64,000 bases of DNA. Origin: Mobula birostris. Its lineage: Eukaryota. The notes under the pieces were generated by a model that saw only the letters and a program-made list of their open reading frames with translations, ran no database searches and was not told where the DNA came from. Below, piece after piece: positions 1 to 64,000 of the stretch (positions are counted from its first letter, which is position 1; the number at the start of each line of letters is the position of its first letter). The position numbers and the translations under genes were made by a program. The stretch covers positions 182,731,487 to 182,795,486 of the forward strand of contig NC_092374.1 of the NCBI RefSeq assembly GCF_030028105.1, written 5' to 3'.

Positions 1-1618
1 CAGACCACATGCAGGATTATAGGATTAGTATAGATTAGCATCGTCAGCACAGACAGAGTGGTCTGAAAGGCTTGTTCCTGCACTGTTGAGCTCAGTGTGC
101 TGTGTTAAAAGATAGGGAGATGAGAAAACACGGGACTGGGCACTTGATTGTTGATGTGACCTGGATGGTTGACAATGTCTTCTTCTGTGCTGTACATCTC
201 CGTGAAAGAGAGAACAGGACAAGAGAGAAAGAGAATCTGAGAGAAGGGTAAAAAAAGGAGGGCAAGGGATTAAACAGAAAGGGAAAGGAAGTGATGAGAG
301 TGAAGGAGAAATGGAGAACAGGGTTGAGAGGGAAGGACAGGAGAGATGGATGGGAAAAGCTGTTGAGATTGAGAGATGGAGGGTTCAGAATACACATTGG
401 GACATCAATAAGCTTTTTGTCTGAGTAAAATAGAAGGCGGAATACACCAGACTGTGTCATCCTTGTCTGTTGACCTAATGTAGTGATATGATTTCAGTGA
501 CTTGGCCATACATTGGAATGCTCTGCAGCTGTGAATGGCCACCATATCAGAGTGCACAGTGAGACCAGCCCAAAAAAAAGCAGGCAGCAAATAACCCAAA
601 ACATCTGCCACCCCCCCCCCACCCCACTTTAAACTGGACACTTTCAGCAATGAATCAACTTAGTATCAGAGGACAGTGACGCAAATGAAAATTAAAATTA
701 ACATCCAATGTCCCTATTTCATCCCCAGGTGACATAGTCTGGCTATGTACATCTGTACACTCTGACCGGGCTGCCGTCAGTGAATTATCAAGTGCTAAAT
801 TGTTGCTTAAAACACAGAACATGATTAAGCTGAGCTACGAAGGATGGGAAGAATAGAGAACTATGTATTCCTAGTTCTTCCCTGTTTAAATTATTATCCA
901 CCAGAGTTACCTGTGGAAGACCTGACTCTTGCTTCAATTTTGACTGATACCAAGAAGTATGCTAAGGTGGAGATTTGAAGCCCACTGGTATGGAATCTGA
1001 CTAACTGGTACTGTGAAGTACACCGATGTAAGAACCCATTTGGAGAGTATCTGTTACCAAATTAGCTCAAACAGATCCAGGGACACTTTGAGCTGTCCTT
1101 GGATAATATACTTCACAATGACCAAACAGGGAGATTCTGAACCAGCCTACCTCAGTCCACTCTGGAGATTTGGATCTCATTGGCAAGAGCAGCATCCTTA
1201 AATGCCATTGTGAAAGTGGTGGTACATCACTTTCATTAACAGAACAACTTACATCATAATGGAGTGGCTTGCTGGATGATTTCAATATTCAATCACACCA
1301 AGGGATCAGGAGATCGGTACAGATAGCACATTGCATTGATGGGCCCTTGCAATTCAGCTGTTTTGTGGTCACCATTTGATGAGATTCTTGTTACCTTCCC
1401 GATTACTGACTGATCTTCAGCTGTTGAGTGGGATTTGAACTCAGGTCTCTGCATTACTAGCCCAATAACTTAGCTACTGTGTAAGCACAGTGTCCATTAA
1501 TGCAGCACCATATTAGACAAACTTAAATAACCTGCTCACGAACTAAATGTCCCCAAAACAAACCCAAGTAAACTCACACAATACAACCCAACTGGATTTG
1601 AACCAGTTCAGAAATAAA

Positions 1619-1835
1619 CACTAAAGATTTTGCAGATGCTGGAAATCCCGAGGAACACACACAAAATGCCTGAGTAACTCTGCAGGTCAGGCAACATCTG
1701 TGGAAATTAATAAATAGTTGATGTTTCAGGCCAAGACCATTCATTAGGACTCATGATGAAGGGTCTCGGCCCAAAATGTCGACCTTTAATTCATTTCCAT
1801 GGATGCTGCCTGACCTGCTGAGCATTTTGTGTGTG
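1619..1835. mobile_element. Penelope-derived fold-back element
   Basis: Inverted arms meeting at ~1750; flanking direct repeat CAGTTCAGRAATRAA (1604-1618, 1836-1850). Confidence 0.7.
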
Positions 1836-2369
1836 CAGTTCAGGAATGAATCCATCCTACATGATTAGGTCACTTTGCACAGGAAACCTGTTCAAACACA
1901 GTTAATCACTGCTGTTAACTGTTCAAACCTCCCAAATACCACAGGAAACCAATTCAAACACAGCATCTTTCCTATGGTGACCTGTTCTGATGGCTATGGT
2001 AAGAGACTCATCACCCCATGTTAATCTGTAAGTAAACCAGTTCAATCCATCCTAACTCCATATGCTTCCCACATCAAGACTATAGCCAATTCCATTAAAA
2101 TGAGAGCTTGGTATCAGGAAGAAAAACTTCACCAAATGGGAGGGGTTCCGTCAGTCTGACTCTGATGTGTGCCTGAGGAAAGGCTCATGCAAGTCTGTAT
2201 GGGTTATGATGAAGCAAAGGGTATCGTGGGGTATGTATGGACCAGCTCTACTCTCTACGCGGTGCACTTACACAGGAGATGTCCATGCTGAGGGTGCAGG
2301 CTGAAAGGTGAAAGGTTCACTTGTATTCAAGGTCAGTAACTCCAAAGGCAAACACGTTCAACAGGAAGA

Positions 2370-2568
2370 CTTTACACACACATACTGTTTACACACAAAC
2401 ACGCGCACATACACACATACATACATGCATAAGCTGTACTGTATGCACACATGTAAACACACATATACATACACTCTCACACAGGTGTACACATACACTT
2501 GCACATAAACATTCATAGAGAGATGAACACACATATATACTGTATACATACATAAAAACACACATTCA

Positions 2569-2621
<53 letters not shown>

Positions 2622-2945
2622 CTGCAGCCACCTAATTTTGCATGTGTACACACATATCATCCACACACTTTTACATAAATGTTTGAACAGACACGAAGTT
2701 CTTATACTGCACAAGCACATTTATGTCAGATGCTGCACGGGTGCACACAAACCCACACTCCCAAATTTTGCTCACATCAAAGTTCATATCTCACACACTG
2801 ATTAACAAAACTCCATGTGCACATTGACATACACCGGGCAGGCTGGTTGCACACTTGTAGTCCCATTCCTGCACACGTGTGTCCACACATGCGCATACTT
2901 CCCACACGGAGACGTGTGGACATGTGCAAGTACACAGACACTTAA
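2370..2945. repeat. CA-rich low-complexity tract with a perfect (CA)n microsatellite at ~2571-2616
   Basis: Seen directly. Confidence 0.9.
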
Positions 2946-4340
2946 GTGCCCAGATGTAAAGGGGCTGGCCAGCTGTGAAATAAACAGTTGTGTCATTCAC
3001 CATTATTTACATTGAGAAAAATAGAAGACATGCAATTTCCACTGGGTTTTATCCCACATTCCAACCTCAGTTGTGATGGGAGAGCCAGCCGGGCTCCTAT
3101 CATCTCACAGGAAAATGACCAGAAATCCAGTGCAAATTTTGGTAATGAATTTACTCCAGTGAAAGTATCCAGCAGCCTTCTATGGACACACACTCAGAGA
3201 GGCCAACACAGACCACTGAAGGCAGCACCAAAGAGATGGTGGGAGATAGAGATGCACTGGTTGAGCCATGGCCCTCTATTAAAGACAAGGGTTGCCATCT
3301 GTGGTTTGATGCATCCCTGAGGGTTCCACTGCGTGATCACCAACCTCAATGCAGTAACCCGAAAACCAATTAGAAAAGGGAAACAGTCCTTGAAGGCCCA
3401 AATGCATCCAATATGACTGTGGGGAAAAACACTTCCCGCTGTCCATATTTAGCTTCCCCCCACAAAAAAAAGTAAAACGTTCCAGACTTCTATGAGACTT
3501 CCTCTTAGAAAGTACAATATTAATTTCTCTGTGCCAGAGATTCAACTTTGCTGGCCACTGTAAATATGGTTTGGGCAGGAGATGTTCATGGAAAATTAAC
3601 GGTGTATAAAGGAAGTGGGAAATGGCTCCAAGTTAGTGAAGTGTGCTGGGATGCAAAGGCGAGTGACCTATAGAAATAAACCAAGACGCCGAGCTGGAAG
3701 TAAAATCGCAGTGAGTATTGGGTCAGGGTGCCCCAGAGGAATGTAGAGAACAACCCCTTTGCATGCATGAGCAAACTCATCTGGAGGGCACATTAAAATC
3801 CAACACCTCAACTTGGGACCACCTGCACAGACCCTTCGGACCATGAATAAGGGTTGACATGGAGAAGATATCTCCATCTGGTAGACTCCAAAACTAGAAC
3901 ATGAAGAAATAAGACAATCAGTTATAAATCCAAGAGAAATAATGGAGAAGGTTTTCACCCTAGGGAATGGAGAGGAGTTGGAGATGGCCACAACATGGTG
4001 AATTTAGGGAGCATCAAGATAAGCAATGAGGGCAAACAATTAGAGGAAGATTGAGTGAGAGAAAGTACCTAACCTGAGTGTTAGTAAAGGGCTTGTATCA
4101 TAAGAATGGACTAGATGGGCGAATGACCCATTTAATGCAACCCTACAACTCTCCAAAGGAATCCAAAGACAAAATCTGATGTCTGTCAACATGAAGAAGA
4201 ATGTTGTTAATATGGGTGGTTAATGCAGTTGCCAACCACTGGTGATATATATGCTTGCCTTGTTTCAGAATCGCCAGTTACAAATGGTGAGTTGCCGTCC
4301 CATGTATCAATACTCGAGTACGTTCTTCGCAAAAACTTGC

Positions 4341-4436
4341 CTTGAGTTTAAGCATATTTGCCTCCTCTTCATTCTGACTCCTGAAAACCTCTTCCATCTG
4401 TTGCTGCAGGAAGCTGAGTGATTTTTCCAGTTTATC
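4341..4436 (-). CDS. Candidate 96-nt phase-0 coiled-coil exon (DKLEKSLSFLQQQMEEVFRSQNEEEANMLKLK), TRIM-family-like
   Basis: Minus strand: strong acceptor tttcttttcAG, exactly 96 nt of open coiled-coil-like codons, then AAG|GCAAGT (consensus GC donor). A 96-nt phase-0 exon after the B-box is typical of PRY-SPRY TRIM genes. No RING/B-box or SPRY exon was recognised in the window. Confidence 0.5.
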
Positions 4437-4719
4437 CTGAAAAGAAATTTACAACTGATTGCAAAGCAGGTCTCAAAAAGTCTGAGTGTATATGCATCAG
4501 TGTGCAGGAAGTACGTAAAACTCAATAGGCTGTTGAAACACAAGAACGCATTCCCACTTAAAACATCCCAGCATTATCTACAATCTGCGCTACTCATCTC
4601 AAAGCAACATGAAGAGGCCTTTTCACACTTCGGGTCTGTGCTAGGTCCTGGGGTAGCATTCTCTTGACAGTAAAACTCCAATAACCTGGCTCCCTTGAGA
4701 CACTGAGTGCTCGAGCATC

Positions 4720-5445
4720 CTGTGGTCGTAGATGTTCAATCATGGCTGATTTATTTTCCCTTTCAACCCCATTCTTCTGCCTTCTCCCCATAACCTTTGA
4801 TGCCCTCACTAATCGAGAACCTATCAACCTCCACTTTGAACAAAGTGGCAATGACTTTCACAGATCTACCCTCCTTTAGCTAACAAATTTCATCTTCATT
4901 CTTCTATTCTGAGACTCTTCCAATTTCCAATTTCCAACCAATTTTCCCCGCGATCAATAAAGTATGACTCTGACTATGACTATGACTTCCCTCTGGTCCA
5001 AGATTCTCCCACAATCAAAAACATCCTCTTCATGGCCACCCTATCCAGTCCCTTCAATATACCATAGGTTTCATTCTTTGAAACTCCAATGTGTACAAGC
5101 CCAGAGCCATCAAATGCTCCTCATACATTAACCCTTTTAATCCCAAGATCATTCTTGTAAACCTCTGGATGCTTTCTCATGCCAGCACATCCTTCCTTTG
5201 ATATGAGATCCAAAACTGCACACGATATTCCAAAACTGGTCCAACCTAATTGTTTTTACATTCTAGTCATTGCATTTGCCTTCCTTACTACTGAATGAAC
5301 CTGCAAGTTTAACTTTAGGGTATCCTGCACTAAGACTCCAAAGTCATTTTGCACCTCTAATTTCCAAATCCACTCCCTGGTAAGAAAATATTCTATGCAT
5401 TTTTCTCCTTCTACCACCAAGTGCATGACAATAAACTTCCTCACT
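4720..5445 (-). mobile_element. Degenerate CR1 3' fragment
   Basis: ORF 5256..5444 (GVLVQDTLKLNLQV.SVVRKANAM). Confidence 0.8.
4921..4987 (+). mobile_element. Rex/Babar 3' tail fragment inside a CR1 remnant
   Basis: GATCAATAAAGTATGAC(TATGAC)n, same tail as the element at 34554. Confidence 0.6.
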
Positions 5446-6589
5446 AACGTCTTCTACAGCTGTAACGTGGTGTCCCAACTTTCGAACTCCTACACTAGTG
5501 TGGAGTGTCGGGCTGATGTAAAGGGCTTCATATAGAAAATATCTCGCTGTCAGAGAGCTCCCTACTGCCTGTGCAGCCAGTCTTCCTTCTCCTGCTCTTG
5601 TCATCCCTCAACCTTGCACCTTAATTCCTGTGGACTTTGGCTTGTTCTCCAGTACCGGGGAGCCTCCCTGGACATCCTCAGACTGACATAAAGAAAGGGC
5701 ACTTGTCCCCAAGCCTCCCCCACCATTCAATAGATCCTGGCTGATCTACACTGGCCTCAACCTCCTCCTACACCATTATCCTCAAATCATCAATTTGTCA
5801 GATATGTATCTTACATACACCACATTAAATATATCCAATAATTTAGCCTCTACCACTTTAATGGGCAGTGAATTACTAGGATTCACCATCATTTTAAAAG
5901 AAGAAATGTCTATGGTTGAAAAAAGATCTTCAATCTCAATTTCAGAAGACTCTGGTTTTATCACATGAATCTGATGCTGTTGGAGTTCTCGATGGTCTAG
6001 TGCTCAGGAGGTGCCTGGAGTGAGGCAAGTGCTTACCTTCTCCAGGATTCTGGCTGAACAGTTTGGGTCTGTATTCTTTGATGTTTAGAAGAATAAGAGG
6101 TGACCTTATGCAACATACACAGTCCTGGAGGGGAGCTGACAGGGTAGATTCTGAAGTGTTTCCATTGGCTGGAGAGTCTCAGATGAAGAGGACATAGTTA
6201 CAAGATAAGAGGCAATCAATTAAAAACACAGCTCTTTCCATTAAAAGCAACAGCCTCTCCTCTGTGGACTCTGTCTACACCACTTGCTGCCTGGGTAAGA
6301 CAGCTGACAAAATCAAAGGCCCCACCAACACTGGGCATTCTCTCTTCTCCCCCATTCCCCATCAGCCAGAAGATAACAAAAGCCTGAAAATACAGGCTTG
6401 TACTACTACACTCCTAACTCCAAGCTCAAGGACAGCTTCTATCCCATTTTGAAATAGGGATTGCTGAACAAGTTTTGTGTTCTATTTTGCACAGAGAGCA
6501 ATAGGTACCTGGAATGCACTTCCAGGAGTAGTGGTGGAGCCAAATGCGACAGAGGCATTTAAGTGGATCTTAAGTAGGCATATTGATAT

Positions 6590-6751
6590 GCAGAGAATGG
6601 AGGCATATGGACATTATGTAGGCATAGAATGGAAGCATATGGACATTGTGTAGGCAGAGAATAGAGGCACATGAGCATTGTGCAGGCAGAGAATGTAGCT
6701 ACATGGACATTGTGTAGGCAGAAAATGGAGACATTCAGACATTGTGTAGGC
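6590..6751. repeat. 32-bp minisatellite, ~5 copies
   Basis: Unit ~GCAGAGAATGGAGGCATATGGACATTGTGTAG, lying within a CR1 3'UTR remnant. Confidence 0.88.
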
Positions 6752-6794
6752 TGAATTGAAAGGTTTAGTTAGGTGTATAATTTTTTTAATAGGC

Positions 6795-7093
6795 ATCCGT
6801 TAGTCTCGTGAGACCATGGATTTGTGCCTTGGAAGGTTTCCAGGGCGCAGGCCTGGGCAAGGTTGTATGGAAGACTGGCAGATGCCCATGCTGCAAGTCT
6901 CCCCTCTCCACGCCACCAATGTTGTCCAAGGGAAGGGCACTAGGGCCAATACAGCTTGGCACTGGTGTCGTCGCAGAACAATGTGTGATTAAGTGCCTTG
7001 CTCAAGGACACAATACGTTGCCTCAGCTTAGGCTTGAACTAGTGACCTTTAGATCACTAGACCGACACCTTAACCACTTGGCCACGCGCCAAC
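6795..7093 (-). mobile_element. tRNA-derived SINE
   Basis: Minus strand begins GTTGGCGCGTGGCCAAGTGG (A box) .. GTTCAAGCC (B box) .. GTGTCCTTGAGCAAGGCACTT. Its 3' part resembles 38107-38270. Confidence 0.75.
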
Positions 7094-8058
7094 ACAAGTG
7101 CATAATTACTAGTTTAATTAGTTCAGCACTACACCGTTGACCCAAAGGCCTGTTCCTGTGCTGTTCCTATGTTCTAAGACATTTGAGTAGATATTTTGTT
7201 TGTTAACGATGAACTTTTGAACTCACAACCTACTTTGTTATGGCCTTACACCTTATTGTCTGACTGCATTGCACTGTTTCTGTGGCACTTTATTTTGCAA
7301 TGCATTATTCTTTTTTCTTGTACTACTTCAATGCAATATTGGAATGAAATGATCTGTACAGATAGCGTATAAAACAGTTCGTTATTCTACCTTGGTACCT
7401 GTGACAATAATAAACCAATTCCATTTCCAGAACCGAAGTCTGTAAGGACTTCTTAAAGAAGTGCTTTAGTGTCTGAACCATGGAGAAAGTCTCCGCTTCA
7501 TAGTGTTGTCCAACATCGAAACAGAATCTCATCCATCTTAATCATCTATGCCAAACTCATTCACATGCACTTCATCTTTTTCTGTCCAAATGCCTTTTAA
7601 ATGTTGTACATATCATGCCCTCCGGCCGCTCATTCCTGACAATCAGCATATTCTGTGTGAAAGATATACCCTTCAATCTTCTCCCCTCTCACCTTAAACC
7701 TGTGCCCTCTAGTTTTAAACTCCTTCAAACCCAGTCTATCCAAACTCCTTTTGCAACTAAATTCTAGGCAACAGCCTGGTGAATTTCTTCCGGAGTCTTT
7801 CTAACATTACTACATCCTTCCAGAATGCTTCAAGTGGAGCCTGACCAATGTTTTGTACAGATACAGCATGATGTCCTGACTCTTGTGCTCAGTACCTCGA
7901 TCTACGAAGGCAAGCATGATAGAGCAGGGCTCATTGGTGAGGCATCAGGGCAGGCACACTGCACCGATCAGATTCTGCAGCCATGTCCTAGATCTCTGAT
8001 GTCTGGCTTCAACAACCCTTTGCATAAAGTATGACTCCCAGTGATGGCCAAAATTAAC

Positions 8059-10278
8059 ATAGAAACACAGAAAATAGGTGCAGGAGTAGGCCATTCGGCC
8101 CTTTGAGCCTGCACCGCCATTTATTATGATCATAGCTGATCATCCAACTCAGAACCCCGCCCCAGCCTTCCCTCCATACCCCCTGATCCCCGTAGCCACA
8201 AGGGCCATATCTAACTCCCTCTTAAATATAGCCAATGTACTGGCCTCAACTGCTTCCTGTGGCAGAGAATTCCACAGATTCACCACTCTCTGGGTGAAGA
8301 AGTTTTTCCTAATCTCGGTCCTAAAAGGCTTCCCCTTTATCCTCAAACTGTGACCCCTTGTTCTGGACTTCCCCAACATCGGGAACAATCTTCCTGCATC
8401 TAGCCTGTCCAATCCCTTTAGGATTTTATACGTTTCAATCAGATCCCCCCTCAATCTTCTAAATTCCAACAAGTACAAGCCCAGTTCATCCAGTCTTTCT
8501 TCATATGAAAGTCCTGCCATCCCAGGAATCAATTTGGTGAACCTTCTTTGTATTCCCTCTATGGCAAGGATGTCTTTCCTCAGATTAGGGGACCAAAACT
8601 GCACACAATACTCCAGGTGTGGTCTCACCAAGGCCTTGTACAACTGCAGTAGTACCTCCCTGCTCCTGTACTCAAATCCTCTCGCTATAAGTGCCAGCAT
8701 ACCATTCGCCTTTTTCACCGCCTGCTGTACTTGCATGCCCACTTTCAATGACTGGTGTATAATGACACCCAGGTCTCGTTACACCTCCCCTTTTCCTAAT
8801 CGGCCACCATTCAGATAATAATCTGTTTTCCTATTTTTGCTACCAAACTGGATAACTTCACATTTATCCACATTAAATTGCATCTGCCATGAATTTGCCC
8901 ACTCACCCAACCTATCCAAGTCACCCTGCATCCTCTTAGCATCCTCCTCACAGCTAACACTGCCACCCAGCTTCGTGTCATCCGCAAACTTGGAGATGCT
9001 GCATTTAATTCCCTCATCCAAGTCATTAATATATATTGTAAACAACTGGGGTCCCAGCACTGAGCCTTGCGGTACCCCACTAGTCACCGCCTGCCATTCT
9101 GAAAAGGTCCCCTTTATTCCCACTCTTTGCTTCCTGTCTGCTAACCAATTCTCCATCCACATCAATACCTTACCCCCAATATTGTGTGCTTTAAGTTTGC
9201 ACACTAATCTCCTGTGTGGGACCTTGTCAAAAGCCTTTTGAAAATCCAAATATACCACATCCACTGGTTCTCCCCTATCCACTCTACTAGTTACATCCCC
9301 AAAAAATTCAATGAGATTCGTCAGACATGATTTTCCCTTCACAAATCCATGCTGACTTTGTCCGATGATTTCACCGCTTTCCAAATGTGCTGTTATCACA
9401 TCTTTGATAACTGACTCCAGCAGTTTCCCCACCACCGACGTTAGGCTAACCGGTCTATAATTCCCCGGTTTCTCTCTCCCTCCTTTTTTAAAAAGTGGGG
9501 TTACATTAGCCACCCTCCAATCCTCAGGAACTAGTCCAGAATCTAACAAGTTTTGAAAAATTATCGCTAATGCATCCACTATTTCTTGGGCTACTTCCTT
9601 AAGCACTCTAGGATGCAGACCATCTGGCCCTGGGGATTTATCTGCCTTCAATCCCTTCAATTTACCTAACACCACTTCCCTACTAACATGTATTTCGCTC
9701 AGTTCCTCCATCTCACTGGACCCTCTGTCCCCTACTATTTCTGGAAGATTATTTATGTCCTCCTTAGTGAAGACAGAACGAAAGTAATTATTCAATTGGT
9801 CTGCCATGTCCTTGCTCCCCATAATCAATTCACCTGTTTCTGTCTGTAGGGGACCTACATTTGTCTTTACCAGTCTTTTCCTTTTTACATACCTATAAAA
9901 GCTTTTACAGTCAGTTTTTATGTTCCCTGCCAGTTTTCTCTCATAATCTTTTTTCCCCTTCCTAATTAAGCCCTTTGTCCTCCTCTGCTGAACTCTGAAT
10001 TTCTCCCAATCCTCAGGTGAGCCACTTTCTCTGGCTAATTTGTATGCTGCTTCTTTGGAATTGATACTATCCCTAATTTCTCTTGTCAGCCACGGGTGCA
10101 CTACCTTCCTTGATTTATTCTTTTGCCAAACTGGGATGAACAATTGTTGTAGTTCATCCATGCAACCTTTAAATGCTTGCCATTGCATATCCACCGTCAA
10201 TCCTTTAAGTGTCATTTGCCAGTCTATCTTAGCTAATTCACGTCTCATACCTTCAAAGTTGCCCCTCTTTAAGTTCAG
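8059..10278 (-). mobile_element. Young 5'-truncated CR1 LINE (ORF2 RT and C-terminus)
   Basis: ORFs 8779..10248 and 8149..8748 are in the same frame separated by one stop. RT motifs [24 protein letters not shown]; GTTTCTAT-type tail; 9-bp TSD AAAATTAAC at 8050-8058 and 10279-10287. Confidence 0.95.
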
Positions 10279-11679
10279 AAAATTAACTCCCTAAGGGGGC
10301 AGAGGAGGCTGCAGCTGCTGGAAACTGGAGCAACGAACAATCCTCTGAAGGAGCTTGGTGGTATGAGCAGTGTCTTTAGGCGGAAAGGGAACTGTCAATG
10401 TTTCAGGACAAAACCCTGCATCAGGACTGGTAGATAATTCCCACTGGTGAGTTTTACGAGGGCTCCTTGGCTGCACAGTTAGTGACATATTTGAATAACA
10501 TCAGTCAATCCACTGCACTTTGTAATTCAATTTATTATCCAGTTGAGACTGTAAAAAATGGCCCTGGCAGAAACTAGAGCATCAGTGGGCAGATCTTCAT
10601 TATCTTCATATGTACATCGAAACATTCAGTAAAATGCGGCATTTGTGTTAATGACCAATACAGTCCGAGTATGTGCTGTGTTGTCATGCTTCTGGCACCG
10701 ATGCCCACAACTTACAAACCTTAACCTGAACATCCTTGAAATGTGGGAGGAAACTGGGGCAGCCTGAGAAACCCACATGGTCACGGGGAGAACACAAAAC
10801 TCCTCACAGACAATGGCAGGAATTGAATCCGGTTTGCTTGCATTATACTAATCACAGTGCTAGTGCTTGCTGCCAGCGGAAAGGTTGGTGCAATGATTTA
10901 CAAATAACTTGATTAAAAAATTAATTTTTGGGGGCTCTACATGCCGAGTTATCCCATTACCCAGTGCTCCTGGTGTCTCTGCTCCAGGAGCTGCCAGTAT
11001 CAGCTGATCTTCTACCCATTTCTGGTGTTGCCCAGCGCTTATGGCTCTGTCTGACACTCCTAGTGGTCACATCCGGGTCTGTCTATCTGGGTGACTGGGA
11101 ATTTTGGTGTTGTGTGCCCAAATCTTTGAGCTCCTAGAGCCCACCACTTCCAGATTCTGTCACTTCCACAGCATGCCATTCCTGGTGTCCATCACTCCCA
11201 GAGTCTGCCACTGTTGGTGTCTAACATTCCCAGCGTCCTCAACTCCCAAACACGGTGATCTCCTTACCCCAGACTTCCACTGCCCATACTTCTGGTGTCC
11301 ACCCATCCCAGTACATTGGACTCCAAGGCAATTCACACTGCCTGTCACTTGTGGTTATGTGGGCTCCCAGTGCCTTCTGCTCCAAGTCCGGGAATCCCCA
11401 GTGCTGAGAGTTTTCCTTACCCCTCCCAATGTCCTGGTGAGCAGGATTCCCAAAGCTCAGACAGGGTCTCAGAGAGCCCCAGTGTTGGGGCCTCTGTTAT
11501 CTATTGCTTATGGAGCCCAGCAGTCTAGATCTCGACCTGTCCCTCTCAGTGCCCTGGGATTCTTGGATGCGTAGACTCCCAGTGTCTGCCGCTCCTGGAG
11601 TCTCAGTGCCTGGACCTCCCGCTCATATCCAGGACCCTTGGTTTCCGGGACTCCTAGTGCTGGAGGCTGCTGTCATCCG

Positions 11680-12230
11680 ACGTTCCCAGTACCCGGGATT
11701 CCCGGAGCCCAGTCTGGGTCTCCGATTCCAGGGGCTCCTAGTAACCGTTACTTGGCCCCGCACACCGTCCCGTGGATTGGATCCCCTCCCGTGACTCCTG
11801 CAGTTCGCTCTCCGGAACGGGACCCCCGCGGACCCGGACCTCGCCTCGCCAGGTTCTCCGGACACTCGGACCACCCGGATCTACTGCCGCTCTCCCGCTC
11901 GGTGCCGGCTGGGGGCGCTGCCCTGTCCTCCCGCTGCCCTAATTCGGAGCGGGAGCCTCGGCCGCCGCCAGGCGCAGCCTCCGCCTGCCGTGAGTATCTC
12001 AGGGCTCGCCGCCCCCTACCGCGAGTACCGCCCCGCCCGGTCCCTCCATCTCCCGCCGCCTCCTGAGGCCTGGACTGAAGCCTCGGTCTCTGGTAGCAGC
12101 CCTTGCCCGAGTTGTAGCACCGTGTGTGGGCCTGAGACCGGGCTGCTGGTCGCGGCTTAACAGGCCCGGTCCTCCGCTCCCCTTCCCCGGGCACTGCCGG
12201 AAGGAATCACCGTGGGCCAGAGCGACTCTC
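11680..12230 (+). promoter_or_regulatory. CpG island / probable promoter and non-coding first exon of the ZBTB22-like gene
   Basis: CpG-dense and GC-rich. Inverted CCAAT (GATTGG, 11775), CTCF-like CCGGCTGGGGGCGCT (~11905-11919), GC box CCCCGCCC (12031), ETS CCGGAAG (12197), splice donor GCC|GTGAGT at 11990. Confidence 0.65.
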
Positions 12231-12284
12231 TAGGGGCTGAGGATGACAGAGGCCGGGAGAGAGATGGAGGGATGATTAGGTTTA

Positions 12285-12620
12285 GTCGTGCTGTGCATGG
12301 ATGTGTGCGTGTGCTACACGGTTGTTGTGGTGGTGGTGGTGGTGGTGGTGCTGCTGCTGCTGGGGGGTGGGGGGCGTGTGGTCTGCATGCATTTGTGAAC
12401 CCATATGTTTGTAATGCCTGTGTAGAAATACAGACGCTGGTGTGAAGGACAATGTGTATGGTAAAGGAAGTGTATGTGTGTGCACACGTTTACTTACAAG
12501 TATATAGTGTGTCTGCATATTCAGGTTTGTCTGTGTAAATAAATATGTATGTACTACACGTGTTAATGTGTATGTGTGCAAATGTATATGTTAATGTCTA
12601 CATTCGTGTGTATACACTGT
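12285..12620. repeat. GT-rich purine-pyrimidine tract with (GGT)n and (GCT)n runs
   Basis: Seen directly, just downstream of CpG island 1. Confidence 0.8.
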
Positions 12621-12689
12621 AATTAAATGAGTGTCTGCCTAAGTAAGTGCTTACCTCTCAAATCACAGCACTATTATCAGCTGCCTTAT

Positions 12690-13110
12690 AGACAGGAATC
12701 AAACTTGGGTCGTTTAAATACAGAAAGATAGAATTCAAGAGGGAATTATGGGTTGGAATCTAATCAAATGATTCTGTGGGTTATCAAATGAATACTAGAT
12801 AGCTGGGAGTATCCCTTAGACTAGTCAGGAAGTTTAGTGGATTTACCTAACCCGTGACTCAGTCCCAGGTGTATAATTTATTTGAGTGTTGCAGGATGTC
12901 TATACGTGGAGTAACAGTTGCCAGAGAGTGAGTTACAGGCTGGAATCAAATCAATGTGTTCGGATGGTTTGTATATGGAATAATAGTCACCCGGGACTGG
13001 ATCACTGGTTATAATTTAATGGGGAGGTTCAGTGTGTTTAAATATGGAATAACAGTTACCTGGGAGTGAGTTTAGGCTGGAATTGAGTTGAAAAGTTCAG
13101 ATGTTCTTAA
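12690..13110. repeat. Degenerate ~70-bp satellite-like repeat
   Basis: Recurrent GGGAGTGAGTTACAGGCTGGAATC.AAT..ATATGGAATAACAG.TACC. Confidence 0.65.
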
Positions 13111-15498
13111 AGTGTAAAGGATCTGGAGAAATGAATATTTAATACACATACAACTATTTAATTAATCCAATATCTAAAGAGATGGGAACCTTGAACACTT
13201 TCAGCTGGTGTTTTCCCTTAAGTTATGTAGGGAAGGAGTTAGGTTTTAGTTTGGGCTCTAGGCTTATGTTGAAGGTGAGTGCTAGATTGTTGGATTAATT
13301 ATCTCTCTTTTGTTTTCAGTGTGTGGCTCTGTGGACAAGACTAACCAAGCCTGCTTAGGTGGAGATGGGGTCGCCTTGACTGGAAACCATTTGCAAACCC
13401 AAGTACCTTCACAGAAGAATTTCCTGCCCAATATTCAGCACCACAAACGGGCTTGTTGCCTGATTGCTGTTTGTGGGATCTCAGCTGTACGTAGAAATGG
13501 TGTCTTTGCTACCTTCCAGAGGTGTATACATTTCAGAGGTACTTGGGAGGCCAGGGAGATGCTGGAGAAGCTTTGTTCTTTATACTTTACATAACAAGAT
13601 GAAGCCCAGACTTAATCTCTATGTACAATCTCAAGAGTGGATAAGACCAGAAACAGTATTTTACCCTAAGCGAGTCTGCCAACTCATTAGGATAAAATAT
13701 TGTTCCTTGTCTTATATTCTGGACATCTTGTCTGGGACCTCATTCTCAAAGGAAACAGTGCAAATATGTATTGTTGTAAATTCTGTTGTCTGTATTACTG
13801 TCTATGTACCTTCACTACAGTCTGCGCACTGTTACATATTCCCTTCTATTGATGCTCTCTGAACAGCGGAGTTTCTCCAGCATTTTGCATGTGATGCTCG
13901 AGGCATCAGTCATTAATTCTAAATCGGCTACTATTTTGTAGGCACTGTAAGTACTTGCCCAAGCAACAGGAGCTGCTATATGGAGCTGGTTATTCTCAGC
14001 AGTGGCTCACCTAATTCCCCATAAACCGCCACACTATCAACAAAGCAGATAAATCCTCTTGTGTTCCTGCATGGATCCAGATCTGGTGTTCCTGTAGCAG
14101 TACAGCCTACTGATTGGCATTTGGTAGTGTCGGTGGAGCGGGCGGCTCCCTGCTGCCTTCGTGCTGATCCCAACCTCGTCACCAAGCCTGCAGACAAGGA
14201 TGTCTTCATTTTGGGACTGCGATTGATGTATGTTTGTTACTTAGGGGATCAGCGGATAGGGAGCAGTGGTGGGAGGGACTAAGGGACAGAGGAAAGGATC
14301 CACCGTGCTTCAGTGGACTGAGGTCCTCTCCTGTTCCCACTGGAGATGGGAAAGGGGAATGAATCCACTCATTAGGAACCCAAATGTGATGCTGGCTTTA
14401 AACTTTAATCACTGGTACGTGGTTGCACGAGAGAGCGTATGGAGGATATTCAGCAGGATGTTGCTGGGACCAGAGGACTTCAGTCCTGTGAGGAGAGAAT
14501 AGGCTGAGCTTGTTTTCCCAGGAGCAAAGGAAGCTGGAGGGTGATCTGGTAAAAGCATTTAAGATTATGAGAAGCATTGATGCAGTAGGATAGAATCTCT
14601 TTCAAGTGGTGGGTTTATTAAAAGCAGGAGGATGTAGGAGAAGGGAGTTGATATCTGGCATGCACTACCAGAGGAGGTCATGGAATAATGCAGCTTGGAA
14701 ACAGGCCCTTCAGCCCACCTTGTCCATACTGACAAAGTTTACTACCTGAGTGTGTCCCCTTTGTTTTTGGCTCTAATCCTTCTAAACCCTTCCTGTCTCT
14801 GTACCTGTCCAAATGACTTTTAAAAATGATAATTATTTAAGTTTATTGATGTCATGGATGTAGATCTGCAGGGTACAAATATTTGTAAAATTAACTTATT
14901 TTCAGTAGCAGTGCTATATGTTGCTAGATGAGGTGAAATGTAAATTAACATTATTTGTACATAACGTGCACGTGCGTAGCTGTACCTGGGAGTGGTGCAG
15001 TCAGACATCGTTCCTACACTTAAGAGGTACTTAAACAGACTCTTCGGCTAGGCACAGAAGGATGCGGACCTCATGGGGGTGAGTGAGGTCAGTGTAGCTG
15101 AGGAGACCAGCATGGCTGCAATGGGCCAAAAGGCCTGTTTCTGTACTATACCACAGCGCTGCTGGAGCTCAGCAGACCGAATGGACATGGGACATTCGAC
15201 ATCTCAGGTCCAGGCCCTTCACCTGGCTGGCAGTCTCCCCTCTGCTCTTCAGTTCAGGTGAAGGGTCTTGATTGGAAATGCTGACTGCCCTCTTCCCTCC
15301 CCCGATGCTGCCTGACCTGCTGAGTCCTTCAATGCTTTACTCATTACTCCAGATTCTGGCATCTGCAGCCTCCCCTGACACTGGGCTGGTGTGGGGCTCA
15401 GGGTGGGGATCTCTCCTCCTCATTTCCTCATGCTAAGTTATGTCCTGTGTCTTTTCTCCCCTCTACCACCCCATTCGGACTCGCAGCAGCCAGGAGCC

Positions 15499-16074
15499 AT
15501 GGAGGCAGGAAGCAATGTGCTGTACGTAGAGTTTCCCAACTTCGGTAACAACCTGCTGGAGAGCCTGAACCAGCAGCGGATGGAGGGCAAGTTCTGCGAC
15601 ATCTCCATCCACGTGCAGGGCAAGGTGTTCAAGGCTCACCGGGCGGTGCTGGCCGCCTCCTCGCCCTACTTCCACGACCAGGTGCTGTTCCGCAATGCCA
15701 GCCGCCTGGTGCTGCCGGGAGTGATGGACTCGCGAGCCTTTGAGAGCATCCTGGCTTCCTGCTACGCCGGCCGGCTGGCAGTGCTGCCGGCCGACATCGT
15801 CAGCTACCTGACGGTGGGGAGCTTCCTGCAGATGTGGCACGTGGTGGACAAGTGCACGGAGCTGCTGCGGGAGAGCCAGCCGCCGACGCCTGCCCCCACC
15901 CCCAGCTGCCAGCGCCCCTGCCGCCCCGCCGACAGCCAGTCGCCCAGCAGCAGCAACTACTTCAGCCCCCGGGAGGCGGCAGAGGCCAGGCCCGAGGCTG
16001 AGGAGGTGACCATTAAGGTGGACGAGGGGGCGGAGGGAGGGGAGGAGGAGGAGGAAGATGAGGACGAGGAGGAG
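15499..16074 (+). CDS. ZBTB22: ZBTB22-like BTB-zinc finger protein, coding exon 1 (BTB/POZ domain and start of acidic linker)
   Basis: Strong Kozak gccATGg at 15499 after a pyrimidine tract and tcgCAG/CAG acceptor (15484-15489). BTB signature LLESLNQQR..CDISIHVQG..FKAHRAVLAASSPYFHDQ..ADIVSYLTVGSFLQMWHVVDKCTELLRE and motif QSPSSSNYFSPRE recalled from ZBTB22. Phase-0 donor GAG|GTAGGT at 16075. Confidence 0.85.
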
Positions 16075-16129
16075 GTAGGTGGTACGGGGAACAGAGAGGG
16101 GACCTATGGCACGCCGTCTGTTCCAAAGT

Positions 16130-17100
16130 AAACCAGCTGCATATGATCCCTATCCTTCCTTACCTGGTGTATTCCTGTGTGTCTGTCTAATAAATGCCTC
16201 TGCCACATCTGCTTCCACTGCCACCTCTAGCAGTACATTCCACGCACCCGCCTCCCTCTGTGTATAAACCTGCTCCGCACATCTCCTTTGAACCCCTCCC
16301 TCCCCCACCTTAATCCTATGCTCCCTAGTGCCTGATATCTACTGTAGGAAAAAGAGTCTAACCATGTCCCTCATCTCAGCCTCTTGTAATTTTATAAACT
16401 TCCTATTACATCTCCCCTCAGGTTCCAATGCTTTAGAGAAAACAATCCAGTTTGTTGGACCTCTCTTTCTAGCTTACAATGCAGTCAGCATCCTGGTAAA
16501 CCTCCTAGAACACAATGTAGGCAGCATCTTGGAAAAACCTCTTTCTGGCACACGATGGAGGCTGCATCTTGGTAATCCTTTTCTGCACCTTTCCACAGAC
16601 TCCATATCCTTCGTATAATGGGGCAAACCAGAATTACAGTCAGAAATCCCAAGTGCATCCTAACCAAGGTTTTGTACGACTTCCTGACTCTTATACTTTA
16701 AGCCCCTAGTGATGAAGGCAAGCATGCCATTTGGCTTCTTTACCACTCTGTCTACTTGTGCCACCATTTTCAGGGAAATATGGATTTGGACAGCAAGATT
16801 CCTCAGTACAACAATGCTGTGCAGCATCCTGCCATCAACTGTATAATTTCCCCTTATATTTGACCTCCCAGCGTTCAACAGTTCACTGTTGCCTGGATTA
16901 AACCCCATCTGCTATTTCTCCACACATAACAGTTCTATATCCTTTCACGACCTTTATCACTGCCCACAGCTCCACTCATTTTTGTGTCATCTGCGGACAT
17001 GCTAATCAATCCGTCTACATTTTGCCCAAGACACAAACAACAGAGCACTGATCTCCGCAGAACACTAGTCGCGGATCTCCAGTCAGAATAACAGGCTTGT
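16130..17100 (-). mobile_element. Degenerate CR1 filling the coding intron of gene 1
   Basis: ORF 16660..16908 (QVDRVVKK.NGMLAFI.RGL.YKSQEV) is CR1 ORF2 C-terminus; CR1 3'UTR-like sequence near 16140-16330. Confidence 0.8.
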
Positions 17101-17341
17101 TAATTTTGCACTCAACCTTCTTGATCCTTGTGCTCAAACTTTTCAACTCTTGTGCTTAAATTTTCTGATCATAGCACTCCAACCTCTGTGCTCTCTGTTG
17201 CTAATTGTGCTCTTGCTTGTATAATTTTGTACTGTTTACGTTCTTTGTGTGACTGTTGTCGCTGATGTGAAAGGTCTGTGATGCTGCTGCAAGTTGAGTT
17301 TCTCGTTGGCATGACTTGACTTTGACTTCCTTACACCGCAG

Positions 17342-18199
17342 GTGGAGGATGAAGAGGAGGAGGAGGATGAGGCGGACAAGGCCAAGGAGCTGGAGCAGAA
17401 GGTCACCAGCAACCAGGGGGCGGAGGGGACGGGGGAAGGAGGCTTGGCTGACAGCCTCTTCCAGCCACCGGCGTACACCCCGGCGGGCCCAGCGCAAGCA
17501 CCGCCCTCGCGCTGGGTCCTGGTCAAGAAGGAGAAGCCGGAGGAGGACCTGGTGCTGACCTGTGAGGAGGATGAGCACCATTTTGTGAAGACGGCGGGCT
17601 GCCGGCGGGCCGAGCCCCAGCCGCTCAGCATCAGCGACGTCTGCACCCTGGCCGGGCCCGAGCTGCTGGCGGCCGCCGAGGAGCCGTCCTTCGAGGAGCC
17701 AGGCGACCTGTGCGGCTCCTCTGAGGAGTTCACCTACGAAGGAACGGACGGGGGCAGCCCCCGGGGCGGAGGAGGAGACGGAGGCGGTGGCGGCGGAGGA
17801 GGAGGAGGTGGCGGTGGTGGCTGCTGCCCGCGGCCGGGCGCCGGGGGCCCACCCGGGGGCTGCTGGCCGCAGGGCGACACTCGGCACGGTGCGGCTGGGG
17901 GCGGAGCGGGAGCGGGGGCCGGTGGCAAGATGTTCGCCTGTCACTGCGGCAAGGCGTTCACCCACCGGAGCCAACGGGACCGGCACATCAACATGCACCT
18001 CAACCTGCGGCCCTTCGGCTGCACCATCTGCGGCAAGAAGTTCAAGATGAAGCACCACCTGGTGGAGCACATGAAGATCCACACCGGCCTCAAGCCCTTC
18101 GAGTGCCACGTCTGCGGCAAGAAGTTCATGTGGCGGGACAGTTTCCTGCGGCACCGGGCCGCCTGTGAGAAGCTACAGCGGGCCACTGCCCTCCCGTAA
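17342..18199 (+). CDS. ZBTB22: ZBTB22-like protein, coding exon 2 (linker, poly-Gly, three C-terminal zinc fingers)
   Basis: Acceptor ttccttacaccgcAG|GTG at 17341/17342 keeps frame with exon 1 (477 aa total). Motifs EDLVLTCEEDE and LSISDVCTL; fingers CHCGKAF..HINMH-LNLRPFGCTIC..HMKIH-TGLKPFECHVC..HRAAC; TAA at 18197-18199. Confidence 0.85.
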   Translation: MEDEEEEEDEADKAKELEQKVTSNQGAEGTGEGGLADSLFQPPAYTPAGPAQAPPSRWVLVKKEKPEEDLVLTCEEDEHHFVKTAGCRRAEPQPLSISDVCTLAGPELLAAAEEPSFEEPGDLCGSSEEFTYEGTDGGSPRGGGGDGGGGGGGGGGGGGGCCPRPGAGGPPGGCWPQGDTRHGAAGGGAGAGAGGKMFACHCGKAFTHRSQRDRHINMHLNLRPFGCTICGKKFKMKHHLVEHMKIHTGLKPFECHVCGKKFMWRDSFLRHRAACEKLQRATALP

Positions 18200-19104
18200 A
18201 AATGGGACACCACCCCTCCCCTCACCTGAAAGGGATCTCCCTCCCACCATGAGAGGGGTACTTCCCTTCCCTCCCACTCTGCCCCACTCCATCCAGTCAT
18301 TGAAAAGGAGACCCCCTCCCCATTTCTTCCCAACCTCTCCCCTCCCCAGGGAGGGTGATCCTCCCCTCCGCTCCCCTGAAAGGTGGCCCCCTCACCTCAC
18401 CACTCCCCTCCTTGTCCGCTGGGCGTCGCGAGGAGGGGGTGGGGAGTTGGGTGTTGTTTGAGCTGGCTCAGCCCCCCCCCCCCATCCCTCTCCCCCAGGA
18501 TGGCCAGTTCCCTTGGTTTCCTGGTGACGGTCGGCATGCCGACACTCCTACCTGTCTGGATCGGGGGCTGGCCTGGGTGTGGGCACGAGAGGTTGCTGTA
18601 TAGAGAGGCAACAGAAACAGCAGACTGAAGATTCAGCAGGTCAGGCAGCAGCTGTAGAAGCCCCGAGGGGCAGCTGCTGTTGTGGGTCGAGACCCTTCTT
18701 TGGGACTTCCCTCCACTTGAATTGCCGACCGCCTCTCGGCCCTTCACAGATGCTGCCTGACCTGCTGAGACTGGACAGCTTGTTTTATTTTTGTTGGTGG
18801 CGTAGGTGTCGATCCAGTCACTGCCACAGTACATTTTGGATTCGGAGTGGAGGATGTCAATGCTGTGGTTTCACTAGTTGCTCCCCCAAAATGTTGGGCA
18901 TTTGGAGAGAGTGAAGGAAGCCCCTCGAACCATCTCCCGTTATCATTAAAGACCACTTTCAGGGGTAAAAGCATTATGGGATTGACTGGGCAGCTCTTTC
19001 AAGGAGCTGACACAGCTGGAATGGGCCAAATGGCCTCCCTGGCTGCTGTGTGATTCTGTGATTATGAGCTACTCATGGAAAAGCTGATTTGGAATGTAGT
19101 TTTA

Positions 19105-19604
19105 ACGCACAAAATGCTGGAGGAACTTAGCAGGTCAGGCAGCATCTACGGAGAGGAATAAAGGGTCAATGGTTTGAGCCAAGCCCTTTCATTAGCACTG
19201 GAAAGGAAGGGGTAAGACACCTGAATAAAGTGGGGGGAAGGGGAAGGAGTACAAGCTGGAAGGTGATAGCTGAAGACATGGCCCATTCTATCAGATTCCT
19301 TCTTTTCCGGTAGTTTACCTTTCTACCTATCACCTCCCACCTTCTTGAGTCATCCCCCTCCCTCACTCCCCTACCTTCCCTCTCACCTGGCTTCACTTAT
19401 CACCTTCCAGCTTATACTCCTTCCCCTCCCTTCTCATTCTGGGTTCTGCCCCTTCCTGTCCAGTACTGACAAAGGGTCTCGGCCCAACACACCAACTTTT
19501 TATTCCCCTCCACAGATGCTGCCTGCTTTGCTGTGTTCCTCAAATATCTTGTGTGTGTGTGTGTGTGTTATCCTGAATCTCCAATATCTGCAGAATATCT
19601 TGTG
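19105..19604. mobile_element. Penelope-derived fold-back element in the putative 3'UTR of gene 1
   Basis: ~170-bp inverted arms (19106-19275, 19391-19556); 17-bp TSD TTTGGAATGYAGTTTTA (19088-19104, 19605-19621). Confidence 0.8.
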
Positions 19605-22600
19605 TTTGGAATGCAGTTTTATATCCAACAGTGTTTACTGTCAGATCAGGTTGGCATTGTCTCATTCTCCAGAGGTGGATGGGTTATTATTGCTTTCATT
19701 GTGTCTTTGGTTTGTTTTAAATTCTTCCACCAACTCTCCTGTATCTCTGGCTGTACATAGTTTTAACACAGTAGATAATTTAAGCTGTCTACAAAAACAA
19801 TGGCTTTCCTATCTACTTTGTCAAGGTACTGTCATTTATAGGTGCTCTGCTTTCATGGGGTGACTGACTTGAGGACCTGAAGCTGCCATTTCTGGTGCTC
19901 CATCTGTCAGTGTTACCCATTGCTGTCTTTCCCATTTTCCAGACATTTGCCGAACCATTGTTTTGTCGGACGTGTTCACCAACATGATCAGACTGACAGG
20001 TGTGGCATTACATGGTGAAGGAATGTAAAATATTGCTGGTTATATTAATCAGTAATTGAAAATACCTGTTTTTACTCCCCTTAGTCATACTCTGACAGAT
20101 TTCAATCCCCATCCTCAGAGGCAGTGTTGGGATTCCTGATTTTTCTTTAGTTGGATATCTGGGGACTAGTGAAGCCACCTGTTGTAGAATTTGGAGCAAG
20201 AAACAAGCCTGTGGTAGAGCCCAGTGAGTCAGGGAGGAAAATGGACAGTCAATGTCTTATCCGGATGAAGGGACTCGATGCAAAACACAATTGTTTGTTT
20301 CTCTCTACAGATGTTGCCCAACCTGCAGAGCTGTTCCTCTGCCATTCTGTTTGTTGCACTGGAAAGTTAATGGCAGTTCACACCAAATGACTTGTATTTG
20401 TGATTCTGATAGGGCACCGGCATCATTCAGGGAATTTAGAGACCGTCTTTGTGTGCTTTGACACATGTGCATTTGCCAATATCCACACTGGATCCTGGAG
20501 AAACAGAGGAACTGTGATGTACATCATGTGGCAGAGAGAATGCACGGGAATTAAGGCCTTACAGGACGATTAACTGCTGTACACACATTACAGAAAGCAC
20601 TGAAGCCTCCACTGCCTATGACCTGCACATGAGTACAACTTCAAAATGGACGTGTGAGAAGGAAACATTTTCAAGGCTCTGGCAGAAGAATTAGACGGTT
20701 CTTTCCAAAAGACTACTGGGCCAACTTACTTTTATGGCCTCCCTATGCTTTTGAATTGTGGAATGGATTGACAGGATTTCAAATGCGAGGTTTGGTTTTT
20801 ACAGTTCTTACTGGAGTGATAGTTTGACTTTAGAATTTGCTCTAGAATAATTGTTTAAACCTATTATGCAGTTTTGTGTACTTTAGGTGTGTGTGAGAAA
20901 CTGTGTGTTTATGTATGTCTATATTTATATTGTTATACAGCAAAGAAATAGGCCATCTGGCCTTTAAAAACGCCTTTCTAGTTTCTTCCCCTTCATGATC
21001 CGTTCTCTTGAAAGCATCTGATCCACTTCCAGAAATGTTGAATTCCATATCCTGACCGTTGTCTCCTTAATTTCCTGTTGGATATCACCAGCCACCAGTT
21101 TGGGATTCTCTCACTGGTGGGAATGTACCATGTCTGTCGCAACCCATTCAGAATTTGGAAGACACGGATCAGGTCACTGCTCTGTCTCTCTTTCTAAAGA
21201 GTAAAGTTCCAGCCATTTCTCATCACTCTAAAGTTTTCAGCAATATCATTGCACATTTTTGAAAATATGGTCTTGCTGTTTTGCTATCCTTTTTGAAGTG
21301 AAGACTATCATGATTCTTTACAAGTTTAACATAACTTCTGAATTTCCTTGGTCTGCACGTTTAATTGTTCGGCTGACCTTTGGCATGGTTTTTAATAGTT
21401 GGTCTTGTTGTGTCCTCTCTGCTCTTCTGCCCTGCTCAGTTTTCTTTTCTACAGAGACGGTGATGTTTTCTCTTCCAAAATTCACACCCTCATATCTAAA
21501 TGTTTATTTTCTTCTTCATCGCTGGTATCCAGGTTTTCTGCGTGTATTGTGTGCATTGAATTGCAGAATGTAAAACAGGGTAAATGTCCACATTTGTATG
21601 TGTGTTTATGTAGATATCAATAGAAGTGTACATATATATTGTGCGTTTGTGGATAAAGGTGTAAATATGCATAATATGCAAACTAAAATGTTGTGTATTT
21701 GTGAAGCCAAACACTAAATGGCCAGAAGAGATTGTATTGGAGAAGTTATTTGGACTACTTTAACTCTGATAGTAAGCCAAGAAATCCGAGCCCTGATCTC
21801 TGATCGGTGTGGCTTGGCTAGGGCAGGTCAGTTGCCATAATCAGGCAGGGTCCACTGGGGCTACATATTGGTTGAGGTTTCCACATGCAGTCACTATCTG
21901 GGGTCCCTGCTGATAGGTGCTGGTGTGGAGATATTAGGGGCATTTCAGGTCTAACCCCTCCTGTGGCAACTCAAGGTGAGAAGGCCCACCCATTCCACAC
22001 CCCCTCTTACTCTGGGCTCGTGTTATTAAGTGACTAGAGTACCTGGTCTTCGTGTTGTCTGAAACCTTGGAAGGCCACCCAGTGAGGCTGAGAATCTAAG
22101 CAGAGCTAAAAGCTGGGGTGTGAGGGCTGTTCTTTGTGGTGAGGTCAGTAAGTAATGAAAGTACACAGTGGAAAATTGTGGCTTGATTCAGGTGGGGTGG
22201 GGGGCATCCTGAAGGGCCCCCAGTGTCACAGGTTGGATGGGAACTGGAGATCAGGCATCCTTGTTAAGCAGGGTTGGAAAGGCTTCATGCTTACTGAGGA
22301 GGGGAGCAACTCATGGTCCCTGGAATCAGGCATTCATGGTATCCACTACCCATTATATTACAACTGAACGTGGATCTTGTGCACTGCTGATCTTGATTTA
22401 ACCTGAGAGTTTAGTGGTGGTGAACGCCCACTGTGTCTCACTGTTGCTTGTATGTCTGCGACACACCAGGCACAGTGGGAGACTGTTGTCATGGTGTGAC
22501 TACTTCAGAACACAGTGTCAGTGGGACTGGGATATGGGATTAGTAATGGGTCAGGTTCTCCACATCGTCGACCCGCTAGACTGGCTGGGAAATTTCAATG

Positions 22601-22649
22601 AATTCACTGTTCTTTATCTAGAATGTAAAGTGCATTAAACATGGATGTG

Positions 22650-22965
22650 CAGTGACGCAGCGGGTAGAACTGCTGCCTCACAACTCCAGAGTCTCAGCTT
22701 CAATCCTGCATGTGGAGTTTGCACCTTCTCCCTGTGCGTGTGCGGGTTTGCCCGGGTGCTCCAGTTTCCTCCCCCATCCCAACCCCGCGTGGTTCGGTGG
22801 GTTAAGTGGCTGCTGGAAATTGTCTACTCGCATGTAAGGTGATGGGTAGAATTTCTGGGGTGGGGAAGTTGATGGGAATGTAGGGAGAATAAAATGGGAT
22901 CTGTGTGAATGGGTATTTAGTGGAAGGGACTCAATGGGCCAAACAGCCTGTTTCTGTGCTGCATG
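22650..22965 (+). mobile_element. V-domain tRNA-SINE (HE1-like); related copies at ~10590-10870(-), 41465-41770(+), 50498-50830(+), 53700-54005(-), 58590-58890(-), 58910-59210(-), 60383-60630(+), 62395-62545(+)
   Basis: Shared core TGTGGAGTTTGCA..TTCTCCC.GTG..GGGTTT..GGGTGCTCC.GTTTCCTCCC; several copies end in a CR1-like tail. Confidence 0.75.
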
Positions 22966-23114
22966 ACTGCCTCAGACTAACTCACTCATGTTCTCTATGA
23001 CCGATTGGCACAGGTGATTGGACTTGTATCTGCCCTTTGAAATGCCCCAGCAAGGCTGATCCCAACACTAGCATCTATTCAGGATCCATTGCGAGTGGTG
23101 TCTGTTGACTGCCG

Positions 23115-23262
23115 CTGTGTGACACCATAGTCACAGTGAGTAGTGTCTGTGCACTATCACCGTGTGGCACTAGTCACAGTGAGTAGTATCTGTGTGACAC
23201 TGTAGTCAAAGTCTGAATACTTGCTGTCCACCACCACCGTTTGACATTTTAGTCACAGTGTG
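23115..23262. repeat. Degenerate tandem repeat with TAGTCACAGTG core, ~4 copies
   Basis: Seen directly. Confidence 0.65.
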
Positions 23263-23649
23263 TGAGAGATGAGGCCGTATTGTGATCTAACTGTGCCCTG
23301 ACCCTGTGCTGGTTACTGATGACCCTTTAACATACCACTGTTAGTAGTCATTGTTCTAATCCCAGCCATGTCAGTGTGTGAGTGTGTCCTGTAGTCCACC
23401 ATGACGAGCTACAGTGTTGTGTTGTAACATAATAGGTATTGTCAGCTGTGAATGGAGAGAGACATGTTTCCAACAAGTGACATTATTGTTGATTACTTAG
23501 TGCCTATTTGGAACCCAAAAATAAGTAAGGTTGTAAGACAACTAGAAATGGACCTTTTTAGTTAGCGGTGTAATTGCCTGCGTATAAATTAATTATTAGC
23601 TTTGTTGTAATATCTTAGTACTCAAACTGGATTTGTACAAAGTTTTTAA

Positions 23650-23698
23650 AATAAATTGAAATATGGTTATATTGCCTGTGATGGAAATATTAAATAAA
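23650..23698 (+). terminator. Candidate distal polyadenylation signals of the ZBTB22-like gene
   Basis: Two AATAAA (23650, 23693) ending an AT-rich unique block, followed by a GU/U-rich tract; would imply a ~5.5 kb 3'UTR. Confidence 0.4.
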
Positions 23699-25961
23699 AA
23701 TGTGAGCAGCCTGTTTTAAAATTTGTGGGGTTTTCTTTGTAGTTAGCAATACTGTAAACGTTAGCAGTGCTTGATTGAAAATTTGCCTCTCCGTTTTTTC
23801 CTCACAGCTGGGCAATTTAGTGGTGGGATCTTCATGAACCTGGCCTGCATCTTTGACTTATACCTTGGGGTGCTGAATTCCTGTTGCATTCTTCGCCCTG
23901 CCTGGCCCCTAAACCAGTTCAGGGCCCAATAGAGCCCTGAACCAAACTTATCCGGCTCAGGAGCCTGATCCTATGTGACTGCCACTTTACTCTTGTGCTT
24001 CCAAATCCTGCCTTGTCCTACCTGAGATCGGGCTCTGGCCTCTGGCCCCTGCCCCTCTGGGTGTGGCCAGGCTTCACTACCAAGCCTGCGTGTCTCTAGA
24101 TCATGCCACTTCGGGCATGCCCAGTCCTCGCTGTCGGCCTCCTGGCCCCTTGCGATGCCGGGTTTGACTTTACCTGCAGGGACCCATCAAATGTGAGGCC
24201 ACGACAGCTCATGTGCCCTTACAGAGCTGGCAAGGTGACAGAGGCTGGCAAAACTGAGAGGACCCTGGGAAACCTCAATAAGGAAGCAGCTTCTGTCACT
24301 TAGCTTCCATTAATCAGATTGAAAGATAATCAGCCCCGCACTTTGATAAAAGTACTTGTAATTTTTTCTCCCTGTCCATGGAGAGCTTCCTAATAAACAT
24401 TTTAAAATAGTGGATTGCACAAATTTTCTCTGTCTTTTCAGATAGGATGGCTTAGTATGATGTCAAATATTGTACTCAGACTTTTGTAAAACCTGGGTCA
24501 GACCCTGGCCCTGAATATTGTAAAATCTCAGTGTTGAAAGTATGAAACAAAACTAGAAAAATTGCTGAGAAAACTCAGCAGGTCAGGCAACATCTGTGGG
24601 GAGGGAAACAAATCCTGGAAATTGGACGGGTCCAACAATGTTGAGTGTGTGTCTCTCTCCACAGGCACTAGGTGTTCTAGGCACTTTCTGCCTTATTACT
24701 AGAGTGACATCTGGGCCTCACCACCCTGTTTCTGTGGCTAAAGACACTCTGAGGGTGAGGCAGTGAGTTGAGATGGCTGTGAAAGATCCCACAGCAAGAT
24801 ATGAGCGGGTTTCCTGTCCAATAGTTCTCCTCCCAAGCCAGCAGCACTAAAAGCAAGTAGTCCTAGCATTACGATCTTCCTGTTTGTAAGATGTGGCTGT
24901 CCACAGATATTACACAGATGGACGATGGCTAGAATTCTGGGGTGTCCTGAGAATGTGAGAGGTGTTTTATAAACACAAGTCTTGTCACATGTTACACATC
25001 ACATTGGGGTTCTGAGGTAAAGTCTCTACCTCAAGCATAACGGGTCTCCATGTTTGCCCTCTCACTGCAGGCAGAAGATAGAGTCAGAGAGTTGTATGGA
25101 ATCAAGCCCTTCAGCCCAACTTGTCCATGGCAATCAAGATACCCATCTATGCTCATCTCATTGACCCATGTTTGGACCATATCCTCTTTAAACCTTTCTT
25201 ACCCTACCTGTCCAAGTGTCTTTTAAATGGTACTGATGCACCAGTCTTAGCCACTTCCTCTGGCAGCTTTTTCCACACACAACACTCCAGATGAAAAAGT
25301 TGCCTCTCCAGTTCCTATTGAATCTCTCCCCTCTCACATTAAACCTATGAACTCTTGTTCTTCATTCCTCAACCTTTGGAAAAAGAATGAGTGCATTGAC
25401 CCAATCAATGCTCTTCATAATCTTTTACTCCGTTAAAAGATCACTTCCATCTGCCTACGCTCCAATGAATAAAGGTTTCAATTCACTCAACCCCTTTCCG
25501 TATCTCAGTTCCTCATGTCCTGGCAGTATCCTTGTAAATCTCTTCTGCACTCTTCCCAGCTTAATGGCATCTTTTCTAGAGCAGGGGTTTAAGCTCAATA
25601 ATTCCTTTCCTTACACAGACGCTGTTTGACCTGCTGAGTTCTACCACTACACAATTTACAGTTCTGTCCCTCCACTGCTACTTGTGAAACCACCAAGTTC
25701 TAACAGCCTCATTGTAAGTCCGGCCTCAGGATAACATTTAGCCTAAATACATACATGACCCCGTAACAATGCAGTAGCCATGAGTCAAAGACTCAGGTGG
25801 AAGGTTTTTTTGTTATAACTGCACTTTTGACTGCATGGCTGGTACTACTAAAGATGCAGTAGTCATCAATGAACATTGTACATGAGAATTGGCCGGTGTA
25901 TCGGTAGATTTTGTGAGGTAAGGCCGGGTAAGTTCCTTTAATTAATTTAATTACCTTAAGA

Positions 25962-26028
25962 TAGTAAGAGTTCGGCATGGACTAAAAGGGCCGAGCTGGC
26001 CTGTTTCCATGCTGTAATTTTTATATGG
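25962..26028 (+). mobile_element. ~67-bp CR1 3'-end fragment inserted in the 5'UTR of the large CR1
   Basis: Matches 33354-33420; flanked by TTAAGA at 25956-25961 and 26029-26034. Confidence 0.7.
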
Positions 26029-29000
26029 TTAAGAGTAGGTAATGGAGGCAGCAGTTAGGGCAGTTGAGTGCTCCGTTTGCAGTATGTGGGAAGTCAGGGC
26101 AAGCACAATTGTCCCTGATGACTACACCTGCAAAAGGTGAATCCAGCTGCAGCTCCTGACAAACCGAGTTAGGGAACTAGAGCCGGAGCTGGATGAACTT
26201 CGGATCATTTGGGAGGCAGGGGCAGAAATAAACAAGAGTTACAGGGAGATAGTCACCCCTAAGAGTCAGGAGACAGGTAGCTGGGTGACTGTCAGGAGAG
26301 GGAAGGGGAATAGACAGGAAGAGCAGAGCACCCCTGTGGCTGTTCCCACCAATAATAAGTATATCATTTTGGATACTGTTGTTGGGGACAACCTACCAGG
26401 AACAAGCTGCAGTGGCTGCATCTCTGGCACTGAGACTGGACCCTCAGCTCAGAAGGGAAGGAGGGAAAAGAGGAGAGCAGTAGTGATAGGGGATTTGATA
26501 GTTGGGGGACAGATAAAGAGGTTCTGTGGAAGAGATCGAGAATCCCGGATGGTCTGTTGCCTCCCTGGTGCTAAGGTCCACCATATCTCGGATCGAGTTC
26601 TCAGTATTCACAAGAGGGAGGGTGAGCAGCCAGATGTAGTGGTCCATGTAGGGATCAATGACATGGGTAGGAAGAGTGAGGAGGTCCTGAAAGGTGAGTT
26701 TAGGGAGTTAGGCGCCAAGTTAAAGGACAGGACCTCTAGGATATCAATCTCAGGATTGCTACCAGTGCCACGTGCAGGCGGGTTTAGAAATAGTAAGATA
26801 GCGCAGATCAACACATGGCTGAAGACATGGTGCAGGAGGGAGGGCTTCAGATTTATAGATAATTGGGCAGTTTTCCAGGGAAGGTGGGACTTGTTCCGGC
26901 AGGATGGTTTACATCTGAACTGGAGGGGGACAAATATTCTTGCAGGTAGGTTTGCTAGAGAGGCTTCAGTGGATTTAAACTAGATACAAGGGGGGAGGGG
27001 AACCAGAGTGTAGGAGCAGATGTAGGGGAGAAGGAAGAAAAAGGAGATAGTACAGTTGTTTGCACCGTCAGTGATAAACAGAGTAAGAGGTGGAAAGTTT
27101 CTTAAATGCATTTATTTTAATGCTAACAGCATTGTAAGAAAGGTGGATGAGCTTAGAGCATGGATTGATACCTGGAAGTATGATGTTGTAGCTATTAGTG
27201 AAACATGGTTGCAGGAGGGGTGTGATTAGCACCTAAATATTCCTGGATTTTGTTGCTTCAGATGTGATAGAATCGAAGGGACAAGAGGGGGAGGTGTTGC
27301 ACTGCTTGTCAGAGAAAATATTACAGCAGTGCTCTGGCAGGATAGATTAGAGGGCTCCTCTAGGGAGGCTATTTGGGTGGAATTGAGGAATGGGAAAGGT
27401 GTAGTAACACTTATAGGGGTGTATTATAGACCACCTAATAGGGAGCGATAATTGGAGGAGCAAATTTGTAAGGAGATAGTGGATATCTGTAGTAAGCACA
27501 AGGTTGTCATTGTGGGAGATTTTAATTTTCCACACATAGACTGGGAAACCCATACTGTAAAAGGGCTGGATGGTTTGGAGTTTGTAAAATGTGTGCAGGA
27601 TAGGTTTTTGCAGCAATACATAGAGGTACCAACTAGAGAAGGGGCAGTGTTGGATCTCCTGCTAGGGAATGAGATAGGTCAGGTGACGGAGGTATGTGTT
27701 GGGGAGCACTTTGGGTCCAGTGATCACAATGCCATTAGTTTCAATATAATTATGGAGAAGGATATGTCTGGACCCTGGGTTGAGATCTTTGATTGGAGAA
27801 AGGCTAACTTTAAGGAGATGCGAAAGGATTTAGAAGGAGTGGATTGGGACAAACTGGTTTATGGAAAGGATATAGTAGAGAAATGGAGGTCATTTAAAAG
27901 TGAAATTTTGAGGGTACAGAATACTTATGTTCCTGTTAGGTTGAAAGGAAAGGTTAAAAGTTTGAGGGAGCCATGGTTTTCAGGGGATATTGGAAACTTG
28001 GTTTGGTAAAAGAGAGATATCTACAAAAAATATTGGCAGCATGGAGTAAATGAGGTGCTCGAAGAATATAAAGAATGTAAAAAGAATCTTAAGAAAGAAA
28101 TTAGAAAAGCTAAAAGAAGATACAAGGTTGCTTTGGCAAGTAAGGTGAAAATAAATCCAAAGGGTTTCTACAGTTACATTAATAGTAAAAGGATAGTGAG
28201 GGATAAAATTGGTCCCTTAGAGAATCAGAGTGGACAGCTAGGTGTGGAACCAAAAGAGATGGGGGAGATTTTGAACAATTTTTCTTCGGTATTCACTAAG
28301 AAGAAGGATATTGAATTGTGTAAGGTAAGGGAAACAGGTAGGGAAGTTATGGAAATTATGATGATTAAAGAAGAGGAAGTATTGGCGCTTTTAAGTGGAT
28401 AAGTCTCCGGGTCCTGACAGGACCTAGGACCTTGAGGGAAGTTAGTGTGGAAATAGCAGGGGCTCTGACAGAAATATTTCAAATGTCATGAGAAACAGGG
28501 ATGGTGCTGGAGGATTGGTGTATTGCTCATGTTGTTCCATTGTTTAAAAAGGGTTCTAAGAGTAAACCTAGCAATTATCGGCCTGTAAGTTTGATGTCAG
28601 TGGTGGGTAAATTAATGGAAAGTATTCTTAGAGATGGTATATATAATTATCTGGATAGACAGGGTCTGATTAGGAACAGTCAACATAGATTTGTGTATGG
28701 AAGTCATGTTTGACAAATCTTGTTGAATTTTTTGAAGAGGTTACTAGGAAAGTTGACAAGGGTAAAGCGATGGATGTTGTCTACATTGACTTCAGTAAGG
28801 CCTTTGACAAGGTTCCACACAGAAGGTTAGTTAGGAAGGTTCAATCATTAGGTATTAATATTGAAGTACTAAAATGGATTCAACAGTGGCTGGATGGGAG
28901 ACGCCAAAGAGTGGTGGTGGATAACTGTTTGTCAGGTTGGAGGCCAGTGACTAGTGGTGTGCCTCAGGGATCTGTACTGGGTCCAATGTTGTTTGTTATA

Positions 29001-29140
29001 TACATTAATGATCTGGATGATGGGGTGGTAAATTGGATTAGTAAGTATGCAGGTAGGTGACGTTGTGGATAATGAAGTAGGCTTTCAAAGCTTGCAGAGA
29101 GATTTAGGCCAGTTAGAAGAGTGGGCTGAAAGATGGCAAA

Positions 29141-32100
29141 CGGTACCACCACTCTGCTCCGTCTAGCGGAATTAGTCCTTACTCTTAATAATTTCTCCTT
29201 GGCTCCTCCCACTTCCTCCAAACTAAAGGTGTAGCTATGGGCACCCGTATGGGTCCTAGCTATGCCTGCCTTTTTGTTGGCTTTGTGGAACAATCTGTGT
29301 TCCAAACCTATTCTGGTATCTGTCCCCTACTTTTGCTTCGATACATTAAGACTGCTTTGGCGCTGCTTCCTGCACACATGCTGAGCTCGTTGACTTCATT
29401 AACTTTGCCTCCAACTTTCACCCTGCCCTCAAGTTTACCTGGTCCATTTCCGACACTTCCCTCCCCTTTCTAGATCTTTCTGTCTCTATCTCTGGAGACA
29501 GCTTATCTACTGATGTCTACTATAAGCCTACTGACTCTCACAGCTATCTGGACTATTCCTCTTCTCACCCTGTCTCTTGCAAAAATGCCATCCCCTTCTC
29601 GCAATTCCTCCATCTCCGCCGCATCTGCTCTCAGGATGACGCTTTTCATTCCAGGACGAGGGAGATGTCCTCCTTTTTTAAAGAAAGGGGTTTCCCTTCC
29701 TCCACCATCAACTCTGCTCTCAAACGCATCTCCCCCATTTCAAGCATATCTGCTCTCACTCCATCCTCCCGCCACCCCACTAGGAATAGAGTTCCCCTGG
29801 TCCTCACCTACCACCCCACCAGCCTCCAGGTCCAACATATTATTCTCCGTAACTTCCGCCACCTCCAACGGGATCCCACCACGAAGCACATCTTTCCCTC
29901 CCCTCCCCCCCCCCCCCGCTTTCCACAGGGATCGCTCCCTACGTGACTCCCTTGTCCATTCGTCCCCCCCATCCATTCCCACTGATCTCCTTCCTGGCAC
30001 TTATCCTTGTAAGCGGACCAAGTGCCACACATGCCCTTACACTTCCTCTCTTACCACCATTCAGGGCCCCAGACAGTCCTTCCAGGTGAGGCGACACTTC
30101 ACCTGAGTCGGCTGGGGTGATATACTGCGTCCAGTGCTCCCGATGTGGCCTTCTATATATTAGCGAGACCCGACGCAGACTGGGAGGTCGTTTTGCTGAA
30201 CACCTACGCTCTGTCCGCCTGAGAAAGCAGGATCTCTCAGTGGCCACACATTTTAATCCCACATCCCATTCCCATTCTGATATGTCTATCCACGGCCTCC
30301 TCTGCTGTAAAGTTGAAGCCACACTCAGGTTGGAGGAACAACACCTTATATTCCATCTGAGTAGCCTCCAACCTGATGGCATGAACATTGACTTCTCTAA
30401 CTTCTGCTAATGCCCCACCTCCCCCTCGTACCCCATCCGTTATTTATTTATATACACACATTCTTTCTCTCGCTCTCCTTTTTCTCCCTCTGACTATACC
30501 CATAGAAACCATAGAAACTACAGCACAGAAACAGGCCTTTTGGCCCTTCTTGGCTGTGCTGAACCATTTTCTGCCTAGTCCCACTGACCTGCACACGGAC
30601 CATATCCCTCCATACACTTCCCATCCATGTATCTGTCCTATTTATTCTTAAACGTTAAAAAAGAACCCACATTTACCACCTCGTCTGGCAGCTCATTCCA
30701 TACTCCCACCACTCTCTGTGTGAAGAAGCCCCCCATAATGTTCCCTTTAAACTTTTCCTCCCTCACCCTTAACCCATGTCCTCTGGTTTTTTTCTCCCCT
30801 TGCCTCAGTGGAAAAAGCCTGCTTGCATTCACTCTATCTATACCCATCATAATTTTATATACCTCTATCAAATCTCCCCTCATTCTTCTAAACTCCAGTG
30901 AATAAAGTCCTAACCTATTCAACCTTTCTCTGTAACTGAGTTTCTCAAGTCCCGGCAACATCCTTGTAAACCTTCTCTACACTCTTTCAACCTTATTTAT
31001 ATCCTTCCTGTAATTTGGTGACCAAAACTGAACACAATACTCCAGATTCGGCCTCACCAATGCCTTATACAACCTCATCATAACATTCCAGCTCTTATAC
31101 TCAATACTTTGATTAATAAAGGCCAATGTAGCAAAAGCTCTCTTTACGACCCTATCTACCTGTGACGACACTTTTAGGGAATTTTGTATCTGTATTCCCA
31201 GATCCCTCTGTTCCACTGCACTCCTCAGTGCCTTACCATTAACCCTGTATGTTCTATGTTGTTTTGTCCTTCCAACGTGCAATACCTCACACTTGTCAGT
31301 ATTAAACTGCATCTGCCATTTTTCAGCCCATTTTTCCAGCTGGTCCAAGTCCCTCTGCAGGCTCTGAAAACCTTCCTCACTGTCTACTACACCTCCAATC
31401 TTTGTATCATCAGCAAACTTGCTGATCCAATTTACCACATTATCATCCAGATCATTGATATAGATGACAAATAACAATGGACCCAGCACTGATCCCTGTG
31501 GCACACCACTAGTCACTGGCCTCCACTCAGAGAAGCAATTCTCTACTACCACTCTCTGGCTTCTTCCATTGAGCCAATGTCTAATCCAATTTACCACCTC
31601 TCCATGTATACCTAGCAACTGAATTTTCCTAACTAACTTCCCATGCGGGACCTTGTCAAAGGCCTTACTGAAGTCCATGTAGAAAATATCCACTGCCTTC
31701 CCTTCATCCACTTTCCTGGTAACCTCCTCGAAAAACTCCAACAGATTGGTCAAACATGACCTACCACGCACAAAGCCATGTTGACTCTCCCTAATAAGCC
31801 CCTGTCTATCCAAATGCTTGTAGATTCTGTCTCTTAGTACTCCCTCCAATAACTTACCTACTACTGACGTTAAACTCACCGGCCTATAATTTCCCGGATT
31901 ACTTTTCGATCCTTTTTTAAACAACAGAACAACATGAACCACTCTCCCATCCTCCGGCACTTCACCCGTAGACAGCGACATTTTAAATATTCCTGCCAGT
32001 GCCCCCGCAATTTCAACACTAGTCTCCTTCAAGGTCCGAGGGAACACTCTGTCAGGTCCCGGGGATTCATCCACTTTAATTTTCCTCAAGACAGCAAGCA

Positions 32101-32619
32101 CCTCCTCCTTTTCAATCTGTACAGTTTCCATGGTCTCACTACTTGATTCCCTCAATTCCATAGATTTCATGCCGGCTTCCTTAGTAAATACAGATGCAAA
32201 AAACCTATTTAAGATCTCCCCCATTTCCTTTGGTTCCGCACAAAGCCGACCACTCTGATCTTCAAGAGGACCAATTTTATCCCTTACAATCCTTTTGCTC
32301 TTAATATACTTGTAAAAGCTTGCCCATTGCCCATTCTCTGCGTTCCCCCCCTCCCCCTTTTCCTTCTCCCTGGGCCTCCTGTCCCATGATCCTCTCATAT
32401 CCCTTTTGCCAATCATCTGTCCAGCTCTTGGCTCCATCCCTCCCCCTCCTGTCTTCTCCTATCATTTTGGATCTCCCCCCCCCTTCCCACTTTCAAATCT
32501 CTTACTAGCTCTTCCTTCAGTTAGTCCTGACAAAAGATCTCGGCCTGAAACATTGACTGTACCTCTTCCTAGAGATGCTGCCTGGCCTGCTGCGTTCACC
32601 AGCAACTTTGATGTGTGTT
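29141..32619 (+). mobile_element. Penelope-like element (RT C-terminus + GIY-YIG endonuclease + terminal repeat) nested in CR1
   Basis: KGVAMGTRMGPSYACLF RT motif; VIYCVQCSRCGLLYISET..RFAEH GIY-YIG motif; terminal region with hammerhead-like motif at 32523-32558. Interrupted by a CR1 at ~30501-32318. Confidence 0.88.
30501..32318 (-). mobile_element. 5'-truncated CR1 LINE nested inside the Penelope-like element
   Basis: RT in ORF 30977..32437 ([14 protein letters not shown]) plus C-terminal ORF 30638..30961; (CATAGAAAC)n tail at 30501-30518. Confidence 0.93.
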
Positions 32620-34553
32620 AAATGGAGCTTAATGCTGATAAATGTGAGGTGCTACATTTTGGTAGGACTAATCAAAATAGGACATACATGGTAAATGGTA
32701 GGGCATTGAAGAATGTAGTAGAACAGAGGGATCAAGGAATAATGGTGCATGGTTCCCTGTAGATGGAATCTCATGTGGATAGGGTGGTAAAGAAAGCTTT
32801 TGGTATGCTGGCCTTCATAAATCAGAGCATTGAGTATAGGAGTTGGGATGTAATGTAAAATTCTACAAGGCCAAATTTGGAGTATTGTGTACAGTTCTGG
32901 TCACCGAATTATAGGAAAGATGTCAACAAAATAGAGAGACTACAGAGAAGATTTACTAGAATGTTGCCTGGGTTTCAGCACCTAAATTACAGAGAAAGGT
33001 TGAACAAGTTGGGTCTTTATTCTTTGAAGTGTAGAAGGTTGAGCGGGGACTTGATAGTGGTATTTAAAATTATGAGGGGGATAGATAGAGTTGACGTGCA
33101 TAGGCTTTTTCCATTGAGAGCAGGGGAGACTGAAACAAGAGGACATGAGTTGAAAGTTAGGGGGCAAAAGTGTAGGGGTAACACAAGGGGGATCTTCTTT
33201 ACTCAGAGAGTGGCACCTGTGTGGAACGAGCTTCCAGTAGAAGTGGTAGAGGCAGGCTTGATATTGTCATTTAAAGTAAAATTGCATAGCTATATGGACA
33301 GGAAAGGAATGGAGGGTTATGGGCTGAGTGCAGGTCGGTGGGACTAGGTGAGAGTAAGCATTCAGCACGGACTAGAAGGGCCGAGATGGCCTGTTTCCGT
33401 GCTGTAGTGGTTATATGGTTATATCTTGAAGAGAAAACTGGGTTTGCTTTTCCTGGGATGAAGAAGTTTGAGAGGTGACCTGATAGTGGGATACAAAATT
33501 ATGAAGGGGATTGATGGAGTAGAGTAAGAATCTCGCCCTTGGTGGGGTTTTCTAAAATGAGAGGCCATGAGAAGTGAGTGGTTTAGAGGGAAATACTTCC
33601 ACCCAGAGCATTGTTGGAATCTGGAATTCACCAAGGGGGTGGTGGAGGCAGAGAGTCTCTCAACATTTAAGAAGAATCCAGACAAATATGTCAGTCATCA
33701 AGACATAGATGTGTAACTAGGATCAGTATAAATAAGTACAACAGTCAGCATAGACATGATGGGCTGAAGGGCCTGATGCTGTGCTGTGTGACACTACGAC
33801 TTTAAAACTATGGTGTTCTTTTGCTGACCTTGGTAATCCGGCTTTTTGTTCTGAAAATTACAAGCAGCTGATTCACAGAAGCAGCGAGCCTCTGGTGAGA
33901 TGAATTAAATTGGCCTCTCTTAAAGTGTGGCTCCAAAATTCCATGGGGTGGCAAGGCGTGGGAGAAACGCTGTTTGGAAACCAAACTTACGACCAAGAGG
34001 TGTGAGTACAATCGTCCTGAACTCAGCGTGATGCCACCCTACTGAATACTGAAAGATGTTAGCTAATTCCACCGAATGTTGCCACCCTAGACAATAACAA
34101 TCCCTATATCAAACTTTGTGGTTCCTTAACATTGTTAAAGCCAGGAATACTACTGGGGATAAGATCCCACTCCCTATTAAATGCTTCCGAAAGCGTGTGC
34201 ATCAAACAGCCTCTGACAATCAAGACTTGCTGCTGGCCTTCACATGTGATTTAGCTACTAAGCCTGACAGAACTGCGTCTACTGACGGGAGAAGGAACCA
34301 AGATGAGTTACTACTGCCTTAAAACCAGTCGCTCCGGCCAAATGGGGTTCTTCAGCCGTGGTTAGCAGCTCTTCTTGGAGAAAAATAACTGATCTCAAAC
34401 CTCCATTGCCTTGCGGATATACCGACTCACGGCAAAGGCTTCAGGAGTAAACCGCAAGACAAAATCTGGAGCTAGAGTCCTGAAGGCAGTGAGTTCAACG
34501 CTGACTGGCGACTCTTGTGATGCCACTGGTGCCAAACTGTATTCGTCTCTGCT

Positions 34554-35485
34554 AGTCATAGTCATAGTCATACTTTATTGATCCCGGGGGAAATTCGTTT
34601 TCGTTACAGTTGCACCATAAATAATTAAATAGTAATAAAACCATAAATAATGAAATAGTAATATGTAAATTATGCCAGGAAATAGGTCCAGGACCAGTCT
34701 ATTGGTTCAGGGTGTCTGACCCTCCAAGGGAGGAGTTGTAAAGTCTGATGGCCACAGGCAGGAATGACTTCCTATGACGCTCTGTGTTGCATCTCGGAGG
34801 AATGAGTCTCTGGCTGAATGTACTCCTGTGCCCAACCAGTACATTATGTAGTGGATGGGAGACATTGACCAAGATGGCACGCAACTTGGACAGCATCCTC
34901 TTTTCGGACACCACAGTCAGAGAGTCCAGTTCCATCCCCACAACATCACTGGCCTTATGAATGAATTTGTTGATTCTGTTGGTGTCTGCTGCCCCAGCAC
35001 ACAACAGCAAACATGATCGCACTGGCCACTACGGACTCATAGAACATCCTCAGCATCGACCGGCAGATGTTAAAGGACCTCAGTCTCCTCAGGAAATAGA
35101 GACTGCTCTGACCCTTCTTGTAGACAGTCTCAGTGTTCTTTGACCAGTCCAGTTTATTGTCAATTTGTATCCTGAGGTATTTGTAATCCTCCACCATGTC
35201 CACACTGACCCCCTGGATGGAAACAGGTCACTGGTGCCTTAGCTCTCCTCAGGTCTACCACCAGCTCCTTAGTCTTTTTCACATTAAGCTGCAGATAATT
35301 CTGCTCACACCATGTGACAAAGTTTCCTACCGTAGACCTGTACTCAGCCTCATCTCCCTTGCTGATGCACCCAACTATGGCAGAGTCACCAGAAAACTTC
35401 TGAAGATGACAAGACTCTGTGCGGTAGTTGAAGTAGGTGTAAATGGTGAAGAGAAAGGGAGACAAGACAGTCCCCTGTGGAGCCC
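34554..35485 (-). mobile_element. Rex1/Babar-type LINE 3' fragment
   Basis: APQGTVLSPFLFTIYT, QKFSGDSAIVG, LQLNVKKTKELVVD motifs; (TATGAC)n tail after AATAAA. Confidence 0.8.
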
Positions 35486-36754
35486 ATGGGTTCATCCTTT
35501 GGGTCCTTTGGGTTCATTAACCGCATGAAGAAGGAGAGCCTGCTGCAAGGGCAACAGCTTACTCTCCATATTGGGCTGTCCTGGCTGGCTCGTCATGTAC
35601 AAACGAGGAAAGCTGCAGATGCTGGAAATCCGAGCAACGCACACAAAATGCCGGAGGAACTCAGCAGGCCAGCCAGTAGATAGCTAGGACATAACATCCA
35701 TGGTGGACCTCAACCAATAGAGGGTCTCCTATCAAACTTTGCATTGACAATGGAAAATTATTGCCTCTGCAGCAACAAACAATCTACTGGAGCAACTCAG
35801 TGTGTCCAACAGCATCTACGAAAAGGAAGGAATTACTGACCTTTCAGGTTCATTACATCAGAAGATCTGCCCTCCGCAGCCTCCAACATGACAGCACCTC
35901 AACCGCTCACGTTCCTCAATTTTTTTTTAAAGAAAAGGAGGTTCTGATTAAGGGTTTCATCCTGAAATGTCGATAATTCCTTGCCCCACCCACAGATGCC
36001 TGCCTGACCCACAGAGTTCCTCCAGCAGGTTGTTTGTTGCTCCATTTTCCAGTATCTGCCGTTTCTCCTGTGTCTCCACTGTTCTTGCAAACAAGTTTGG
36101 AACCAGTTAATGTGAATTTTTCATGGTGTATTGTGATGCCTGGGGATTGGATTAAATTAGAATGAATTTAAAAGGTAAATGTTCATCTTGTTGTTTGAGT
36201 TTTGAAATGGGTTTATGCTGACATCCTTCAGTGTAACAGTCTAGTTAACTGTGCTTCCCACTTGGAGTCAATCTGGGGCCTTGGGCTTCCTGCTTTTAAA
36301 AATAAGTTTGACTCACTTGAACTCCTGTGGAGTTAGTTTTGGAGAAACACTCGCAGCCCACAGTTCCAGTTGGGTGCATTTTATCCTTCATTCCTGACAT
36401 GCTCCTTGCTGCTTTGTTTGAGGGTGGAAAGGCCTCCCTGTTGATTATGTGATTTCTTGACTGTCAAACTCCCAAAAAGAATGGTAGCAACATCCGTGAA
36501 ATAACTTCCTCTTAGTTCATGATTTGATGCTCAGTCAATCCCCAGGCTGGATTTCATCACCAAATCTACTCCCTGAATCCCTGCTTACACATAATTCCCC
36601 AGTGTAGCAGTTGCCTATCCTGCGCTGCTTCTACTCCTTGCAAGCTGCCTCGAATTCCTTCTCCTATTTGAAAATCCTCTTTCGCCTCTCTCTGTATCTG
36701 TGTACCTGGCAACCCCTCCAAATTCAGCAACTTTGCTTGCTTCTCCTGGCAGCA

Positions 36755-37905
36755 TGCACCACACATGAGGCTGCTTAACAAGATAAAACCCTGTGGCATT
36801 ACAGGAAAGATACTGGCATGGACAGAGGAATGGCTGACAGGCTGGAGGCAGTGAGTGGGAATAAGAGGAGCTTTTTCTGGTTGGCTGTCAGTGACTAGTG
36901 GTGTTCCTCGGGGATCAGTATTGAGACTGCTACTTTTCACATTGTTTATCAATAATTTAGATAGTGGAATTGATGGCAAAGTTTGTGCATGATTCGAAGA
37001 TAGATGGAGGGGTAGGTAGTGCTGAGGAACCAATGTGATTGCAGCAGGATTTAGACAAATTGGAAGAATGGGCAAAAAAGTGGCAGATGGAATATAGTGT
37101 TGGGAAATATATGATACAGTAATGCATTTTGGTAAAATGAACAATAGTGGAGACTATTATTGAAATGGGGAGAAAATTCAAACATCAGAAATGCGGAGGG
37201 ACTTAGGAGTCCTTGTGCAAGACTCACAGAAGGTTAATTCACCAGTTGAGTTTGTGGTAAAGCAGGCAAATGCAATGTTGACATTTCAAGGGGAACAGAA
37301 TATAAAAACAGGGAGATAATGCTGAATCTTTATAAGACACTAGTCAGGCCAAACTTGGAGTATTGTCAACAGTTTTGGGCCCCTTACTTATCTCAGAAAG
37401 GATGTATTGTCATTGGAGAGAGTCCAAAGGAGGTTCAAGAGGATGATTCCAGGAATGAAGGGGTTAACATATGAGTAGTGTTTGGCAGTTTTGGCCTGTA
37501 CTCACTGGAATTTAGAAGAATATTTGGGGATCTCATTTAAACTTACCGAATGTTGAAAGGACTAGATAAAGTGGATGTGGAGAGTATGCTTCCTATAGTG
37601 GGGATATCCAGAACTAGAGGGCACAGCCTCAAGATTGAGGGGTAACCTTTTAGAACAGAAGTAAGGATTAGCTAAAGAGTGATGAATCTGTGGAATGCTC
37701 TGCCACAGACTGCAGTGGAGGCCAAGTCTGTGGGTATATTCAAAGCAGAACTTGATACATTCCGAATTGGTCAGGGCATCAAGGGATATGGTGAGAGGGC
37801 AGGTGTATGGGGTTGAATGGGATCCGGGAACAGCCATGATGAAATGGCTGAGCAGACTCGATGGGCTGAATGGCCTAATTCTGCTCCTATGTCTTATGGT
37901 CTAAG
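36755..37905 (+). mobile_element. CR1 RT/3' fragment
   Basis: GTGACTAGTGGTGTTCC RT segment through a CCTATGTCTTATGGTCT tail. Confidence 0.85.
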
Positions 37906-38106
37906 CTCTGATTTACTGATTTTCATACTTAAGGCCCCTTGGTCACCCTGAGGTGGCTATCCAACATAATTGTGAGCATTAAATGAAGGTTAAGAATTGG
38001 AGTCCTCAAGGCAAAGGAACCCTCGGGAGGCAGTGATCAAAAAAACAAAGGAATTCACCCTGCAGTTTTACACTGGAGAGGTGAGGGCCTCCGTTGGTCA
38101 GAATTA

Positions 38107-38665
38107 ACCATGGATATTGCATCCTAGCTGTCTAGATACACAAGCCTGGTGAGTATGATATGGAGGGTAAGCTGTTGCCCGTGTAGCAAGCTCTCCCTCT
38201 CCACGCATCTGATGAACCCAAAGGAATGGCAGAGACCGATACAGTTTGATATCAGAGGTATCGCAGTAGTTGCCAGTCAACATTGAATTCAATGTAGGGC
38301 TGCCTTAGGGACTCCAGCTCTGGATTTTTCCCTCGGGGTTCACTCCCGAAGCCTTCCCCATGAGTGGGTACAGCCACAAGGCAGCGGAGACGTGAGATCA
38401 GTTTTCCTTCTCTTAGATGAGTTGCCAACCACGGCTGACGAGCTCCATTTGCCCAAAGCAACTGGTTTGAAGGCTCCAGTGACCCACCTTTGTTCCTTCT
38501 CCTGTCAGTAGAAACAATTCTGCTGGGCTTAGTATCTAAGCCACACGTGAAGGCCAGGAGCTGGACTTGGTTGTCAGAGGCTATTTGAGATGCACATCAT
38601 TGGGAGCTTTTAATAGGTAGTGGAATCTTTCCTCCATTACCACCCTGACTATAACAACCTTAAGG
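38107..38665 (-). mobile_element. Non-coding interspersed repeat (possibly RTE-related); second copy at ~34150-34552 on +
   Basis: Reverse-complement similarity between 38270-38610 and 34180-34550; shares a tail with the SINE at 6795. Confidence 0.6.
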
Positions 38666-40219
38666 CACATTGGAGTGAAAGGAATTACAGAGGCATGAGA
38701 GAGGAGCAGGCCAAAGTTGATTGGAAAGGGTCACTAGTAGGTTTAGTAGGCAAAGGAGAAGGAGAGGTGACTTGACAGAGGTGTATAAAATCAATAGGCA
38801 GCCAGTACTGTTTTCCCAGAGTGGAAATGGCAGATACAAGAGGGCGTAATTTTAAGGTAATTGGAGGAAAGTGTTGGGGGGGGGGGGGGAATGTCAAAGG
38901 TACAGATAGAACTTGCTGCCTGGGGTGGTGGTAAAAGTAGGGACATTTAGGAGGCTCTTAGATAGGCATATGGAAGAATGAAAAATGAATGGCGTTATAT
39001 TGATCTTGATTAGGTTAAAAGGTCGGTATAACATCATGGGCCGATAGGCCTGTATTGTGCTGTACTATTTTCTATGAGCCATGCAGTGCGGCATTAACAC
39101 CCAGCTACATCCCGGATGGGAAACATTGCTACCAATCTATTTTAACGCTTTATGATATCACAGGAGCACAGCACATGACATCACAAGGCAAGTGGACTAA
39201 CTACACGCCATGCACTTCTCAAATCAGCAGGATCAAAGTGGCCATGGTTGCAACAAGGGGTTGCAGGGAGACTAAGGTAAAACATTTAAACTTAGCCAAG
39301 AATCCAGGAAAGAATTTAATCCCCTGAAGAGCTGATGGTTCAGTTGAAGATTGGATCAGGAAGATATTCCAATACTCAGTCTGGTTGATTTACGTCCATG
39401 AGGCTCGGCAGGATATGGCAGTAAATATGAACAGAGCCAACTTCACCTCACACTGACAAGATATCCAATTGCTTTGCAGTCAGAGTTCAGTGGCAACTAA
39501 GTAATACAGGAACTGGGCCCTGCAAACAGGTATTCACAAATGTAACTTCAATTGTAAATGAACACCATGTGCTAATTTTATGCACATTTAGTTTCTATTT
39601 CTGAATTGTGAACGATATAAAACTGTATGTCAGTTGTATGAGCTGTATGTCAGTCCTACACACCCATCCAGATGAAGGGTCCTGACCTAACATTTCCTTC
39701 CATAGATGCTGCATGACCTGATTTCCTCCAGTAGTTTTTTTTTTGCCTTATCCCCCTAGTATTGTGGAATTCAAAACAAAACATTGAAATAAGAACAAGA
39801 ATAAAAATTTAGCTGGGAAATTATTAAAAAGAAACCAATTTTGCCAAATTCCTCTCCAGGTTAGCTATCAATGGTAGCTAACAAAATTAATGGGTTTGAG
39901 TTTTACATGGCTTGCTACCTCAGCGACTTTATAGAGGGGAGAACACCTCAATGTGAATAATTGCTCTCTGGCAACCCAAACAGTTTCTTTCAAGCCAGTT
40001 TATTCTCCAAGTCCCTGGTCTCCCCTCCCTCCCCACGGCAAGGGCCGATCTCTTAACTTCAAAGACAAATTGCAACTTCCGACTGCAAAGGTGGTACCAT
40101 GCGGGGTTATCATGTGGTGTGTGGTAACAAGGCCTGCCTCAGATTACTTGATAAGTGTGCTCATTTAATACGCTAATGAACGGAAACTTTCCCTCAGCTA
40201 ATCACGTTCCAGTAGTATT

Positions 40220-41030
40220 GCAACGGGACGAGTCTCACTGCAGTTATTTACTTGATCCTCGAACCGGGGTGCAGGAACTGCAATATCAAATCCCGACACT
40301 AAGCCGGAGGCTGACGACGGGAGCCGAGATTTGCCGAGCAAAGCTCCGAGCCGGAGGCCGCCGAAGGGAGCCGAGTGTCGGGCCGAGATTTGCCGAGCAA
40401 AGCTCCGAGCCGGAGACTGCCGACGGGAGCCGAGTGCCGGGTCGGGATTTGCCGAGCAAGTTGAGTTCCGGGCCGGAGGCTGCCGACAGGAGCCGAACAC
40501 CGGGCTGCCATTCGCCTGGATGAAGAAGGTGGTGATAGTGCCGCAAGGCCTGAGCCGCCCTTAGAGCCGGGATAGCATCGCCGGATCCGTTGTCTGCCGC
40601 AGTGCGACCGACTCTGGAAATAGCCTCCTCCCCTCTCCTGTTGACCCTCTCCGAGCGCCGCGGGGAAGCAGGCCTCGGCCTCTCTACTGACAGCCTGGGC
40701 CTGGAGTAGGTGCGTAGTCCCAGAACGAGCAGACCGGCCGGCGGGTCTGTAACAATGCAGCGGTACTTTTTGCGAAGTGTAAGCCTAGCCCCTGGCTGTA
40801 GGGCAACTGAGAAAACGGGCATCCTGCAGCCCAGGCCTCGACTGACAGGACATAGCGGGGACTGCTGCGGACCTGCCCAGTGTTGGAGAGGCTGCTTGCC
40901 CGTACACTGTCGAGGGAGCGCCGCGCTGTGGGAGATAGGGACGGCGCTGAGGAAGCGCCGTGCAGTGGTGGGAGGGTGGGGGGTGGGAGGCGGTACTGAG
41001 GGAGCGCTGCTCTGGGAATGCTGGTGGTGT
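40220..41030 (+). promoter_or_regulatory. CpG island / probable promoter and non-coding first exon of the ZBTB43-like gene
   Basis: Only CpG island between gene 1 and gene 2. Donor TAG|GTGCGT at 40710 could splice to the acceptor at 51094. Confidence 0.6.
40303..40508. repeat. CpG-rich minisatellite, ~3.6 copies of a 47-63 bp unit
   Basis: Units start at 40303, 40350, 40409 and 40472; core GCCGGAGGCTGCCGACGGGAGCCGAG..ATTTGCCGAGCAA. Confidence 0.9.
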
Positions 41031-43149
41031 GGGAATGGTTATAAAAGTTGGGCAGAGCGTTGGCTGAAGAAATTTAATCATGACAAGTACAAGATGGGAA
41101 GTCAAGTGGGCTAAAGCGTTTACGTGAAATCGAAAAGCATTGATGAATGTTGATGGACAGAAATACCCGGGGTCCAAGTCCATAGTTCTTTGAAAGCAGA
41201 ATCACAAGTCGGTAGGGCGGTGAAGAAGGCATAAGGCATGTTTGCCTCCGTGGTTCAGGGCACAGAATAGAAACGTTCGAGATATAACACTGTAACTTAT
41301 AAAATTCTAGAAAGGGTGAAGAAATTCACCAGGATGTTGGCTGAATTAGAGGACTTCAGATATGGGAAGAGTTTAGATTGGCTGTGCTTGTTTTTCCTGG
41401 AGTGATGCAAATTGTTGGGTGACCTGACAGATTGTGACAAGCTAGATAGTCAGAACGATACTATTTTGTGGTAGTTAGTGAAATGCTTTACAGCACCAGT
41501 AATCATAGTTCAATTCCTGCTGTTGCGTGGAAGAAGCTTGCACGTTCTCCTTGCGAATGCGTATGTTTCCTCTGGGTGTTCCAGTTTCCTTCAAGGACAT
41601 AGAGCTTAAGGTTAGTAAGTTGTGGGCATGTTTTGTTGGCATTGGAAGCATTGTGACACATCGGGGCTGTCTGCAGCTTATCCTTGGATGTGTCAGTCTT
41701 TCACACAAATGACGCATTTCACTGTATGTTTTGACATTTCAATGTACATGTGACAAATAAAGCTAGTATTTAAACTTTTCCTCCCAATGAGGTATCAATA
41801 ACGAGATCTTGGGTTTAAGTTGAGGAAAGGGGTTTAAAAGAGATCTGAGGGTGTATGCTTTGTTTTACGTGGAGACTGGTTGATATCTGGGACGTGCAGG
41901 CAGAATAGGTGGTGGAATTGGATAAAGTTAGTATGTTTAAGAGGCTCAGGCAGACACATAAGTATGCAATGCATAGAAGGATATAGACGTGATGCTGACA
42001 AGTGAGATGAGTATAGATGAGCACAATGGTCAGTATTGATGTCGTGGGCCAAAGGACCTGTTTCCGTGCTCCATGACTTTTTGGGAGGCATCATCACACT
42101 GAGTGGGAGCAGTCACAGAGCTCCACCTCATGGAAACAGGCCCTTTAGCCCAACTTTTCCATGCTGACCAAGGTGCCTATTGCCTGTGCTTGGCCTATAT
42201 CCCTCTAAACCTCTCCTATCCACGTACCTGTCAAAATGTCTGTTACACTTTGTAATTGTTCCTGCCTCTACCACTTCCTCTGGCAGATGGTTGCTTTTGC
42301 CCACCATTGCTTGTGTGAAAAACTTCCCCTTGAAATCTCTCCTCTTCCACCTCAAATCGATGTCCCCCCCACACCCTGTGAAAAAAGCCAATAAGCATTC
42401 ACTCAACCATGCCCCTTGTGATTTTATGAACCTCTGTAATGTCACCCCTCAATTGTACTTCTTCCAAGGGGATGGTGGGGTGGATGGGTGAAAGTCATCC
42501 TATCCTGTCTCTCTTTATAACTCAAGCCCTCCCATTCTGGCCACATCTATGTCAATCTTTTCTGCACCAGATTATTTGCACAGTACCACTTACTTACTGT
42601 GTGTGGGAAGCTGTGGTGTGCTTATTTGGTATCCTTTACAAGAGTGAAAAAAAGCTTTGCTTAGTTGTTTATGAAGTGTTTCAAAATGCCTTATCATTGT
42701 GAAAGCTTCTTTAAGAATGCTTGATCTTCTATGGTTCACTAACTTTCTTCTGTCCCTTTCTAACTCAGAGATTTCAACAAGGTAATGGATACATAACTGG
42801 CAAAGAGCCATATTTTCCAGGATTTTGGGGAAAGAGCAGTTATGAATGGTCTAACTGGATATATTTTCTGGACAGCACTGCCCTGGGCCAATCTGTCTCA
42901 TATTTTTCATCAATAATTGTGTCATATCAAAAATGGGGATTTTTGTTGATAACTGTGCCTTGTTCAAATCCAATTAACCTCGTAAGATGATGACAAGATC
43001 TAGACAAAATCCAGTTGCAAGCAGGCAAATATTGCCTAATCACCTACCTGTAACATCTAACAATGATGTTGCCTTTGCGTTGACCTTACTGTCTGTATCC
43101 TGTGGGTCACCACCAATAGAAACTCAACTGGACCAGCCAATATAAATAC

Positions 43150-43680
43150 CACAACACATAAGATATAGGAACGGTATTAGGTCATTTGGACGATTGTGTT
43201 TGCTCCACCATTCCATCATGGCTGGACCCTCTGAACCCCATTCTCCTGCGTTCTACACGTAACCTTTGACGTCCTGTTTCATCAAGCACCTATCAATCTC
43301 CGCCTTAAATATAGCCGATGACTTGGCCGTCGTAGCCACCTGTGGCAATGAATTCCACAGATTCACCACCCTTCGGCTAAAGAAATTCTTCCTCTGTTCT
43401 AAATGGATGTCCCTCTATCTGAGATTCTGCCCTCTTGGTCCTAGGTTCCCCACTGCAGGAAACATCCTCTTCACATCCACTCTATCTAGGTCTTTCAATA
43501 TTCAATAGGTTTCAATGAAATCCCCCCCTCGTTCTTCTAAACTTCAGCGAGCACAGGCCCACTGATGTCAAATGCTCCTCATAAATTAACCTTTTCATCC
43601 TTCGATCATTTTCGCGAACCTCCTGTGGACCTTCTGCAATGGGAGCTCAAAACTATTCACAATACTCCTCTATAACTCCT
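43150..43680 (-). mobile_element. CR1 3' fragment
   Basis: Antisense CR1 3' end (GAATTCCACAGATTCACCAC) as in 8059-8500. Confidence 0.8.
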
Positions 43681-43689
43681 ATCAGGGTC

Positions 43690-45400
43690 CTTTTACCCTT
43701 ACATCTTCTGATCCTGTGTCACCTCTTTCTGAGCATTTCTTACCAACAGAGCCACCCCACTCCACTGTGTACCTGCCTATCCTTTCGATACAATGTGTGT
43801 GCTTGGATGTTGAGTTCCCAACAATGATCTTTCTTCAGCCACGACTGGGCAATTTCCACAACAATGTACCTGCCAATCTAACTACACTACAAGATCATCT
43901 ACCTTATTCCATGTACTGTGTGCATTCAAATACAACACCTTCAGTGCTGTATTCATCACCCTTTTTGATTTTGGCCCCCTGTCACATTTTAACTCCTCCC
44001 ACTGACTGCAATTTTGCCTGTCCTTCCTCACACTGCATCTACTTGTATACCAATTACTTCATCTTCAGCCCTATCACCCTGGCTCCCGTCGGCCTGCCAG
44101 ATTAGTTTAAACCCTCCACAAAGCTCTAGAAACCTGCCCAGAAGGATATTGGTCCTCCTCGGTTTTAGGTGTAACCTGTCCTTTATATAAAGATCGCACC
44201 TTCCCCAAGAGAGATCCCAGTGACCCAGAAATGTGAAAGCCTGCTCCTTGCACCATTTCTTCAGCCACGTATTCATCTGCCAAATCATCCTATCCTTACC
44301 TTATTGGCATGTGGCACAGGCAGCAATCCAGAGATTACCACCCAGGAGATCCTGTGTTTCTACTTTCTTCTTAACTCCCTGTATTCTCTATTCAAGACCT
44401 AGTCCCTTTTCCTATCTACGTCATTGGTACCAATATGTACCACGAATTCCGGCTGTTCACCCTCCTCCCTTTAGAATGCTAATCTGAGACATCCTTGACC
44501 CTGGCACCAGTGAGGCAATATACCATCTGGGTGTCTCTTTTCTGTCCCCATAATCTGCTATCTGCTCTAATTATGGAATCCTCTATCACTATTACACTCC
44601 TGTAATCACCCCCTGCTCCCCCCCCCCCCACTGAGCCAGTGCCAGAGATCAGGTCACGGCACCTTTCCCCAGTAGGTCATCCCACCCAACAGTGTCCAAA
44701 GCAATTTACATTTTTGAGGAGAATGGCACCAGGAGTACTGTGCACTGGCTGCCTATTCCCTTTCCTTCTCCTGACTGGCACCCAGCAATTTAGGGGTTAC
44801 TACTTTCTCATTTTTCCGTACGAGCTGAAGATTATCAAGCGGTCTGTATGAGGCTGCAGCTTGGTACACTTCATGCAGATACAGTTATCAGGGAGGTCTC
44901 CTAAAGTTCCCACATCTCACACAAGGAATGTACCACTAACTGTGGCCCCATTCTCAGTATACTGGTTACGTACTACCAGAAAAAAATCTTACTAGAAACT
45001 TACTTAGAACTTCTCTCTGTGCTTTCCCAAGCCTGTTTTTGCCTAAGCCTGTTGAGCTGATGCTTGACTACACTGTCCACTCACGCAATGGCTGCTCCGC
45101 TTATACCTTGCTTCTTTTCAGTTGGCTTATGGATCGTTAAGGTTGCAGCTCACCAAAAAGTCCCAGAAGCTCTTTTTAAACCTCGTGCTGTATCACCAAT
45201 GAAGGAACTCTTGCAATGATTGCAAACTGCTGAAAATTCACGAAGGGCCTCGAGTTCTCTTTTTTTATCTCATGCTGCCTCACCAACGAGTGACCTCTTG
45301 CGCTGATTGCAACCTGTCAAGAAGTCCCGAAAGCACCCGAGCTCATTTTTAAACCATGCATTGCGTCACCAACAAACGAGCTTCCGTGGTGAGTGTCCTA
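43690..45400 (-). mobile_element. CR1 5' portion (5'UTR with ~86-bp repeats, degenerate ORF1 esterase, start of endonuclease)
   Basis: ORF 44028..44288 NTWLKKWC..DRLHL..TNIL resembles the ORF1 at 26285..26983. Confidence 0.75.
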
Positions 45401-45459
45401 ATGAATTGCCAAATTTTTCCACCATTTACCATTTCAGTACTCTGTAGTTGTGTAAATGA

Positions 45460-46350
45460 GGGATGATACAAAGATAGGTGGATGGGTAGGTAGTGCTGAG
45501 GAAGCAATGTGATTGCAGCAGGACTTAGACAAATTGGAAGAATGGGTAAAAAGGTGGCAGAATGGAATACAGTGTTGGGAAATGTATGATAATGAGTTTT
45601 GGTAAAAGGAACAATAGAGCAGACTATTGTTTAAATGCAGAGAAGGCTCAAACATCAGAGGTGCAGAGGGACTTGGGAGTCCTCGTGCAAGACTCTCAGA
45701 AGGTTAATTTACAGGTTGAGTCTGTGGTAAAGAAGTCAGTTGCAATGTTAGCATTTATTTCAAGGCGAATAGAATATAAAAGCAAAGGGATAATGCTGAG
45801 GCACTAGTTGGGCTGCACTTGGAGCATTGCCAACAGTTTTGGGCCCCATATCTCAGAAAGGATGTGTTGTCTTTGGGAGAGTCCAGAGGAGGTTCACAAG
45901 GATAATTCCAGGATTGAAGGGGTTAACATATGAGGAGCGTTTTCACTGGAATTTAGATGAATGTGTGGGTATCTTATTGAAACCCTGTGAATATTGGAAG
46001 AACAAGATCGGGTGGATGTGGAGAGGATGTTTCCATTGGTAGGGTTTCGGAACTAGAGGGCACGGCCTCAAAATAGAGGGGCGACCTTTTTAGAGCAGTG
46101 GTAAACAGGAATTTGTTTAGCCAGAGAGTGCGAATCTGTGGAATGTTCCGCCACAGACTGCGGTGGAGGCCAAGTACGTGGGCATATTTAAGGCGGAAGT
46201 TGATGGTTTCCCGATCGGATCAGGCCATCAAAGGTTATGGCGAGGAAGAAAGGGTGTATGGGGTTAAGTCGGATCTGGGGTCAGCTATGATGGAATAACA
46301 GAGCAGACTCGATGGGCTGAAGGTGTTAATTGTGCTCCTCTGTCTTATGG
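45460..46350 (+). mobile_element. CR1 3' fragment
   Basis: ORF 45562..45807 (VQRDLGVLVQDSQKVNLQV..AMLAFISR). Confidence 0.85.
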
Positions 46351-47561
46351 GCTTGGCAGTATTAACCTCTGAAGCTTGCTAACTCTGCTGCTGTACTGCT
46401 CAAAAGGACAAAGGTTGCAGCTACATATAGGAAAGCCATCAACTCCATGTTTCTCTCTAAATCACTCATACCGCTCCCAGACTGGGCTGCCAAATTATAC
46501 CGTACTGACACAAGCCATGTCCACCATGAAGTACCCATCTATATTAATCTCATTTAATCAGCACTTTCTATTTGTTGGTGATTACTTTCCCAGTAGCTGT
46601 TCAAGATTGTGGCTCACCCCCAACTTCTCAATAGTGAAAGCTTCGGCCTTGGATATGGAAATATTTCATATCCTAGGAAATGAGTCATAGAAAAAATTCA
46701 CTCAGCGGGAGTAGTTCCTGTAGTAATGGCTGGTTATCTACCTCAGCTCCATCGGCAGCTGATCTATCTCAGTTCTGCCTGCCGGTGGACATCCCGTAAT
46801 AGTTCAGTTCCACGGCCACTGGACATTGTGGCAGTTCCGCCTGCCACCGGACCTGTGGTACCTGAGTTTCACCTGCCACTGGAACTCCTGCTTCATTCCC
46901 TCCTTGCCAATGGATTTCCTACCTCATTTTCACCTTGCCAGATAGTGCTGAATGTTTTGTGGTGTTAATGGACTGAACATCACTTACCCCAAAGGACAGT
47001 GAATTTCTATCACCAACAAAACCTTTGAGTAAAGACATTTGTTGGGTAGATTTTTGCATAATAGGGGAATTAAGCGTTATGAGGAAAAGGCAGGTAGGTG
47101 GAGATGAGTCCAAGGCCAGATCAGTTATGATCTTATTAAATGGTGGAACAGGCTTGATGGGCCAGATGGCCTACTCCTGCTCCTATTTCTTATGTTCTTA
47201 AAAAAAAAAAGCAGAAAATCTCTGGAATAAAAACTGAAAAGCGGAAGGGATAGAACAGGGAGTTGTATCACTCAGGTGAACAGAAATGATCTTTTCCTGC
47301 TTGGAGTTCAATAAGTCTTCTGCTCACAGCCCACACAGCGTGTTGACTCATGGAATTTCCCAATTTCCCACATGTGGAGTTGACTTCAATCATGTACTTC
47401 AGATAGTTGTCAACTGAAGAACCTGCTGCTTCAAAGGCTACTGGTTTTCAGTTAGTCTTCTAGTCCACTGTTACCCCAAATCTTTTTCCAAAGAAATAGC
47501 ACACTTTCTTAGCAGATCTTCCCACTGGAATACTGAAGGAGCAGGGATAGTCACATACTGT

Positions 47562-47733
47562 GAACAAGATAAAATCTGCAGATGCTTGAAATCCGAGCAA
47601 CACACACAAAATGCTGGAGGAACTCAGCAGGCCAGGCAGCATCTATGGAAAAGAGTACAGTCGGCGTTTCAGGTCAGTGTTTTCCCATCGATGCTGCCTG
47701 GCCTGCTGCGTTCCTTCAGCACTTCGTGTGTGG
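47562..47733. mobile_element. Penelope-derived fold-back element
   Basis: Inverted arms; perfect 14-bp TSD TAGTCACATACTGT (47548-47561, 47734-47747). Confidence 0.8.
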
Positions 47734-48423
47734 TAGTCACATACTGTTATCCTGATGACCTGTAAGACCATAAGTTTGGTTGTTGGGTAAATGTTAAAAG
47801 ATCCTGTGACACTGTGTCAAAGTAGAGAGTGTCCTTTGACCTTGTCTCAATTTTGCTACGTACTAATTAGCCTTTGTGTTACCTTACAACAGCAAATAAA
47901 TTTCAAAAAGTCTTTCATTGGCCAAAAACCAATTTTGACAGTGAAATGCAGCATACTCTTTTATTGTTGTGGTCTGTACACGTCCTGAGTTTGTCCCAAC
48001 CGCTGGGGCTATCTGGGTGGACTTCGTGCGTTCTTCCCTTGGGTTTCCCCAGGTGCTCTGGTTACCTCCCACATCGAGTTGTTAGGATAGTCGGAATAGT
48101 TTGATTTGGTCTCTCAATAGACTGATCGATCAGTGACATAAAGCTGAAGTTGACCAAGAATGAAGTGTTGGACGTGACAGGTTGAAAGGCTGTAGGGAAG
48201 CTGACACCTCTCGTCAGTCTAAATGTTAGCAGAGGCCCAGTTAGACTACTTTTTTAGTGTAGGGCATACAACACCCATGGGCATCACATCTCAGGAAGGG
48301 ATTAGTAGAGGTGCTACAGAAGGATGCAAGGGTTAAAACACTTCACTATAATGGCAGGTACAAATCTCAGGCTTGAGAATCCTGTAAGGTTAAGATATTT
48401 AAGATAATTTACAAAATTTGATC

Positions 48424-49062
48424 GTATAGATTCATAGATTCATAAAATAGTACAGCACAGTACAGACCCTTTGGCCCACAATGTTGTGCCAACCCTCAAA
48501 CCCTGCCTCCCATATAAGCCCCCACCTTAAGTTCCTCCATATACCTGTCTAGTAGTCTCTTAAACTTCACTAGTGTATCTGCCTCCACCACTGACTCAGG
48601 CAGTGCATTCCACGCACCAACCATTCTCTGAGTCAAAAACCTTCCTCTAATATCCCCCTTGAACTTCCCACCCCTTACCTTAAAGCCATGTCCTCTATTG
48701 AGCAGTGGTGCCCTGGGGAAGAGGCGCTGGCTATCCACTCTATCTATTCCTCTTATTATCTTGTACACCTCTATCATGTCTCCTCTCATCCTCCTTCCCT
48801 CCAAAGAGCAAAGCCCTAGCTCCCTTAATCTCTGATCATAATGCATACTCTCTAAACCAGGCAGCATCCTGGTAAATCTCCTCTGTACCCTTTCCAATGC
48901 TTCCACATCCTTCCTATGGTGAGGTGACCAGAACTGGACACAATACTGCAAGTGTGGCCTAACCAGAGTTTTATAGAGCTCTAATAGTTTTAATAATGCA
49001 TCATTACATCGCAACTCTTAAACTCTATCCCTCAACTTATGAAAGCTAACACCCCATAAGCT
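48424..49062 (-). mobile_element. CR1 3' fragment
   Basis: ORF 48496..49014 (LVRPHLQYCVQFWSP..); ATAGATTC repeat tail. Confidence 0.9.
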
Positions 49063-49545
49063 TTGATGGAGATGGAGGTGATTTTTTTTTTCTCTCTGTA
49101 GAGAGAAAAGCTTTAGCAAGAGGGCATAACACTACAGTTTAACCCAACAATTGATACCAGGAAGCACCTCGTACAGCACAGAAACAGGCTATTTGACCCA
49201 CTGTATCCCAGCTGACCTTCTCAGACAGCTACATGAACCCCAATTTCCCACATTAATACCACATTCTCCTGAGCCTTGCCTGTTTAACTATTTGTCTAGG
49301 TGTCTCCTAACCATAGTGATTGTATCTGATCACATCACCCATATGACAGTGTGTTCCAGATATCACCACTCTCTGTGTAAGGAATCCCTTTTAAAACTTC
49401 TCGTCTTAAATCTACACCCTCTTGCTTTTTATGTCCCTACAAAGGGAAAAATATGTTGACTATCTGTCAACGGCTCTTGTAATCTCAGAGACTTCTGTCA
49501 GCCAAAATGCTGCTGAAATCGGGGTTGAAACGCAAATTTCAGATT

Positions 49546-50420
49546 TAAGACCATAAGATATTGGAGAAGAATTAGGCCATTTGGCCCATCGAGTCTGCTC
49601 TGCCATTTCGTCATGGCTGATCCAGAGTTCCTCTCAGCCCCAGTCTCTGCCTTCTCTCTGTATCCCTTCATGCCCTGACCCATCAATAAACTATCAACCT
49701 CTGCCTAAATATACATAAAGGCTTGTCCTCCACAGCTGCCTGTGGCAAAGAATTCCACAGATTCACCAATCTCTGGCTAAAGAAATTCCTCCTCATCTCT
49801 GTTCTAAAAGTACACCCCTCTATTCTGAGGCTGTGTCCTCTGGTCTTAGACTCTCCCACCAAAGGAAACATCCTCTCCACATCCACTCTATCAAGGTCTT
49901 TCACCATTCTATAAGTTTCAATGAGATCACCCCTCAATCTTCTGAATTCTAGTGAATACAGGCCCAGAGCTATCAAATGCTCTGCATATGACAAACCATT
50001 TAATTGTGGAATAATTTTCGTGAACCTCCATTAAACCCTCTCCAGTTTCAGAACATCCTTTCTAAGATAAAGGGGCCCAAAACTGCACACAATACTTTAT
50101 AGGTCACAACATTACATCCTTCCTTCTTGAAATCAATGCTAACATTGCACTTGATTCCTCACCACAGACTCAACCTGCAAATTATCCTTTAGGGAATCCT
50201 ATATTTTCTCTCCATTTAGAAAATAATCACCCCTTTCAATTTTTCTACCAAAGTTCATGACCATACACTTCGCGACTCTTGTATTCCACTGCCATTTCTT
50301 TGCTTATTCTCCTAATCAGTCTAAGTTCTTCTGTAGCCTCTCTACTTCTTCAAAACTACCTGCCCCTCCACCTATCTTCATATCGTCTGCAGACTTTGCA
50401 ATGAAGCCATCAATTCATTT
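49546..50420 (-). mobile_element. CR1 3' fragment
   Basis: ORF 49683..49994 (LGLYSLEFRRLRGDLIETY); TAAGACCATAAGA tail. Confidence 0.88.
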
Positions 50421-50888
50421 AAGATGTGCAGGTTGCTATTAGGTTAGGGTGTTGGGGGATATGGAACCAAGGTGAGTAGGTAGAGTGAAGGTAGGTAGTG
50501 TTGCATTGGTGTAGCTCATGGAGCCACTGTCTCTCAGTGCCAGAGTCCAGGCTCAATCCTGACCTCCGGTGCGGCCTGTGTGCAGTTTGCGCATTCCCCC
50601 CGTGGATTTCTCCTGGATGTTCTGTTTTCCTCCTAAATCCCAAAGACCAATGGGTCATTAGGCTAACCGGCCACTGTAAAATGCCCCTGGTGTGTTGGGG
50701 AGTAGAATTTGTCACGGAGGAGGGAAAGTTGGTGCTAATGTGGAGAGAATGAAATGGGATCAGTGGTTAGTGGTCAGCAAGGGCTTAATGGGATGAAGGG
50801 CCTGTTTCCCTGCTGTATTTCTCTATGATTATGGATAAAGCTAGGATGTTAGTGTGGTTGAATTGCCTCCTGTTCTTGGGTCCTAGGA

Positions 50889-50943
50889 CATAGTCATAGC
50901 CATAGCCATAGTCATACTCATACTTTATTGATCTCGGGGGAAA
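50889..50943 (-). mobile_element. Rex/Babar 3' tail fragment ~150 bp upstream of the gene 2 acceptor
   Basis: CATAGTCATAG..CATACTTTATTGATCTCGGGGGAAA, same tail as 34554-34595. Confidence 0.6.
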
Positions 50944-51121
50944 CATGCAAGAAGGGCTGAGACCGGGAGAGCCCTGCAGGTAGAAGTATGAGTGTGTGGG
51001 TGTGGGGTGGGGGGCAGGTCAATGTTGATTGAGATCGGGGGCCAGAGCCAAGCATTGGGTAGTTGAACTGGTTTTTTGTTCCTGCCTCTCCCAGGTGCAG
51101 TTCGGGCTCTGGTGGAAGCCC

Positions 51122-52609
51122 ATGGAGCCAGGGATGTTTCAGGTGGAGTTCCCCAACTTCGGCAACAACTTGCTGAGGAAGCTGAACCAGCAGCGAATGG
51201 AGGGCAAGCTGTGCGACATCACCATCCACCTCCAGGGGCAGATGTTCAAGGCACACCGGGCGGTGTTGGCCGCCTCCTCGCCCTACTTCCACGACCAGGT
51301 GCTCCTCAAGAATGCCAGTCGGATCGTCCTGCCTGGCGTGATGAGCCCCAAGGCCTTCGAGAGTGTGCTGGCCTCCTCCTACACCGGCAAGCTGACCATC
51401 CTGTCTCCAGAAATTGTCAGCTACTTGACGGTGGCCAGCTTCCTGCAGATGTGGCACGTGGTGGACAAGTGCACGGAGCTGCTGCAGGAGAGCCAGTCGC
51501 CGCCCGCGCCCAGCCACCAGGCTGTCAGCCAGAACCAGTCACCCAGCAGCAGCAACTACCTCAGCCCTTGGCACGGCCCCGAGGCTGGGGCCAATGTGCC
51601 GGCCAAGTTCGAGAGGCCCGAGGAGGATGATGTCAAGCAGGAAGACCACCACCACCACCATCGCCACCACCACCACCAGGAGGATGAGGACGAGGAGGTG
51701 GAAGAGGAGGAGGAGGAGGAGGAGGAAGAAGGTCATAAAGCTTCTCCGAACCGGGAGACGGAGCAGGACAATGTCATCAGCAACTCCGCTGAGCGGGACA
51801 AGTTTGGGGTGGAGGGCTGTGGCGGCGGGGGGTTAGGGGACGGTGCCGACTGCCCTTACCCTGCACCGGGCTTGACACCCCACAAACGCTGGGCGCTGGT
51901 GAAGCCCGGCAAATCAGAGGAGGGCAGTGAGGAGGAACGTCCCTTCCACCCGGCACCGGGCAGGAGGAAGAAGCAAGAGGTTACGGGGTTGGGGGCTGAG
52001 CATCATGAGGCCGGCCACTTCCCGGAGCACAACTCACTGGCCGAGGAGTATGACGAGTTTGCCGAGGACCCCGGCTATGATGAGCCCGTTGACTACTATG
52101 GCTCATCGGACGACTTCCACTTTGAGCGGGCGGTAGTGGGCGGAGGCGCCGGCGGTGGAGGTAGCCCGAATGGGGCGGTGCTGCCGGGCAGTGAAATCCA
52201 GGAGAATGGGGCGTACGGTGTGCTGGGCGAACCGGGACCCAGCTCCTGCCAGCCGCCTGCTGCCTCTGACTTCCCTGGTGGTGTCTACAAGCTCTACCCT
52301 TGCCAGTGCGGCAAGAGCTTCGCCCACAAGAGCCAGCGTGACCGGCACATGAGCATGCACCTGAACGTGCGACCCTTTGGCTGCCCCATCTGCAGCAAGA
52401 AGTTCAAGATGAAGCACCACCTGATGGGCCACATGAAGATCCACACCGGCCACAAGCCCTACGAGTGCCACTACTGCGGCAAGAAATTCATGTGGCGTGA
52501 CAGCTTCACCCGCCACCGCAACGCCTGCGCCAAGCTGTACCACGCTGCCGCTGCCCCCCTCCCGGACCTCGACCTTCCCTCCGACCTCAGTGGCGCAGCC
52601 GATCTCTGA
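51122..52609 (+). CDS. ZBTB43: ZBTB43-like BTB-zinc finger protein (ZBTB9/22/43 subfamily), single coding exon, 495 aa
   Basis: Acceptor ttcctgcctctcccAG|GT at 51094/51095, ATG at 51122. MEPG..VEFP..KLNQQR..LLKNASRIVLP..SSYTG..PEIVSYLTVASFLQMWHVVDKC BTB domain; VDYYGSS motif; fingers KLYPCQCGKSF.HKSQRDRHMSMHL as recalled from ZBTB43. Exact orthology (true ZBTB43 vs a paralogue) is not established. Confidence 0.85.
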   Translation: MEPGMFQVEFPNFGNNLLRKLNQQRMEGKLCDITIHLQGQMFKAHRAVLAASSPYFHDQVLLKNASRIVLPGVMSPKAFESVLASSYTGKLTILSPEIVSYLTVASFLQMWHVVDKCTELLQESQSPPAPSHQAVSQNQSPSSSNYLSPWHGPEAGANVPAKFERPEEDDVKQEDHHHHHRHHHHQEDEDEEVEEEEEEEEEEGHKASPNRETEQDNVISNSAERDKFGVEGCGGGGLGDGADCPYPAPGLTPHKRWALVKPGKSEEGSEEERPFHPAPGRRKKQEVTGLGAEHHEAGHFPEHNSLAEEYDEFAEDPGYDEPVDYYGSSDDFHFERAVVGGGAGGGGSPNGAVLPGSEIQENGAYGVLGEPGPSSCQPPAASDFPGGVYKLYPCQCGKSFAHKSQRDRHMSMHLNVRPFGCPICSKKFKMKHHLMGHMKIHTGHKPYECHYCGKKFMWRDSFTRHRNACAKLYHAAAAPLPDLDLPSDLSGAADL

Positions 52610-53548
52610 CCCCGGCTTCCCGGGCCAAGGGTGGGGTCGGAGGTGGGGGTTCCCTGCCCTTCTGACCAAAGAGAAAGGGCTGCTGGCGGGGCTGGGGCTG
52701 GGGAGGGAGGGCAGGTGGGCAATTCATGCTGTCTCCAGTCTGGAAGAGCTGGCAGGATTACTGATGAGAGCTGGTGGAACCAGCAAAGTCAAGCGTTTAA
52801 ACCCTACACATTGGATCGGATCATACTGACAATTTTAGCAAAAGTTTAGTATTTAACTATATAAGATATGCATATACTGTATATGTAAATTCTGGTGCTG
52901 TGCATTGAAGTATTTTTTACAGTCACCCTCGCTTTTGATATTTATGGGACTCAAACTGAGATGCTCAGCGGATCTCTCAAGTGTCTGGGGTGAGAGGAGG
53001 AGGAGGACATCACCGCTTTGTTGTAGGAACCATGTCGACCATGGCTCAGCGTGAAAGTGACTCTCCCGGTGTCATGGGAGTGCAGCACTGCCACAAGCAC
53101 TGTCTCACAGACTAGACTTTGTCCCTAGGGGGTGGGGGGGGTGTGGATGTTGGAGACTTTGCAGCCTCTCCTTTGACAGGCGTTGTGGCTGTTTATTTAA
53201 TCCGTCAACTCATGGATCTGTTTATCGTACGCGGCGTTTCTGGGATCTTTCTGCCTGTGAATCGGCTGCAGTACTTCCATGCTGACTAACCACATTAGAA
53301 AGTATTGTCGGTGCTTCAGAAATGTCATGATGCTCAGGAAAGGTATTAAGTGTTTGCAAATTCTTTCTAAACAAGGAAAGATTCAACAACAAGCATACCC
53401 TTCCCAGGCCCACCAAGAACCTTTGTCTCTGCGGGTATCTTCCTTCCCTCCTGTTCAGTTCTCCAGCATCGACAGTATTTTAACTTTTTATTTTGTTGTG
53501 TTTTTAGCTATTTATGTGAACCTCTGTTGAGATGTAATTCTTCTTGTG

Positions 53549-53554
53549 AATAAA
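53549..53554 (+). terminator. Probable polyadenylation signal of the ZBTB43-like gene
   Basis: AATAAA after a U-rich 3'UTR-like stretch, ~940 nt past the stop; repeats resume shortly after. Confidence 0.55.
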
Positions 53555-54039
53555 AGACATTTCAGCTGACTGGGTTCAAGATCACCTGCTGCTGTGCAGT
53601 CTTTGGCCACCAGTTATCTGGGATCATGCAGATGCTTATTCTGAAGTGGCATCTCAGGTTTATGGTATAGTAAAATGCTCCTATTTACTACAGCATAGAA
53701 ACAGACTTAATGGCACAGAATCTGCATTGACCATTGCACCAATCCTACATGAATCCCATTACCTTTACTCTCCTCACTTCCCCCCCTCAACGTCCCCCAG
53801 ATTCTACGGCCGTGGACAATTTACCATGGCCAATTTACTCACCAACCCATATGTCTTTGGGATATCAGAGAAAGCCACAGCAACTGGCTAGTCACCCACA
53901 GGGTCATGGGGAGAATGTGCAAACTCCATGCAATCTGCAGCCAAAGTCAGGATTAAACATGCATCTCTGGAGCTGTAAGGCAGTGGCTGTACCACTGCAC
54001 CAGTGAGAAAGAGCAGGGAGGCCTGACTGTAATCCTTCT

Positions 54040-54840
54040 CAATGTCAGCGGTGTTGTGGAGAGTGTTGTAGGTTACAACGGGACATTGAAAGGATGCAGA
54101 ACTGGGCTGAGAAGTGGCAAATGAGCTCAACTCAGAAAAGTGTGAAGTGATTGAAGGTTGATCTTGATGTCAGAGAATAAAGTTAATTGCAAGATTCTTA
54201 GCAGTGTAGAGGAACAGTGGGATCTTGGGGTCCAAGTCTATAGATCCTTCAAAGTTGCCCAGCAAATTGATAGGGTTGTTAAGAAGGTGTATGGCGTGAT
54301 GGTCTTTGTCAGTCGGAGTATTGAGAATAAGAGGGTCTTTAAAACCCTGGTTAGATCATACTATGAGTATTGTGTTCATTTCTGGTTGCTTCATGACAGG
54401 AAGGATGTGGAAACGTTAGAGAGAGTGCAGAGGAAATTAGTCTGGCTTAGAAAGGAGAGGTTGATTGAGGTGCTGAGCGAAGGAGAATGAGAGGTGACTT
54501 GATGGAGGTATATAAAATGATAAGAGGTAGAGATAGAGTGAATAGCCAGTGCCTTTTTCCCAGCGTGGCACTGGCTAATATGAGAGGACATATTTTTAAG
54601 GCCATTGGAGGAAATAGAGGGAGATGTCAGAGGTAGCTTTTTTGTTTACAGAGAATGGTGAATGCATAGAACACACTGCTAAAGGTAGGTACACTAGGAA
54701 CACTTAAGATACTTTTACTTAGCCCTCCATTCCTTTCATCCATGTGTCTGTGGTAGAGAAGGATTAGATTGAACTTGGAGTGGGTTAAAAGGTTGGCACA
54801 GCATCTTGTGCTGAAGGGCCTATACACTTACATATTCTAT
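54040..54840 (+). mobile_element. Degenerate CR1 3' fragment
   Basis: ORF 54158..54490 (QIDRVVKK..EYCVHFW..LERVQRK). Confidence 0.8.
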
Positions 54841-55286
54841 GCAATTTCAGCCAGTGCTGTTACGGATGATCTGATATTGTGGATTTGATCCTTAGCAGCC
54901 TGTTTGTGATCCCACAGTGTCAGTGGTTGGACGGGATCTCAGGATGGGAGGGGCACTGAATGGAGAATTAGCAGTCTTGATCAGACATTCTGAGACTTAA
55001 TTTTAACCAGTTCACCTCGTGAGCGTTCTACATGGTCATGAGGAAATTGATTTTACTGGCTAGCCGACAGAGGAATCTAGGTTTAGATACAACCAGTGCT
55101 TGCTCAGATACCATTACTTTCCCAAACTGTTTGGTGGATGAGTTTACATTCCCTTCATTCTCATCACGGTTTTGAATTTCGTTCCACTACAATGAGCGAG
55201 GCATGAGGGGTAACGGCAAGGTTGACAAAGCACTACATCAACAAAATTCACAACGTGGCAAGCTGTACTTTCCACAAAAGCTCTGT

Positions 55287-55490
55287 AAGCAAACGTTTTT
55301 GCAGATGTTGGGAATTCAGACCAGCACACAAAATGCCAGAGGAACTTAGCAGCTCAGGCTACATCAATGGAGAGAAATAAAGAGTGCTGATGAAGGGTCT
55401 CAGTCTGAAATGTTGACACTTTATTCCTCTCCGTGGATGGTGCCTGACGTGCAGAGTTCCTCAAGCATTGTGTGTGTGTGTGTGTGTGTT
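55287..55490. mobile_element. Penelope-derived fold-back element with hammerhead-like core
   Basis: Inverted arms; 13-bp TSD ACAAAAGCWCTGT (55274-55286, 55491-55503); CTGATGA..GAAA core at 55387-55410. Confidence 0.75.
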
Positions 55491-56261
55491 ACAAAAGCAC
55501 TGTGAATACTGGTGACAAATAGTTTGAAAACATCCATCAAGAGATGCTAGAGGAGCGTTCATCTTCTGAATCAACACAGCTGTTGTAATTCAAATAAATC
55601 CCTCCTATATATAATATAAAGGTGAGAATGGATTTTGCCGAAATCATCCACAAGAGTTAAAACACCTTGCTTGTCACTTTCTCAAAACCTCTGACTTCTG
55701 AAGTGCCATTCCCTGCAAATTTTCCCACCCACTGTATATGTTATACGATATTATAAATATATTTTATAATTATTTGTTGCTGCAATGTCATAATGTCAAA
55801 TTCCAGAACTCTCACTCCGGAAGGCTTCCCGTAAATTGTGGACAACTCTCACTGGCCTAAACGTACAAAACAAGGAGCAACATCTGGAACTAGCAAAGTC
55901 CATTTACCATACAAGATCTGCTCTACTCTTCAATTAGCTCCCAAATAATGTGCAGAACTACAATTTCTTATCATTGTTTCATATTATTTATACTGCATAA
56001 AAAACCCCAAAATATTCAGCTCTGCTTTGATCCTCCTAGTCTCCCAGGATCCATATTCTGAGAAATCCAAGATATCCTTAATACATGGAATAAAATCTGC
56101 TAATCTTGCTCATGAATGACTATCATTTAAGATTTCATGCTTTATCTTTGATTGTGTCACTGAAAGAAATACTTTTTGCTGTAACTATCAAATTCTAATT
56201 TGTTCCAAGAGAGTGAGGCTGGCCGTACAGTGGTGCAGCCTAATATAGTCCCTGCCTCACA

Positions 56262-56850
56262 GGACATTGGCCTTGATAAATCAAAGTACTGAGTATGGGA
56301 GTTGGGACGTCATGTTGAAGTGGTATAAGACACTTGTGAGGCCTAATCTAGAGTGTTCTTGGATACGTACCACAGGAAAGGGGTCAATGAGATTGAAGGA
56401 ATGCAGAGAAACTTTACAAGGATGAGGACCTGAGTTAAAGGTTGAAAAGGTTAGGACCTTATTTCCTAGAGTCTAGAAGAATAAGGGGAAATTTGAAAGA
56501 TGTATATAAAATTATAAGGGGTACAGAGAGGGTAAATACAAGTAGGCTTTTTTCCAATGAGGTTGGGCAAGACTAGAACTAGAAGTCATGGGTTAAGGGT
56601 GAAAAGTTAAATGGTTAAGGGGAACATGAGGAGGAGCTCCTTCAGTGAGGGGATGAGAGTATGGAAGGAGCTGCCAGCAGACTCAGAGGGTGTGGGGTTG
56701 TTTTCAACATCTAAGAGAAATTTGGATGGGTTCATGGATGGGAGGGTTATGGAGGGCTCTGGTCCGGTGCAGGTCAATAGTTTCATAGTTCAGCATGGAC
56801 TAGATGGATCGAAGGGCCTGTTTCTGTGATGGAGTGTTCTTTGACTGGTT
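56262..56850 (+). mobile_element. Degenerate CR1 3' fragment
   Basis: Nucleotide similarity to the other CR1 3' ends in the window. Confidence 0.75.
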
Positions 56851-57599
56851 CCAATGGCCTGTGTTCAATCCTGTCTGTGTTCTCAATGTGATCATGTTGG
56901 TGTTCCCCTAAGTGTTTCAGTTTTCTCCCACATCCAAGGTGGCGGCTGGTAGGTTAATAGGTCACTGTAAATTGCAGGTGAGTGGTAGAGGTGGGGGTTG
57001 TAGCTGATGGGATTATGGGGTGAATAGAATGGTATGAGTGTAAATAAGTTGCTGATGTTTGGAGTGAACTTAGTGGTTAACACTGATTGAAATCACAATG
57101 AATTTGCATTGCTTTTTTGTCACAGAAGTATATTTCTTTTGAGGTGAAAAGGGAAAACCAAATTGCAGTTCTTAAGATGAAACCTCAATATGGCTTTGTG
57201 GAACTAAACGATAACACTTCTTTGTACTTAATCCAACTTAAGAGAAAAATCTGTCACTGTGCTGCATACGGACTGGCATTGACTCATACTGTGATAAATA
57301 TAGGCAGTCACTTAATGAGCAGGAGACAGGCAGCACCACACCACTCACTTGCACGCTGGAAGTGGGAAGACCTGTCACAACTCTATTAACAGTACGTCAT
57401 AGGGAAGCAAGTGCTAAGAATAACTGGAAACACAGCAGACCTATTGCTATTTCTCAATATTTCCACAATGGATTTCCTTGTTGAGTTTTCTCTGCCTTTT
57501 CTTCAAAATCAGTTACTATTGATCCTTGTTTTTCTCTTTATTGTGCATTTCTACTCAAATGTTTCTCATTTGTACTCCTGCCAACTTCTTTCTGCTTCT

Positions 57600-58110
57600 A
57601 TTCATAAGACTGTAGCACATAGGAGAATTAAGCCATTCGATCCATCGAGTCTGCTCAGTCATTTCATCATGACCGATTTATTATCCCTCTCAACCCCATT
57701 CTCTTCCTCATAACCTTTGATGTTCTACAAATCAAGAACCTACATTTTTAATATACCCAGTCGCCACAGCTGTCTGTGGCAGTAAATTCCAGAAATTCAC
57801 TCTGTCTAAAGAAATTTATCCTCACGTCAGTTCTAAAGGGATGTCCTTATATTCTGAGGCTTTCCCTACTGACCCCCCCATGAAAGGAAACATCTTCTCT
57901 ACATCTAGACCTCTCAATATTCAACAGTTTTCCATGCGATCCCCCTTCATTCTTCTAAAATCCAGTGAGTACAGACCCAGAACCATCAAATCCTCATACA
58001 TTAACCTTTTCATTCCTGGGATCATTCTTGTGAACCTCCTCTGGACCCTCTTCAATGCCATCACATCCTTTATTAGCTATGGGGCCGAAAGCTGTTCAAA
58101 ATACTCCATT
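57600..58110 (-). mobile_element. Degenerate CR1 3' fragment
   Basis: Antisense similarity to 49546-50100. Confidence 0.75.
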
Positions 58111-60235
58111 TTTAAACCTTGTCTTTAAAACCCTGCATTGACTGCTCTCTGCACCTTTTCCTGCCTCCACCTGTGTCCCTTGAATTCAGAACTGCAGCTC
58201 ATCCCTATGTTCCTCAATGGTATCCATGTTGTCCTTCACTGTGGTTTGCTTTGGCATTCCCTCTGAATCTTCACACCTTTCTACCAGTCATTCATTCAAC
58301 GGCAGTCTTTGAAACTGTTGGTCACCCATATTCAACTCATGTTATGTCCGTATCAAACTTTGTTTATGGTGTTGCTGAGTATCAGGGGATGTTCAGGCTC
58401 CTTAAAATACAAATAGCTTTTGAGTCAGTTGAAGTCCTGATAAAATGTCTCTTGGCCTGAAACATTGTTTATTCCCCACTTTGGATGCTGCCAGACTTGC
58501 TGAGATCCTCCTATATTTTGTGTGTGCTGATCTCCAACAGTCGAACCAGTCTTCTGTATTTCTGCCTGTAGTTTCCATTTCCATACAGTCATAGGCTCAA
58601 CATAGAAGCAGGCCACCAAGTCCATACTGACCATCAAACACCCTCTTGCACTAATCCTACAATAATGTCCCTTTATTCTCTCCACTTTCCCCATCAACTC
58701 CGTCCTCCCACCACCACTACCCAGATACAACCTCTCACCCGCACAGTATGTGTCCAACCACCCACTGACCTGCAGGTATTTGTGATGTGGGAAACCATAG
58801 CACCCAAGGAGAATGCACAAACTCCACACACAGACAGTGCTGGAGGTTGGGATCACCTCAGGTCTTTGGATCTGAGAGATGATGATCATTGACTTCACCT
58901 GTCACATGTTCAAAGTTCAAAACAGAGTGAAATTGCGTCATTTGTGTCATCGACCAACACGCAGTCTGAGGATGTGCTGGGGGCAGCCCACAAGTGTCGC
59001 CAGGCTTTCTGTGCCAACATAGCATGCCCATAATTTTCCAACTCTAATCTGTACATCTTTGGAATGTGGGAGGAAACTGGAGCACCTGGGTGAAACCCAT
59101 GTGGTCATGTGGAGAGCGTACAAACTCCTTACAGACAGCAGCAGGAATTGAATCCTGGTCTTCTGATCGCTGGCACTGTAAAGTGTTATACTAACCACTA
59201 TGCTACCAAGTCTGCGACTCTACCTACTGTGTCACCCAAATAATCTGACATTTCATCCATTGCAGATTCTCCACCTCCACCTGACTTTACAGAAGATTTG
59301 AGGAGTTGTTGGTGATTCTGTGGAGGTCTCAGAAAAAAATTAATAAGAAAACCTGTCCAGTAAAATGTTATTATCTCTGACCGAAGAGCAATGTTTTAGA
59401 ACACAAATTAATAAAACCACAATTTATGTTGGAGTTTTATTATTTAATTACTATGCTGAGTATTTTTAACATTTTCCTTATAGTATTGTTGCATTTGATT
59501 ATAAATGCTTCCATTACTGCAGGTTCAAATTTCACACCAGAGGCTTGAACACAAAAATCTAGGCTGATATTCCTGTGGAGCACTATAGGAGCACTGTATG
59601 TTGTACATCAGACAAGAAGGTAAATTGAGATCTCACCTGCTATCTCAGGTGGATGCTGGAGTTGCAATTCACTATTTTTGAGGGTGCACTGGGAAATCAC
59701 TCCTGGTATCTATCACTCTTTAAGATGAATATATGGGCATTAACATTAATGAGAAGTTGGACAAATTTGAATTGGTTTCCCTGGAACATTGTAGGCTGAA
59801 GTTCAAAGTAAATTTATTATCAAAGTATGTATATGTCACCATATACTACCCTGAGATTCATTTTCTTGCAGGCATTCACAGTATAACACTGAAATACAAT
59901 AGAATCAATAAAAAATCTATACCCAAACAACCAATATGCAAAAGATGACAAACTGAACAAATACAAAAAAAGAGATAGATAGATAAATTAGATAGCTAGA
60001 TAAAGCAATCAGTCAATCAATCAAGGAACATGAGTTGTAGCGAAAGTGAAAATGAGTCCATAGGTTGTGGAAGTAGTTCAATGATATAAACTTATAAAAT
60101 TATGAGAGGGCACAGGTGGTATCAAAGCCTTTCTCCCCAGGGTAGAAATGGAGGGCATAGGAGATGGGGAAAGGAGTTTTAAGGAGATTTACAGGGCAAA
60201 TTTTTATTACATAAAGTGATGGGTACTACCAGACA

Positions 60236-60366
60236 ACACACATCATAGTCTCGGCCTGAAACGTCGACTGTACCTCTTCCTAGAGATGCTGTCTAGCCTG
60301 CTGCGTTCACCAGCAACTTTGATGTGTGTTGCTTGAATTTCCAGCATCTGCAGAATTCCTGTTGTT
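60236..60366 (+). mobile_element. Short young Penelope terminal fragment with a 10-bp inverted 5' piece
   Basis: Near-identical to 32538-32619; perfect 16-bp TSD TGGGTACTACCAGACA (60220-60235, 60367-60382). Confidence 0.85.
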
Positions 60367-61131
60367 TGGGTACTACCAGACACTGGTTTCAATCCTGACC
60401 TCTGGTGCTGTCTGTGGAGCTTGCATGTTCTCCCTGTGACCACATGGGATCCACCCCCTCACCCTCTCCCCCCTGAGTGCTCTGGTTTCCACCCACATCC
60501 CAGAGACATGCAGTTTCAGTTGGTCTCTAGAGAGGTGAGTGGTAGAATCTGTGGGGGGAATAAAAAATGGGATTAATGTAGCATTAGTGCCAATGTTTGG
60601 ATAATGGTCAACATGGACTCAAAGGGGTATTTCCAGGGCATGTATTAAATGTTTGCCATATATTTCCATATACAAAACTTGTACACAATGCATATTAAAT
60701 GACTACTTCTATAAAATTCTCCCATTTGTGTTATAATGTATGGCCAGCTTTCAAAAGCATCTCCCATTTATTACTGCATTCTTTGGACTGAACTTGTAAG
60801 AACATAAGATGCAGGAGCAACAATAAACCAACCAGCCTTTTGCACACTGTGACTGACATTGTACCTCAGTGTTGTCTTCCAGCACAACTACACTTGATTC
60901 TCTGTGCATTGAGCAATTTACCGAGATCTGTTTTTAATGAATCCAATGACTGAGGTTCTGTAGCAGTCCAGGGTACAGAATTCCTAAGGTTTCTCTAGAT
61001 TCAGTCATTTTTCCCCCTCATTTTCAACCTCTGCGGCTAGTCCTTGTTTTCAAATTGTGTCCCTTGGATCTGGAACCCTCAGCTAGGGGAAACATACTCT
61101 CTGTATCTACACTGTCAAGGCCTCAGAAATT

Positions 61132-61850
61132 TTAAGACCATAAGACACAGGAGCAGAATTAGGGCTATTCAGCCCATCAAGTTTGCTCTGTGATTCCATT
61201 GTGGCTGATCTTGGATCCCACTCAAATTCTTCTCACCATTTCCTTCGAAGCCCTGACCGATCAAGAAACGATCAACTTCCACCTTAAATATACCCACGGA
61301 CTTGGCCTCCACCGCAGTCTGTGACAGAGCCTTCTCTTTGGCTAAAAAAATCCTCTGTTTTAAAAGGTCACCTCTCAATTTTGAGTTTGTGCCCTCTAGT
61401 TCTGGTTACCCCCACCACAGGAAACATCCTCTCCACATCACCCTATCTAGTCCTTTCAACATTCAGTAGGTTTCAATGAGATCCCCACGCATTCTCCTAA
61501 ATTCCAGTGAGTACAGCCCCAGGGTTGCCAAATGCTTGTCATATGTTAACCCCTTCATTCACTGAATTATCCTCATGAACCCTCTCTGGACTCTCTCCAA
61601 TGACAACACATCCTTTCTGAGATATGGGGCCCAAAACTGTTGACGATACTCCAAGTGCGGCCTGACTAGTGTCTTATAAAGGCTCAGCATTATCTCTTTG
61701 CTTTTATATTCTATTCCCCTTGAAATAAAAGCCAACATTGCATTTGCCTTCTTTACCACAGTCTCAACCTGTAAAATAACCTTCAGGGAGTTTTGCAAGA
61801 GAACTCCTAAGTCCCTCTGCACCTCTGATGTTTGAACCTTCTCCCCATTT
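61132..61850 (-). mobile_element. CR1 3' fragment
   Basis: ORF 61559..61822; TAAGACCATAAGAC tail. Confidence 0.88.
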
Positions 61851-62549
61851 TTATCATTTTGATGGGATCTTCTTTCTTAGATGAAACAAGAATTATACGC
61901 AATACTTGAAATGTACCTTCCATTTGCAATATGACTTCCTTACTCCCACAGTCAAACCTTCTCAGTATTAAGGCCATCTTCATCATGTGCTATACCTGTA
62001 CGTTGACCTTCAGTGACTTGAGTAGAAACAGACCTAGTTCTCCTTGAATGTAAGCACGAATCATTCTCTCGCCATTTCATAAATAATTTACCTTTTGTGT
62101 GTCAAAGTGGATATCCCACATTATACTCCCCCTACCACGCTCTTTCCCACTCACTCAACTTGTCCAGGTTGTCATGAATCCTCTTTCCCACTGAGATTTA
62201 TACCATTAACAAACACTTGGGTCTCCTCAACCAACTCATTGATACTGACTGTGTTGAATTGGGGCAGCACCATGCACCAATCCCTGTGGCTTCCCATGAC
62301 TCACATTCAGCTAACCTGAGAACCATACTCTACTTCCACTCTTTGCCTTCTGCCCAATAAGTAGTTCTCTATCCATGCCAGTACATCAACCAATGGGATG
62401 GTAGCATAGGGGTTAATGTAAATCTATTAAGCATCAGCGACCCAGTTTCAATTCCTGCTGTTGCTGTAAAGAGATGTATATTCTTCTCATGACTGCAGGT
62501 ATTTTCTCAGGGTGCTCCTGTATCCTTATATATTCCAAAGACTTATGGC

Positions 62550-63290
62550 ATTGCACTGGCCTGGTGTTGGGACCGCTTCTACTTACATTATATGCCAATG
62601 TTTTGAATAACAGAGTTGATTACTTTGTGGCCAGGCTTGCAGATGATACGTATAGGTAGAGGGCAGGTAGTGTTGAAGACTCAGGGAGATTGCAGAAGGA
62701 CTTAGACAGATTAGGAGAGCGACTAAAGTGGCAGATGCAAAATAGTGTTGGGAAGTGTATGGCCATGCACCTTGGTAGAAAGAATATAAGTATAGACTAT
62801 TTTCTAAATGGGGATAAAATTCAAAAATCCAAGTTGAAACGGACTTGAGAGTCATTCTGCCGGTTTTCATAAAGGTTATCTTGCAGGTTGAGTTGATGGT
62901 GAGGAAGGCAAATGCAATGTTAGCATTCATTTTGAGAGGACTAGAATATAAAAGCAAGGATGTAATGCTGAGGCTTTATAAGGTGCTGGTAAGGCCTCAC
63001 TTGGAATATCGTGAGCAGGTTTGGGGGCCTTATTGCAGAAAAGATGCACCGACATTGGAGAGGTTTCAGAGGAAGATCACAGGAATGAAAAGGTTATTGC
63101 ATGAAGACCGTATGATGGCTCTGGGCCAGTTCTCACTGGAAGTTATAAGAATGAGGGGAGTTCTCATTAAAATCTATCAAATATTGAAGGGCATGGACAG
63201 AGTGGATGTGAAGAGGATGTTTCCTATAGTGGGAGAGTCTAGGACCAGAGGGCACAGCCTTAGAATTGAGGGATGTCAACAGAATGGAGA
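62550..63290 (+). mobile_element. CR1 RT/3' fragment
   Basis: VLGPLL..LADDT and ORF 62845..63387 (LVRPHLEY). Confidence 0.85.
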
Positions 63291-64000
63291 CAAGGAGGCA
63301 TTTCTTTTTTTCTTTCAAAAACCCATGTTGACTCTGCGTAATCCTAATAACCTCTTCAAGGTATATTACTATTACATCTTTCATTAAAGATTCTTACAAT
63401 GCTCTCTCCAATGACATGGGAAAATAGAGTTGTACAGCACTGAAACAGGCCCTTTGGCCGATCAGACTTGTGCTGTACCCTTCTACACTAACCCCCTTTA
63501 CCCACATTATGTTTGTTGTTTTTTATGTCCTGATGAATCAAGCATTGTCTAGAGGCTTCTTAAAAGATTAGTAGTTTCCTGTTTTCTTAAATGTTTGGGG
63601 TCACCATTATCCAAAACATATGAGATCCTAAGGGGGATTGACGGGGTAGATGTTTAGATGGTTCCAATAGTTGGAAAGTCTCAAATGAGGGGGCATAGTT
63701 TAAGTATCAGGGCTGGACATTTAACATTGAGGTGTGTGGGTGCTTCTCTCATAAGGCATTGATTCTGTGAAATTCTCCACCTCAGAAGGTGGTGGGGGCT
63801 GGATAATGAGAAGAATTAAAGGTGGAGTTAGATACATTATTGAAAGATTGAGGGAATTGGCATGGAAGAGAAGTTGAGGCCAGCATAGATCATCCACTGA
63901 GGAGCCAGGTGGCCTACTCCTGCTCCTGTTTTCTCGTGTTCTTGTGCCCATCACACTCTGGTTTTCTGTTTCTCACATCCTTCATTCCCAGTTCAAGTTC

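What the first reader, a model, noticed from the sequence alone, without database searches (positions are those of the whole stretch)
16075..17341. Apparently gained, repeat-built intron at an AG|GT site in the poly-Glu linker of the ZBTB22-like gene
Seen: a 1267-bp phase-0 intron splits the acidic tract (..EDEDEEE|VEDEEEE..), while the tandem paralogue has a similar tract uninterrupted (GATGAGGACGAGGAG GTGGAAGAG, ~51684-51707). Both junctions read AG|GT (GAG|GTAGGTGG .. CAG|GTGG), so AGGT is duplicated. The intron is mostly antisense CR1, and its branch-point region (CTTGACTTTGACTT) looks like a retroelement tail. Known: mammalian ZBTB9/22/43 have a single coding exon, and intron gains are rare in vertebrates. 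Inference: a lineage-specific intron gain by insertion at a proto-splice site. The alignment lies in low-complexity sequence, so positional homology is not certain.
Basis: partly seen in the sequence, partly recalled or inferred. Interest (0 to 1): 0.7.

Follow-up and report, generated by a model that had tools for sequence, protein, structure and literature searches.

The report
Repeat-filled gained intron in ray ZBTB22
A ray's ZBTB22-like gene has its coding sequence split by a 1.3-kb intron made mostly of two old retrotransposon pieces and shared with other rays; it was likely gained within cartilaginous fishes, and the tail of one piece likely now serves as its branch point.

Summary
The intron is real: 16075-17341, 1,267 nt, phase 0, AG|GT at both ends. 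Removing it gives a 477-aa BTB-zinc-finger protein whose junction matches two stingray RefSeq proteins. It is not species-specific. Contigs from three other organisms carry it joined to exon 2, the most distant about 8% diverged and probably a dasyatid. It is absent from the paralogues zbtb43-like, zbtb43 and zbtb34 in this genome and from the matching region of teleost zbtb22b, and cat ZBTB22 has no room for it. So a gain within cartilaginous fishes is likely (0.8). Skate, shark and chimaera gene structures could not be seen, so the branch is open. About 75% of the intron is an antisense CR1-type LINE. The TTGAC tail at the predicted branch point belongs to a second, sense-strand LINE whose AATAAA is deleted here. 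The AGGT repeat is only 4 nt and is weak evidence. The 'tandem paralogue' is an ancient ZBTB43-clade gene. Creation by transposon is unproven. Teleost zbtb22 carries three other introns at AG|G sites. Verdict: new member of a known kind, modest interest.

The parts
15499..16074 (+). zbtb22-like coding exon A (BTB domain to first half of the acidic tract, 192 codons)
16075..17341 (+). phase-0 GT-AG intron, 1,267 nt
   Evidence: orthologous intron contigs joined to exon 2 in three other organisms
16072..16080 (+). donor GAG|GTAGGT
16129..16131 (+). in-frame stop reached if the intron is retained (210-aa BTB-only product)
16137..17099 (-). 5'-truncated RT-bearing LINE, antisense (CR1-type; clade label recalled). 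Its 3' end faces the donor. Relaxed hits reach 16100; extension to the donor is not significant (p about 0.09)
17100..17190 (.). unassigned stretch with short imperfect internal repeats; one match in the genome (itself)
17192..17329 (+). 3' UTR and (CTTTGA)n tail of a second, sense-strand LINE (Rex1/Babar-like, label recalled); about 40 nt including AATAAA missing before the tail
17316..17341 (+). predicted branch adenosines 17319 and 17325 (inside the LINE tail), pyrimidine tract (17 of 24 nt) and CAG acceptor
   Evidence: motif match only
17342..18199 (+). coding exon B (second half of the acidic tract to C2H2 fingers and stop)
51122..52609 (+). zbtb43-like paralogue, single coding exon (496 codons with stop), acidic tract unbroken at 51683-51706

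Best explanation
The ray zbtb22-like coding sequence is split by a GT-AG intron at a Glu|Val (GAG|GTG) site; the intron was likely gained within cartilaginous fishes, is shared by several rays, and likely uses the TTGAC tail of a sense-strand LINE as its branch point. Shown: the intron, its phase, its two LINE pieces, its presence in three other organisms, and its absence from paralogues and from teleost zbtb22b. Inferred: precise splicing (from the open joined frame and matching RefSeq proteins); the gain (by parsimony); and the history. In that history a short intron arose at the proto-splice site in the indel-tolerant acidic linker, then took in an antisense CR1-type LINE and, probably later, a sense LINE 12 nt before the AG. 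The sense LINE was tolerated because its tail reads as a branch point and its poly(A) signal was lost. The protein is unchanged, so the intron is probably neutral.
For: Open 477-aa joined frame, same junction in P0010 and P0216. Intron-to-exon-2 contigs in 3 of 4 runs laid (4 of 24 listed): organism B 16894-17520 with 4 differences; D 17276-17520 with 11; E 16782-17387 with 47 differences and 31 gap letters, plus E 16084-16262 with 14. E carries the Gln-to-His change seen in the Hemitrygon protein. Unbroken frames in zbtb43-like, zbtb43 (473 of 473 residues) and zbtb34-like. Teleost zbtb22b runs unbroken from NYFSP through its acidic tract in genomic locus L049, and through the RKQW motif in 3 of 5 Logan ORFs printed (the other 2 break at SSYQ, downstream of the ray site). 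Cat ZBTB22 spans 1,695 nt (PMC2453318 Table 1). Tail family: 28 matches to 17080-17341 including itself, profile E 8e-22. Exact AATAAA in 12 of 32 aligned copies and a near match in 26 of 32, none in the window copy. All five teleost zbtb22 junctions read at DNA level also fit CAG|GT or AG|GT.
Against: No skate, sawfish, shark or chimaera gene structure was available, so the branch is unplaced between the base of Chondrichthyes and the common ancestor of organisms A and E. The quick tree leaves the chondrichthyan 22-like clade unresolved against bony-fish ZBTB22 (the careful search did not finish), and DAXX lies 25 Mb away on the same contig, so orthology rests on shared linker motifs. The linker cannot be aligned base by base to bony vertebrates. 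The branch points are motif matches only, and organism D has changed the upstream one (17316 T>A). The order of the two insertions comes from rough distances on selected copies. The non-repeat remainder is under about 175 nt, which fits a LINE-born intron equally well.
Confidence: 0.6

Rival explanations
1. The antisense CR1-type LINE itself created the intron: it inserted into the exon's AGGT, the duplicated target gave donor and acceptor, and its antisense strand gave the pyrimidine tract. The sense LINE came later.
For: The LINE's 3' end faces the donor, with significant match from 16137 (62 nt in) and relaxed hits to 16100. It fills about 75% of the intron and looks the older of the two (nearest copy JC 0.26 against 0.19). 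AGGT sits at both ends. The mechanism is described in PMC3443670 (passages), with vertebrate cases in notothenioid slc26a2 (PMC12357937 passages).
Against: 16075-16130 against nine independent LINE 3' ends scores p = 0.087 against dinucleotide shuffles and p = 0.35 against random window segments. The repeat is only 4 nt, with no longer target duplication. About 100 unassigned nt and the second LINE lie between the element and the AG. 8 of 44 control chunks are as repeat-rich.
Confidence: 0.22
2. The intron is ancestral to jawed vertebrates or to the gene family and was lost in bony vertebrates and in the paralogues.
For: The repeats inside are 2-5 times more diverged from sampled family copies than the intron is between organisms A and E, so the intron is old. 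Shark and chimaera states are unknown.
Against: It needs separate losses in bony-vertebrate ZBTB22, the ZBTB43/43-like clade and ZBTB34. Teleost zbtb22 shows gains elsewhere rather than a retained intron here.
Confidence: 0.08
3. The intron arose by tandem duplication or slippage of the Glu-codon tract containing AGGT, or by intronisation of linker sequence; the copy then decayed and filled with repeats.
For: GAG tracts are slippage-prone and tract length varies across elasmobranchs. This mechanism has in vivo support (PMC3443670 passages). The first 28 intron bases are purine-rich.
Against: Intron start against exon-2 start p = 0.70; intron end against exon-1 end p = 0.54. The ray linker has lost no residues against sharks. 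Age could have erased the trace.
Confidence: 0.1

Closest known systems
Lineage-specific intron gains at proto-splice sites in ray-finned fishes (slc26a1/a2, PMC12357937 passages; MC receptors PMC3151243 and serpins PMC2746811, search listing and abstract start only)
   Same: A new GT-AG intron in a coding region unbroken in other vertebrates; exon flanks fit AG|G.
   Different: Here the host is a cartilaginous fish, the lineage with the fewest intron changes in PMC3964593 (passages, elephant shark only), and the gain is dated only by a lower bound.
Transposon-insertion introns (Yenerall and Zhou review PMC3443670; notothenioid slc26a2 introns 3 and 5)
   Same: The intron is nearly all retroelement and has AGGT at both junctions.
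   Different: Two unrelated old LINE pieces in opposite orientation, no target duplication beyond 4 nt, and no significant match between element end and splice site.
Teleost zbtb22a/b introns (seen here)
   Same: Same gene family, phase 0, CAG|G or AG|GT context.
   Different: Other positions: FHDQ|V in the BTB domain, SSYQ| and Q|VDYCQ in the linker. All three sites are unbroken in the ray gene.
Exaptation of retroelement sequence as splice signals (for example Alu tails giving 3' splice sites; recalled)
   Same: A retroelement end supplies the predicted 3' splicing signal.
   Different: A sense-strand LINE microsatellite tail giving a branch motif for a constitutive intron, not exonisation.

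Membership tests
Spliceosomal U2-type intron | GT...AG ends, consensus-like donor, branch motif and pyrimidine tract | tested here: met
Spliceosomal U2-type intron | Removal restores a frame that matches orthologous proteins | tested here: met
Spliceosomal U2-type intron | Transcripts join the two exons | tested here: inconclusive
   could not show the joint either way
Gained intron | Absent from paralogues | tested here: met
   zbtb43-like, zbtb43 and zbtb34-like frames unbroken
Gained intron | Absent from bony-vertebrate orthologues | tested here: met
   teleost L049 and Logan ORFs; cat span 1,695 nt; gar, coelacanth and bichir DNA not seen
Gained intron | Absent from skates, sharks or chimaera (fixes the branch) | not testable with these tools
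   only proteins held; no DNA found; supplement gene spans of 23-33 kb are uninformative
Transposon-insertion intron | Element ends coincide with the splice sites | tested here: inconclusive
   CR1-type match begins 25-62 nt from the donor (p = 0.087 for the gap); second LINE tail ends 12 nt before the AG
Transposon-insertion intron | Target-site duplication containing the AG|GT | tested here: inconclusive
   only AGGT is repeated, which any such intron would show
Tandem-duplication intron | Intron ends resemble the flanking exons | tested here: not met
   p = 0.70 and 0.54
ZBTB22 orthologue | Groups with bony-vertebrate ZBTB22 and lies in the MHC-linked block | tested here: inconclusive
   chondrichthyan clade support 99 but unresolved against ZBTB22; shared linker motifs; DAXX on the same contig 25 Mb away
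Rex1/Babar LINE | RT phylogeny or repeat-library match | not testable with these tools
   Pfam gave no relevant hit on 4 fragments of L079; label recalled from the C-terminal peptide; a conserved 3' UTR plus oligonucleotide tail fits PMC6274825 (passage)

The most novel reading that the evidence does not exclude
A CR1 LINE inserted into the AGGT of a poly-Glu exon in an early batoid and became a perfectly spliced intron. A second LINE then rebuilt its 3' end, its microsatellite tail becoming the branch point and its poly(A) signal being purged. This would be an intron built from retrotransposons at both ends in the vertebrate lineage with the least intron turnover, in a gene that ray-finned fishes invaded independently three more times.
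Probability: 0.2. Interest if true: 0.65.

Novelty: new member of a known kind. Interest (0 to 1): 0.36.

Why it matters
Reported vertebrate intron gains come mostly from teleosts, and the elephant shark shows the fewest changes (PMC3964593). A gain in a ray lineage would be a clean presence/absence character for batoid or elasmobranch phylogeny, and a test of whether LINE-rich shark and ray genomes make introns. With the three teleost introns, zbtb22 becomes a compact case of repeated gain at AG|G sites. The protein is unchanged, so no new function is implied.

Tried and rejected
Junction reads: no RNA holder was listed on record (RNA labels are guesses), and none of the 4 runs covered the exon-1 side or the donor, so the joint was not seen. 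This is no evidence either way. One 172-nt contig in X11 has only 19 letters in exon 2 and does not count as bridging. Truncated exon-1 ORFs from cartilaginous fishes: none recognisable among 77 hits. Shark or skate DNA in metagenome contigs: 9 loci, two being teleost zbtb22 and seven unrelated zinc fingers. Genome contigs: 0 of 147 candidates. Gene spans in the supplement of PMC10751288 include UTR introns and are uninformative. A first CR1 profile from only 3 copies was too weak and was replaced. Tandem-duplication trace: not found. No longer target duplication at the junctions. Earlier scan findings: none in 3 look-ups. Literature searches listed no report of this intron; the library lacks most subscription papers, and bioRxiv supplements were not read. 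No structure or complex prediction was run, because the linker is low-complexity and the protein is unchanged.

Full report
Observation. The sequence shows GAG|GTAGGT at 16074/16075 and CCGCAG|GTGG at 17341/17342: 1,267 nt, phase 0. Joining the exons gives a 477-aa protein with a BTB domain and C2H2 fingers; without splicing the frame stops at 16129-31. The closest named proteins are from the stingrays Hemitrygon akajei (94% over exon 2) and Hypanus sabinus, and both read the same acidic junction. Splicing is inferred from this, not seen in reads.

Gene identity. In a quick maximum-likelihood tree of 35 proteins (the careful search did not finish), the gene falls in a chondrichthyan zbtb22-like clade (support 99) whose link to bony-vertebrate ZBTB22 is unresolved. 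The neighbour at 51122-52609 falls in a zbtb43-like clade that includes chimaera and is sister to ZBTB43 (100). Both genes share a contig length in Stegostoma, Heptranchias and Heterodontus. So the pair is at least as old as crown cartilaginous fishes, and the paralogue's Glu tract is no picture of the pre-insertion allele. DAXX lies on the same contig, 25 Mb away. TAPBP-DAXX-ZBTB22-KIFC1 order is conserved in fish and human (PMC1971071, passages).

Who has the intron. Of 24 runs listed, 4 were laid. Three, from three other organisms and three studies, have a contig running from intron into exon 2 with at least 31 letters each side: B (16894-17520, 4 differences), D (17276-17520, 11) and E (16782-17387, 47 differences and 31 gap letters). 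E also holds 16084-16262 at 92%, far above the 65-80% of paralogous repeat copies. E has the His codon found in the Hemitrygon protein where the window and Hypanus have Gln, so it is probably a dasyatid. The intron therefore predates the split between this ray and dasyatids.

Who lacks it. In this genome zbtb43 (473 of 473 residues in one frame), zbtb43-like and zbtb34-like have unbroken coding frames. Teleost host DNA in a metagenome (L049, zbtb22b) runs unbroken from the BTB domain through NYFSPR and an acidic tract with its own GAG|GTG to SSYQ. Of 5 Logan ORFs printed in full, 3 continue unbroken to the RKQW motif, which brackets the ray site however the linker is aligned; the other 2 end at SSYQ. 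Cat ZBTB22 spans 1,695 nt (PMC2453318, Table 1 row). For skates, sharks and chimaera only proteins were held. At the matching column they have Val, Leu or Ala, which suggests an ancestral GAG|GTG site but says nothing of an intron. Parsimony favours a gain on the chondrichthyan side (about 0.8), branch unknown.

What fills it. An RT-bearing LINE lies antisense over 16137-17099 (the CR1 label is recalled), 3' end toward the donor. The first 55 intron bases resemble that family's 3' end only weakly (p = 0.087). A second family lies in sense at 17192-17329 (profile E 8e-22). Its copies end in AATAAA followed by (CTTTGA)n, and upstream they encode a C-terminal peptide that I recall as Rex1/Babar-type; Pfam did not confirm this. 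In the window copy about 40 nt including AATAAA are missing, whereas 12 of 32 aligned copies keep it exactly and 26 of 32 nearly (33 loci examined, one without a hit). The remaining tail holds two YTNAY motifs with adenosines 23 and 17 nt before the exon. Organism D has altered the first.

Age and cause. The nearest sampled family copies are JC 0.26 (CR1-type; 53 hits, median 0.43) and 0.19 (tail LINE; 26 hits, median 0.29) from the window copies, against 0.08-0.09 between organisms A and E. Only the best-scored candidates were fetched, so these are rough, but both insertions look 2-5 times older than that split, and the intron could reach back to all batoids or further. Repeat cover is 87% against a mean of 49% in 44 control chunks, 8 of which reach 80%; the library favours the intron. 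CR1-like LINEs sit in introns of most whale shark genes (bioRxiv 10.1101/443036, passages). The exact junction repeat is AGGT only, and there is no tandem-duplication trace. Phase-0 AG|GT occurs at 6 of 476 codon boundaries in the gene, which fits a proto-splice preference but not any one mechanism.

A wider pattern. Teleost zbtb22 has other introns: FHDQ|V in the BTB domain (89 nt in L048, 459 nt in L049, both CAG|GT...AG|GT), a donor after SSYQ in L049, and a site before VDYCQ. Of 17 fragments picked by hand from 77 hits, 9 break at SSYQ and 6 at the later site. All three sites are unbroken in the ray.

Comparison. Gains at proto-splice sites and by transposon insertion or tandem duplication are established kinds (PMC3443670, passages). 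Vertebrate examples are mostly in ray-finned fishes (PMC12357937, passages), and the elephant shark has the fewest changes (PMC3964593, passages). Searches listed no report of this intron. It is best filed as a new member of a known kind. Best reading: a probable chondrichthyan gain, later filled by LINEs, with a LINE tail as likely branch point (0.6). LINE-created intron 0.22; duplication or intronisation 0.10; ancestral intron 0.08. Interest 0.36.

Noticed in passing
L048:554-642; L049:1230-1688 and after about 2430; Logan ORFs P0144-P0212 and P0266-P0301: Teleost zbtb22a/b carry introns at FHDQ|V, SSYQ| (only some lineages) and Q|VDYCQ, all phase 0 in CAG|G context. A sturgeon model (P0156) joins FHDQ to VNFCESSED, hinting that two of them predate teleosts.
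   Followed up: partly
window 17300-17329: The sense LINE's AATAAA is deleted just upstream of the acceptor; this may reflect selection against intronic polyadenylation (single case).
   Followed up: partly
P0220 (Cetorhinus maximus, 1,266 aa): A RefSeq model fuses zbtb22-like, a translated GC-rich tandem repeat and zbtb43-like; probably an annotation artefact, but it confirms the tandem order in a shark.
   Followed up: no
window 51645-51679: The zbtb43-like linker has a His tract before the Glu tract that skate and shark orthologues lack.
   Followed up: no
window 26141-26983: LINE ORF1-like frame with a GDSL esterase domain (Pfam PF13472, E 1.6e-11).
   Followed up: partly
window 29350-30406: Frames that look like a Penelope-type retroelement (label recalled); no Pfam hit on the one frame scanned.
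   Followed up: partly
window 11575-12250 and 40155-41200: GC-rich islands upstream of each zbtb gene, probably promoters or first exons; the 5' UTR exon structure was not resolved.
   Followed up: no
G000:C6:208004234: DAXX is 25 Mb from zbtb22-like on a 210-Mb contig, so the tight DAXX-ZBTB22 linkage of bony vertebrates is not kept here.
   Followed up: partly
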